A stretch of DNA of 60,228 nt, the filler included, from Basidiobolus ranarum (Eukaryota), in the NCBI GenBank assembly GCA_040143965.1. It is 4 parts of 4 records of this genome, joined end to end, with 100 filler letters (N's around TTAATTAATTAA, not from the genome) between each part and the next. Parts side by side here need not be neighbours in the genome. Positions count along the whole stretch, not along the records: positions 1 to 14,996 come from JASJQH010007275.1; 3 more parts are not named here. One strand, written 5' to 3'. The number at the start of each line of letters is the position of its first letter. Position 1 is the first letter of the stretch. Made by a program: the position numbers and the translations under genes. Of this stretch, positions 1 through 60,228 are shown in pieces. The notes under the pieces are model-generated. The model made no database searches. It saw nothing but the letters and a program-made list of their open reading frames with translations, and had not been told where the DNA came from.

Positions 1-1302
1 TCTTCCAACAGATTAGTTTCATTTTACTTGGCAACTTCAGCCTCAATAGGAATGGATGATACTACCAAGCTTCTCCCACTTTAGCTCTCCAATTGTGGTT
101 ATCCTTGTGATAATTCAATCTTAAATTATTTCGTGTTTGACAAATACCCAAAACTATTTATATACTGCAATCCATTGGTGCCAAGAAATATAGTACGACA
201 CTTTGGAGTCGAGATTCTACTTTTGTGATGGAGGGTAACATGTAAAGTTAGAATGCATAATATGTCAAGATTCAACAATATATAAAAAACTTTAGAGTGT
301 CCGAAGTATCAAGCAAAATTAGTAAATATTACTAAGCTCTAGCGACATCTTCACACCACATACATCATAAATGCGGACACCTACTACCGATAATTCGCCT
401 ACTGCTGACAATCAACCTCTTATCAATCCTACAGAGAAGCCCACCCGCAAACATATACCTACAAAAACACTACCGCATGCAGAATACATCGGTTCGTCTC
501 TATTACAACTACTCCTGGAAGCTTTAACCTCTTTTCTTTGATGGAATATGTTAGGAATGCAGATAATGTCCACTTTACGTCAAATTCGATCCGAGCATTT
601 GGGTAGGCTTCTGATTGGACTTTGTAGTATTTATGGCATCATGCACTTAATCAACAATAATTCCACATTACTGCTTCGAAAGAACACCGCACACAGCATT
701 GATACATGGGTTGTGATACAATTGAGAATCTAAAACTACATCATATCCTCATATACTGGAATTACCAAGTCTAACGCAATTAGTTGGCTGTATTCATGTG
801 TTACCATATGATAGTTTCAACCTAAATATCTAGTAAAAATTTCAATCTTAACAAATGAAATTGTACCCAAGTTGATAAATACATTTAATTGATGTAAGAC
901 CATGCTTGAGTTCCATTCCAAGAGTAGTAAGGATGCCAGGTGAATGTGAACAGTTTGAAGATTTTGTCCTCAGTCAACATTTAGCATCTTGACTCCTGTG
1001 TGCGATTTTACCATTACAAAAACTTTACCTGGATATTACTATGCGCTAGTTAAACATCAACGGAAAATGCCGCAGCCAATGCTTTACTGAAATAGTCAAG
1101 TTGAGATAGGGGATTGTTAGCCTTGTATTGGTCAATTTGTGTAAGTGTATATGTGAAGAGTAGCATGAATGACATCATAAACGTCACCTGGTGTTGCCAT
1201 TGGTTTGGATGCAGAATCAAGTGATTCGTTCACTATTCGGTACTTCTGTTATAAAAGAGGGAATTGTGAGGTTCCTAATAATTGTTACTTCGCAATCAAA
1301 AT

Positions 1303-1968
1303 ATGCTAAGGTATGTTCAACATGAAATATGACAAGGCAAAGAGAAAGGGAAAATCTAACCGTATCTTAGCAAGATGAACGTCACTGACGCACATCCCTC
1401 ACTCATTCAATCATACTCTAAACAATGCCAGACAGATGATCAACGGTGGAAGGCATTAACTAGGCGCGATCCACTAACTGATCAGGAATTTGTTTACTGT
1501 GTCAAGACAACAGGCATATATTGTCGACCGACCTGTCCATCGCGGCTAGCTAGGAGAGCAAACGTTGTTTATTATGACCACTTTTCCCAAGCTAAGCAGG
1601 CGGGTTTTAGACCATGCAAACGTTGTAAACCTGAAGTGGAAAAAGCAAAACCAAGTGTCGATATCATTGCTCAAGCTTGCCAGTCAATATTAAGCTCTGC
1701 TCGTACCCATGTACCGGTCTCAGTATTGGCTTGTGATGCAGGTCTTAGTATCACGCAGTTTCGCCGACTTTTTAAAAAACGAATGGGAATGACGCCCACT
1801 CAATATGGCCGCTCTCACCTATTTTTGTCAGATACTGCCTCCAATATTCCATCAGACCATGTCACTTCTGATCTCTACAATTTAATTACGAGTTGCTTCA
1901 CACCAGAAGAGTTACAAACATCGCTTAGCCATCCCTTGAGAATCTCTGATGTCAAATCCGTTGGCTAA
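1303..1968 (+). CDS. Ada/AdaA-like methylphosphotriester-DNA methyltransferase (Ada Zn-binding domain plus AraC-type HTH)
   Basis: Ada N-domain motifs VKTTGIYCRPTCPSR and AGFRPCKRCKP supply four Cys ligands. They are followed by LACDAGLSITQFRRLFKKRMGMTPTQY (AraC-like HTH). Short exon 1 (ATG 1303, ATGCTAAG) splices in frame via intron 1311-1370 (GTATGT..CTAAC..TAG) to the ORF at 1375. Confidence 0.88.
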
Positions 1969-4613
1969 TAATATAATATACCTACACAAATTGACCTCAA
2001 GTAATATCAATTATTGATGTTGTCCTTTCAGCTTTTATACCTACCAAAATTGACCAATCAGATAATCTAAACCTCTACTTTCCAAATTATTATCTTAGTA
2101 AACTCGAGTCTTCCAAGGTAGCTGATTCAATTGGTGATTTAGCACGCAATCGTTGAGCGTATAGATAGCACTAGAAGTAGCATGGTCCAGCCACGTGGTC
2201 TGGTTTACTATTTGGAATAACAAGTGATTCGCAGTCGTATAGATTTTCCTGTACAGTAGTTGAACATTTATTAAATACATTTTATACAGAAAGCCTCACT
2301 AAAATCTACTAGCATCAAGTTAGAGCATATTACCATCAAATGCATGGTTGGTAAATAATAGAACAATGTAGAGTAGCACCAATTTAGATCTTACTCCTTA
2401 CATGAATAAGATTGAAATAGGATAAATAGAAATATTTGCAACGAGCGAAGGGGGTAAAATATACCATTATAAATGATACTTCTCATTGAAAGCAGTTGTT
2501 AAAAGCATCGCATTTCAATTTTATAATAGTTACGTTGATTTTCAAATAACTATTAAATATTAAACAATGAAAAATTCCAATCTCAAGTCATTGTGTCTCT
2601 TCTCTGGCCTTAAAGCTATTAGTACAACCGTACTTAGCATAAGGCTACAGGCTACGTGTGAGAGGGACTTCATAAGGGCGATGCTGACAACGGTAGGCGA
2701 TAATAGTAATGGAGCTGGAGCTTATGATGCTGGAAATGATGGCGATGGTGCTGGAGATGCCAGTAATAGAGGCAATAATAGATACATATAATTATTCCCA
2801 CCACTTTAGAAAGGGCTGAAGAGCATGGAAATGGTGGGCATGACGTGATCATGGTGCCAGCAATAGTAGAGATGAAGCTGGCATTTATTCTGCTGGTAAG
2901 AGTGGAAATAGTGATGCAAGTAATAACAATGAAAGAGATAGGGATATTGAGGCCATGTCTACAATACTAGAAACGGTGAAAGTCTTGGTGTTGATGGAAA
3001 TGAAGTTAGTATCTACGCTTCGGAGCAAGGAGTTTACAGTAATTGCGAGCAGGCCTGTCATAAACATAGTTTTTGGCATAGGAGTATGGTCAAAAACACA
3101 GTCAGAATCCTTGGCGCAAGCCTGGTTATCGGTTCCACTATATTGTTGATATTGGAATGCTTATGATAGTTGAAATCTATATAGGAATGCTTGAAGAGAG
3201 GCTTGCCTCTCAATATTGTTGATCCAACACCACTCCGGAGAACTTTGAGCTGGATTAAAGTAGTCAAAGTCTCAGGGAAAATACTCCTAAACCATTGTAG
3301 CACTAAGGTAATATAAAATTAGGCCGAATTTAATATAGAATACCTACATCACTAGAAGCCCTTAGTAAGATGAACAAAAAGGCTTTTAATATTATATGTT
3401 TGCGTATGAAGGATTCATACGTTTTGAATGTCGAGATTAAACAGTTTCCGATATTGCCTAATAGAATAATACGTGGAAATCCGTCTTACAAGGTCAAGGT
3501 GAACTCATGGTTAATTGGGCAGAAGTGCTGAAACATGCTTTGTTTATTATTTTTTATTTCCTAACCTTTCAACACCTAGCTGTTTAATATACCTAAACAA
3601 ATTTAGTTAGTTTGAAGTGTTAGTAAAGCAACATTTAGTTTTATTTTGTAACATACATGTAAAATCATTTTGTCTCATCAAAGTTTTTCAATATTGAGCT
3701 TGATATTTCTGCCAACTGCTCCCAAAATGGCTCATTTTACTGCCGAATACTTTCATTTGAATTTATTCTGTATTTTTGTATGTTTCCTTGAGAGGAATAA
3801 ATTACTTATTACTAATGATTAATCAACATCTCTCTATCTCAAATCAGGCTATTCACTATGTGATAGAGACGTTCAATATGGAGTTTCAGTCGTAAAACTA
3901 ACTCGTAGAACTAGATATAGATGTATATGGGAAATGGTTAAAAGCCAGTTACATTCATATAGAAGCAGAACAGCTCATGTTTACAAACTATAAAGATCAT
4001 GCATAGCGTAGAAAATGTCTACATGCATTAAAAGAATTGGGATAATTGAGCCAAAAAGGAGGAAACAGAAGTGGTATGATAACAGAAGTGATAACCAAAC
4101 TAGTAGGATTATTCTAATATTGAACCTGAAGCACTGTCGCCTCACAAGCCCAACGTAGACAAAATTCATGGGTGGTAAAAGAATTTTCAACCAATTTTCT
4201 TGATGTTCAAGCCTAATATTCTTAACGTTAGAGAAAATTAACACCCAATTTGAGCAATATACACAAAATAGTTTAACCAGATATTTACACAACAAATTTA
4301 GATTTAACCACTAATTTAACTCCAAATCAATCCAGCATTAGTTATCCCATAGGCTGTGTACGTCTGCTTAGCCATAAATATGGTATTTAACCATATACGA
4401 GGGAGTATGCCATTTTCTCTCGAATAAAGCGCATGATGTGTGCTCAGTTAGGATATTTTAAGACATAGCTTAGCAGATCACTAATACGGAGAAACAATTT
4501 AACACACACAACTATAGTTTTTGATTAACAACAGTGCAAATTCTCAATAGTTAAAAATGTTGTCTAACTTCTAGAAAAGCAATAGTGGAGGATCCTCTCT
4601 TTTTTCACATGCT

Positions 4614-4688
4614 GGCCAATCACAGTCAAGAGAGAATTTCCAACTATACCCAGCAACCAATCAGGCCCGACAATTCAACAGCCAATGA
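4614..4688 (+). promoter_or_regulatory. Cluster of three CCAAT boxes upstream of ORF 4797
   Basis: GGCCAATCA (CCAAT at 4616), AACCAATCA (4657) and AGCCAATGA (4682) all fit the NF-Y/HAP consensus RRCCAATSR. Confidence 0.55.
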
Positions 4689-4796
4689 GCTAGCAGTAGC
4701 CAAGTAACAAAAAAAAATTAAGTGTCACTATACCAAAGCAGTCACATAGTCATTCAAACACTTGGATTTCTTTAAATACCGCTATAATATCTAATC

Positions 4797-5453
4797 ATGA
4801 CTGACTTTTGTCTACTACTGAATATGCCCAAGAATATTACTGGCCACATTGGTACCTCTTCGTTCAAAAACAATGCTTATTCATCCGATCTAACTTTGAC
4901 AGAGAAGAATACCTCAACAGAAGTGGGATGCTTTGCAAAGTTGGTTACTGACAGGACAATAATGGATCTAATTCCGCATCACCACTTTTCCATTGCTCAG
5001 CCCATGCCTAGTGATAAAGGAAAAAGTAGAGAGGTGGAATATGGCAAAAGAAACAAAGCGGAGAAAGAAACAGGAAAAAGAGATAAAGCGGAGGAAGAGA
5101 CTGGTAAAAGAGACAAAGCGGAGAAAGAAACTGGAAAAAGAGACAAAGCGGAGAAGGAAAATGGCCAAAGAGGTAACGCAGAGGAAGAAACTGGCCAAAG
5201 AGACAAAGCTGAGAAAGAAACTCGTATTCAAACATCCAATTTCAATGATTTTGATGAGGCAAGCGTAGACCATTGGGTGGTGGATTTGGAAATGCAAAAA
5301 AATACAGCCCACTCTCTCGAGGTCCTAAATCATAAGCAGCGGGCTGATGACCACAATTTATCGCATCAGTTCAAGACAGTGGCCAGTGTCGTAAAGTTAA
5401 TTTTGTGTATATTACAAATAATCCAAACACTAATCGAACTATTTCACAAGTAG
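4797..5453 (+). CDS. Orphan 218-aa protein with six 10-aa charged repeats and a hydrophobic C-terminus
   Basis: Uninterrupted ORF with repeats G[KQ]R[DNG][KN]AE[KE]E[TN] and a C-terminal VASVVKLILCILQIIQTLIELF. No family recognised. Confidence 0.5.
   Translation: MTDFCLLLNMPKNITGHIGTSSFKNNAYSSDLTLTEKNTSTEVGCFAKLVTDRTIMDLIPHHHFSIAQPMPSDKGKSREVEYGKRNKAEKETGKRDKAEEETGKRDKAEKETGKRDKAEKENGQRGNAEEETGQRDKAEKETRIQTSNFNDFDEASVDHWVVDLEMQKNTAHSLEVLNHKQRADDHNLSHQFKTVASVVKLILCILQIIQTLIELFHK
5043..5222 (+). repeat. Six 30-bp coding tandem repeats
   Basis: Units such as ggaaaaagagacaaagcggagaaagaaact start at 5043, 5073, 5103, 5133, 5163 and 5193. Confidence 0.95.
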
Positions 5454-5524
5454 CATATTGGTGTTTAGCGAAAGTTAAATTGCGATCCCTGCATTAAGAT
5501 GCCAAGCAGTTTAATACTATCCAA

Positions 5525-5596
5525 CATCTAACCCTAATATTCAACTCTATCATCTAACCCTATTATTTAACTCTATCATCTAACCCTGTCATCTAA
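5525..5596. repeat. 26-bp tandem repeat (about 2.5 copies)
   Basis: catctaaccctaatattcaactctat / catctaaccctattatttaactctat / catctaaccct. Confidence 0.85.
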
Positions 5597-5828
5597 AATG
5601 TAACGCATTCTCGATACCCTGACATAATAAATTAGTTATTATCTTACAAGCTGGTAAAAATATCGTGGAAGCTCAACTAATCGTGCAGAGTTTATATTAG
5701 AATTAAGCACCAGGGTTTAATATTAGCGCCAAGTACACATGATTAAAACCACATCGAAAGAACCCCTGAAAGATTCAGACGTATGCTGGTTGTTGCTCAA
5801 ATCTGTAGCAAGAGAAATGATTGTTATG

Positions 5829-5912
5829 CATTCCAATATCTATCGATATAACTATACATGCTATTCATTCCAATATCTATCGATATAACTATACATGCTT
5901 TTCATTCCAATA
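5829..5912. repeat. 37-bp tandem repeat (about 2.3 copies)
   Basis: cattccaatatctatcgatataactatacatgct(a/t)tt starts at 5829, 5866 and 5903. Confidence 0.9.
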
Positions 5913-7839
5913 CCTATTCAGTCCTGAAAAGCGCAAGAAGATCACATTAATGTTAGATTCCGACATGACTGCCAATCTTAATTATATTCTCCGCATCATA
6001 ACAGAAATGCTGATGGCGGGGTAAGTCCTGCAGGATCTGGAGTAATGAACTGCTTTATTTAATAAGATCTTGTGTGCAATATAGAGGGGAAAATCGTGAC
6101 TGCCAAAATACTGTTTCACATATAAATCGTGCCAATACGGGAACGTGCAAAATATCGAGGGTTCATTGGTGCTACAGTAATACTGAACTAACCATATTGG
6201 AGAGTAAATGACAATCAGAGATCTACGTTATATGGTTGTGCGCACATGCTGATCCGAGCAAGCGGTCCAACTCGGAATAATAAGTATTATTGATACAAAG
6301 TTGTTACAATTGGTTATTACATGTGACACGGCTATATTGAATCTCATACACCTCCAGAGTTCCGTACTTGATATATGGAAAAATTCAATCCGTAGTAAGT
6401 GAAATCTATAGATTTTTAATTGCGTGCTTTTTTGAAGAGCATCAACATTCAGTATCATGTAAATAATAATAAGAAGCTACTGCTACATGATGGAAAAACA
6501 TCGTAAGCCTTACTCACGTGTTCTCCACCATGCTGTAATATCAAGAGCGCAGATATATGCCATATTTCTTAATTCACAACTGATTTTTTATCCATCATAG
6601 TTCTAAGCATACTGCACATATCAATTTTGGTTGAACACACCTTGATCACACCTTGATTACACACACTTTGGTTACACACACCCAATTCTATTGATATATC
6701 CAAGTTATAATGCTATTTCAGTATCAGTAGACAACTCTTAGAATATTATAATACGACAATGACAAACTAATAGAAATATTCTTCAAACTAGCCATTGCAC
6801 ATGTTTAGTATATTTGAAGTATATTTCCTAAATATATCCGCAACTAAATTTGCTCCATTTATTTTTGTTCTATATCAAATCTATCTTTAACTGCCTGAAT
6901 ATTTTTACAACTTTCTTTACACACCAGGCATTCAACCTTATTGGCATTCCCGATCATCTTCAGTACAAGTATTAGTACTAGTTTTCAATCCAAACATACT
7001 AAATGCGTAATAACTGTTATTTCTCCATCTTGACACCTCTAATTCCTTCCGTAAGTATACCCCTAATACTGATAGGCTGAACATTTATTTTATCATTTTT
7101 ATGCAAAAATACTGTGATTCCAAATCTGTTGTATTTAGATATGTTAATAAGATCCACTTTGATAAAATTACAGAGCCCTAATACTCTCTTAAACATATAG
7201 TGAAAGTAATCAGGAAAACCCATGTCTTTATTGTAGCTGGTATCCTTCCAAATGTATGATTTGCAGTTTCTGAGCATCTCAACATTGCTTCATTATAATG
7301 ATTTTACTGTATACTTGGTAGCCTATATTTAACAAATAACTACTAGGAATTCCAGAGTCAACTTCTAACTAAATACCTCTGCTTATTTCTATGTTCAATG
7401 ACATTACTTGCTTAGATTAAATTACACATTCTCCAGCGACCATAAAAGCACCATTTCGTTGCAAGAGTGATATTGACGATTTCGATGAAAATCATGTAAA
7501 TGTGGAAGGCTTTAATCGATTAATTAGTCACTCATCAACATTCGATTTTCACAGTGACTTGCTCACTCAGTCTGTATTTCGTAATGACTATAGTCTGAAC
7601 TCTGAGTCCTAGCAAACTCCAATTGTCAGAGAGTAACAATACATGTTGGAATTTATGACAGCGGCGTAGATGAAAATAAATTGGAGTTAGTAAGTTCTCA
7701 CAGGTATTCCCTACACATTGTTACGGTATCTACACCTGGTTAAGGTAGACAGGTGATGAGGATCTTTCCCTCACTTTCATGTCATAATGTATATATTAAT
7801 TATTTCATGCCGAATGAGCTAAATGGAGATCGTCTATGA

Positions 7840-8513
7840 TAGTTCAGAGGTATCCCATCAGTAAAGGGCGGATTGCCACCAATATTCCAAGGCTCTATTG
7901 ATAAATGAAGGGTGCTTGTAATATTGGAGTCTCGTTCAGTTCTAGTACTATCACTTTGAGGTTCACTACCGTTGTCACCGCAGTTACTGTCATGCTTCCT
8001 CTCCATGGAAAAACTATAAAAACATTAATTCTTGGTTATTCAACGCTGTCACCAGTATCTAGGCCGCTCATCAATTTCGAAAGTGATACTGAGGTTACCG
8101 AAGGTTATGGTCCGTCTCACACCTATTGGTGTACGGATTCAACCGTGGATACATAGGAATTCAAACCTCACCTAAAGGGCGTCACATCTGCTTGATATTA
8201 TGGAACAAGAATGCTACTAATCTTGCTCTAAGTATTGAGCAGTACCTTGGGTCGCTAAGAGACCTATAGTCATGACACCGCCCAAACTTGTCGCGTTGTT
8301 TATAGTAGTCAATACTACCGCCAATTGGGTGACAAAATATACTTCCCTGTCGTTGCTTACACCTTCAGAGCTAACAAGTTCAAGAGTTCCTTCTATGGAA
8401 ATGATACACATAATGGCCTGTTCTTGGTCATTGATGGTGAAGGAACTAGCCTTAATTATAATCTCCCTGCTTCCCACACCAAATATCACAAAGCGTTTCC
8501 TAATCTCACCTAA
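7840..8513 (+). pseudogene. Disrupted gene for a beta-rich, possibly aerolysin/ETX-like protein
   Basis: Same-frame segments broken by stops: GACNIGVSFSSSTIT, ESDTEVTEGYGPSHTYWC, ETYSHDTAQTCRVVYSSQYYRQLG..YNLP. The family call is only a pattern impression. Confidence 0.25.
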
Positions 8514-9463
8514 TAGCGTTTAACAAAATAATGGAGCTTCAAACTCCCAAATATTTTATAACGATCTTAGTGACGGTAATCTCTTGTATTAAATCAGTAA
8601 GTTATTGCAATTGTAATGTAGATGTGAAAGTTGATGTCAGTATGAAAAAATAAACCTCCTGTATTAATGAGGTATTACTTATCATCTAGATTTTCCAATT
8701 TTTCACTTAACTCAGATAACCTTGTACTGCTATCTGGTGGAGAATTTCTTTTCGCATTCTTGGTATCGCTGTAGTTATTCACCCTCACCATAATATGTAG
8801 CTAATTCAATCTCATACTTTCTACCTAAAAGAAACCTTACTAGTCAAATCGAACCTTCGATACCATAATTTTTGACACTAAGAGAGTATACCTCTGAAGC
8901 AATAAGGATATTAATAGCTGACCAATGATCGATTCATAGGTACTATCAAGGATTATACTGCCCATTGCCTGCTATCGAAAGTTATACTGCTCATTACTAT
9001 CGGGGGTTGTACCACGAAGATGTCGTCAGAACGTAGGGTTAGGATAAGGATATGTTGAAATGGACTGAGTTTCATAAATAGCTACATTAAAAATCACAAT
9101 GACATGAGTGTTACAATGAATGAATTATTGAGGGTTATACATAGTATAAAATCTATTGATTATGGAGATCTGTTTCGTATCCTGTTCCACCCAGCTCTGA
9201 TCAATCGCGTTAGGAGTAAGCGTCTAATCAATGTGTCTAATTCCAACCTGGCAAGTGTCACCGATGAGTCAAGTTCAATGGTCTTTTTACAATGTTTGTA
9301 CTAATTAGATGAACACTACTTGTGCTGCTATACTAACTTCTAAAGTAACGCGTATGTCTACCAAGTTTTTGTATTCCATATCTTTTCCCCACTGTTTACG
9401 ACATCAACTCACTATAAAAGTAACTACTTCTTCGTCTGTCATAAGATATCTCTCACTCTGACC

Positions 9464-9706
9464 ATGAAACTCGCTATTTTCTTATCTGCTATCGCCGCCT
9501 TGTACATTACCGGAGCTGATGCCGCCTGTTATTGCCTTTCAGCCACAGGAAAAGGAACTTTCTGCGGTTTCCAGCTAACTGGTGACTCGTGCTCTAAAAA
9601 TAATCTTTAAGAGTGTAATGCCTATCGTGAACTAGCTGTAGATCTTGGAAAATGCGTTAATGGATGTCGTGGCACCTACCCCAACCAAAATGATCACTGC
9701 AAATAA
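9464..9706 (+). pseudogene. Small secreted 8-Cys peptide gene with one in-frame TAA
   Basis: Translates as MKLAIFLSAIAALYITGADA-ACYCLSATGKGTFCGFQLTGDSCSKNNL*ECNAYRELAVDLGKCVNGCRGTYPNQNDHCK*. It has a signal peptide, TATAAAAG at 9413 and a premature TAA at 9608-9610. The ORF track misses it. Confidence 0.85.
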
Positions 9707-11525
9707 AAATGTCATTAGAGGGGATACCATTAAGCAACACCAACAAGTTGTGCTCAATAAAGAGATTTCTAAATTATCGAAAGATACCCTTATAAGCTTC
9801 TTTCATAAAGAAACGCAAATTCAACATATGATGTCATCAAAGGTTATACTAAGCTGTAAACGATCCAATAATTGTATTATTTTGGCCATGCCATGAAAGG
9901 AGTCTTGTCCATTTTATTTATTAAGCCCAGTGATGTCAATAAAAAGGAAAATGGGGATCATCATCCTTTTGTAGCCAGGTCCATACTTTATGAGTATTTG
10001 ACACTAAATTTGGCACTCGAGCTAAGTCAGTTTCATTATTCAAGCAAGTGTCTACCACCGTTACCAGAAACCATGGTAACTTGAACAATGCGAATATCAA
10101 TGAGCAAGACAATTCTGGTGTAAAGTATCAGTCCGGACCTAGCTTTGAAGTTAAAGGTAGCAGTGTAAAATCTGTTCAAGGAGAAGTTTTAAGTTCCGAG
10201 CTTAATGGCGATAGAAATATTACGCCAGGAGTGTACGAAATATCACAGAAATCTGAGGGCAGAATGTAAATTTCTCCAACACTACCAGCGCATGATTCTA
10301 GTTCTGAAAAGGCTTCAAGTATCTAATTCAGAGCTCAATAATGAGTAACAATGTACAAAAAATAACTGATACAGGTTCAGATGCTATACACTTCTATCTA
10401 ACCTCGCAGTTAGCAAATACTCTTGGCCAGTCCTTACCTCAGCCAGCGTTACCTGATCAGATCTGAAGGAATTCAGCTGAAGCAGCCATGCTTTGTCCTG
10501 TTCGAATCATAGATCAAACCCAGACAATAAACTAACACTTGCACCCAATTGTATAGCTTTCAACAATTCTATGATACCTCAACTGTTTTATAATTTTTTT
10601 GTGACATTAAGAGGATTACAAGCTGTCAAAATGTGCAAATTGTCCTCGCCTTTCGTGTCGAGAATGTTGTCTTCTGGGGCGTAGTGTAAACATTGATATA
10701 TGTTTAAAGTACTCTAAACTACTCCATCAAATCGATCAACTTGGCCAGGTGGGAGGCACTATTGTGGACCTACTTCCCATTGTTCATATTACTCATATGC
10801 ATTCAAAAGCAGCCTAGCCAAATCTAAACAAAACAAAAGTTATGAGGATCTAATCTCACATAATGATTTTAAATTTTGAAGGAAGCCTCTAATACCAACC
10901 CAATAAATATATAATCAATATTCGTATTAGGGTCATTCGGGATTTTGGAATGCAATTTGTTCATCAACTGTAACCAATGAATTATTATTGCCACCTTAGT
11001 TAATCTCAAAAATTGAGTGTAAAAGCCGATCTTTTACTGAGGAAACTCATCATCGTGTACCACGCTCTAGATTCCTTATTCTCTTTCGCCCAAGACTGAA
11101 GAAGAACTTTCACATAAGACGGCTTTCTATATACTACTTTCATGACTATTGTAAACTAACCGAATATGAGTACTTATATTTCTGTCAGATAGTTCATATA
11201 CTGAATGCCATATAATGAGGATATAATATGGGATAACTAATGGAAATATGGGATAACTAATGGAAATCGTGTGTAGAAATGCTCCTGTGCGGAGATAGAA
11301 TCATGAATATCCATGTAGCAAGATCTGCATTCTCGATTTGTCAGCATTCTCGGATGATCTCATTCCGCCACTCATTTACCAATTCTTACCGGAATTAATA
11401 ATTATTAAATTATCCGCAGCAAATATTGGGCTATTGAGGTTCAAATGGTGTGATTACGTGCTGGCTTCGCGCATGTATATAACACCCTAGAAGGTTTCTA
11501 GGGAGATCAACAACAATTCTACACA

Positions 11526-13065
11526 ATGTCGTCATCCGCTACAGTATTGCCTCGTCGTACGATTGGTGAAGACCTAGTATCTGCTTTAGGTTATGGAGCA
11601 ATGGTAAAGGAAGTAAGGTTTATAACGAAGTGAGCTCTGATCTAACTGGTATCTACGATTGCAGGGAATTGGAGGAATCGCATATGGCTCTGCTGGCTCC
11701 GATGAAGAACGTTTCCAGGTAAAGATTCAACCTCAACACGTACTTCTTGTCATAGAATAATTCTTTCGACTCTGGATAGTTTCTTGATACACTCTTTGAA
11801 TCCGGTTGTACTAATTGGGATACGGCTGATATATACGTAAGTGGAGGAGTTTTATATCTGGATTCAACCAAGAACTAAGTGATATCATTTTGTTATAGGG
11901 AGATAGTGAGGAACTAATTGGAAAGTGGTTCAAACGTACAGGAAACCGCAGCAAGACTTTCCTTGCCACCAAGTTTGGTATCACTCCTGCTGGCATCAAT
12001 GGCAAGCCTGAATAGTAAGTCTTTTGTAATGGCTAATATGGAAATGATTCCTTAAAGAAAGCTAATGTGATTGAAGTGTGCACTCAGCCATAGAAAAATC
12101 ATTGAAGCGCCTAGGGGTAGATCAAGTAGATCTATACTACTTGCATCGAGTAGATAGTACTATTCCTATTGAGGAGACTGTAAAGGCTATGGCTGAATTA
12201 GTGAAGTATGTCATCATTCTTCTTTACAATATTGAAGCTTACCTTAATCTGACAAATGTATCACTAGAGAGGGGAAGGTAAAGTACTTGGGACTGTCTGA
12301 GCCATCCTCCCAGACACTTCGACGTGCCCATAAAGTTCACCCCATCAGTGCTATTCAAGTGGAGGTTAGCTCGTATAGTTTTCATGCTTAATAGAGCTGC
12401 TTGAACGACTAACTATATTGATTCTATCTGCAGTATTCTCCATTTGCTCTCGACATCGAGGAAAAGGGACATCTTCTTGATACCGCCCGTGAACTCGGAA
12501 TTGCAGTGGTAGCATACTCTCCATTAGGTCGTGGCCTTCTCACTGGCCAAATTGTAAGTACTGAATAGTGTAGTAGGTGTTGTTAACACAGTCAAAAGCT
12601 CACCATTCTTACTTCAATATGTGATAGAAATCATTTGATGATTTTGAAGATGACGACTTTCGTAAAACCGTTCCAAAGTTCTCCCGAGATAACTTCCCCA
12701 AAATAATTAAACTCGTCAACGAATTGCAAGAGATTGGGAAGAAACATAAAGCTACCTCTAGCCAAGTTACATTGGCTTGGCTTTTAGCTCAAGGTGACGA
12801 TATTATACCTATTCCTGGGTGAGTTCATTTTTTGCATCGATTGTTACGGTATCATTCAAATTTGTAATTAATCATTTACCTAAACAGTACCAAGAAAGAA
12901 AAATATTTGTCGGAGAATCTGGACTCACTTAAAATAACCCTTTCACCAGAGGAGCTGGCCACCATCCACAAATTGGCTCAAGCAGCAGATTCGGATATTT
13001 TGGGTGCTCGGTACTCTTCCGAGTTTAATAAGTATCTGTATTTAGATACTCCTGAATTGAAGTAA
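11526..13065 (+). CDS. Aldo-keto reductase (AKR13/YakC-like), 9 exons
   Basis: Spliced translation gives [69 protein letters not shown] and IPIPGT. The catalytic D/Y/K/H residues are present and eight GT-AG introns keep the frame. Confidence 0.95.
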
Positions 13066-13369
13066 GGATAATCTTGGTGTAACCTTTGCGGTTATTGCTA
13101 TTAACAGTGTATATTTCTCTTACTACTCCCATTAAATAAACCATCTGTTGAACTTTATTATCTCCGTAATTATATATGCTATAACTGATGACTGTTATAC
13201 TTTTTGCAAACATAATTTTAATGTCAGCATCTCAGCAGTCACAATATAATTTAGCTTTACACTTAGCACAGAGTGTAATTGGAGCCCAGATAAATCGACC
13301 CAAAATATGGTGATTCCACTACTCTTTATGATGCTACTTTCATATGTATTAGTATTTTTTTTGTACTTT

Positions 13370-14000
13370 GATAAATTTATGGATACTGCTTTAAACTATA
13401 AATCTATCTTAATGAATCATGGAGTCTTTGATATAACTACTGGCAACATGAGAAAAGGTTAGCCAGTTGATCATATTACTTTGTCTACCAATGTCTCTCC
13501 TAGCTCTGACTATCATCAGCAGTTAAAATTTATTCTAAAAGAGATCATTTCAAGTGCGGATATTTACAGATGTATCATGAGATTCATTGGATTATTATTT
13601 ATTCCAGGTAATACAGATACATTATTTATGGTGTTTATTGGTTCAAGTTACAACGGCAAAAGTCATTGCATGAAGTTAATTGATTAAGCATTAGGTGAAA
13701 ACTTATTGATACATGTACTATTATAGGCAAACACACTGCCCCAGAGGCTGCTACTCCTGATATAACATTGATTGAATGTAAGTTGGTAGCTTTGCTTCAA
13801 GAACCTTCTAATAATCAGTATATCAATATCATCATAGTTAAGGAGCTAGCTGGCAATGAAAACATATATAGTATAGGTCTGTATAAAGCATGCAGAGATA
13901 CTTCTATGTTTACCAAGTTAATATATGAAGTTCATTTTTTGGAAAATCATGCTATGATAGAAAGGAAATCTGGAATTGTATTTGTCATGTGACCCAAATA
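13370..14000 (+). pseudogene. Degenerate D5-family primase/helicase (SF3 NTPase) of large-DNA-virus/Polinton type
   Basis: Collinear motifs: D5_N-like MNHGVFDITTGNMRKG*PVDHITLST, Walker A VFIGSSYNGKS, ATPDI..KLVALLQEP (Walker B region), VKELAGNENIYSIGLY and KEIWNCI. It has stops and frameshifts and no introns. Confidence 0.8.
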
Positions 14001-14704
14001 TATTAATGAGAGAAGATGTAACTTGAATCTGCCTGAAAGATATCACATTTTTACACTATAATTACAAGGACCAATGATCAACCAAGCTTGTGTATATGCA
14101 TAGGAGGGATTATTCAATAGTTTCACTATTAAATTTAATACCTCAAGTATCAAGCAAAAGAATAAACTGTAGCCAATTACATTTTATCCAAAATGTTCTC
14201 TGCCAAGTATCCCAACCTTTTAAATTTTATAAAGACATTCAAGCTAAATGGCTTATCCTACCTCCAAAGATGTTTGGACCAAGTTATTAACTAAGTACCA
14301 GCTTTTAAGTTTTAAAATACTTCCAACAATTATTCCTGCATCAGATCCTCCAGCCTTCTCTGCCTGTAATGACTCAAAAGTGGTGGTCTTGTATCTGCTT
14401 CACCATTCTCCTTTGAAGCCTTACACTCCTTGGCCTCTAATCTTGCTTATAAACTCATGTGAACCCAGCAAGTATCAGTATGTTGAAATTAGCTTTGCCT
14501 AAGCACCTATATAGTCATATATAGCTTAGTACTCAGTCATCTTATAATTCACCAAGATATTATCCATTATTCTCAATCGGAATTTACTTAGAAGTTCTCA
14601 CATATATAGATTTTTCAAACTTGTGCTAGAAGCCCCAAACTTCGCACATATGTTCCTGGGACCTTCCTCAACACATTCTACACGTTTGTTTGTTTCCATC
14701 TTGA

Positions 14705-14808
14705 CAAAAATATAAATATCAACTTTCTACTCAATATATCAATAAGTGAAAACCACCAATTCCCCAATTCTCCAAACCACTTCCAACATGCTCACAAATA
14801 CTTTAACA
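14705..14808 (+). mobile_element. Dispersed repeat, probable LTR 3' end
   Basis: About 105 nt are nearly identical to 45271-45375. The segment contains TATAAA and AATAA, and similarity stops sharply at ...CTTTAACA (LTR-type CA terminus). Confidence 0.65.
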
Positions 14809-14996
14809 CAGTACACTTATTAACCCTGCCTTTACATACGTTCCCTGCCATTGAAAGATAAGTACATGTAGTACAGTTAGCTATCATCTTAGACATAGTA
14901 GACCCAAATTTGATCTTATTAGTCTGATAATATCAGTATCAGTGATGAATATCTTAGAGTTGCTCTGCTGATAAGATATTGTACAAATTGACTATT

Positions 14997-15096
14997 NNNN
15001 NNNNNNNNNNNNNNNNNNNNNNNNNNNNNNNNNNNNNNNNTTAATTAATTAANNNNNNNNNNNNNNNNNNNNNNNNNNNNNNNNNNNNNNNNNNNN
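14997..15096. other. Artificial contig linker
   Basis: N44-TTAATTAATTAA-N44, giving stops in all six frames. Confidence 0.98.
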
Positions 15097-15259
15097 GACA
15101 TTCTACCATACAATCCCATCATATTAGTACGTCAAACCATTATCACATTCCATTAGTACACATACCTCTGACGGCTTGTCCATTGTCTTGACTGTTGCCT
15201 TGACCAGTAACAAAGGCGATGGAGGCGAGAGCGATGGTGAGAGAGATGAAGGATTTCAT
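15097..15259 (-). CDS. 5' part of a tandem paralogue of the 15980-16658 gene, truncated by the contig end
   Basis: MKSFISLTIALASIAFVTGQGNSQDNGQAVR plus intron 1. Region 15097-15460 is near-identical to 16496-16899. Confidence 0.85.
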
Positions 15260-15979
15260 GATTGGTAAGAACAGATAGTTGTGATAAGTGTATTGTTGTA
15301 AACAGTGGTGAATGAACTGCTCTATCCATGTACCGAGATTCAGTATTTATAGAGAGTAGCTCAACATCAGTTAAGGCACAAGTCAACATGTTTGAGAATC
15401 TCCTTTAACAATTGGCCCAATGATAGATTAGATATAACTAGGTTCTTGTTTTATTTACGATGAGACACTTCTGATTCCAAAATGTACGTGTACATAGCCC
15501 CGTTAACAAAACTATTGTAAGTGATAAGTTGTTTACTATCTCTACGAGATTGTATAATTGTATTATGGAATTGCTAGAGTCGGTGTCATAGAAGGTAGCA
15601 CTTTAGTGATTCAAATAACTACGCTTATGTTACTAGTAGTAATTGAAAACATGCAAAGTTCGAAACTTACTCATATACGTATAGAATGGCAACATAGTAT
15701 CTCGAAATCAACCAGCAGATAAATATTCTACCACCGTTTCAAAGCCCTGACTATTTCTGAATTCTTGGATGCTCTGAACAACTTATTTTGATATTGATGA
15801 ATATAAAGTAGAGTGACCATTGATTTAACTTTTGCTCTATATTTGTGTTAAAGATAGCTATACTCTAATTTATTTCTGCTCATATATGTAGATGTGGAGA
15901 CGCAAGCTGTGGGAAGATAGGCTTAAGGGTGGATTTGGGTAAACGGGAATCTGATAGATTGTATGTCGATCAGTAATTC

Positions 15980-16658
15980 TTAGTTACTCAATATCGACAT
16001 CAAGCCACTGATGAGTACCCCCATCATCATGATGGAAGAGCCATTCTTAGTTGATCCACTTTTTGGTGTAACTGATGGTGATTGATTTACTCCTGTTGAG
16101 GTTGCTACATTTGATGTTCCAGTGGACATTCCACTTGCGGTCTGACCAGAAACATTGGTGGTCGATCCGTTAGTACCAGTGGGTGTGGCTGCAGTTCCTG
16201 TCCCATTGGGTGTCGCACCAGCACTAGCACTTGCATTGCTATCTATGAAATGGGTTTTGATACAGTTGTTCTGACAGTTTCCGTCATTCTTGCCACACTG
16301 GCTGAAGCAATCTTTGGTCTCTTGTACTATGTTGATAATGAGCATTTAGTAAATATCAGTTGATTACAGACACAACCTATCTAGTGATCATGTAAAGAAA
16401 TGCAAACATACCATCTTTGTTAGTTGGGTGTGGTACACCAACACACTCGGCAGCACAGGTGGCCCATGAGGGACCCACTTGATCACATTTGGTCAGACAT
16501 TCTACCATACAATCCCATCATATTAGTACGTCAAACCATTATCACATTCCATTAGTACACATACCTCTGACGGCTTGTCCATTGTCTTGACTGTTGCCTT
16601 GACCAGCAACAAAGGCGATGGAGGCGAGAGCAATGGTAAGAGAGATGAAGGATTTCAT
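15980..16658 (-). CDS. Secreted, probably GPI-anchored protein with a CX3C helical domain and Ser/Thr/Gly stalk (3 exons)
   Basis: Signal peptide MKSFISLTIALASIAFVAG; introns 16502-16564 and 16327-16411. The domain reads CLTKC..CAAECVGVPHP..TKDCFSQC..CQNNC, followed by an S/T-rich stalk and a hydrophobic tail MMMGVLISGLMSIL. Confidence 0.88.
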
Positions 16659-17199
16659 GATTGGTAAGAACAGATAGCTGTGATAAGTGTATCGATGTAG
16701 ACAGTGGTGAATGAACTGCTCTAGAATGAATTGATTTATTCACGTACTGAGATTCGGTATTTATAGGCAGCAGTGAATCATAGATCGCAGTACAGGTCAA
16801 GAGTTTAACACAATGCACAAGTCAACAAGTTTGAGATTTTCCATTAACAATTGACCCAATGATAGATTAGATCTGACTAGGTTTTTGTTTTATTTACGAA
16901 GTGTTTGAATTAGGCCTTGTAGCAATATGCTTAGGGTATTGAAACGTTAAAGTGACGATCAAATCAATTTTTATGCATTTTAATCAAACTCTTATCTGGT
17001 CGGTAATATGAAGGATAGTATGGTATCGTGTAGGTATCAGGAAATGAGGTATCAATTCCAGCGAATGCTTTGGGTATTTCTTTACATACTCGATACACTC
17101 CACATACTTGATTGGTTGTCACTGATAATAAGAGATTACATCACATATTTATAGTTTCTGCGTAAAAAGAGACGTAACAAGAGACGTAAAAAGAGAAGC

Positions 17200-19365
17200 T
17201 TAGAGTTTAGAACCTTTGACTCTTAATAAATCTTCCTTAATAAACTCAGCAATGGAATAAGCCACCGATTGTATGGTAATCATAGGGTTAACTCCACTTG
17301 GTGTGGGAAACACACTTCCATCGGCAACGTATAATCCTTTGGCTTCCCAGGTCTCACCCTTAGGATTGACAACTGATGTCTTGGACGAAATTCCCATACG
17401 ACAAGAACCCATCTGGTGAGCAGAAGCCACTAAAGGCACATGTTGTCTGACTTTCTTACTAGCTATCTCGTTGAGGAATTGGTTCAATTTATCGGAGTTT
17501 TTGAGATCAACATCGGGGAATAACTGATCATCCTCCTGAGGAAGGTCAGAATGACTAGAGACAAATGGATTAATGTTAGGGAAAGGAACATCCACTTCCT
17601 TAGCACCTGCGGCCACCAAGATTTTTACCGCGGCTTGAATTCCTTCCACTCCAGATTCAGCGTCAAATTTACCAAGGGTAAATTCAATGCATGGCTTTTG
17701 TGTTTCTTTATCGGCAAATACTCGAGCAACACTGTCTTTGTCTCTGATTAAAACCACAGCTGTAACTTGATTTCTTATCCTTATCATTCTCGTTTTGTGA
17801 CTTTCTCCAGATCTCCAACCAAGACAGAAAGCTCCCAAGGCTGGATGACCAGCGGATATCTCAAGTTTTGCTCCATATCCTGTACCTTGTCGACAATCAG
17901 CAGCACCGGTAATAGTAGTCATTATACTTCCATTAAACTGGTCGATCTGGTGCTCAGGGAAATAGCCACTAACGAAATAAACTGGATGAATATATAGATT
18001 GCGACCAATATTTTTGTTCTTGAGACCAGAACGTTGAAGAAGGAGAGGACTGTTGAAAGCACCTGCAGAAACCACTACTCGCTTAGCTTTGACTACTATA
18101 GGTGCTCCGTTAATGTGTGCGATAACTCCTTCGGCTCTTCCATTCTTTACTATGACTTGGTCTACTCTACAATTGACCGCGAAATGAGCACCATGCTTTT
18201 GAGCATCTTGTAACCATGTTACAGCGGTGCTTTGTTTACCCCCATTTGCACATCCGAAAGTACACCAACCACAATCGTGATGTCGGCCAGCAGTATTTTG
18301 AGGAATTACGGAGACAGAATATCCAAGTCTTTTACAACCAACAATCATAGCCTGGTTTGCCACGTTATGCTGAACATACTGATCTGAGACGCCAATTCTT
18401 TTAGACACCGCATCTATATGCCGTTGAAATGCGGAGCTTTCAAAGAATGGTAAGCCATGTTGACGAGACCACTCTTCTCTCACACTGTGAGGTGGGGCTA
18501 AAGAAGCGGACCAATTTACAAAGGTACCACCACCAAAGGTAGATCCAGCTATAAATGAAGCTCCAGAGTCTTCTGATATAATTGAACCATTTCCTTCGTA
18601 CAGATGATGATAGGATTCGGCTTCGGTAAGAGGTAACTGATCCATATTATAAAAACCTCCTTTTTCCAATACTAGAACCTTTAAACCAGCTGAAGCTAAT
18701 CTACCGGCTACAACACCTCCTCCAGCGCCAGTTCCAATAACCACAACATCATACTCCAATGTGACACCTTGTGCTGGCACGTTTAGGAATTGATATTCAT
18801 CCAACGTTAATGCTAGCTTTTTGGTATCTCGTAAGGGGTCTGCTCCAGGGTAACCAGAAGCTGCCCAATATATGAATTCTTTACCAAAAGTTGGATGTGC
18901 ATAGGTAACGCCAACAGAAAGATTTCCCAGGCTATTGAATAAAACTCTGAAAGTAGTAAGGTTACTAATGGCCCATTTCTGGACTACCAACTCACGCTGT
19001 TCAGGAGAAAGTTGTGTAAATGGAGAGAGATGACCAGTTATAAACAGAGAAGCAGTGGATGAATTCAGGTAGCGTAAGACGGTTTTTAAATCAGACAACT
19101 TTTTTTTACTCAAGTTGGATAGCTTCAAGTCGACATACTCCCTAGAGACCCAACTACTTGCTGGAGATCTGAGAAAGTTACTAGCTTTTTCTTCATTCAA
19201 TTGTGGGTGGCTTCGAATGATTTTATTACATTGGTTTCTTGATAACTCGGGAGTAAAGGTGTCCATAACAACTTGGAGAGTCGACCATTCTTCATCGGTT
19301 AACTGTGACTCGATGCCTCGTGGAAGACTTAGTCTACCTAGTTCATCAAATGTTACGAGAGACAT
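17200..19365 (-). CDS. Long-chain fatty alcohol oxidase/dehydrogenase (GMC oxidoreductase), peroxisomal
   Basis: Motifs DVVVIGTGAGGG (FAD binding), GGGTFVNW, CGWCTFGC, SAHQMGSCRMG and GVNPMIT, with a C-terminal SKL (PTS1). Confidence 0.95.
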   Translation of the reverse strand: MSLVTFDELGRLSLPRGIESQLTDEEWSTLQVVMDTFTPELSRNQCNKIIRSHPQLNEEKASNFLRSPASSWVSREYVDLKLSNLSKKKLSDLKTVLRYLNSSTASLFITGHLSPFTQLSPEQRELVVQKWAISNLTTFRVLFNSLGNLSVGVTYAHPTFGKEFIYWAASGYPGADPLRDTKKLALTLDEYQFLNVPAQGVTLEYDVVVIGTGAGGGVVAGRLASAGLKVLVLEKGGFYNMDQLPLTEAESYHHLYEGNGSIISEDSGASFIAGSTFGGGTFVNWSASLAPPHSVREEWSRQHGLPFFESSAFQRHIDAVSKRIGVSDQYVQHNVANQAMIVGCKRLGYSVSVIPQNTAGRHHDCGWCTFGCANGGKQSTAVTWLQDAQKHGAHFAVNCRVDQVIVKNGRAEGVIAHINGAPIVVKAKRVVVSAGAFNSPLLLQRSGLKNKNIGRNLYIHPVYFVSGYFPEHQIDQFNGSIMTTITGAADCRQGTGYGAKLEISAGHPALGAFCLGWRSGESHKTRMIRIRNQVTAVVLIRDKDSVARVFADKETQKPCIEFTLGKFDAESGVEGIQAAVKILVAAGAKEVDVPFPNINPFVSSHSDLPQEDDQLFPDVDLKNSDKLNQFLNEIASKKVRQHVPLVASAHQMGSCRMGISSKTSVVNPKGETWEAKGLYVADGSVFPTPSGVNPMITIQSVAYSIAEFIKEDLLRVKGSKL

Positions 19366-19955
19366 ACAGAGTGACTATGGTTTTTGAGAAACCGTTTGTA
19401 GGTATGGCTTTGAATAGTGTATGGTTGTTTCCTTGACCCTTATATGACTCGGACATACCTAATTGAGATGAATATTATTCACACTAGGATTTTCTCATGT
19501 GATTCATACTCGTATGATTGAAAAATCGTCAGCCACCACTATACTTTTCAATAGCATTGCCATTGCCCCATACCCAACAGTTTCATAGTTTGGTGCAACA
19601 TATTTCTAGACATTCTTGGACAGTACGGTCACTAGTCCAGTTTGTGAACTGCCCATTGAAACATTGCTACAGTGGCAACGAGCGTGTGAATATTTAACGA
19701 TCAGCCAAGAAATCCCATTTTTAGTCATCAAATATAGCAACAATACTTATGTTGAGAGCTGGATGGATACACTGCACTGACACACAGCATCGATACGCCA
19801 CTCATTCAGAGACCCCTTCAATTGCAGCTCGCCCAAACCCTGACCCTAACTCTTACGCTTGATGATGATAGTAGTTTATGCAGTCAAATCTGGAATAAAC
19901 TTCAACCATCGCTTTTTTATTGATTCACATGCTCAGTAAACAAAGATTGAGAAAA

Positions 19956-20666
19956 CTAGGAATTGGTTGGATACATCGAGACTAGCTTCTTAACCGCCAT
20001 GTCGATTAAAACACGGGAATAGATTTTGTGAAAACGGACCTCCATATTATTGCTTTTGAATCGACTGTCAAAATCTGGTAGTTCCTTATCTGCAGGATAG
20101 ATAGCCGTGCCAAACCAGAAGGTGTAAGCTCCTTCGTGAGCTTGTGGCTCTTCAATGGCTAACCAACTGGATCCGTCGATTACTCCTTTCTGTAAACTAA
20201 ACTTGAGTTCCATCTGGTTTGGATCACGTGTGGTTACTGTATAGGAATTGGAAGCAACAGTATCACCCAATTGAAATTCTTTAGACAAGATATCTTGGTC
20301 AGTCTCTGGTTGGGTTTCGGGAGAGGATTTGGAGAAGAGATTGATAAGGAATCGCTCCAACTTGAAAACAGGTGAAGTGTAGAATGCGCCGACATATTTA
20401 ACTAGTAGTGCCTCTTGGTCAGCGGGAGAAGTGGGAAGACTCAGCTGGGATTTAGGGACTCGAATGCTAAAGCAATCCCGATAGATTTGATCCCCATCAC
20501 CTGAGGGACTTTTCAATGTTTGTAGTAAACTCCATGATGGTACAGACGACGGTTCATCTACTTTCTTGAGAGAGGTCTGGTAATAGTATGTACCAGCAGT
20601 TGCAGTACAAATGGCTGAAGCAGAGGCGGTATAGAATGGAATGGTAAATAGCTTTCTACGGAACAT
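19956..20666 (-). CDS. DUF2867-like protein with a probable mitochondrial presequence
   Basis: Motifs YRDCF, AFYTSPVFKLER, SWL, FWFGTA and FHKIYSRVL recall DUF2867-type proteins. The N-terminus MFRRKLF is Arg/Lys-rich. Confidence 0.6.
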   Translation of the reverse strand: MFRRKLFTIPFYTASASAICTATAGTYYYQTSLKKVDEPSSVPSWSLLQTLKSPSGDGDQIYRDCFSIRVPKSQLSLPTSPADQEALLVKYVGAFYTSPVFKLERFLINLFSKSSPETQPETDQDILSKEFQLGDTVASNSYTVTTRDPNQMELKFSLQKGVIDGSSWLAIEEPQAHEGAYTFWFGTAIYPADKELPDFDSRFKSNNMEVRFHKIYSRVLIDMAVKKLVSMYPTNS

Positions 20667-20944
20667 GTTGCTTAACGTAAGAATCACTTTTCTATACCAC
20701 CTGGATCATGTACTTATAGTTGAAAAAACATACCTTTGCCCGATACCTTGCTTGTCCGACCATGTTTATCCGATAGTGATATCAATCTGGTTACTATGAT
20801 TAGTAAATATACACATGGTTGCACATAATACGTGTTGATCAGGTGAAGTTTCTATTTGTTCTCTTTAATTGGCTGACTGAGATAGGTACTCTATTAGATG
20901 ACACTTACTACAATCTTTGTTCAACTACTAACCACCATAAAGTT

Positions 20945-22213
20945 ATGACAGGAGAAGCCTCCCGACCAAAAACCCCTGAGGCTGAGCTCAACCAAGATGA
21001 TTCCTCGCCTCTCATTACTCCTTATTCAGACCCAGAATATGAGGATATCTGGTCAGATGATGAGCATCTCTCTCTATTCGATAATTTGCTCTTAGCACTG
21101 ATAAACCGCTTCCCACTTCATGCGAAGGAAACGATGCAAGCCAAACGAAACGATTGGAGCAAACGTCTCGATGATACTTATGCGAACCTTTTAAAAAGAG
21201 CCAAACTAGATAAGGATTCACGTGAGCGTTTTCAAAAGAAAATCAAACTCGTCGAACAGCGAGAAAAAATGGCCCGTAAATGGCAAGAAAAAAATGTAGT
21301 CAGACTAAGAGATAAAGTCTCCTTCGTTATGGGAGTAAGTAACATATTTGCAGTTGCTTATTTGGTAGGAAGAATCCCTTCTTGGTTACCAGAATGGTAT
21401 ACTTTCTGGGCGATTAGTTTGGTATTACTTCGCTTTGTAATTTACAAAACCAAAGCTTGGCATTACTTTGTGTTTGACTTGTGTTATTTCGTCAATGTTC
21501 TGGTCATCTTTTATTTATGGGTATTCCCTCAAAATAACTTGGTCTTTAGTGCAGCGTTTTGTTTATCTCATGGACCGTTGTTGTGGGCTGTTGTAGCGTG
21601 GCGAAACTCTTTGGTGTTTCACTCCCTTGACAAAGTCACTTCTACATTTATCCATATTGCGCCACCTTTTACCCTTTATACTATTCGCTGGTTAATACCT
21701 GCTAATGCCGAAAGAATGGAGCGTTATGGATCATATGCAAATCAGCAAAAGAACGACGGTGTGGCGGATCCTGTTGGGTTTATCACGGCAATGTGGTTTT
21801 CGGTGGTTTTATACATAGTCTGGCAATCGTTGTACTACATCTTCATATTGGTTGGAAGAAAGGAAAAAGTCTTCCAGGGCAAGAGAGTCACATCGGTTAC
21901 ATGGCTATTGGATGATACTAAATCGAAAATCAGTCAAACCGCCTCTGTATTTGGAGACAAGTATAAGGTCTATACCTTCATGGGCATGCAGCTTGTCTAT
22001 GCCATCATTACGATGCTACCAACCGTCTTACTCTACCACTACTTCTGGTTACATACGGTGTTTTTGTTGGGGATCTCGTTGATTAGTCTGTGGAATGGCA
22101 GCACTTACTACTTCGATGTCTTTAGCAAACAATACGTTAAAGAACTTGAGGAACTTAACGACGAAATTAAGAGAAAAGATTTGGAAAATCGAGAGAACTT
22201 GGACAAAGCTTAA
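20945..22213 (+). CDS. GPC1: Glycerophosphocholine acyltransferase (DUF2838)
   Basis: Motifs RLRDKVSF, WHYFVFDLCYFVN, WRNSLVFHSLDKVTSTFIH and WNGSTYY in a multi-pass membrane protein. Likely start is MTGEAS at 20945. Confidence 0.92.
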   Translation: MTGEASRPKTPEAELNQDDSSPLITPYSDPEYEDIWSDDEHLSLFDNLLLALINRFPLHAKETMQAKRNDWSKRLDDTYANLLKRAKLDKDSRERFQKKIKLVEQREKMARKWQEKNVVRLRDKVSFVMGVSNIFAVAYLVGRIPSWLPEWYTFWAISLVLLRFVIYKTKAWHYFVFDLCYFVNVLVIFYLWVFPQNNLVFSAAFCLSHGPLLWAVVAWRNSLVFHSLDKVTSTFIHIAPPFTLYTIRWLIPANAERMERYGSYANQQKNDGVADPVGFITAMWFSVVLYIVWQSLYYIFILVGRKEKVFQGKRVTSVTWLLDDTKSKISQTASVFGDKYKVYTFMGMQLVYAIITMLPTVLLYHYFWLHTVFLLGISLISLWNGSTYYFDVFSKQYVKELEELNDEIKRKDLENRENLDKA

Positions 22214-22293
22214 TGTTAATTTATATTATTTAGTAAATAAAGTTAATAAATTTCTCCGCAATTCTCAATTCAGTATCCATAGCCACACTACCA

Positions 22294-23526
22294 TCAATTA
22301 TCTGGGTTTATGTGCTCCGTTTGGTCAGTGATTAAGACTATGTCCTCGTCCGTTTCTGACTCTTCTTCTGTCCACACATCTGTCCATTCATCTGAATCGT
22401 CGGTGCTTTCGACTTCTTCAATAGCCTCGTTACTTCCAACTCTTCTCAGTTCACACCAGTCCAACTTAATTCTTTGTTTCATGGTCCTGTCATCATGATG
22501 TTCAAGGTTAACTCTCACTTTAGCGTATTCTTCTCGGTCCGTAATAGTAAATAATTTGGGAATGCTAAATTCAAAATAACCCGAAGATGTATATTTGGAA
22601 AAACCACGATTACAGCGATGAGTCATACGGAGTTCTCTATGGGCCTATTGAAGAATCAAACATAAACCTTGTGAACTTATATTGATGATAATAATTAAGT
22701 ACCGGATTCTCGAGATCAATTTCTTCTACAAAGACATTGAGTGTTGCTCCTCGAAGTACATTCTTATCTGCGCTTCTTAATCGCCACACTGTCTGGTAAG
22801 TTCCTGCAGGAACACTTGGAAAAAGAGTCTCCACCTAGGGAGCATTCAGTTAAACTTATTCATGAAAGTGAAGTTGACAAAATCTTGGTTCTTACATGAA
22901 ACCACCAAACATGATCCAAAGCTGCTACTTTACCAAATTCACTATAATAATCCCATCAAAGGTTAATATCCATTCTCTTTAATAGATATAATATTGCTCT
23001 TCACCTGCGCCTGTCATCTTTGAGTCTCCAATAACTATCGTTCAACCAAGTGATAGAGCTGTTTGCACTGGCACTATAGGTTCTGAGCTTTGCTACGGAG
23101 AAGAAAGTAAATAGCAATATATGACATTAGTACGACATATTGTAAATAATGTCTTGCCATTTATGACTGACATTTGTAACGATACAACTCTCGGCCAGTT
23201 AGCGCAACAGACCAGGTAATATTGGTCATTTCTTGATTTTTGGCATCTTTGACAACAATGGGTGCATACCAGTCACTATGCCCCCAACGCTTTTCACCCA
23301 TCCCATCCCAAACTAAGTCTTCCGAAATGAAACTGTGGAATTGTTTACAAGTCTAGTTGCCAATTGAATGGAAAGTAAAATAGAAAATTGTAAGTGGCGT
23401 TAATTACAACAGAATTTGTTCACAACTTGTTACCTGTGCGAGATGTAAAACATCCCAACAGTTCAAATGTAGCAAAATTCGGGCTGTGAGTTCAGGTGGT
23501 AAAGACAATAGTGAGTTCGGAGACAT
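22294..23526 (-). CDS. F-box protein with a phloem protein 2 (PP2)-like domain, 6 exons
   Basis: F-box LLSLPPELTARILLHL..DVLHLAQ|TCKQFH. PP2-like motifs SITWLNDSYW, VAALDHVWWF, PAGTYQTVWRL, GYFEF and KQRIKLDWCELR follow, then an acidic tail. Five GT-AG introns give one continuous frame. Confidence 0.82.
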
Positions 23527-24069
23527 GGTATTCTTGAACGTCAACAAAGTTAAGAGTATACTTATTTTACTTTAACTTTTCTAATATAGAAATAGCCACT
23601 AATAGTGAGATCAGATAATATAAAAGGATTGAATACTCTGCGTTTAAAGATGATGTTTGGAAATTGAGTGGCTTTGGATGTTTGATAGTTGATTCAACAG
23701 TCGAGGGAATTCATGGATTTTGTTAAATACAATTTCCTGTTCGCATATCGATTTAACCCCAAAACCCTCTTGTTGATTAGCCCTTTTCGTCACGTGATTC
23801 AGTAGATTACAGTAGTTATATATATATCCCCAAATGGCAATGGTTCGTCACACAATATGCGGATATCATTGATTGTTAATAGTTCTCAACGTGAGCTACA
23901 TATCTAGTGGTGTTGTGATAAAACATCCGGGGAAAGTAGCCGAAAATCCAGTTATAGTATGTAAAGCAAAGCCAGTTCGATAGATGTAGTAAATTACTAA
24001 ATTTGATATATGGGCTATCCAAAAGTTGTCCATAAGTGCGTCGATGTCTCCGCAGTAAAAAACTCAAAC

Positions 24070-24817
24070 ATGGCCATATCACTTTTAAAACTTCAAGCCG
24101 GCTCCGGTCTCGTATTCTCTACTTTCCTAGCAGTACATCTTGGTGGTCACTTCGCAACTCATTGGGGAGTCAAATACTCAAATGCTGCAATTGCACTCTT
24201 CCGTCACTATTATCGGAAATATACAGTAATTGAATTTGGCTTACTTGGTGGTTCACTCATTGTTCATGTTGTATCTGGATTGTTACAAATTCAAGATCAA
24301 CAGAGGAGAAGAAGTCAAGCTTTGAAGCGAAAGAATGAAAAACAAACTCCAGTTCCAACAAAGAAATCCCAGTCTATTGTCGAAAGGATCTGTAATATCA
24401 AGGTGTTAGACATTCAACGCTGGGTTGGAAGATATCTAATCGTTGTAACTGTTATACATACAACAGCCACACGCTTGTTGCCATATCTTGTTCAAGGGCC
24501 AACTGGTGATGGTGTTGACATTACATATGCCTCCATGAGCCTTTCCTAAATTGTTCACTATATATTACATTACCTTGGGTGCTGGCGGGATGTTTCATAT
24601 GTTGCAAGGAATTCGATATGCCCTTTCAGTAGTACGAGCAAATATAATACCTCAATGGCTGAAGAAGGGTGAAAATTGGCGCATATTTATGGGTCTGAAT
24701 GTAGTGGCTATCGTTTCTACTATATTTGCAGTTGGCGGTTACTATTTTCCGGTAGCAATTCCTCGAGCAAGCGAATGGAGCGCCATTACTGGCATTGATG
24801 GTACGCTTCTTAACTAA
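24070..24817 (+). pseudogene. Mcp1/DUF1691-like membrane protein with an apparent frameshift near 24541
   Basis: LQAGSGLVFSTFLAVHL, HYYR, LIVHVVSG, QRWVG..HTTATR and then FTIYY..GMFHMLQG lie in two frames. The junction AGC C TTT CCT AAA TTG has no intron signals. Confidence 0.7.
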
Positions 24818-25248
24818 TGTAAGCAACCGCCAGTAAGAACTTAACATATATGTAGAAAGCGAAATATATACAGATTGGTCGTGTTCATGGAAACTCTAAC
24901 ATTATTACAATAGATATAATATGACTTTATAACCTCACTTGAATTCTATTTATGTTATCACTGATGTGTTGTCTTCATTATATACATTATTTAAATACAA
25001 TCCATCTGCTTCAAGGGTTGTCTAGATAAAATAGCCCCTATTGGAGATATGAATATACAACTTCCTATACACTTTCCTTTATTAACAATTTTAGTACCTT
25101 CGTCTTGTGATATATATCATAATATGACACACAACTCTAATGGTCTTTGATATACTTATATATAACTCAATTGTGTAAATATCAGTTTATTTTATTTATT
25201 CGTTGTTATTTTACTTAGTAATAGGTAGGGTTGATATCGAGACCATGC

Positions 25249-26238
25249 TCAATTGCAATTAGTATACTTGGTTGTAGGGGTGCACTTCTTGGGTTTAGGT
25301 ATGCACTTCGTTGGCTTAGAGGTAGGAGTGGACTGATGACTGTCCGTTGGAGTTCGGCTATGATTAGTGGTAGAGGCTGATGTATGTTCAGATACTGAAG
25401 TAATGCTTGCACTAGAGACCGAAGCAGAATTTGAAGTACCACTATTACTAGTATTCGAAGAGGACGGGAGGCTGGAGGTTAGGGTATTTGGCGTGACTGT
25501 AACGGTTGCTGTAGTTACACTCACGGAGACAGAGTTAGAACTTGAAGGTGTGTAAGTCAAGGAGCCAGTGCCGATACTAGTAGATACTTTTGGATCAATA
25601 TTACGAGTAACACGGGTAGGGCCAAATGTTTCTAGAACAGTAATAGGATTGTCGTAAACAGTTGTTAAAGCACCATTTTCCACTGTAGCGGTAACTGGAT
25701 CACGGTCACCAACCACATAGGTTATGGTAGGTCCAGGGATTGTGTTAATGGCACTTCGATGATCAAAGCTTTCAATAACTGTGAATATGTAAGAATTCCC
25801 AAAAGTAGGACCAGTGATGGTGTAGTAGTCCAGAGTCTCTCCACTTGTAGGTATGTATGTGGCTGTCTTTTTTAATAAGGTCTCGGTTGTGGTTGAATAC
25901 CAAAGTGACCTGGTAATGGTCTCTTGGGGTAAGGATTGTATAATAGTGACATCTGGATTTATCCTGGTAAGCGTTGCCCCAGAGATTGTTCGGGTAACCA
26001 TTTGACGGCCATTATTGTCGGTATAAGTTGTATCTGGTATAGTGTTCGTGGTAACAAATCCTAAAACCGTATCTATTTGTGTGTGGGCCTGAATCGTTGC
26101 AGTCACAAGCTCTTGATTAACGTACCAAGTCACTGTTTGGAAAGGATACTCGACAGTTACGGGAGATTGGCCATTGATAGAAATATTAAACGAAAGGGCT
26201 AATAACAGAGCTGCGTACTTTTGAAACTTGAAAGCCAT
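25249..26238 (-). CDS. Secreted Thr/Ser-rich cell-surface protein
   Basis: Signal peptide MAFKFQKYAALLLALSFNISING, a Thr/Val/Ile-rich body with loose internal repeats, an S/T-rich stalk and a C-terminal KCIPKPKKCTP. Confidence 0.8.
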   Translation of the reverse strand: MAFKFQKYAALLLALSFNISINGQSPVTVEYPFQTVTWYVNQELVTATIQAHTQIDTVLGFVTTNTIPDTTYTDNNGRQMVTRTISGATLTRINPDVTIIQSLPQETITRSLWYSTTTETLLKKTATYIPTSGETLDYYTITGPTFGNSYIFTVIESFDHRSAINTIPGPTITYVVGDRDPVTATVENGALTTVYDNPITVLETFGPTRVTRNIDPKVSTSIGTGSLTYTPSSSNSVSVSVTTATVTVTPNTLTSSLPSSSNTSNSGTSNSASVSSASITSVSEHTSASTTNHSRTPTDSHQSTPTSKPTKCIPKPKKCTPTTKYTNCN

Positions 26239-29225
26239 TCTGTTGAATATTGTGGAGTATACTTTTTCCAAAGAATACTCTACAGCTTTTATAGATACTT
26301 TATTTCAAGAAATATACACAATAATGTGTCTGTATGGCTATTTTTATTAACGCTTCACTTATGTCGACTTGTGGGAGAAACTCAAGATGATCACTATGTA
26401 CAACTGAAGAGGAGTCACACTGTTATCAAAGTGGACAAGAGTCTATTTTTCGTTACTAAGTCCCATACAAATTCAGCCTCTTTACACATACAAATGTAGA
26501 ATCTCTAGTCAGTGGTTAGCTGATATCTCATCACTACCTCATACAAATTAAATTTCTAATCTGTGGAGCGATCAATCCTTGGTTACTAAGCACCATGATT
26601 GGCTTACTATGCAAAGTGAATACGCAACACCAATGGTGAAGGAAGTTGGCACCGAGGTAGCGGTTATAAATAACCACTTAGATTACCATTCACTTCCACA
26701 GGTGTTTCTATTGAGTACGATCATTCACCCACGGGGGAATGATATAGTAATGAGAAACCATGCAGATGAATTCCGAAATGGGGAAATGTTTCATGGCGTT
26801 ATGACAATCACCTGTTATGGAAATAGTGAGAGATTAGGTCATCCAAATGTAGTCATAAATAGCTCCGCAAACTCAAATTCAACCAACATTCGTCAAGTAG
26901 CGAGGCTTAGCTTGCACTATTCACCAAACTACTCACCAACCACCAATCAATATAAGCAAAGTACGAACCCGATCGCATTCAAGATATTTGTCACAAGATA
27001 TGAACAATATCTACGTTTGCGAACCTTGTCATAAGCTTAGTTCATCCACTAGCAAATGTGTAGAATGAAAGAATCTGCTCAATACATGAACTTGTTACAG
27101 TTATAGTAGTGCGTATTAATATCATCTCGACCGTCAGATTTTCATGTTACGTTGCATTCGAACTACCATATGTCATTACTGAGAGGTTTACTTTTGATAG
27201 TTCTTGTAAGAAATGCGTTAAGCTTCACAAAAACTAGCTTTATAATCAATTCACCGCGTTGATTCTTCATTCGTTAGCCGAGCATTCCAAGAGAGAAGCT
27301 CACTACTTTCGAAGAAAATCTCACCAATTACCACAGATTTAGTCTGCTTAAGACCTTGTAAATACCAGCAAATCTTACCAGCACTCGATCATCAATTTCA
27401 CCAGAGAAGCTTGCTCAATCGACTCCTGATACTAACTGTTGCTTAGAAGATCTACGCAAGTATCTTCCAATCATCAGAAAAGAGGTGATTAAGATAGCCG
27501 AAATCTTGGTGTGCTCTATCCCGATGGAATTTTCTTCACCAAAGATTGGTTAATTTTCAATTGACCAAATAACTATTTTCGAAGCCAAATTAATCGATTT
27601 CGATGTGGAAATTCATGTAGATGACAATGGTCACGTGATGGGATTTTTCAGCAATACATATTAGGCAGCAATATACATCATTTGAAATCAAGTGTCTGAA
27701 CCATATTTAAATTTAAGCACGCCAATGATATCATTAATCAATGACTAAATCACAAATACCTAAATATATGCTTCAATTTTGAACCAAGCGATACTTGACT
27801 AGACAATATTTACTAACTTCAATGAAAGAGTCACACATCAAGATAGGGATAACACAGATGACAGAGACTCTGACAAATTACTACTTGCTGGTACAACATG
27901 GTGCTTTTTTACTGCTTTGCCATTCAAACCTGCCTTTCTCTAAGAATAGTCACTAACCCTCTCTCTAAGCTACCTTTATGCTTTGAGCTTTCAGAAATTA
28001 TAGTTTCCCTAACCCTTCTTACTAAAAGAGTTAATAAAGATTGTTGCTATGCTTATAGGCATGTTATAGGTATAACTGACAAGGGCATAAAATGCTTTAT
28101 ATAAAAATGGAATTTGCAATCGAAGCTAGTATAATTTTCAAAAGTATAGATTCGTTATTTCAGATCAGGGAACATACATCTTTAAAACTCACATCAACTT
28201 CAATTCTGAATACTGAGACTGCAAACTCCAAAACTCCAAAACTCCAAAAATCCCAAAATACCAGCAGAAATTTCTAGCTCAGGAATTTGGGGATTCAGGG
28301 TAGTCAAGCAATGCGATATCTTAATGTAGCTCAGGTATGATATTCAATCCAAGGCCCATGTTGAAAACTTCGATAGGTCAATGATATAATACATTCTACC
28401 ACCTTGGCCCGAAGTACTAGCAACAGAGTCAATACAAGATCGACTTTGCTTATAAAACTTCTCTGAAAGTGGAGTAATCTCTAATGGGCTTCATTCTTTC
28501 GTTTCAGCAATGAATCCCCACCAGAGAGGATATAAACAAGCTACTCTGGATCCTCAACTTGGCCTTTCTGGTTCTCTGGTGAAATATCAGTATGACTTTC
28601 AAAATGTTGCTAGCGGTATGCTTTCCTTGAATTCTCGTCAAGTCAATATTTACACCTTCATTTCAATGTACACTACCCAAGAGGCGGGTGTCTCGAAGGT
28701 ACATCCATGGAAGAAGATATTTATGAGCACAATCAGTCTTGCTACAGAACATCGTGTTTCGAAGTAGCGCAAGTGTCGGCTATTCCCACTCGCCAACTGA
28801 TAGTAAAATTCTTTTGTATTACGATGGATGCAATGAACCAATCAAGTTTTCATTACAATACGACTATCTAACATGCTTATAAATAGTGAATACCTAGACT
28901 ACAAATTAGTCAATCGAATGTGAGAAGTAGCACAACGTCAAATATGCATGAAAGTGTGAGAAATACTCGCTTAGTTAAAAGTTGCAGCATAAGTTAGTAT
29001 TCAGGGCTTATTCAGGGTCTTCTATGTTATACAACTAGCTCATTATCCCCATTTCAGGATATGCGTGAGACTGGGCTTTAAAAAATCATATCCAAGTGCA
29101 TCGAAAACATTCAAAGAATTCCTCGAAGTGGTTTGTATCAGCACAGAGATTCATATAAATACCCGTTGATGCTATGTACCAATACTATCTTTCTCTACCA
29201 CTCCGGATAGTACCTACCAGCTTCA

Positions 29226-29486
29226 ATGTTTCCTAAACTTGCCATTGCATCAATTCTCCTTGCTAACTTGGTGATCTCCTGCGCTGGTGCTTCCTGTCAG
29301 TTGGACTGTAACAGCGAGAGTGTAGCCTGCCTTAATAGAGGAAATCAAGAGGTAGAAAACTGTAAAAAATACTGCGGAACCAGAGATACTGCCTGTAGAA
29401 CCCAGTGCTTTGTAGACATGGATAAGAATGGCAAATATTGTGTTGCAGAGATGAACAAATGTATTGATGAATGCAACAGACATTAA
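29226..29486 (+). CDS. Small secreted protein with 10 Cys in palindromic spacing
   Basis: Signal peptide; mature Cys spacing 3-6-10-3-6-3-10-6-3; TATAAATA about 70 nt upstream. Confidence 0.88.
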   Translation: MFPKLAIASILLANLVISCAGASCQLDCNSESVACLNRGNQEVENCKKYCGTRDTACRTQCFVDMDKNGKYCVAEMNKCIDECNRH

Positions 29487-30088
29487 TTTTACTCTTAAAT
29501 TAACTGAACAGAGAAACATTCCAATAAGAGCAATATAATAAAAAGCACCAGTTACGTTCAGATGATTCTAATCTAACACACAACGGGGGTTATGTTGAAA
29601 GGAATCAAACGATGCCAATATAATACAAAACACCAGTTACAGCAACAAGTCAGCATAATGGGCAATCCTTGGATTAGCTATCGAATCTATATAGGAAATA
29701 ATAATGACATATTAAGTTTGTTGTCATGGCTGTCATGGCGCAATTTGACTTAATATTAAAGATTCCTGAAGTAGCTGTCTTGTTGTAGAATGTGTTTCAT
29801 TCATCAGATATTGTAGAGTAGAGACCAATCATGTATCTCCAGCTGCGACACACAGTTTGAGAATACTTTCTTCCATATCCTACATATAGCTATATCTGAC
29901 TCAATAAAAACACTATACATTTCAAGAGTTTCAGTCAATCCATTCTTTATTTCTCAGCTACCAAGCCAAGTAGAGAAAATACATGGATTAATATGATTGC
30001 TCTCAATCCTATGCATTGATTTCTATGCTCATTAGTTTTCTTTGCTAATCCAAACAGTTGCTATTATTTCGACACTGTGAATGCAAAT

Positions 30089-30188
30089 NNNNNNNNNNNN
30101 NNNNNNNNNNNNNNNNNNNNNNNNNNNNNNNNTTAATTAATTAANNNNNNNNNNNNNNNNNNNNNNNNNNNNNNNNNNNNNNNNNNNN
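30089..30188. other. Artificial contig linker
   Basis: N44-TTAATTAATTAA-N44. Confidence 0.98.
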
Positions 30189-30648
30189 AACACAAATTTC
30201 TTGCTTCACACTATTCAAGAATATTTCATAAATGACACATGTCGTAAGTAACGTCAAAAAATGTAAATAATTCGATACTAATTTTGGTTCACTTGTTGAT
30301 CTGATCGCGTTACTCTTCGAGGCCATATACACACCTCCAAAATTTCTATTTCTGATATTAGGAGTGAGATTTTAGTTGTCTATCCGGCCAATAACTATTC
30401 TAGATCCGTATTTTTGGTACTCGCAGTATCAGCAATAGAAATAAAGAAAACAGATAGAGGGCAAGATGTTTTATTCTATGGTGATATATAAAAAAGCCTT
30501 ATTTGCTCAAGTCAACAAAAGCGAATGCTTTATAGTAATTGGTAGCATATTCTGTAAGTCCCATAATATTTTCAATACTACAGAGATTACCAGTTGAGCC
30601 ACCATATATCATTTCATTATTATTTTCGATTATTGTTAATAAAAAAAC

Positions 30649-30720
30649 TGCCTACTGCCGGGATTGAACTGGCGACCTTCAGTTTACGAGACTGACGCGC
30701 TACCACTGCGCTAAGCAGGC
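30649..30720 (-). tRNA. tRNA-Thr(CGT)
   Basis: GCCTGCTTAGCGCAGTGGTAGCGCGTCAGTCTCGTAAACTGAAGGTCGCCAGTTCAATCCCGGCAGTAGGCA folds as a cloverleaf with anticodon arm TCAGT-CTCGTAA-ACTGA. A T-run terminator follows. Confidence 0.96.
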
Positions 30721-31499
30721 TACTATATTTGTTACCGTAACCTAGTATTACCCATATTCAGAGGCATTGAGTACCTTTAGAGCAAAAACATATCTTTATG
30801 GAATTCAAGTGATACCTAATGCTGACTATCCCACTTGAAACAAAACCAAATGTTATTGATATGAACTCTTGCATAGATTCAGTCAAATAAGGTTGATGGA
30901 AATAAATCAATGGACTTTTAACAGAAAATAGACATTGGACTACTCCTGAGAATTATAATGCAGAGTGATATGTGAAATATAGAAAGATACTGAACTTGCA
31001 TGTATAAATTACATGGTGTTCTCAATCCTTAACTTACCTCTAATTTAGCTTAACTTGAGAGAACAAGTTAGATACTTTGTATGTTGATGCACAATACCAT
31101 GTCCTAACTCTTTTGCATTTGCCTGAAACAGATACTTTGGCTGGAAGGACTATATTCCAAGGCCCCCTTTTTCACCTTTACCGGAACATCCATATTCTAT
31201 AAAGTTATGATTCATTAAGGTAATGTGAATAGCAACTTATTCGATTATTATCTTTTTAGTTGAAACAATTACAACTATTAGCCAAGTTGCTGCAATTACA
31301 CGATTAATAAGGTTTCTGACAACATCAATAGTTCAGATAATTCAGTTGTTGTGCACCAAAAGAAATAATGAAGGTACATATTCGCATTCTGGGTGTATAT
31401 TCAACGATGCAGTGGTATATTCCAAGTGAGGTTTTTCGAGAGGTGCCTTACAACTTGCAACTGTTAGTGCTTTTATACAGTACTATTCTGTAATAAGGT

Positions 31500-32943
31500 C
31501 ATGAAATTTCCCTCAGTTGCTAAAAATATTTTCTCTATGAATGTGGCAATTCGATCTTGGTCAAAGCATATCTTGCTAGTATCCTTCTTATCATAATATC
31601 TACTGTTTATCAACATGCTGTTTAATTAGACAACATATAGATGTCTTCAAGAGCCTAATTTGTTGATATCTACAAGAGCATAATTTGTTGGTATCGACTC
31701 TGTGTGGGACGTAGGGTTCAGTATAGCTATTCATGCAATGAACCAGAAATTCTTCCATATATATGCAATACATCAGGTGTCTTAGCTTTAAGCTATGCAG
31801 ATTCCTTTCCGTTTGATTTATAGGATTCTGGCATCAGAACGGATGAACTTAACAAGTTTACGACTCATAATCATTCCATAGATAGAGTTAGATATATGCT
31901 GATTGATGAATGACCTCATGATAGAAGGCTTCTTTTAGAACATCTAAGATTTATGGTTAGGGTAGCCAAATATATGTATGCACCACAAAGGGTATAACTG
32001 CCATTATTGATATAGAGTGAATCGCATCCTATTCTAATAACTATACCACAGTTTCCAGGATAATTAATATTAATGCTGGTTTAGGTGAGTGCCAGATACA
32101 GATCAGAAGTATATGATAGATATAGATCTACATTATAACAGATCTTCAGTTTGGCTTTTAACTTGCAATTAACTTAATTATCATGGCATTTCTCTAGATT
32201 CATTGTAAAGATAGTTCTTGGATATTTAACTGTACAGATTCTACCTACACTTGTGATACAACCATTCACACTAAATGTTCTATCTATCTCACGATACATA
32301 GTGGAGATTGTCTAGTTGGTTGCGAATTTATCCTTGTTTATACCACTTCAGTCATTTATGTATTCTTACTCTGTCTATTTATGTTGATGAAATTGAATGC
32401 ATTCGAAGATGTCTATGGGATGGCTGACTTTATACCGGAAGTGATTGCCTTTATTTTATACAAGATATTTGCCATTTCACCCGTACTTCGACAAGTCTTC
32501 GAGTGTTTCCTGCGGCACAATGAAGTGTTCTTGCGTTGATGATATCTCACATATTCTCCGTTATCATTCCTACCATTGAAGTGGCTTGTAATTTTGGGGT
32601 AGAGCATCCCGCCGAAGCTATCACTCATTTCGAGGAGACATTAGAGAATCCGGAAGAGTTCAGCATATTTCGAAAGTTTTGCGTTAGAAATTTCTCTGTT
32701 GAAAGTAGTAAATTTTACAAGCGTTGTGTGAAACTTTATAGTAAAGCGAAAAGAATCAATCTCGATCAAATAACCGATAATGGAGATGCAATCGGTTTAT
32801 GAAACTTCTATCTCACCTAATGCAATGCTTCCTATAGTTGTTGCTTCACTTACTGCTGAACAGATATCAAATGGTATCTTGGGTACAATCACTCTTCAGA
32901 TCTTTGATTTGGCTCTACATAATGCCGCACAAGTGTACAGCTA
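31500..32943 (+). pseudogene. Degenerate multi-TM plus RGS domain gene (7TM-RGS type)
   Basis: TM segments GDCLVGCEFILVY..LNAFEDVYGM..AFILYKIF precede RGS pieces FEETLENPEEFSIFRKFCVRNFSVES and VYETSISPNAMLPI..IFDLA, which lie in shifting frames. The 5' boundary is uncertain. Confidence 0.7.
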
Positions 32944-33914
32944 GAATCTCCCTTACCAGGAAGGTTTTACACTAATTACCTGCAGTCACTCCTCCTAATA
33001 TAATCTTCCTCAGCTGCCAAAGACTCCTTAAGGACTATCCATCTGTATACTAATGAAACGAGAAAGAATAGTGACAAAAGCTTATACTTTCAGAAATTAG
33101 ATGTATAACTTACAAAGTATACAGAACTAAGTCAGCAATGTGCTATAATATTGTAAAAAAACAAAACTCCAACTGATTGGCTGATAGCATTGAAAACAAA
33201 TTTGCATTTGTCAGGAAATTCAAAAACTGATCTATTTACTTACGTTAACCCTGCTTTTCAAAGCTTAACGAAATACAGATTTTGCTATATGTACCCTTTC
33301 CCTTCAATAATAATAAGGTAAGATGATTTTGCTACCCTGAATCACTGGTCTAGATGTTTATCTAGTATTGTTACTGCTTTGAGAATTCTATTTGGGATCT
33401 GCCAGCTGCTATTGGTAGGGCTTTCCTTTGGTACCCTAAGCTTTTGTGTTAGGTCCATGATGTTATTTAGGTACTTGTGGTCATTAATCAATTGTTAAAA
33501 CTTTGTACTTTGGAAGTAAACCTTTACGAAATGTGTGTCCTGATGGTTGCCATTTGTTCTCAAACAGTGAGTGTGAGAATTGGCATGGGTGCTGTCTTAT
33601 CATGATATAGCCGAGTGGGATGTGATCACTGAGTTATATTGCATTCTTCAATTCAGTTATAAAATAGGTCTATAGATGAACCGTAAATATCATTACCTGG
33701 TTTGAAAGCGTTACACTGCATATATCAGATTACGCAAGTTACTGGTAACTGGGTATGGGTATTCAGGCGTGTATATATGTATTTGAATATACCAGTGGAA
33801 CATACTGAGATTTACTTCCATATCTGGAACTGTTTGATAGTATAAATAGCTCATACGAAAGCCTTTTTCACCATACTCCATATCTTTTCTCTACTACACT
33901 GTCAATATCCAACA

Positions 33915-34166
33915 ATGCGCTTTACCTACTTTGCTGTTCTTTCCATGGTTTTCGGAGCTAGTTTCATCGAGGCCGGTAGACAGTGCAACAATGGCTCCAA
34001 TGGATGCAAGGCCTGTGTCTGTAACGAGTGGACTGAAACTAATGCATGCTGCAATGGCGAATTCAATGGAGGAAACGGAAACTGTGAAGGTATTAAGCAA
34101 GGTGCTAATGTGAACACTTTCCAAGCCTGTTGCAACCAAATGAGCGGCTTTGGTCGCTGCTGGTAA
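33915..34166 (+). CDS. Secreted 10-Cys peptide, array copy 1
   Basis: 83 aa: 20-aa signal peptide plus GRQCNNGSNGCKACVCNEWTETNACCNGEFNGGNGNCEGIKQGANVNTFQACCNQMSGFGRCW. TATAAATA at 33841. Confidence 0.93.
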   Translation: MRFTYFAVLSMVFGASFIEAGRQCNNGSNGCKACVCNEWTETNACCNGEFNGGNGNCEGIKQGANVNTFQACCNQMSGFGRCW

Positions 34167-35124
34167 TTGTGAGCTAAATCTTTCTTTGAAGGATAAATAA
34201 AGATTCTAGTCACATCAATAATTGCCTCCATTTTCATTCATTTCAGTGGCATGTGGAAATTTATCAACCCTTACCTAATTAAGCTTTTATATCCATTGCT
34301 TTAGTGATATTCTTAATTGAAAATGTTGGAGTGTAGTGGGAACACACCTATATTAGTAATATTCCTGTAGATGGGAGGTTGCACCAAATGCAAGATAGAG
34401 ATCACGATCACTTTAAAATCTATAATTGGGATGTTTGTCATATGGATAACTATTTGATGATATCAGGAATTCAAGAAGTGTAATTCAAACGAATATATCT
34501 TGGGAAGTGTGGTAAAATGAGTATATTTCAAGAAGTGAATACAAAATACAAACATAGTAGGCATCAATCTCTCGCTTTATTGCTCTTTCCATATATCATA
34601 GAATGCGTAGTTGGTGTACCAATGAGAGCCGGCAAATCAGCATCTGCAACCGGAACCTCTTGGCTTGGAGTCCGAGTTGTCTGAAGCTTGTGTGCATGCA
34701 GTATTACCTACTACTGGTCGTTACTTAATTCCGAAAGGGTGTGTGGGAGAATCGATATAAGTACTAAACGACTGAACAACTACGGGTGAAATATTCGGCA
34801 TTGTTCCGACGTTGATAGGCAAGGTATCCCCATTGTGTAATTTAACATTCTTCTACTTGGTTATAGAATAGGCGCATGAATAAGCCGCAAACACGCATTA
34901 GAACCTAAAGAAGTAATACTATCATCGTCTGATTTGAAGTATTACCCTACATGTATCATATTACGCAAGTTATTTGTTACTAGGTACGAGAATTCAGGTG
35001 TAGTAAGTACGATTACAACATGCTGAAGATCGCTTCCATATTCGGAAATGTTTTGATAATATATATGGCTCATATGAAAATCCTTTTCCACACCTGTTCT
35101 CTCAAACACCACTTCTCTCCTACA

Positions 35125-35376
35125 ATGCGCTTTACTTACTTTGCCGTTCTCTCAATGGTTATCGGAGCTAGCTTCATCGAAGCTGGTAGACAATGCAACA
35201 ATGGCTCTAAGGGATGCAAGGCCTGTGTCTGTAACGAGTGGACTGAAACTAGTGCATGCTGTAATGGCGAATTCAATGGAGGAAACGGAAACTGTGAAGG
35301 TATCAAGCAAGGAGCCAATGTCAACACTTTCCAAGCCTGTTGCAACCAAATGAGTGGCTTTGGTCGCTGCTGGTGA
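35125..35376 (+). CDS. Secreted 10-Cys peptide, array copy 2
   Basis: Same 83-aa frame from the conserved ACAATG. The mature peptide has GSKG/ETSA. Confidence 0.93.
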   Translation: MRFTYFAVLSMVIGASFIEAGRQCNNGSKGCKACVCNEWTETSACCNGEFNGGNGNCEGIKQGANVNTFQACCNQMSGFGRCW

Positions 35377-36373
35377 TTTCCTGGTATATCGGACGTTGGC
35401 CAACTATCTTTGATAATCATAGAGTTAAGAAAATCCCAGTTTTACTGCCTTTTTCTAAATATATGGTCACAAAATAAACACTTACAAAACTTTCATCAAG
35501 TACCCTCATTTTTTAGAATGAAGCTGATATACACTAATTTTGCAATATCACTTGCCGATAAAATAACATGCATAATGATAATGAATTATTAGGGACTTGG
35601 CTGTTATACTTTTTTAGTTGACACTCGACACACATGTCATTTATAATAGATGTCTGAGCAATGCTAATAATATACCGCTTATATGAAGGCAGACTGTGAG
35701 AACTCTCAAAATATGGTCAAAATAGTGCTTAGAGCTAATCGTACTTATTTGGCTTAGAAACTCAATGCGATATTGTGCTCCAAATGTGTTGAATTTAGGA
35801 ATTTTCCAATACCGAAAAATAAATTAGCAGGATACTTCTAAAGAATAGGTTGTTTATGAATTGTGTATTCAAGATTTCTTGACGGTATATATTCTCAGGA
35901 ATACTACATATATATCATAATTTCATTATTAACCGGGATACCATACTGTGTGCATACTATGCTTTACCATTGGCCACTGCTAGATGCCAAAAAAGTATAT
36001 GGGAGAATTGATATGAGTACTTAACGCCTGAATCCTCGTTACTACTGGCCTTTAAGTGTTTGTATTCGGAATAATATAGCACTCTTTCATGTAGTTATGA
36101 AATGGGTATATAAATGAAGCAAAAACACACAAGAACTGGAAAAATCATAATAAATTCCCATTTTCTGATATGAAAGTATTACACTACATACATACTTTAC
36201 ATCATATTACGCAAGTTACTTGCTACTAGGCATGAGTATTCAGGTGTTATATATATCGGTGTAACATACTGAATATCTCATTCAGGACAGTCTTGATTAT
36301 ATAAATAGCTCATATGGAAGCTCTTTTCACTATACTTCACATCTGTTCTCTTAAACACTACTGCTCTCTTACA

Positions 36374-36625
36374 ATGCGTTTTACCTACTTCGCTGTTCTC
36401 TCAGTGGTTATCGGAGCTAGCTTCATCGAAGCTGGTAGACAATGCAACAATGGCTCTAAGGGATGCAAAGCCTGTGTCTGTAACGAGTGGACTGAAACTA
36501 GTGCATGCTGCAATGGCGAATTCAATGGAGGAAACGGAAACTGTGAAGGTATCAAGCAAGGAGCCAACGTCAACACTTTCCAAGCCTGTTGCAACCAAAT
36601 GAGTGGTTTTGGTCGATGCTGGTAA
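36374..36625 (+). CDS. Secreted 10-Cys peptide, array copy 3
   Basis: Mature peptide identical to copy 2; one change in the signal peptide (SVVIG). Confidence 0.93.
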   Translation: MRFTYFAVLSVVIGASFIEAGRQCNNGSKGCKACVCNEWTETSACCNGEFNGGNGNCEGIKQGANVNTFQACCNQMSGFGRCW

Positions 36626-36631
36626 TTACGA

Positions 36632-36673
36632 GCCTGATGTAATCAAATAAGTGGCTTTGATCGCTGCTGGTAG
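36632..36673 (+). pseudogene. Relic of the peptide gene 3' end
   Basis: gcc tga tgt aat caa ata agt ggc ttt gat cgc tgc tgg tag reads A*CNQISGFDRCW*, versus ACCNQMSGFGRCW* in the intact genes. Confidence 0.85.
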
Positions 36674-37421
36674 TTGTGAAGTAAACAATGGTTCATCACT
36701 AACACGCGATTGAAGATATTCCATGAGATCTAATCAGAATTCAAGCAGTTTTGTTGTCATATTCTTCAACTTCACATTTCAGAAACTACTGAGTTATAAA
36801 TAAATCTTCTTTTGATTCTTCATTCAATTAGTACGGATTTAATACGGCAAGTGATAATAACATCCCAAGTTACTGCTCATATCTAACAGGTAGTAACAAG
36901 GAACATTGCAAAACCCTACAATCATGATGTTACCGATTAAATGTTACTGTATAATTACAGCATGATCAGTTCAGAGCCTTCTAATGCTATAAATATAAAT
37001 TGTTGACCATTTATGAGTACAATAGTTGATAGAATTCTACTCTTAGTGAGAGTCATATTAATGCAAGTACCTCAAGTAATCGGAAGAATTCTTCGAGTTG
37101 AGGAATGGGTATTTAGATGAACCGCAAGCATACGTATAGCACTGGTGCTCTGCAGATATACTGGTGTATTTGGCTTCGGAAGTAGTACAGTGTATATTTA
37201 CTTCACGTCATGCTACGTAAGTTACTTGCATCCAGAATTTGATATTATTCAGTGGGAAAATACAGTAGGACCAGTTGAAAATCTCATGGGTGAGAAACTC
37301 CAGCGTAACCAGTTGAAGATCGTATCCATATTTAGAATGGTCTTGATTATATAAGTAATTGATGAAAATCCGTCTCACTATACTCCACACTTATTCTCTT
37401 GAATACTATTACTCCCCTACA

Positions 37422-37673
37422 ATGCGTTTTACCTACTTTGCCGTTCTCTCGATGGTTATCGGAGCTAGCTTTATCGAAGCTGGTAGACAATGTAACAATG
37501 GCTCTAAGGGATGTAAGGCCTGTGTCTGTAACGAGTGGACTGAAACCAGTGCATGCTGTAATGGCGAGTTCAATGGAGGAAACGGAAACTGTGAAGGTAT
37601 CAAGCAAGGAGCCAATGTCAATACTTTCCAAGCCTGTTGCAACCAAATGAGTGGTTTTGGTCGCTGCTGGTAA
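37422..37673 (+). CDS. Secreted 10-Cys peptide, array copy 4
   Basis: Protein identical to copy 2, with synonymous DNA differences. Confidence 0.93.
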   Translation: MRFTYFAVLSMVIGASFIEAGRQCNNGSKGCKACVCNEWTETSACCNGEFNGGNGNCEGIKQGANVNTFQACCNQMSGFGRCW

Positions 37674-38861
37674 TCACGAGATATATCCGGTGCTAGTCAG
37701 ATAATTTTGGCGATAGTTCAGGATTCTAATCAAACCAATAAATTTCTATCTTTCTCAATTGCGCCTCTGATACTTTTATTCCTGCTACTTAAATCTGTTG
37801 CCATTTTTTCTCAAATTCCTGCTTAATATTAAGGTGCAGTATGAATTCAGGTACATCGATAAAGCTTCCAAATGTGGGAAGACACACCAAATAAGCTAGA
37901 AGTCACACCAACATACTATAAAGGATATTTGTTATCTATTTGGTGAGATTAGGAATCTGATCGGGGATGCTCAAAGAAGCAAATAAGGGCATATTTTATC
38001 TTTTACAACAAATGGTATCATTATGCACACTTATTAAACACACTCTTTCTTAAAAAGAATCGTGTGAAAGGTGTGTTAATTCCAAAGGCATACGATTTTC
38101 TTCTGAAGCTCAAATTCAAGTTTTGATGTTATAATAAATCATAAGCGTAAAATGTGATAATTCTCATCTTGTTATCATTTCTGTAGTACCTAGGTGCATT
38201 AAATTGCTATCAGTGACCGCAACAATGTCTATGAACATGATATTGGCCACGACAAATACGCAACTCAGGCTTTCTAAACCATCCAGCTGTTGCTCATTGG
38301 AACTTTGTGGAGACTGAGATGGATGATATAGTGTTTGTCCGTTGTACTTGGTCACACTGATTTGAATCAATCCGATAGAGTATGTATTGCTTGTGCTGAA
38401 TTCCCATAAACTCGATCAAGCAATACCTGATGATGTAATACCTGGCCCAAAACAATCTTTCTCCGGACTATATGGATATGTTATATTCATCACTGAAATA
38501 TTAACCAATCCAACACCAGTATCAGTCTTGCTATTTGCTTTCGGATCACCTCAACCAACCTTCAGTTTCAAGATTTTAAGCTGAAACTAGAAATCTTTAG
38601 ATACACTAAACTTAGACCACTGCCACTTCAATGCATTGATGGTTATTGGAACGTAGTATAGCATACAATATTTGCTTTTCCAGACATGCCTTATGAGTAT
38701 ATCTGCACTCTTGGTCGTATATATATATTAAAATCTTATCTAGTGTTTTATTTTCAAACATAATCCCAACACTCCGAAAAACTAAGGTGCATTTCTGCAA
38801 CAACACTTTGGCATGTAAAATTTATTTCACATTTTGATAGTTCTTTAAAAGAAAATAAGGA

Positions 38862-38933
38862 TGCCTACTGCCGGGATTGAACTGGCGACCTTCAGTTTAC
38901 GAGACTGACGCGCTACCACTGCGCTAAGCAGGC
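38862..38933 (-). tRNA. tRNA-Thr(CGT), identical second copy
   Basis: 72 nt identical to 30649-30720, in the same orientation. Confidence 0.96.
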
Positions 38934-39904
38934 TAGTACATCTCGTTGAGCCTGGTTCCTGAAGTGAGTACAATTTCGGGACTTGATTCACTGATAAATT
39001 GACTGATTAACTTTATTTCGATTGTGCTATTTTTATAGGGTTTATCAGGGGACAACCGAGTGGCATCCCTACCGGATTTGGGAGTGTGATAGATTCAAAA
39101 CTTGCAAACAAAAGTGACAACTCATTTCAAATGTCTTGCAACTCTTATTTGCCATGTTGGTTAGTTTTGAAATTTGTACCTAGAGTAGAATAATATTAGG
39201 GAAGTATCTCCTTAAAATTAAATAACTTTTCATCCAGCGGTTCTGGAGGTATGCCCATTTTTATAACGGTTTCGGTTATTGTCGGATGTGTAGAAAAGAT
39301 AGAAACATAAAATTTGGTGAAGGTTGAGGTTTAGTTATTGAAATGAATGAGACAATACATTGTCTCCGAATTTGCCATCGCTTTTTGTTTAGTGATACAA
39401 TTTCGTAACATTTATTACGAAATTCAATTATATTTCAATCTGATGGCACTTCTCAACTTCGTATTGTATACACTCAATTATCGGTACCTAGTCTCAGTTC
39501 CCATCAAGCCTTACAGTTACTATGCAGCCTATGATTACTCAAACGACGAAAATATATGTATTTCAGAAGTAGACAGATGTAACTTGATCATATCTTGAAG
39601 CAATACTCACAAACTATAATTTACCTTCAGTCAAAATTCTATAGCCAACGAATACCTGTAATAAATGTTACAAAAATTTCATAAATGGATTACCAATTTC
39701 CTACATTAAGTTTGAAATTTTACCCACTATCTGATTGTACATTCACTGAGGGTTATATTATTTTAAAATCGAGTAGTAATTCCCAAATAAATAAAGGAGG
39801 AATGCCTCTTCAACTAACCCTGTCAAAAATGGCATATATGTTTACAGATATGATCAGTCAAGATACGCATTTTTATATATTATATCTGATGCAAGCCAAT
39901 AAAA

Positions 39905-39977
39905 CGACCCGGGTGGGGGTCGAACCCACGACTTTCTCCTCCGGAGGGAGACACTCTTTCCACTGAGCTACAGGGCC
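39905..39977 (-). tRNA. tRNA-Arg(CCG)
   Basis: GGCCCTGTAGCTCAGTGGAAAGAGTGTCTCCCTCCGGAGGAGAAAGTCGTGGGTTCGACCCCCACCCGGGTCG, with anticodon arm TCTCC-CTCCGGA-GGAGA. One T:C mismatch in the acceptor stem. Confidence 0.92.
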
Positions 39978-40509
39978 TTTGCTTAATGGTTTGAGAATCT
40001 AATTTTCAAATTAAGTGGTATATGGCTGCCGCATAAGCTTGTTCCACCAAACTGTTTTCACTTGTCTTCTCACAGGATATGTGTTGATCATCGGGGAAAT
40101 GCATATCCAAAATTGAATACTCCCAATCATAGAAATTTTAGAGATGACAGACTATTAACAAATAGTCCATTATCTCAACAAACCTTGTGTGCCATCATGC
40201 GATTTGGCTATACTTATGTAAAGCCGTATGTATTGGAATGAGGTATGGGGGAAGTTATGGGGCATCAAAAAACCCATTTCAAAGCTCATCACACCTTTAC
40301 AAATCAAAAGTGCACTCCAATTTGAGGTGCTACCAAGCCACCAAATTTGCTCATTCAATTTCAAATTTAACAGCCACCAATTTTGCCTGTATAATTTAGA
40401 GTTATGCTAAAAATTATGAAACAAATAGTTAGTATTTACTTACTAAACTTGTCTTTAAAAATTGCATTAAGCAGGTTTCTGCTTCAACTATAATTTCAGG
40501 ACTGGGTTT

Positions 40510-41045
40510 CATTGAGAAATTAGCTGATAAAGTTATTTCAGTTGTGCTATTTTTATTATAATGAGGAGAAAATAGTGTGATAACTGATATGCCTACAGAT
40601 ATGAAAGCTGTTTATTCAACCCCAGGGAGCAGGGATATTCTCAGATCAACAGGGAGCTACTTGAAGCTGTAAAGTTGATCAAGAAGCTCAAGGTCCAACT
40701 ATATATGACTCACCTCATACTTGAAATAGAAGCTAGACCACTTATTGGGATGATCAACCAACCAGAGCTACCAAAAGATGCCACCAACAATGGATGACTT
40801 CGCTCAAGATGTTTGACTTTGAAGTAGTGCACATACCAGGATAATAAATGTTATTGCTGATAGACTATCAAGAATGGGACCAAGACTATGTGAGATACAC
40901 TCTAACAACATCTTTGAAGATTCATTGGATCCCCAGCAATTCAGAAACCTTAGGAGGAAAGCCCATTACTTTCTTGTGAAGGATGGACTACTTTTCAAGT
41001 GGTCCAAGGCAGGACAAGTACCAAGGAGAATTATCTTTGACCAAT
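40510..41045 (+). mobile_element. Ty3/Gypsy pol fragment (RNase H and pre-integrase region), degenerate
   Basis: FNPREQGYSQINRELL..LIGMINQP..FDFEVVHIPG..NVIADRLSR, then YFLVKDGLLFK..PRRII. Confidence 0.8.
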
Positions 41046-43299
41046 GAAGGCTTGATTTTACCTGAATATTTCATAACTTTGTGGATTATTCTACAACTTT
41101 CTGGAGTATTCCATGCATTGCTAATCATTTGATTTAGGATGACATCATATTCCCAGATCCCTACTAATTGAATTCTCTGAAACTTTCCATAAATTCTCAT
41201 TAGTGAGCAATTTTATCTTCAGCAAGGTATAAATAGGATCTATATCTTTTTAATAAAAATCATCCTGGTCTTGAACTAACAATTACTACTTGTGATCCCC
41301 CTTAGTTTCATACCAGTTGCTGTGTGACTAGAAAGGATTTGACTGACTCAAAGGAAGTACTGACAGGTAAGTGTTATATTTCTGCTACTTTATTTATTTT
41401 GATGCAAGACCTTCTGAATGCTGTGCTTGAGCTCCAGCAACATGCTGCTCCCCCCATTCCTTCTCATACCAGATTTTGATCAATCCCACTTCATATATAA
41501 GAATGTCACTATGACAATCTAGCAGTGCTGAATGTATGTTGAACAATTTAGCCTGCATAACAACCCAAAGTTGCTTTGGCACATGAAAGTAGAAATCTCA
41601 TAGAAAGACCAGCAAGCCAAAACACTCTGAATGTCAGAGCTGCTGTCACTTGCTCTGATGATGATTGGCTTAACACCTTGGAGACTGTGTGGAATCTTGC
41701 CCAAAATCACCTCAATTTGAGCAATTTGTGGAAAAGTCAAAGACCAGACTTTGCTCCAAATGTTCTAGACCTATTTCATGTAGCATGTCCTGGGTTTTTT
41801 GCAAGAAGTGGCTATTGGGCTAGTAGAGGCCTATTCATTCAACATCTCAAAAATGTACACAATAAATGACTTGGAAAAGAAAGAAAAGCAGCCAAAGCTG
41901 TACTGAAGGAGCAGGAAGTTATTAATCCAGGGGAAGAGCAAAGGAGCCAGTGACTGTTGCTCTACTGTCCCACTTACCAATTTCTTCACACTATTAGAAA
42001 GACTAGCATTTTCTGAGTTGGAAATCACAGCAGATGTACTGTCAAAAAGTCTTGACTTACCATGAAACCAAGAACACCAGTTGCAACAGTTCTAAAGTCA
42101 GAAGTTTATCCAACACCTGGCACCTCTTAACAAGGTAAAACACCAGCAAATAAAATTCAAGGCCTCCAACTTTAGCTGGTACTTTTCAAAGTGTTGAAAT
42201 TGGCTCCACACTGAAAGGCAAGCAAAAACCTACCTAAACACTGCAAAGCACACTATGTAGTGACTGAGTACCAGCATGTAAAAAATTAGTCATAGTGTTT
42301 GAAGAGTATTTTCTAAATTATGGTGTACAGAATGTAGTGCAAGTATGCAGCAAGTGAATTTAGAAGAAGAATATTCAACTTGACATTCAGTCTGGTTTTG
42401 ACCATGCAGATATCTGGGAGGAACTTGATATAGATTGGCACAATTTTATAGAGTATCAGCCAAATGGCTGGAAGAATTTTGATTCAGGAATGTTAAAACA
42501 AAGGTTGGCTTTGAAGGATATACCAATACAAACATGTGTTGGATATGAGCTAAACCTTGGGTATGTAGTACTCTATAATAAAATTCAAGATAATATATCA
42601 AAGTAACTATTGATTCCAAAGGTGACAATTAGCATTCAAGTGGTAAACATGTAAAATTTGGGTTATATTTCTTTCACATGTATTGATCCATAGTTTTCTG
42701 ACAGTATAGCCACTTATGTGCAACTCTATTGCTAGATCTTTGAATTTTACTCTTGAAATTGAAAAAGTGATTAAAATCAAATCTAACTTGATAATTTTAT
42801 GATGGTAAGTAAATGGTCAACCCAAAGTGGATTAAAATTGTGATGGTTTTTACAACAGTAACTATCCTCAAAACTCTGCTAGGGTGTTACCAAACTTGCA
42901 TACCATTCCTTAGCTTCATTATGATAAAAGCTAGCAAGAAAATGTTTAATATATTATGTAGCTGAATAGTAAAGTTCTATGTAGCTATCATAAAATTGAA
43001 AACCAGCTATATCAGTAAAGAAATTACACAAACTTATTCAGCTCTTTGGTACCATTTCAAAATTTTGCCATATTGACTGTGTCTCATGATATTGCTTAAG
43101 AGATGGAATGCAAAGCTGTTCCATATCCACTAAGCAGTATTCTTTGTGCTACAAAGGAATCTATTCTTGTGAACAGCGCAACTGAATCTCTGATCCAGCT
43201 GGACATAGCCTAGTAAATTTACATGGAACACTTGAGTACTCTTTGCCTGAAAGAAAAATGAAAATTTTAAATTTTGTGTGGTTTACAGAGCTCTGAATA

Positions 43300-45170
43300 T
43301 CTTATGGTAATAATTTTGTATCCACTACCTACAATTAATTGTTTATTTACTCAACTTGGTAATGTTAGAATTTTCTTCAAAACTGACTTGATCAAGATCA
43401 AATTGGTGAATACCCCACAATTTTTGTTAAATACCAGATAATGACATTAAGAGTTTGTGGCAATGAGCTTTGGCCTTACTAATGCACCAGCCACATTGCT
43501 GACTCTGATAAAATTTATTCTTGAGTCCTATCTGTGCAAGCCTCTTCTGATATATTTATATAGTATCTTTATGAACCAACTCTTGATGAATATCTATACC
43601 ATTTAGAGATCATATCAGGTAAATTGAAAGAACACAAGCTATCTGCCCAATTACTAAAATGTGAACTTTTATCCAGGTCGGTAGAGTTCCTAGGTCATCT
43701 AATTACAGACAAGGAACATTGCATGGATCATGCCAAGAATGAAGCTATTAAAGATTGGAAGCCTCAAAACCTCTTACTGAAATGAGATCTTTATGAGGCC
43801 TTGTTTCTTATTATAGAAGCTTTATTAAACACTGTGCTTCAATTGCTGCTACTTTGACAGACCTCATAATGAAGAAAATGACTGTGATTAGACCCAAAGT
43901 TGTGAAACAGCATCTTAGACCTTGAGGGATGAGTTACTTATAGCTCTAGTGCTACAGCTACCAGACTATTCTATTCCTTTTGCCTATATATAGAGGTGTC
44001 TGGCTTTGCTACTGGATGTGTACTTGTCCAAAATGGACATTCATTTGCCAATGAGTTGAGGAAACTTTCCAGTACAGAGAAAAACTATCCAGCCCATGAG
44101 TAGCTAGATTTCATACCTGAATAGCTTTCTACACAAGCTCTGCCATCAAAGATTTCACAAAATATGGCAGCTTTTGTTGAGAGAAAAGCTGTGCACTTTA
44201 CCTTTGGAGAACATTTAGTCTTATACAGATATATAGAGGAAATTGGGCCAGCTTTGTATGTATGTTTGTCCCTAGAAATGATAAAATTAATTATTGTCAT
44301 AAGTTATTTGGCCATATAGGCACTTAAAGACCTTGTGCCATAATGAAAAAAGGTAGGTGGCCAAAACTTAAGAAATTCTTAACAAACAGGTTGAAATCTT
44401 GCCCAGAGCACCAACTTGCAAGGCCTTATGATCAAAATCATGCCTTTTTAGAATCCATTGCTCCTGTTCCAGCCTTCTACAGCTGGGGAATTGACTTGAT
44501 TGGTACACTAGCACCAAGTGCAAATGAGAATGGCTGGAATAATACTTCTATCAATTGTACTACTAAGTGGATTGATGCAAAAGCAATGCCTTCAGTCACT
44601 GCCAAGAATACAGCAATGTTTGTTTACTTAAAAATCTCCATGCTGCTTGATTGACCTGCTGAGATCTTTTCTGATACAGAAGCCAACTTTTTGAAGCAAA
44701 CAATTATTGAATAAATACAGTTAATGGGAGTCTAACATTTGAAAGCATCTGAGTATCATCCAAGAACTAATAGAGTAACAGAATGATTTAATGGATTCTT
44801 TGGACAAATGCTTGCCACATATGTCAAAGATGCTAAACACAAATGGAGGACTATATTCATCAAGCATTCATTGCTTCAAAAATCAGAATCTGCTCAGCAA
44901 CTCAAGTATTTTTGTTCTTCTTAGTGTAGAACTCTGAACCTAGAATTCCTGATGATACCCTGCCATCATATATATGGGATATAAAACTTTCTGAAGACTT
45001 AGCAGAATTTAGAAAAAGAAAATTTGAAGAATTAATCTATACAAGATTTATTACATGCCAAAATCTTCAGAAACAAGCAGAACTGAGGAATGAAAGACAT
45101 GATCAGAAAATAACAAGAAAAATGCTAGATGCAAGTATATATATCCTGATCAGAAATGAAAATAGGGATA
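43300..45170 (+). mobile_element. Degenerate Ty3/Gypsy LTR retrotransposon pol (RT, RNase H, integrase)
   Basis: MSFGLTNAPAT, KCELLSRSVEFLGHLI, GLVSYYRSFI, LQLPDYSIPF, KLSSTEKNYPAHE, WGIDLIG..TKWIDAKA and YHPRTN occur in Gypsy domain order, with many stops and frameshifts. Confidence 0.92.
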
Positions 45171-45270
45171 NNNNNNNNNNNNNNNNNNNNNNNNNNNNNN
45201 NNNNNNNNNNNNNNTTAATTAATTAANNNNNNNNNNNNNNNNNNNNNNNNNNNNNNNNNNNNNNNNNNNN
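45171..45270. other. Artificial contig linker
   Basis: N44-TTAATTAATTAA-N44. Confidence 0.98.
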
Positions 45271-45375
45271 CAAAACTATAAATGTCAACTTTCTACTCAA
45301 TAAATCAATAAGTGAAAACCACCAATTCCTCTAATTCTCCAAACCACTTCCAACAGGCTCCCAAATACTTTAACA
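45271..45375 (+). mobile_element. Probable LTR 3' end at the contig start
   Basis: Matches 14705-14808 and ends CTTTAACA. Confidence 0.65.
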
Positions 45376-45777
45376 GAATATAGGGGCTATAGATACATTG
45401 CTTTCTGTTTCTGACATATGCATCATAACTAAAGTTAACTATGATGTTGAATAAAGATTAATTATCCAACAATTTCTTGTATTAATATCAAGTATATTAA
45501 GTGTATATATATAGTTGCTACTAAAATTGTTAAATAGAGTAGCCATTAGCAATGAATATGATAAATTTCAGATCATTTCCAGACTAGGTATTCCTGTGCA
45601 AATAAATGTACTGGAAACCTATTTAGTACTAAGTTATTAGCAGAAATATTTGTAGAAAAGAATAGATGAGTATTGAATATTTATTTGAAGATATTTATGT
45701 ATCAGGAGAGGATATAGAAAAATATAGGGTATAATATTGTCATCTAGAAAAGGTTCATTACAGGAAATCTAATGAAA

Positions 45778-46236
45778 TCAAATGAAATTACCAATGAAAA
45801 GTGACATTACTAGGATACCAGGAATGACACCAAACGATTTCAAAGAATTACCATCGTTGCGGTTCACTATAGTGGTGGGTGTGGATGTACTACGACTAGT
45901 TGAAGCTTTGGAAGATCCACTTTGGCTTGATAGGTTGGTAGCTGTGAGAGACCCAGAAACAGTAGCTACTGAGGACGGAATGGTAGTGGTGGGAGCAGTT
46001 GCTGAGCTAGCAGTGGAAGTGGGGCTCGATGCAGAGCTGATACTGGAGGGAGTTACAGACACATCGTTGACAGAACTAGTTGGTAGTTCGTTCACATCTG
46101 CAGTAGTTGTTGGTACCACAGTCTCACTGGGTGTTGGCGTAGCGAGCTCAGATAGAGAGCTGGATAAGCCGGTGATGTCCTGTGATAGAACGGAGCAAAC
46201 TAAGCTCAAGGAGATAAGACTGTAAGAGAAACGCAT
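45778..46236 (-). CDS. Ser/Thr-rich GPI-anchored-type cell wall protein
   Basis: Signal MRFSYSLISLSLVCSVLS, an S/T-rich body, then NDG and a hydrophobic tail FGVIPGILVMSLFIGNFI. Confidence 0.88.
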   Translation of the reverse strand: MRFSYSLISLSLVCSVLSQDITGLSSSLSELATPTPSETVVPTTTADVNELPTSSVNDVSVTPSSISSASSPTSTASSATAPTTTIPSSVATVSGSLTATNLSSQSGSSKASTSRSTSTPTTIVNRNDGNSLKSFGVIPGILVMSLFIGNFI

Positions 46237-46700
46237 GTTGAAGGAAGTGTTGTTGTATGATGTGATGAGTGCTTGTTTCGATATAGCGTTGGTCATGTCC
46301 TATTTATACTTCGTGGTGTGGCTCAGATGGAATACAACAATAGCATTTTGTTGCATCGGAGATTTAATATATGCAGGACGGGCGGTGATACTGACAGTAA
46401 CAATAAACAAGAGAGAGCTAATAATGAAATATGAACAATATGAGACAGAATCTCGCGTTTCTCAAATAGCCTAAGATCAAGAATAGATTGAATGCATGAA
46501 TTGATTTAGTCGAGATCAACAGTCTACCTTTCTTCACTTTAATCAAGTAAAAAAAAATTTTCTCTTAATTCCTTAGGGATTACGTCGAATTATGATTGAA
46601 ATTATTTATTAAAAAATCGGGAACTTCACTTTTCTTCACCCTTCTGTAGTAAACACGTAAAATTTCCCTCCGACCTTATTCATACAGTTGAAGTGAAAAG

Positions 46701-47474
46701 ATGAAATTAGTGAGGTTAGTGTATATTCTTGAGAGATATTCCCTTGATTCACTTTATGAGAGCCGAATCGGTGGTTAAAGAAGTGAAGAAGATTCAGTAA
46801 CAAATGGAACTCGTTATTTTTCCCAACCATGATTCACGTTGGTTGTTTATCGAATCACGCGAATCTAAGAAAGCGGCCACTTTTTAATTGAAGTGTTCTA
46901 TTATTATTGTTTTCACTTCTTCAAGCAGCCTTCTTTATATCTCCCTTCTCAATCTACCAGTATCTTATCTTCGGATTGAATATCAAAATCTCTTTTCGCT
47001 CCAGAGATTTTTGCTCTGTTTACACAATCGACTAACACAGTTTACTTTTGGATATATAGGTTTTTGATGAAGCTTAGTAATGAAACTGTTACTATAGAGT
47101 TAAAAAATGGTACAGTGGTTCATGGAACCATCTCAGGTAACTATTTCTTCCATCAAGTACCTTCCAAGTAGAATTATTTATTGACTAACGTGGTTTACTG
47201 TTTAGGGGTTGATATGAGTATGAACACACACTTAAAGACTGTCAAGATGACCGTTAAAAACAAAGATCCGGTCAACTTGGACTCCTTGAGTATTCGTGGC
47301 AACAACATCCGCTATTACATTCTCCCAGATAGTTTACCTTTGGATACCTTGTTGGTCGATGATTCTCCCAAGGCTAAAGGAAAGAAGAAGGAGGCTACTG
47401 TAGTGGCAGCACGTGGTCGCGGTCGTGGTCGTGCTACTCGTGGTGGCGGCGGCGGTGGTCGTGGTAGACGTTAG
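46701..47474 (+). CDS. SMD1: Small nuclear ribonucleoprotein Sm D1 (3 exons)
   Basis: [62 protein letters not shown] with an RG-rich tail. Intron 1 spans 46715-47059. Confidence 0.97.
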
Positions 47475-47714
47475 AGATTAGTGATTAAATCATCCAAACA
47501 AGATTAAATTTTCCATTTCCCATCTCTTTTACTTTCCAAAGTAGTTTTCATTGATATTGCACCATTGAATGCATATTATAGAAGCCAATTTTTGTCAGTT
47601 CACCGCTATCACAAATGTGAGTAGGGAATCAACGACCTTTGATTAAATAATTTTATCTGTAAAATTCTTATAATAAAAGAGAACATGCAAGTGAATGAAA
47701 TGTAAAATAAGAAT

Positions 47715-49468
47715 TTAAAGTCGACAATGACCGACATATCTTGGATGGGGAATGAGATCTCTGATGCTCTCCATCCCAGAGATATACTGAATGTATCTCT
47801 CGAACCCAAGACCAAAGCCACCATGGGGCACGGTGCCATACTTCCGAAGATCAAGGTACCATTGATACTCTTCGGGGCTGAGGTTGCAGTCAGTCAATTG
47901 CTTGTACAGTTGATCATAGCGCTCTTCTCTCATGCTGCCACCGATCAGCTCGCCAACTCCAGGCACCAGAAGATCGACACAGCTCACTGTCTTCTCGTCC
48001 GGGTTAACCCTCATATAGAATGGTTTGAGCTCTTTAGGGTAATCGGTGACAAACACCGGCCCATCACAATATTCACTGGCTAGCCACTTCTCGTGTTCAC
48101 TTTGAAGTCCATTGCCCCACTTGGGCTCGAATTGAAAGACTTGACTAGAGTTCTTTAGGATTTCTATAGCCTCGGTGTAGGTCATTCTGGAGAAATCTTT
48201 GGACAGAACATTCTCTATACGCGAGTTAACCCCTTTGTTGATCCATTGATTGAAGAAGTTGAGGTCATCTTGGGAGCTCTCCGCGATAGATTTGGTGGTT
48301 TGTCGGATGCATGATTCAGTAAAGTCTAGCAATTCATCCAGTCCATCTAGAAACGAGATCTCCGCTTCCAACATCCAAAACTCTGATAAGTGTCGGGAGG
48401 TGAGCGATTCTTCGGCGCGGAATGCTGGGTTAATGGTGTAGACCCTAGACATTGCGCATGCCATGATCTCTAAGTGAAGTTGTCCCGATACAGTCAAATA
48501 AGCTGGATGATCAAAGAATTCTGATGGAGCGGGTGGTGAAGACGTTTGCTTAGCCCTGTCAGGGTGTGATCGATTACCACTCACCTGGAATACTTCACCG
48601 CCACCTTCACAGTCATGTGAGGTGATAATTGGAGTGTGAACTTGTATACAGTCTTGTGACTACAATCATACGAAAAAAAGAGACGTAAGTAATTACACGT
48701 GGGGGCTCAAGTATCCTATAATTCCATACTTGAAAGAAGTTTTGAAACCCAAGAATAGCGGAATTACGAAGTCTCATCACTGCATTCATGGTTTTGGTTC
48801 TAGTACGTAAATGGGGTAGTTCACGTAGAAACTCGTTAGTGTGGCGTTTCTTCTGAAGGGGATATGTCTATATGGAATATCAAGTGGTTATTATTCACTT
48901 TGTTCGCGAGGATACCGGTGAAGTTCAACTTTGCTTTACAAACCTCATCACAAGAGCCAATAATATGAATATCATCCACCTGGAGTTCTTTTTCTTGCTC
49001 TTTTCCTGGACTCTCTACGAGCACACCTTTTAATTGTACACAGGTGCCAGATATTAAACTGCGGTGGGGGTAAACGAAAAAAACGTTGGTAACAGCTTAA
49101 ATGTAACAAGATAGTTTGTAATGTAAAAACACGGGTCTCGTAACATACCCCTTCGCTTGTTCACTTGGTATGATTGCCTGAATGCCTTTGAGAGAAGAGC
49201 CATCGGAGATCTCAGCGAACGCAATCTGCTTTTGTTTACGTACAGTTCTAACCCAACCGTTTACCTTCACTTCGTTACCGACTTGTTTATTTAGAAGAAT
49301 ACTCTTGATGGTTTTGTCTCTCAACGGAGAGCTCAAGTTAAAGGTACTACTATTTCGGAGTGCTCTACCAGTTTCTATTATTCCATTTTTAAAGAAACTT
49401 CCTGACCTCCTTTTTGTGTATAATGATAGTGTCGACTGAAACATTGATGAAAAAGTGTTCAAGTTCAT
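47715..49468 (-). CDS. SLM5: Asparaginyl-tRNA synthetase, mitochondrial type (spliced)
   Basis: Presequence, OB fold (VNGWVRTVRKQK, DGSSLKGIQ), YLTVSGQLHLE, FRAEESLTSRHLSEFWMLEAE and YGTVPHGGFGLGFER. Confidence 0.94.
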
Positions 49469-49770
49469 TTGGTCGCATAATTTCTTGACTACATCAAAAT
49501 TTTATTTTCATTTTAATCGGGATTTTCTCGAGTCCATATAGAGCAGTCCCCCAAGGTCATGTGGTCAAGATGGGATGAAATCCTTGATGAACTGAATAGA
49601 GTTGATAAGATATGAGATGAGATGTAGAAATAGTACAAGAAATAGTACAATAATTTATGATACATTCTGTTCTAATTGAGGGGAGACTGGTAGCTGATTC
49701 CATGGAAATGTTAGAGGTTGAACTAAACAAACAAAAGTGTCCTTGAAATTGAAAGAGAGGAATGCTGCGT

Positions 49771-51515
49771 CTAAGTGGATTTCTTGCTGGTCCACTCTTT
49801 CAGAGTTTCATCGTCCACATAGTCATAGCGCCAAATGAATGAATCCTCACCGGCACACACAACATTTCTAGTTAATAAGAGATTGCTTTTAGCACAAGTA
49901 CGTTCCAAACAAACGATTGGGAAAGTTACCTGCAATCTCTGGAGAAAACACAGCATCTAACTGCCTTTGTGGATCTTCGGTGACGAAGTTCAGTTACCAT
50001 TTTCCCGGTCTCGATGTTATAAATATATACGGCACCAACACTACTTCCGACACAAAAGAATTTGTTGTCCATACTAGATACAATGTTAGAACCGATCCTT
50101 GTAGAAATCATTAAATTTGTTTCGCTAACCTGACGTCAAATCGGCATCGATTATGTGCACTGTTGCGTAAATGGAACGTTTTGACCACCTATGATTATTA
50201 CCAAGAAATTTGAATTATATTCCTTTTCACGTTACCGTCGATCGAGTGATCTCCGATTATTTTAGCATACCTCAAGAGTGTCAGAATTCCATAGCTCAGC
50301 TTTACCATTCACAGATTTAGAAAGAATGTTGCTTCCGATATATTTCATACAATCTACAGCATAATCTTAATAACGTATCTTGGTTTTAAAATGATGACCA
50401 ACCCCTTACCTATGCATCCTCCATGATGTTTCTTTCCAGACATTTTGAGTACACCTTGATCAATGTATTGCAACTCGGATGTCTCCGTTAAGTCTGGGAT
50501 TGTCCATTCACGAATATCTCCGTTGTAACCACCAGTTAAAAATGAGGTTCCAGAGGGATTAAAGCACTAAAAGATGAGTTAAGCTTCTATAGGAATGCTT
50601 GTTTTCTTGAATTGAATGATTACAATACCACAACTGAGGCTTTCACGTTGTAGACACATAAACATTTCTCGCTATCTACATGCCATAAGCGAACTGTCCC
50701 ATCTTTAGATGCAGAGAGAATATGCTGGTCGTCTTTGGGAGATACCTGAAGATCAGTGATAGCCCCTGAATTATTGTATGAAAGAAGTTAGCAAGCGACC
50801 GTATTCATTACTAAACTTACTAACCAGTATGCCCTTCCAGTTTCCGAAGTTCTTTTGAACAAGCTACACTCAATATATGAATATAACTATCTTGACCAGC
50901 CACTGCTAATAAAGCGTCATCGTCCCGGTGTAACCAGCAACAAGTGAACAACTCCTATGTAAACTCTTAGTAAATATCTTTTCTTGCTTAAATCAGTAGA
51001 TAGAGATATAGGTAGTCCTAACAAACCTGTGAAGCAGTGGCTTTTCCGTTTCTATCTTCACTCAATAAGAAATGGGACATGATATCCAAGTGGTCACCAC
51101 AATGTTCATTGTCATATATATTGGCCTGAGTATCACCAACAGACGCCAATATATTACTGGTATCGCCATCATCACGCTCCACAGCACCACGCTTATCGAA
51201 AGTTTTATTCAGGTCTATACCGAAAGGTGCAGTGTAGTTTTTTTCGTTAAGGTGAAATGATATTTGGTTGATTTCTCGACCATGGTTTTCTTTAACGATA
51301 CGACGAAGTCTCAAATTTTTGAAAATTTTTTCTTGCTGTTGGTCTTTTGTTAGTACCTCAGATACAACTTCTGTCTGAACTGGCATCTCCTCGAGCTCTT
51401 CTGATTTTAACGAGCTGATGGAATCGGTGAAATCCTCGTCACTTTCGATATCATTTATAGAAGTTGGAGTACTAGTACGGGAACGTTTCAAGGGTCTTTC
51501 GAGATCTGCGGTCAT
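49771..51515 (-). CDS. WD40 repeat protein, EED/ESC/FIE-like (spliced)
   Basis: Motifs VKENHGREI, FTCCW..LLAVAG, LEGHTG.ITDL..ILSASKDGTVRLW, DCMKYIGSNILSKS and HRRSTKAVRCCVFSRD..GEDSFIWRYD parallel the EED blades in order. Confidence 0.75.
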
Positions 51516-53590
51516 ATTTCACTTTTCTATTAAATATATCACTTAAGGAGGATACTCTAAAGAAACGATTTCCTAAATTTGAGAAAAGGTGGTTCCTCAG
51601 TGTTATTGAAATTGATATGAAAAATCGTAAACAAAACAAACCTCATGAATTTTACAGGATTGGATGGTCCTCACTAACTGCATTTGGGAAATATGAGCAT
51701 AGATTTTGCAATGTGGATTAAATTTCTTGAATCATTTAACCGTAGCTTATAGATTTTCTTATTCGTAGTATTCATGTAGCGGGAATTTCAATCAGTAAAT
51801 ACTAGCTATAAATTGATGGATGATGAAGTATGGAATAAGTTCGAAAGGAAAAATTTAGTTGAGAGAATCGATCAAGGAAATCATTAGTGCCAATGACAAA
51901 TGATAATCTGACATTAACTTGCATAGTTTAAAACGATAATAGAAAAGTAGTGAAAGTTGGGCTGAGCGTATTGGAGCGTGCCTGGTATTTAAATAGGATT
52001 TACGGGTTATTTGATGTTATCTGAAACCTATACTAATGCTCATCTGATTATACTCGTGATGAAATGATAAAAGCCCGTTCACTGATTGTTCAAGCATTGT
52101 GAGTTGTAAAGAAACACGGATATCTGCTTGTGCACTCATTTCCCATGTTAACTTGATTCCAGGTAGAAAATGAATAAATTTTAATGCTGATAATAAAAGT
52201 CACCAAAAGATAAATGGCATATTACAAATCACAATATATGTTCAATGAGAAGGGAAGTAAGTACAGAGTTGACCTAAGATGATGAGGTGGAAGATGATAG
52301 CAAAATAGCAATTAGCAACGAGAGGGCATCCTCATACACACGGGTAGAAAGTCAATGGGATCCAAGTTATATTTGAAATCATCAGGTTGGCTGTTGTTGG
52401 TATCAAACTTAAATATAGAGAGTATCGGATGAGCAGTTGAAGTCATGGCAAGGAAAGTCAAGGTCACGATATACTTTTTGCAATGCATACTATTGATTTA
52501 GTAGTGGTTACGAACTTGGAAAGGGTAGTTAAAGGCTACGTCTATTTTGGATAGATTCCCAACTTTTATAAGAATTGGGCTCATACATATCCAGCCATCA
52601 GTATGAATTAACTGGAACTGAGTGAGTGGATCTAATAATGTATGGATAGGCATACAATTCGACGCTTTGGCGATCTCTAAGCCAACAGGGTGGGGGTGAT
52701 GTATGCGCGAAGAGGTCAAATCGATTGCATATGTCATGGACACACGCTCACCAATGTATCATTCTCTCATTGCTACAGCACCCCGTGACCAAATATTGTG
52801 TCTTTACTCTGCTCTACACTACTCTGTGCTCATCTACACTATAAATACGATTAGAGAGTATGCTTATATGCGGTGGATATTGTGACTGGTCCAATACTGT
52901 GAATATTCGAGCCTGATCGTTAACATATATTTCAGAGTATAGTAAGTATATGCACTCCAAAGTGACTTCCTGGTCAATAACTGGAGCAACACATGTTTAC
53001 ATGGTATTCAAAACATCGAAGGTCATGCACAAATGGCTCGAGTAAGTATAATGGTATCTTGGGTTATAAGCGGGGTGTAGGGTGTAGGGTGGGATATATA
53101 GATCTCATATTTTCCGAGCTTACTAACTCGGAAAAACACTACCTGAAAAGGGCTTTAAGCAAGATTAAAACACATCATATATTTCTACCAAGTTGTTAAT
53201 AATATACCCTATTGCTTATTTCCCCGTCCCCTGGGCCATAACAACGTCGCGTACAGCCTATCATTTGTAGTAGATAATTGGTGTTAATCATGATGTAAAC
53301 ATTTAGAATATTTGGTTAACGATAGTAACCTATTTGTTTACTTGGCCTAGCTTGCCGCAGCTTGTCCATAAATTTCAAAAGAAAGCCCATAAGTTTTTAT
53401 CGAATTTAAACTCAGAAAAGGATATTTTATTTGTTAATATTTTCTGATTTACCCCAATCGTGACTACTTTTATGAAATCATTGTCATTAAAGTGTAAATT
53501 ATCCGGGCAGAATTGAAATATAAAGTTGCAGTTATGCTGGAACAAGAGCAACTTCATCTTCCTTGCTTCCCTTACAACTAACTAGAAAGT

Positions 53591-54706
53591 ATGACCCCCG
53601 CTCCTCAGAATTCCGATGATGCCGTTTCTCAGACTAGCGAGCAGATATCGGACGTCAAAGTCACGACAAAAAGCACTGAGGTAAAAGTAACTCCCAACAA
53701 AGAAGTAAGTCTCAACGACTCAGTTAATGTGGACGAGGAGCCACTGCTAAAACCCAACCCGAGACGATTCGTGCTATTTCCAATAAAATACCATGATGTC
53801 TGGCAAATGTACAAGAAAGCTGAAGCGTCTATTTGGACTGCCGAAGAAGTTGACCTCTCCAAAGACATGAATGATTGGGCAAAGTTGAATGATGGTGAAC
53901 GTCATTTCATATCGCACGTACTTGCATTCTTCGCAGCATCAGACGGTATTGTAAATGAGAACCTGGTTGAAAGATTCAGTGACGAAGTTCAGATTCCTGA
54001 GGCTCGCTTCTTCTACGGGTTCCAAGTGATGATTGAGAATATCCATTCGGAGATGTATTCCCTGCTTATTGACACGTACATTCGCGACACACAGGAACGA
54101 AACAAATTGTTCAATGCCATCGACACCATTCCATGCATTAAAAAGAAGGCAGATTGGGCGCTCCGATGGATCTCCGATCGTGAATCCACATTTGCTATTC
54201 GTTTAGTGGCTTTTGCCGCGGTAGAAGGAATATTTTTCTCTGGGTCCTTCGCGTCCATTTTCTGGCTGAAAAAGCGAGGTCTCATGCCTGGTCTCACGTT
54301 TTCGAATGAGTTGATTTCGCGTGACGAGGGTCTTCATACAGACTTTGCATGCTTGCTTTTCTCCTTGCTGCGCAAAAAGCCTAGCGCAGACACCGTCACC
54401 TCCATTATTACCGAGGCAGTTAAGATTGAGCAGGAGTTTCTTACCGATGCCTTGCCTGTTGACCTCATCGGTATGAATGCTAAACTCATGGCCCAGTACA
54501 TAGAGTTTGTCGCAGACAGGCTATTGGTGGCGTTGGGATGTCCAAAGTTCTACAAAGTGGAGAATCCATTTGATTTCATGGATCTGATCTCTCTGCAAGG
54601 CAAAACCAACTTTTTCGAAAAAAGAGTCTCTGATTACCAAAAATCAGGGGTCATGAGCTCGCAAACGCCCAATGATGGTGCATTCACTTTGGACGCCGAC
54701 TTCTAA
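53591..54706 (+). CDS. RNR2: Ribonucleotide reductase small (R2) subunit
   Basis: Motifs [50 protein letters not shown] and C-terminal FTLDADF. Confidence 0.99.
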
Positions 54707-55041
54707 GATCTCATTGGACCAGATCGAAAAGCAAAGTGCAGATATCTACGTTTCAATGTGTATATATACGTTATTCTTACCAATAAAATGAATAATATTT
54801 CAATTCAATTAACCCTTTCGTTCCGCATTAAGGAATTCATGTCATATTAGTTGCAGCATGGTTATCTCTGTTATCCGTTTTTCTAGGATACGTTATTTTT
54901 AATTGGCCTAATATGGGGTAAGCGGTCACAAAGTAGAATTACTAAGCAATACGTATACGATAGACAGAAAAATCCATTTTCATCTAAATAAAATCCCGAA
55001 GATGGCTCACAGGATTTATCCAAATTCTTGGAAACTCAGCA

Positions 55042-56245
55042 ATGTCACAACCAACTGCATTGAAAGTAGGCGTTATTGGATTCGGTTTATCAGCAACCGC
55101 ATTCCACATTCCCTTCATTACCACCAGTCCCTCTTTTAAATTCGTGTCTGTCTTAAGACGCCAAGCTGGAGCCTTGGAGGCTTTCCCGGAGGTGAAAGTG
55201 TATAATGACCAAGAGGAATTCTTCAAGCAAGATATTGATCTAGTCATCATTACTTCACCAAACACTTATCACTACTCTTATGCTGAAGCAGCTTTGAAAC
55301 AGGGAAAGCATGTGATCGTAGAAAAGCCCTTCACAGTTACTAGTGAGGAAGGAGAGAAACTCATCTCTTTAGCCAAGGAAAAGAACTTGGTACTTTCAGT
55401 ATTCCAAAACAGACGTTGGGATGGCGACTTTTTGACCATACAAAAGATTTTCGAAGAGAAGAAGCTTGGTAGAGTGGTTGATTATGAATCTCATTTTGAC
55501 AGGTAATAATTTAGTCAATAATATAGCTTGACTCAAATGAACACTTATTAACGTGACAAATCCCCCAGATTCCGTAACAAGTTGAAGGGAAATGCTTGGC
55601 GTGAGGAAGATCAGCCTGGTAGCGGCGTTTTGTTCGATCTAGCTCCTCATCTTTTCGATCAGGCGTTCGTGTTATTTGGAAAACCTAAATATTTGTCAGC
55701 TGATATTAGAAACCAACGAGGTTTAGGAAATACCGACGATTACTTTGAGTTACGTCTTGATTATGAAGACGGCCTTCGCGTTATTTTAAAAGCTGGAATG
55801 CTTGTAGCAGATAAAGGTTATTATTACGCGAGTCAACACAATTTTTGAATACGGATGACATTAACATTGCTCTTGTATTTTAGGCCCTCATTTCACTATT
55901 CATGGTACAGAAGGATCATTCGTCAAGTATGGACTCGATCCACAGGAAGATGCTCTCAGAGCTGGCAAAAATCCTGCTAATGTTCCAGCTGGTACCTGGG
56001 GTACTGAGCCCGAGTCTCTATGGGGCAAATTAACTACAGCTGGACCTGACTCCTCGCTAAACGAAACAAGAGTTCCTACACTTCCAGGAAATTATCAGGG
56101 ATTCTTTGAGAACGTGGCTGAGACAATTCGTTCTGGTGACCATAGCAAATTAATTGTTAAACCCGAACAGGCAATACTAAGCATCAAGGCCATAGAGTTA
56201 GCTCGGGTTAGCAATGAGAAGAGAGCAGCAGTCTTGTTCCAATAG
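55042..56245 (+). CDS. Gfo/Idh/MocA oxidoreductase (YdgJ/IolW-like), 3 exons
   Basis: Motifs VGVIGFG, HVIVEKPF, FQNRRWDGDF, GSGVLFDLAPH and HGTEGSFVKYGLDPQE. Introns at 55503-55568 and 55817-55883. Confidence 0.93.
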
Positions 56246-56769
56246 TTATAGATAGAGTGATAAAGTGAGTCATAGTTCTCCGAAATAAACCCGCTTACGA
56301 ATCATGTAGTGAACTCGATCCTTTATGATTAGCGTGTGTTCAAGTTGATAATTTACCGTAAAATCTTGCAACTGGTACATCAGCCAATGATAGTGCATTC
56401 CAAGCCCGAAAATATATTTCCTATAGAGTGTTCGGAATCGCAAATGGCATGCATTACTTCCATTGTGGATAGATCACAAAATGTGCTTAGAGATTCAAGG
56501 AATTCTCGATGAATGAACGCCTATAGGTTGGCTGTCCGATAAGGTTAATTAATCCATTTGAGATCCAAAATCACACATTTTCCTGTAAAGGTGTGTCAAT
56601 CGCTGCATACTTGTGATATTCTATCGTGGTGCTTCCACTTTGACGTGCATTTCCAAGTAATATTACAAGATTTCAGTAATCTATGTATAATTACATGCAG
56701 TCAAACCGATCATGATTTGACTAGCGCAAACAATGATTATTATATGATACTGATACCTGATAACGATAC

Positions 56770-58672
56770 ATGAGCTTCACAAGTGGATTCATATATATTA
56801 AGGATTAGTCTGATGACTGATTTCGATTTTTTCTTAATAGGGAACATATTAATGGGTATAGGAAATGGTCAACAATTACTTTCACATACGCTTAAAGATA
56901 CTTTGCCCTCAACCCCAACCGAATCAGCTTCGTCTAGCTATAATTCAAATTCCACATCTTTGAATAGACTCTACAATTATCCCCCCTCTTATTCAATAGC
57001 AGCTGACTTGTTCATGCGCCATAATGACCCAACTTCTCCCTTACTGAGAGCGAAGCAGTCTCGCAGCTACACTTCTCCCGGCTGGCAAAATCCTTCCAGT
57101 ACTAGGAGCACAAATCCTCCAATTACACACCGGCCAAGAAATGTTTCTTTCGATATTCCTTCCGCTCCTATTTTACCACTTACTAGAAGTAGAACTATGG
57201 AAAGTCGTAATCAAGTTGCTGAGGATTTGGTTGATCGTTTTTCTCTAGGAAATTCCCCTGCTAGTAGTGGTATACTTTCTAATTTATTGAAACTCCAAAC
57301 CTCAACTCAGATCTCTTCTGATGGAGGCTCAATTAACGACTCCAGCGGAGGAGTTACAATCCACGATTTAACTAAAGAGGGACAACGTAACGACGAGGAA
57401 GTCGCACGCTCTATTGAACGTCGTTCCACTATAACAAATATAGCGGAGGCGTTGCTCCACCAAGATTATTTTATACTTTTATCTAAAGCGATGGTATTAT
57501 TCGGTGCACCTACTCATCGACTTGAAAATAATATGAATCGTGCGTCAGTAGCACTTGGAGTAGATGCCTCTTTCGCTTTTTTGCCTGGATTGATTTTGGT
57601 TTCCTTTGGTGATGAAGATACGCACACGAGTGAAACGCATATAATCAAAGCTGACCCAAGCTTTGACATGTACAAATTAGACCGAGTCAACGATATCTCA
57701 AAGCAAGTCATCTATGGCCAGATAGGTGTAGAGGATGCCTATGATGAGATTGAAATTTTATTAGAGTCGCCACCACTTTATCCATGGTGGATGGATATTA
57801 TTATATATAGTGTCTCTTCCTTTTTGATATGTCCATTGGCCTTTGGTGGTGGCTGGATTGATGGTTTAGTAAGTGGATTATTAGGTTTGGTAGTTGGTAG
57901 TTTGCAACAGCTTTCTCGAAGAATCTTCAACTATTCTACAGTATTCGAGGTAACAGCAGCAGTGATTTGCTCGTTTATAGCAACGGCTCTTCATCGACAC
58001 ATCTGTTACACGTCGGTCGTACTTTCATCAGTATACAACCTTCTACCAGGGCTGATATTCGCTACCTCAGTCATGGAGTTAGCGTCTAGAAATATCAATT
58101 CGGGGGTTATTCGCATGGGTTACGCGCTAGTGCTGTCTTTCATGTTTGGATTTGGATTGACCTTTGGATCCCAGCTCTGGAGGAATCTCAATGATTTTAA
58201 CGGACCGGTGGATACATCCAAGTGTCACCCTGTTGATCCGTTGTGGTTTCTCCTTCTGTTACCATTACTTAGTATCAGTTATAACATAAATCTGCAGTCG
58301 CATCCTCGCCAGTGGCCACTTATGATATTTCTGGGTGCTGTTGGATTTGCTACATCCTTTTATACTTCCAAACACTATGATGAAACGACATCAGCTGCTA
58401 TGTCTGCTTTTACCCTAGCTCTAGTTGGAAATTTATATTCTCGTATCACCCACAGAACCAGCTTTGCTGCTACTATGTCTGCAGTGATGATTCTAGTTCC
58501 TGGGGCATTGGGTGTTCGTGGGGTTTACGATGCATTGCTACATGCCGGAAAGGGATCCACTCTGGCGTTTGAGATGGTCATCATGCCGTTAAGTATTTCA
58601 GTGGGACTTTTCATGGCGACACTATTAATTTATCCAACTGGTAAACGTAGAACCGCTCTCTTGGCATTTTAA
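56770..58672 (+). CDS. Threonine/serine exporter family (ThrE/DUF1212, PRM10-like) membrane protein
   Basis: Motifs FGAPTHRLE, ISFG-type LVSFGDEDTHTSETH, LLPG..VMELASRNINSGVIR and ILVPG, with many TM helices. A possible mini exon 1 at 56770 with intron 56783-56840 keeps frame; the start is uncertain. Confidence 0.9.
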
Positions 58673-59378
58673 TCATATATTATATATTCACTTAACCTTT
58701 TATATGTACTTCTACTCCCTCCCTCTACGTAGTTGAAATTCTTCGTAGTGCTTTCCCTAGTTTATGTTTAATTCTTCATGTCAAACCATTATTGTAAATA
58801 TACAATTATCACTATCTCCATACTTCTCATATCAATGTCCACCGCAACAAGCCAAACTAGAAGCTAATCAGTAGAGTCCAATGACATAGTAACATCAGTT
58901 CCTAATTCTATCAATTACCAGCTATATCTAGTTAATTCGTTAGTGACTGGGGTAGGCAGAATGAACATACTGAGATTGTACTACTCAATCAAATGTATCT
59001 TAGTGTTGATTAAGTTGAGTACTTTCATCTACCAACACCATTCATAACATTGCAACCCAGAGTCAATCACATCCAAAATCTTCCAATCACTGTAAGTCAA
59101 AGAAAAAGTCAACAATGAGATATTGTTTGTTGTTATTTCCCAATCAACACCAATAATTGGCTGAGAATAGTTTGGGTAAGTTGAATTTCGTAAGCAAAAG
59201 TTTTAACAACAGTTCGATTTTCATTTTACCTTTACTGACTTAACATTTTTACTTTATTTACAGGTGGAACAATTCTTTATTCGTTCTATTCGTTTTACTT
59301 TCTACTTTTACTTTTTGCTTTAGCTCTGGAGTTATTTTATTTGCTTTTTATCCCTCGCAGTTTTTTTTCTTGGATACC

Positions 59379-60228
59379 ATGGAGGAACCTCAGAATTTAC
59401 CCTTAACCACTACGCGAGAAGCAGTGGAATGGGTGGAGCAAGAACGACGTAAATTTCACAACCTTTATCAAGAGAAAATGGACGAGTTTGAACAAGCTTT
59501 TCAAGAAAATATGGATTGGTTAAAAGATTACTACAATAACATCACCAACAAACAGCAAGAGCCAGTGGTCACCCGCGGTCTGAAGACTCCTTCCGCCAGA
59601 AGAAGAAGAGGTCAAAATCAAAGAACCCAAATCAAAGGCCTGTTTGAAAACCCTCCCATTCCTGAAGAAGCTTTGGATTCTAATCTTCTTAAACCCAATG
59701 AAGTTTATGACGGACAAGTGGATCCCCCAGTCGTTGCTGATAACTCCAAAATAGAAGTGGTAATAACTAAATCTAGCCAGATCTTTAGTGACCATCAAAC
59801 TACCCCAGGTAAATCCTCAGTGATTTCCGATCCGTTTGAAGACACTCACGCATATCACGGGTCAGAGGAGTTTGGAAGCCCTTCCCACCATGACGATGAA
59901 GTTGCAAAGTCAACTACATCCAAGGAGGAAAACGCTCCAAAAGCGCCCGCCATTCAATTCCCCACTTTATCCTCTATGAAATCTAGAAGTGCCGAAAATT
60001 CTATCATTGAAGAGGTTTCTGAGTATCCATCCAGAGAAGAAAGCCTGGAAGAGCTCTCAGCCCAAGGAATTATTACTAGCACTCCAGCTGCTAATAGATA
60101 TGCAGTCTCTGATGACTCCGATATTGAATCACTTGTTGCTAGCGTTCCTTCACAATCAGCGGGTAAACGCAGTACAATCGACGAAGATTCTTTCGATTTC
60201 AGTGCAGTTGGCACTAAAAAGATTAAAC
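59379..60228 (+). CDS. 5' part of an INCENP-like chromosomal passenger protein (runs off the window)
   Basis: Open to the window end. The N-terminus EWVEQE..FEQAFQENMDWLKDY..LKTPSARRRR resembles INCENP N-termini and is followed by an acidic low-complexity region. Confidence 0.65.
   Translation, partial: MEEPQNLPLTTTREAVEWVEQERRKFHNLYQEKMDEFEQAFQENMDWLKDYYNNITNKQQEPVVTRGLKTPSARRRRGQNQRTQIKGLFENPPIPEEALDSNLLKPNEVYDGQVDPPVVADNSKIEVVITKSSQIFSDHQTTPGKSSVISDPFEDTHAYHGSEEFGSPSHHDDEVAKSTTSKEENAPKAPAIQFPTLSSMKSRSAENSIIEEVSEYPSREESLEELSAQGIITSTPAANRYAVSDDSDIESLVASVPSQSAGKRSTIDEDSFDFSAVGTKKIK

Follow-up and report, generated by a model that had tools for sequence, protein, structure and literature searches.

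Background

Two groups of fungal elements are close enough to the locus described here to serve as references. The VLEs, zymocin-type cytoplasmic linear plasmids, have terminal inverted repeats (TIRs), and the genes of their non-autonomous plasmids are preceded, ~30 nt upstream, by the motif ATNTGA (UCS); in the tables of the same source a helicase of 586 aa is followed by an SSB of 161 aa and then by an RNA polymerase, and an ORF of 463 aa is entered as unknown (PMC8472843). In yeasts, the nuclear integration of VLE fragments and their decay to pseudogenes have been described as common (10.1101/2023.07.20.549855, PMC11848437). A recent survey describes VLEs from Cunninghamella, Umbelopsis, Podila, and Coemansia (Heneghan et al. 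2026, PMC13348850). The main text of that article mentions neither an SF3 nor a D5 helicase, and Basidiobolus is not mentioned, so that no VLE is reported there for this genus.

The other reference group is the endogenous 'fundsalphaviruses', NCLDV-like elements of fungi (Gong, Zhang and Han 2020, PMC7017919). They were found through a Pithovirus-like PolB and carry several linked core genes, a D5 helicase-primase being among the six genes common to them; stops and frameshifts are present, and the hosts include Basidiobolus meristosporus, B. heterosporus, and Cunninghamella elegans. A first-pass annotation of the DNA studied here had spoken of a lineage with few described DNA viruses, but the lineage is not unexplored, endogenous NCLDV-like elements, D5 included, having been published for two Basidiobolus species (PMC7017919).

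A decayed D5-like helicase gene in Basidiobolus ranarum

The window, by which we mean the whole stretch of 60,228 nucleotides of Basidiobolus ranarum DNA that was analysed, consists of four ~15-kb pieces joined by N44-TTAATTAATTAA-N44 linkers at 14997-15096, 30089-30188, and 45171-45270. The helicase remnant lies in the first of them (1-14996), ~750 bp from its end, and the sequence past 14996 is not contiguous with it.

An exhaustive phmmer search with the first part of the remnant as query, its TAG stop read as X, returned 48 proteins at E<=1e-3, and a single one below 1e-10, the 456-aa protein P0001 of a metagenome contig. P0001 is collinear with the remnant over its residues 129-245 and 252-411 (joint E 4e-43). 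With P0001, then P0067, as queries, the rest of a protein family was collected, and P0067 (446 aa) proved to be by far the closest relative of the remnant, with 69%, 51%, and 45% identity over three segments; P0067, P0068, and P0069, encoded on contigs of 1952, 1624, and 6559 bp, rank as its three nearest relatives. When the proteins were compared with the window by tblastn, 42 of the 48 phmmer proteins matched, always inside 13292-14163, and a set of 100 proteins gave no match outside 13000-14400.

An HMM built from the 27 family proteins (445 positions) matched the six-frame translation twice (iE 1.7e-37 and 2.5e-36), placing the remnant among the D5_N/SF3 helicase cores. A fortuitous match, or an artefact of translating AT-rich non-coding DNA, might be suspected, since Pfam applied to the remnant alone gave D5_N below threshold (E 0.005; 17.6 bits, where 22.4 are required) and a word-based search, run first with the 97-aa second part against longer proteins only, gave no match. 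However, this reading is exceedingly improbable in view of the collinearity of the two HMM matches and of the 69% identity to P0067 across 117 residues; the P0067 alignment and the family HMM matches refute it.

The remnant occupies 13355-14246 on the plus strand and covers profile positions 116-424 of 445. Segment A (13355-13699, plus strand; profile 116-230) carries the 69% identity, to residues 117-233 of P0067, and runs from the end of the D5_N-like domain to the Walker A loop (GSSYNGKS), with in-frame stops at 13460 (TAG) and 13685 (TAA). The junction at 13700-13707 (plus strand) is a first frameshift, the two sides lying in frames 0 and 2 relative to 13250 and in separate HSPs, and five profile positions are absent there. 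Segment B (13708-14169, plus strand; profile 236-398) is 51% identical to residues 240-399 of P0067 and comprises the Walker B-like LLQEP, KELAGNENIY..GLY, the motif C region, and the C-terminal helical region, interrupted by stops at 13990 (TGA), 14059 (TAA), and 14101 (TAG). Segment C (14154-14246, plus strand), in the third frame, matches profile positions 394-424 only weakly by itself (iE 0.15) and contains one stop (14163, TAA); it is probably the 3' end of the remnant, and tblastn aligned it with residues 393-425 of P0067 at 45% identity. The three frames jointly spell a D5-like helicase in collinear order and with no intron. The first-pass annotation had proposed just such a remnant, and the HMM and tblastn results bear it out while making it somewhat larger.

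Upstream, the family HMM found no match to profile positions 1-115. The plus-strand interval 13157-13354, where the HMM is silent, was covered by long tblastn HSPs of 29-31% identity that reach back to 13157-13166 for only four family proteins (P0053, P0058, P0060, and P0063) and the ORF of locus L004 (see below); this putative extension may possibly belong to the remnant, but is unproven. The 5' part is in any case truncated or eroded: the start of an intact gene would fall within an exon of the neighboring aldo-keto reductase gene, and the remnant is therefore 5'-truncated.

In total, the remnant has six in-frame stops, a gap of nine codons, and at least two frameshifts, one at 13699/13708 and one at ~14154-14169, which agrees with the earlier description of a gene disabled by stops. 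Every motif named in that description has a counterpart in the family consensus: GSSYNGKS corresponds to SGTGDNGKS, ATPD...LLQEP to ATPE...FLQEP, and KELAGNENIY..GLY to KELTGNDSIYVRGLY. The IWN motif was recognized correctly as to its counterpart, AVWNRI, but it stands in a frame different from the rest; it is the trace that persists of a W..R...PF.T block deleted by the nine-codon gap near 13963-13990.

Several residues expected in an active enzyme have also been lost. The Walker A loop keeps NGKS but lacks one invariant Gly, and the invariant Asn of motif C (profile position 311) is replaced by His. Among the 60 residues invariant in 29 intact members, 36 are kept and 24 lost in the remnant, whereas the intact members themselves, in a leave-one-out comparison, keep at least 90% (median 100%). 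The whole divergence from P0067 falls on the branch of the remnant (0.59 vs 0.0 substitutions per site), a pattern that reads as the neutral decay of a P0067-like gene. The remnant thus fails on the features of a working enzyme (intact Walker A, Walker B, and motif C, and an open frame) and, judging by its sequence, is a non-functional nuclear pseudogene.

Surroundings of the remnant

An intron-bearing aldo-keto reductase gene (11500-13065, plus strand) ends 290 nt before the remnant begins. Pfam matched two of its exons to Aldo_ket_red (E 1.5e-12 and 3.3e-07); its exon-like ORFs are split by short AT-rich spacers, and its stop codon is at 13063-13065. Because this flanking gene bears introns, the remnant sits in nuclear fungal DNA. 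On the other side, 14247-14996 contains no recognizable gene, repeat, or element terminus.

When 13067-14996 and 2000-11499 were scanned with Pfam in six frames, reading through stops, no other family reached E<=0.01, and there was no reverse transcriptase, integrase, capsid, or polymerase. The remnant had been described as lying beside retroelement debris; no retroelement family was found in these scans, which very eroded debris could slip past. When 2968 ORFs from 154 related loci were compared with the window by tblastn, only the helicase region and the host RNR2 gene were matched. The ORFs other than the helicase of L004 and L005, the two family loci found in metagenomes, had no match in the window, the downstream flank included. 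Searches for flanking repeats, a target-site duplication, or an inverted repeat around the remnant yielded only 14-24-nt matches at chance level. No second element-derived gene or terminal repeat was found beside it, and hence no other VLE-derived sequence or TIR that would mark a VLE integrant.

Other features of the window were recorded in passing. At 1360-1965 (plus strand), a bacterial-type Ada metal-binding domain is joined to an HTH of the AraC type (Pfam E 3e-31 and 1.2e-07), which in fungal surroundings makes this gene a candidate horizontally acquired regulator or methyltransferase-like gene. The ~9.5 kb at 2000-11499, without a Pfam match at E<=0.01 in six frames, hold several minisatellites, one of which, a 30-nt unit repeated six times at 5042-5222, encodes a K/E-rich repeat. 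[quoted passage not shown] The RNR2 protein encoded at 53591-54703 falls, at the 90% identity level, into one cluster with the RNR small chain of Basidiobolus meristosporus CBS 931.73, and the Atlas neighbors of an alcohol oxidase encoded in the window are fungal; we accordingly regard the host as Basidiobolus-like.

A helicase-only family

The 27 family proteins are 367-475 aa long (~445 aa) and 45-100% identical to P0001. They match PF19263 and PF08706, and their D5_N-like sequence begins at around residue 60. Neither an AEP nor a PriCT domain was found in the Pfam scan of P0001 or among the precomputed domains of the other members, so that the N-terminal AEP and the PriCT of a bifunctional primase-helicase are both missing. 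Since proteins of ~445 residues leave no room for an AEP primase domain, the family is helicase-only, and the word 'primase' in the name first given to the remnant has to be dropped.

Named members come from Umbelopsis isabellina (a 569-kb contig), Cunninghamella echinulata (69 kb), and Umbelopsis sp. (contigs of ~23 kb), the first two contigs being probably nuclear; many other members are on contigs of 6.3-7.5 kb.

A profile search of the PDB with the family matched ASFV C962R (E 4e-20) and the poxvirus D5/E5 proteins (~2e-4), with no further match at E<=0.001. Like ASFV C962R, vaccinia D5, and mpox E5, the family has a D5_N-type domain followed by an SF3 ATPase core, and it shares with them G-x-G-x-NGKS, a QEP Walker B-like motif, and a KEL.G.D..Y.R.LY block. 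Unlike them, its members, at ~445 aa, are without AEP primase or PriCT, and the copy in the window is a truncated pseudogene. In the AlphaFold model of the family, the mean confidence is limited (pLDDT 70.8) and falls below 50 across much of residues 217-363, the ATPase core. A fold search with this model returned the SaPI5 primase-helicase and, with TMq ~0.5-0.6, the ASFV PrimPol and mpox E5, the identity to solved proteins being 14-19%; because the core is modeled with low confidence, the search may be taken to back a D5-like overall architecture only.

The P4-type phage and plasmid primase-helicases and those of SaPIs have the same D5_N plus SF3 architecture and a similar fold (SaPI5 ranked fifth in the fold search). 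They differ in sequence, the best 12 of 884 phage records being only 24-28% identical (E 8e-22 at best), and the context of the remnant is eukaryotic.

Phylogenetic placement

In trees of 115 and 195 sequences alike, P0067 is the sister of the remnant (support 1.0), and both belong to a clade (support 1.0) made of the 27 family proteins, two locus-derived proteins, and the remnant. In both trees, this clade nests among GVMAG and NCLDV-context sequences, and the remnant groups with giant-virus rather than phage homologs. The trees were computed with FastTree (SH-like supports) with a root assumed on three phage proteins and included no cellular or Polinton-like sequences; P4-type phage sequences served solely as the rooting outgroup. 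The primase-bearing relatives P0007, P0008, P0012, and L007 lie outside the family clade, and the remnant, within the helicase-only clade, is apart both from them and from the Linderina/L084 clade.

The contigs of the outgroups carry further genes. Among the IMG/VR relatives, 45 of 68 are on giant-virus MAG contigs. On L084, the closest of these contigs (41% identity), PolB and RPB1 occur together with a FEN1-like gene and one for a capping enzyme. The immediate sister clade includes L015, which has UDG, RNR2, and a FEN1-like gene, and whose helicase is short (570 aa) with no detectable primase domain. Besides a full AEP-PriCT-D5_N protein, L007 has an Rpb3/11-like gene and one for a poly(A) polymerase regulatory subunit. 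The Atlas neighbors of P0001 bear mixed phage and giant-virus labels, mostly Uroviricota, and do not discriminate between origins.

As a separate observation, the RNR small subunit of L015 (2-889, minus strand) is 67% identical to the host RNR2 (window 53735-54616), and it shares its contig with the helicase closest to the fungal family.

These placements suggest that the helicase family descends from the D5/C962R helicases of Nucleocytoviricota. The remnant is not a core fungal gene, as the first-pass annotation had it, and the idea of a dead gene of viral ancestry in fungal nuclear DNA is upheld by the PDB profiles, the trees, the lesions, and the aldo-keto reductase flank together.

Plasmid-like contigs among the relatives

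The metagenome scan gave two family loci, L004 and L005, from which the genetic context of the family was read; each is just 39% identical to the remnant. L004 is a whole metagenome contig of 6465 bp with 32.5% GC and perfect terminal inverted repeats of 99 bp. Among its products are a 479-aa DUF5483 protein, a 600-aa SF2 helicase, a 175-aa DUF5482 protein, and the SF3 helicase; it has in addition an ORF of 133 aa. ATNTGA stands at -25 to -34 before five of its six ORFs that are 120 aa or longer, among them the SF3 helicase, against a background of 5-6.5% of positions.

On L005 the helicase is followed by a KilA-N gene, a small Cys-rich ORF, and the gene for a compact Rpb2-like polymerase, and none of three ORFs has a proximal ATNTGA. 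The Cys-rich ORF (1747-1974, minus strand; 75 aa), which adjoins the helicase and the KilA-N gene, has an N-terminus that appears hydrophobic by eye, and an ATTTGA box precedes it by 24 nt; it is reminiscent of the small secreted proteins that have been reported from VLEs of Mucoromycota.

No protein-primed DNA polymerase was seen on L004 or L005. IMG/VR scans with the DUF5483 protein and the SF2 helicase of L004 found no relatives, and phmmer comparison of the L004 and L005 proteins with the ORFs of 83 loci gave only two distant SF2-helicase matches and one KilA-N match. DUF5482 and DUF5483 may be the families of pGKL2 ORF5 and ORF9, respectively; the lengths of the models (159 and 471 positions) and the gene order fit this assignment, and our literature search found no paper on DUF5482, DUF5483, PF17579, or PF17581.

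The small TIR- and UCS-bearing contigs of the family thus seem to resemble zymocin-type plasmids. L004 shares with VLEs an AT-rich sequence, TIRs, the ATNTGA motif ~30 nt upstream of genes, and a gene order in which an SF2 helicase is followed by an ORF of SSB-like size (175 aa), and family members occur in Umbelopsis and Cunninghamella, two of the genera with reported VLEs (PMC13348850). It differs from them in having no DNA polymerase, and the remnant in having no flanking TIR or second VLE gene; moreover, an SF3/D5-like helicase is absent from the nine VLE housekeeping genes that have been described (PMC13348850). L004, at 39% identity to the remnant, may be a polymerase-less 'satellite' of VLE-type plasmids.

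Origin of the remnant

On balance, the data favor a donor from early-diverging fungi, either a cytoplasmic linear plasmid of the VLE type or a giant-virus derivative without a capsid, and a small linear plasmid-like element of such fungi is the most likely source. We lean, with limited confidence, towards a donor that was a VLE-type plasmid rather than a virion-forming giant virus. The parent gene would have encoded a D5-like SF3 replicative helicase of the fungus-associated, helicase-only family of giant-virus descent, carried by a small AT-rich linear element with terminal inverted repeats and ATNTGA promoter boxes, similar to the killer and helper plasmids of the zymocin type. A fragment of this element would have been captured in a chromosome of the Basidiobolus lineage, just downstream of the aldo-keto reductase gene, in the manner known for VLE fragments of yeasts, which enter nuclear DNA and degenerate into pseudogenes, and would then have drifted neutrally, leaving a sequence that has no present function. 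The homology, the decay, the family, the context of the relatives, and the host lineage are observed; from there we infer the type of donor, the mechanism of capture, and the age of the insertion.

The strongest competitor, somewhat less probable but to be taken seriously, is that the remnant is the last recognizable piece of an integrated giant virus proper, an endogenous element of the fundsalphavirus type. Such elements, with their D5 gene, are published for two Basidiobolus species (PMC7017919) and, like the remnant, show an NCLDV-type D5 that premature stops and frameshifts have broken up within the nuclear genome of an early-diverging fungus. The nesting of the family within giant-virus D5 diversity fits this reading, as do its nearest outgroups, which are NCLDV-like and include, in L015, a short 570-aa helicase without detectable primase. 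The probably nuclear contigs of U. isabellina and C. echinulata (569 and 69 kb) count against a VLE donor, and so does the fact that the main text of PMC13348850 reports no VLE for Basidiobolus. However, no other NCLDV gene was found in the 15-kb piece: linked core genes (PolB, RNAP subunits, D6/D11 helicase, capsid) were missing from the six-frame Pfam scans of 2000-11499 and 13067-14996 and from the tblastn results, so that a lone helicase fragment stands against the several linked core genes of fundsalphaviruses. The remnant also belongs to the helicase-only clade and not with the primase-bearing relatives or the Linderina/L084 clade, and the family loci with readable context look like small TIR/UCS plasmids.

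Polintons and Polinton-like elements are able to carry D5-like helicases, and the sister-clade proteins P0050, P0084, and P0010 are on contigs of 15-28 kb. A remnant of a Polinton, a Polinton-like virus, or a virophage-type element with an SF3 helicase is nevertheless improbable: no pPolB, integrase, capsid, or packaging ATPase was found by Pfam in 2000-11499 and 13067-14996 or by tblastn of the 2968 ORFs, the outgroup contexts L084, L015, and L007 are all giant-virus-like (in trees without labeled Polinton-like helicases), and giant-virus MAG contigs account for most of the IMG/VR relatives. Of the viral or Polinton-like integration first proposed, the viral-type ancestry stands, but no Polinton-like signature was found, the tblastn comparison of these ORFs having shown no pPolB, integrase, capsid, or A32 in the window. 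Acquisition from bacteria, phages, or plasmids (a P4-type primase-helicase), or bacterial contamination, has in its favor that several relatives carry the source label 'phage/plasmid-associated DNA primase', that the Atlas neighbors of P0001 are mostly labeled Uroviricota, and that the SaPI5 enzyme is among the top fold matches. We regard it as slightly less probable still, as the identities of 24-28% (the best of 884 records) compare with 41% for giant-virus contigs and with 69% and 51% for P0067, the PDB profile matches at E<=0.001 are confined to ASFV and poxviruses, and the remnant is decayed and lies 290 nt from an intron-bearing eukaryotic gene.

Implications

Taken alone, the remnant is one more viral-type pseudogene and changes little, as relics of this kind were published for Basidiobolus in 2020 (PMC7017919). 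What is less ordinary is that a helicase-only D5 family is located on plasmid-like contigs with the TIRs and UCS of VLEs. If these contigs are true VLE plasmids, VLEs outside the Dikarya would encode a second replication protein, of giant-virus type, that is absent from the main text of the VLE survey (PMC13348850), and nuclear fossils would map past hosts of such plasmids, here in a lineage for which no VLE has been reported.

We tentatively suggest, as a reading that could well prove wrong, that VLE-type plasmids of early-diverging fungi, ~6.5-kb polymerase-less TIR satellites included, carry a D5-type replicative helicase module, of which the remnant would be the first trace in the Basidiobolus lineage. 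Were this so, the giant-virus-derived part of the VLE gene set would gain a replication gene, and the host range of these plasmids would widen.
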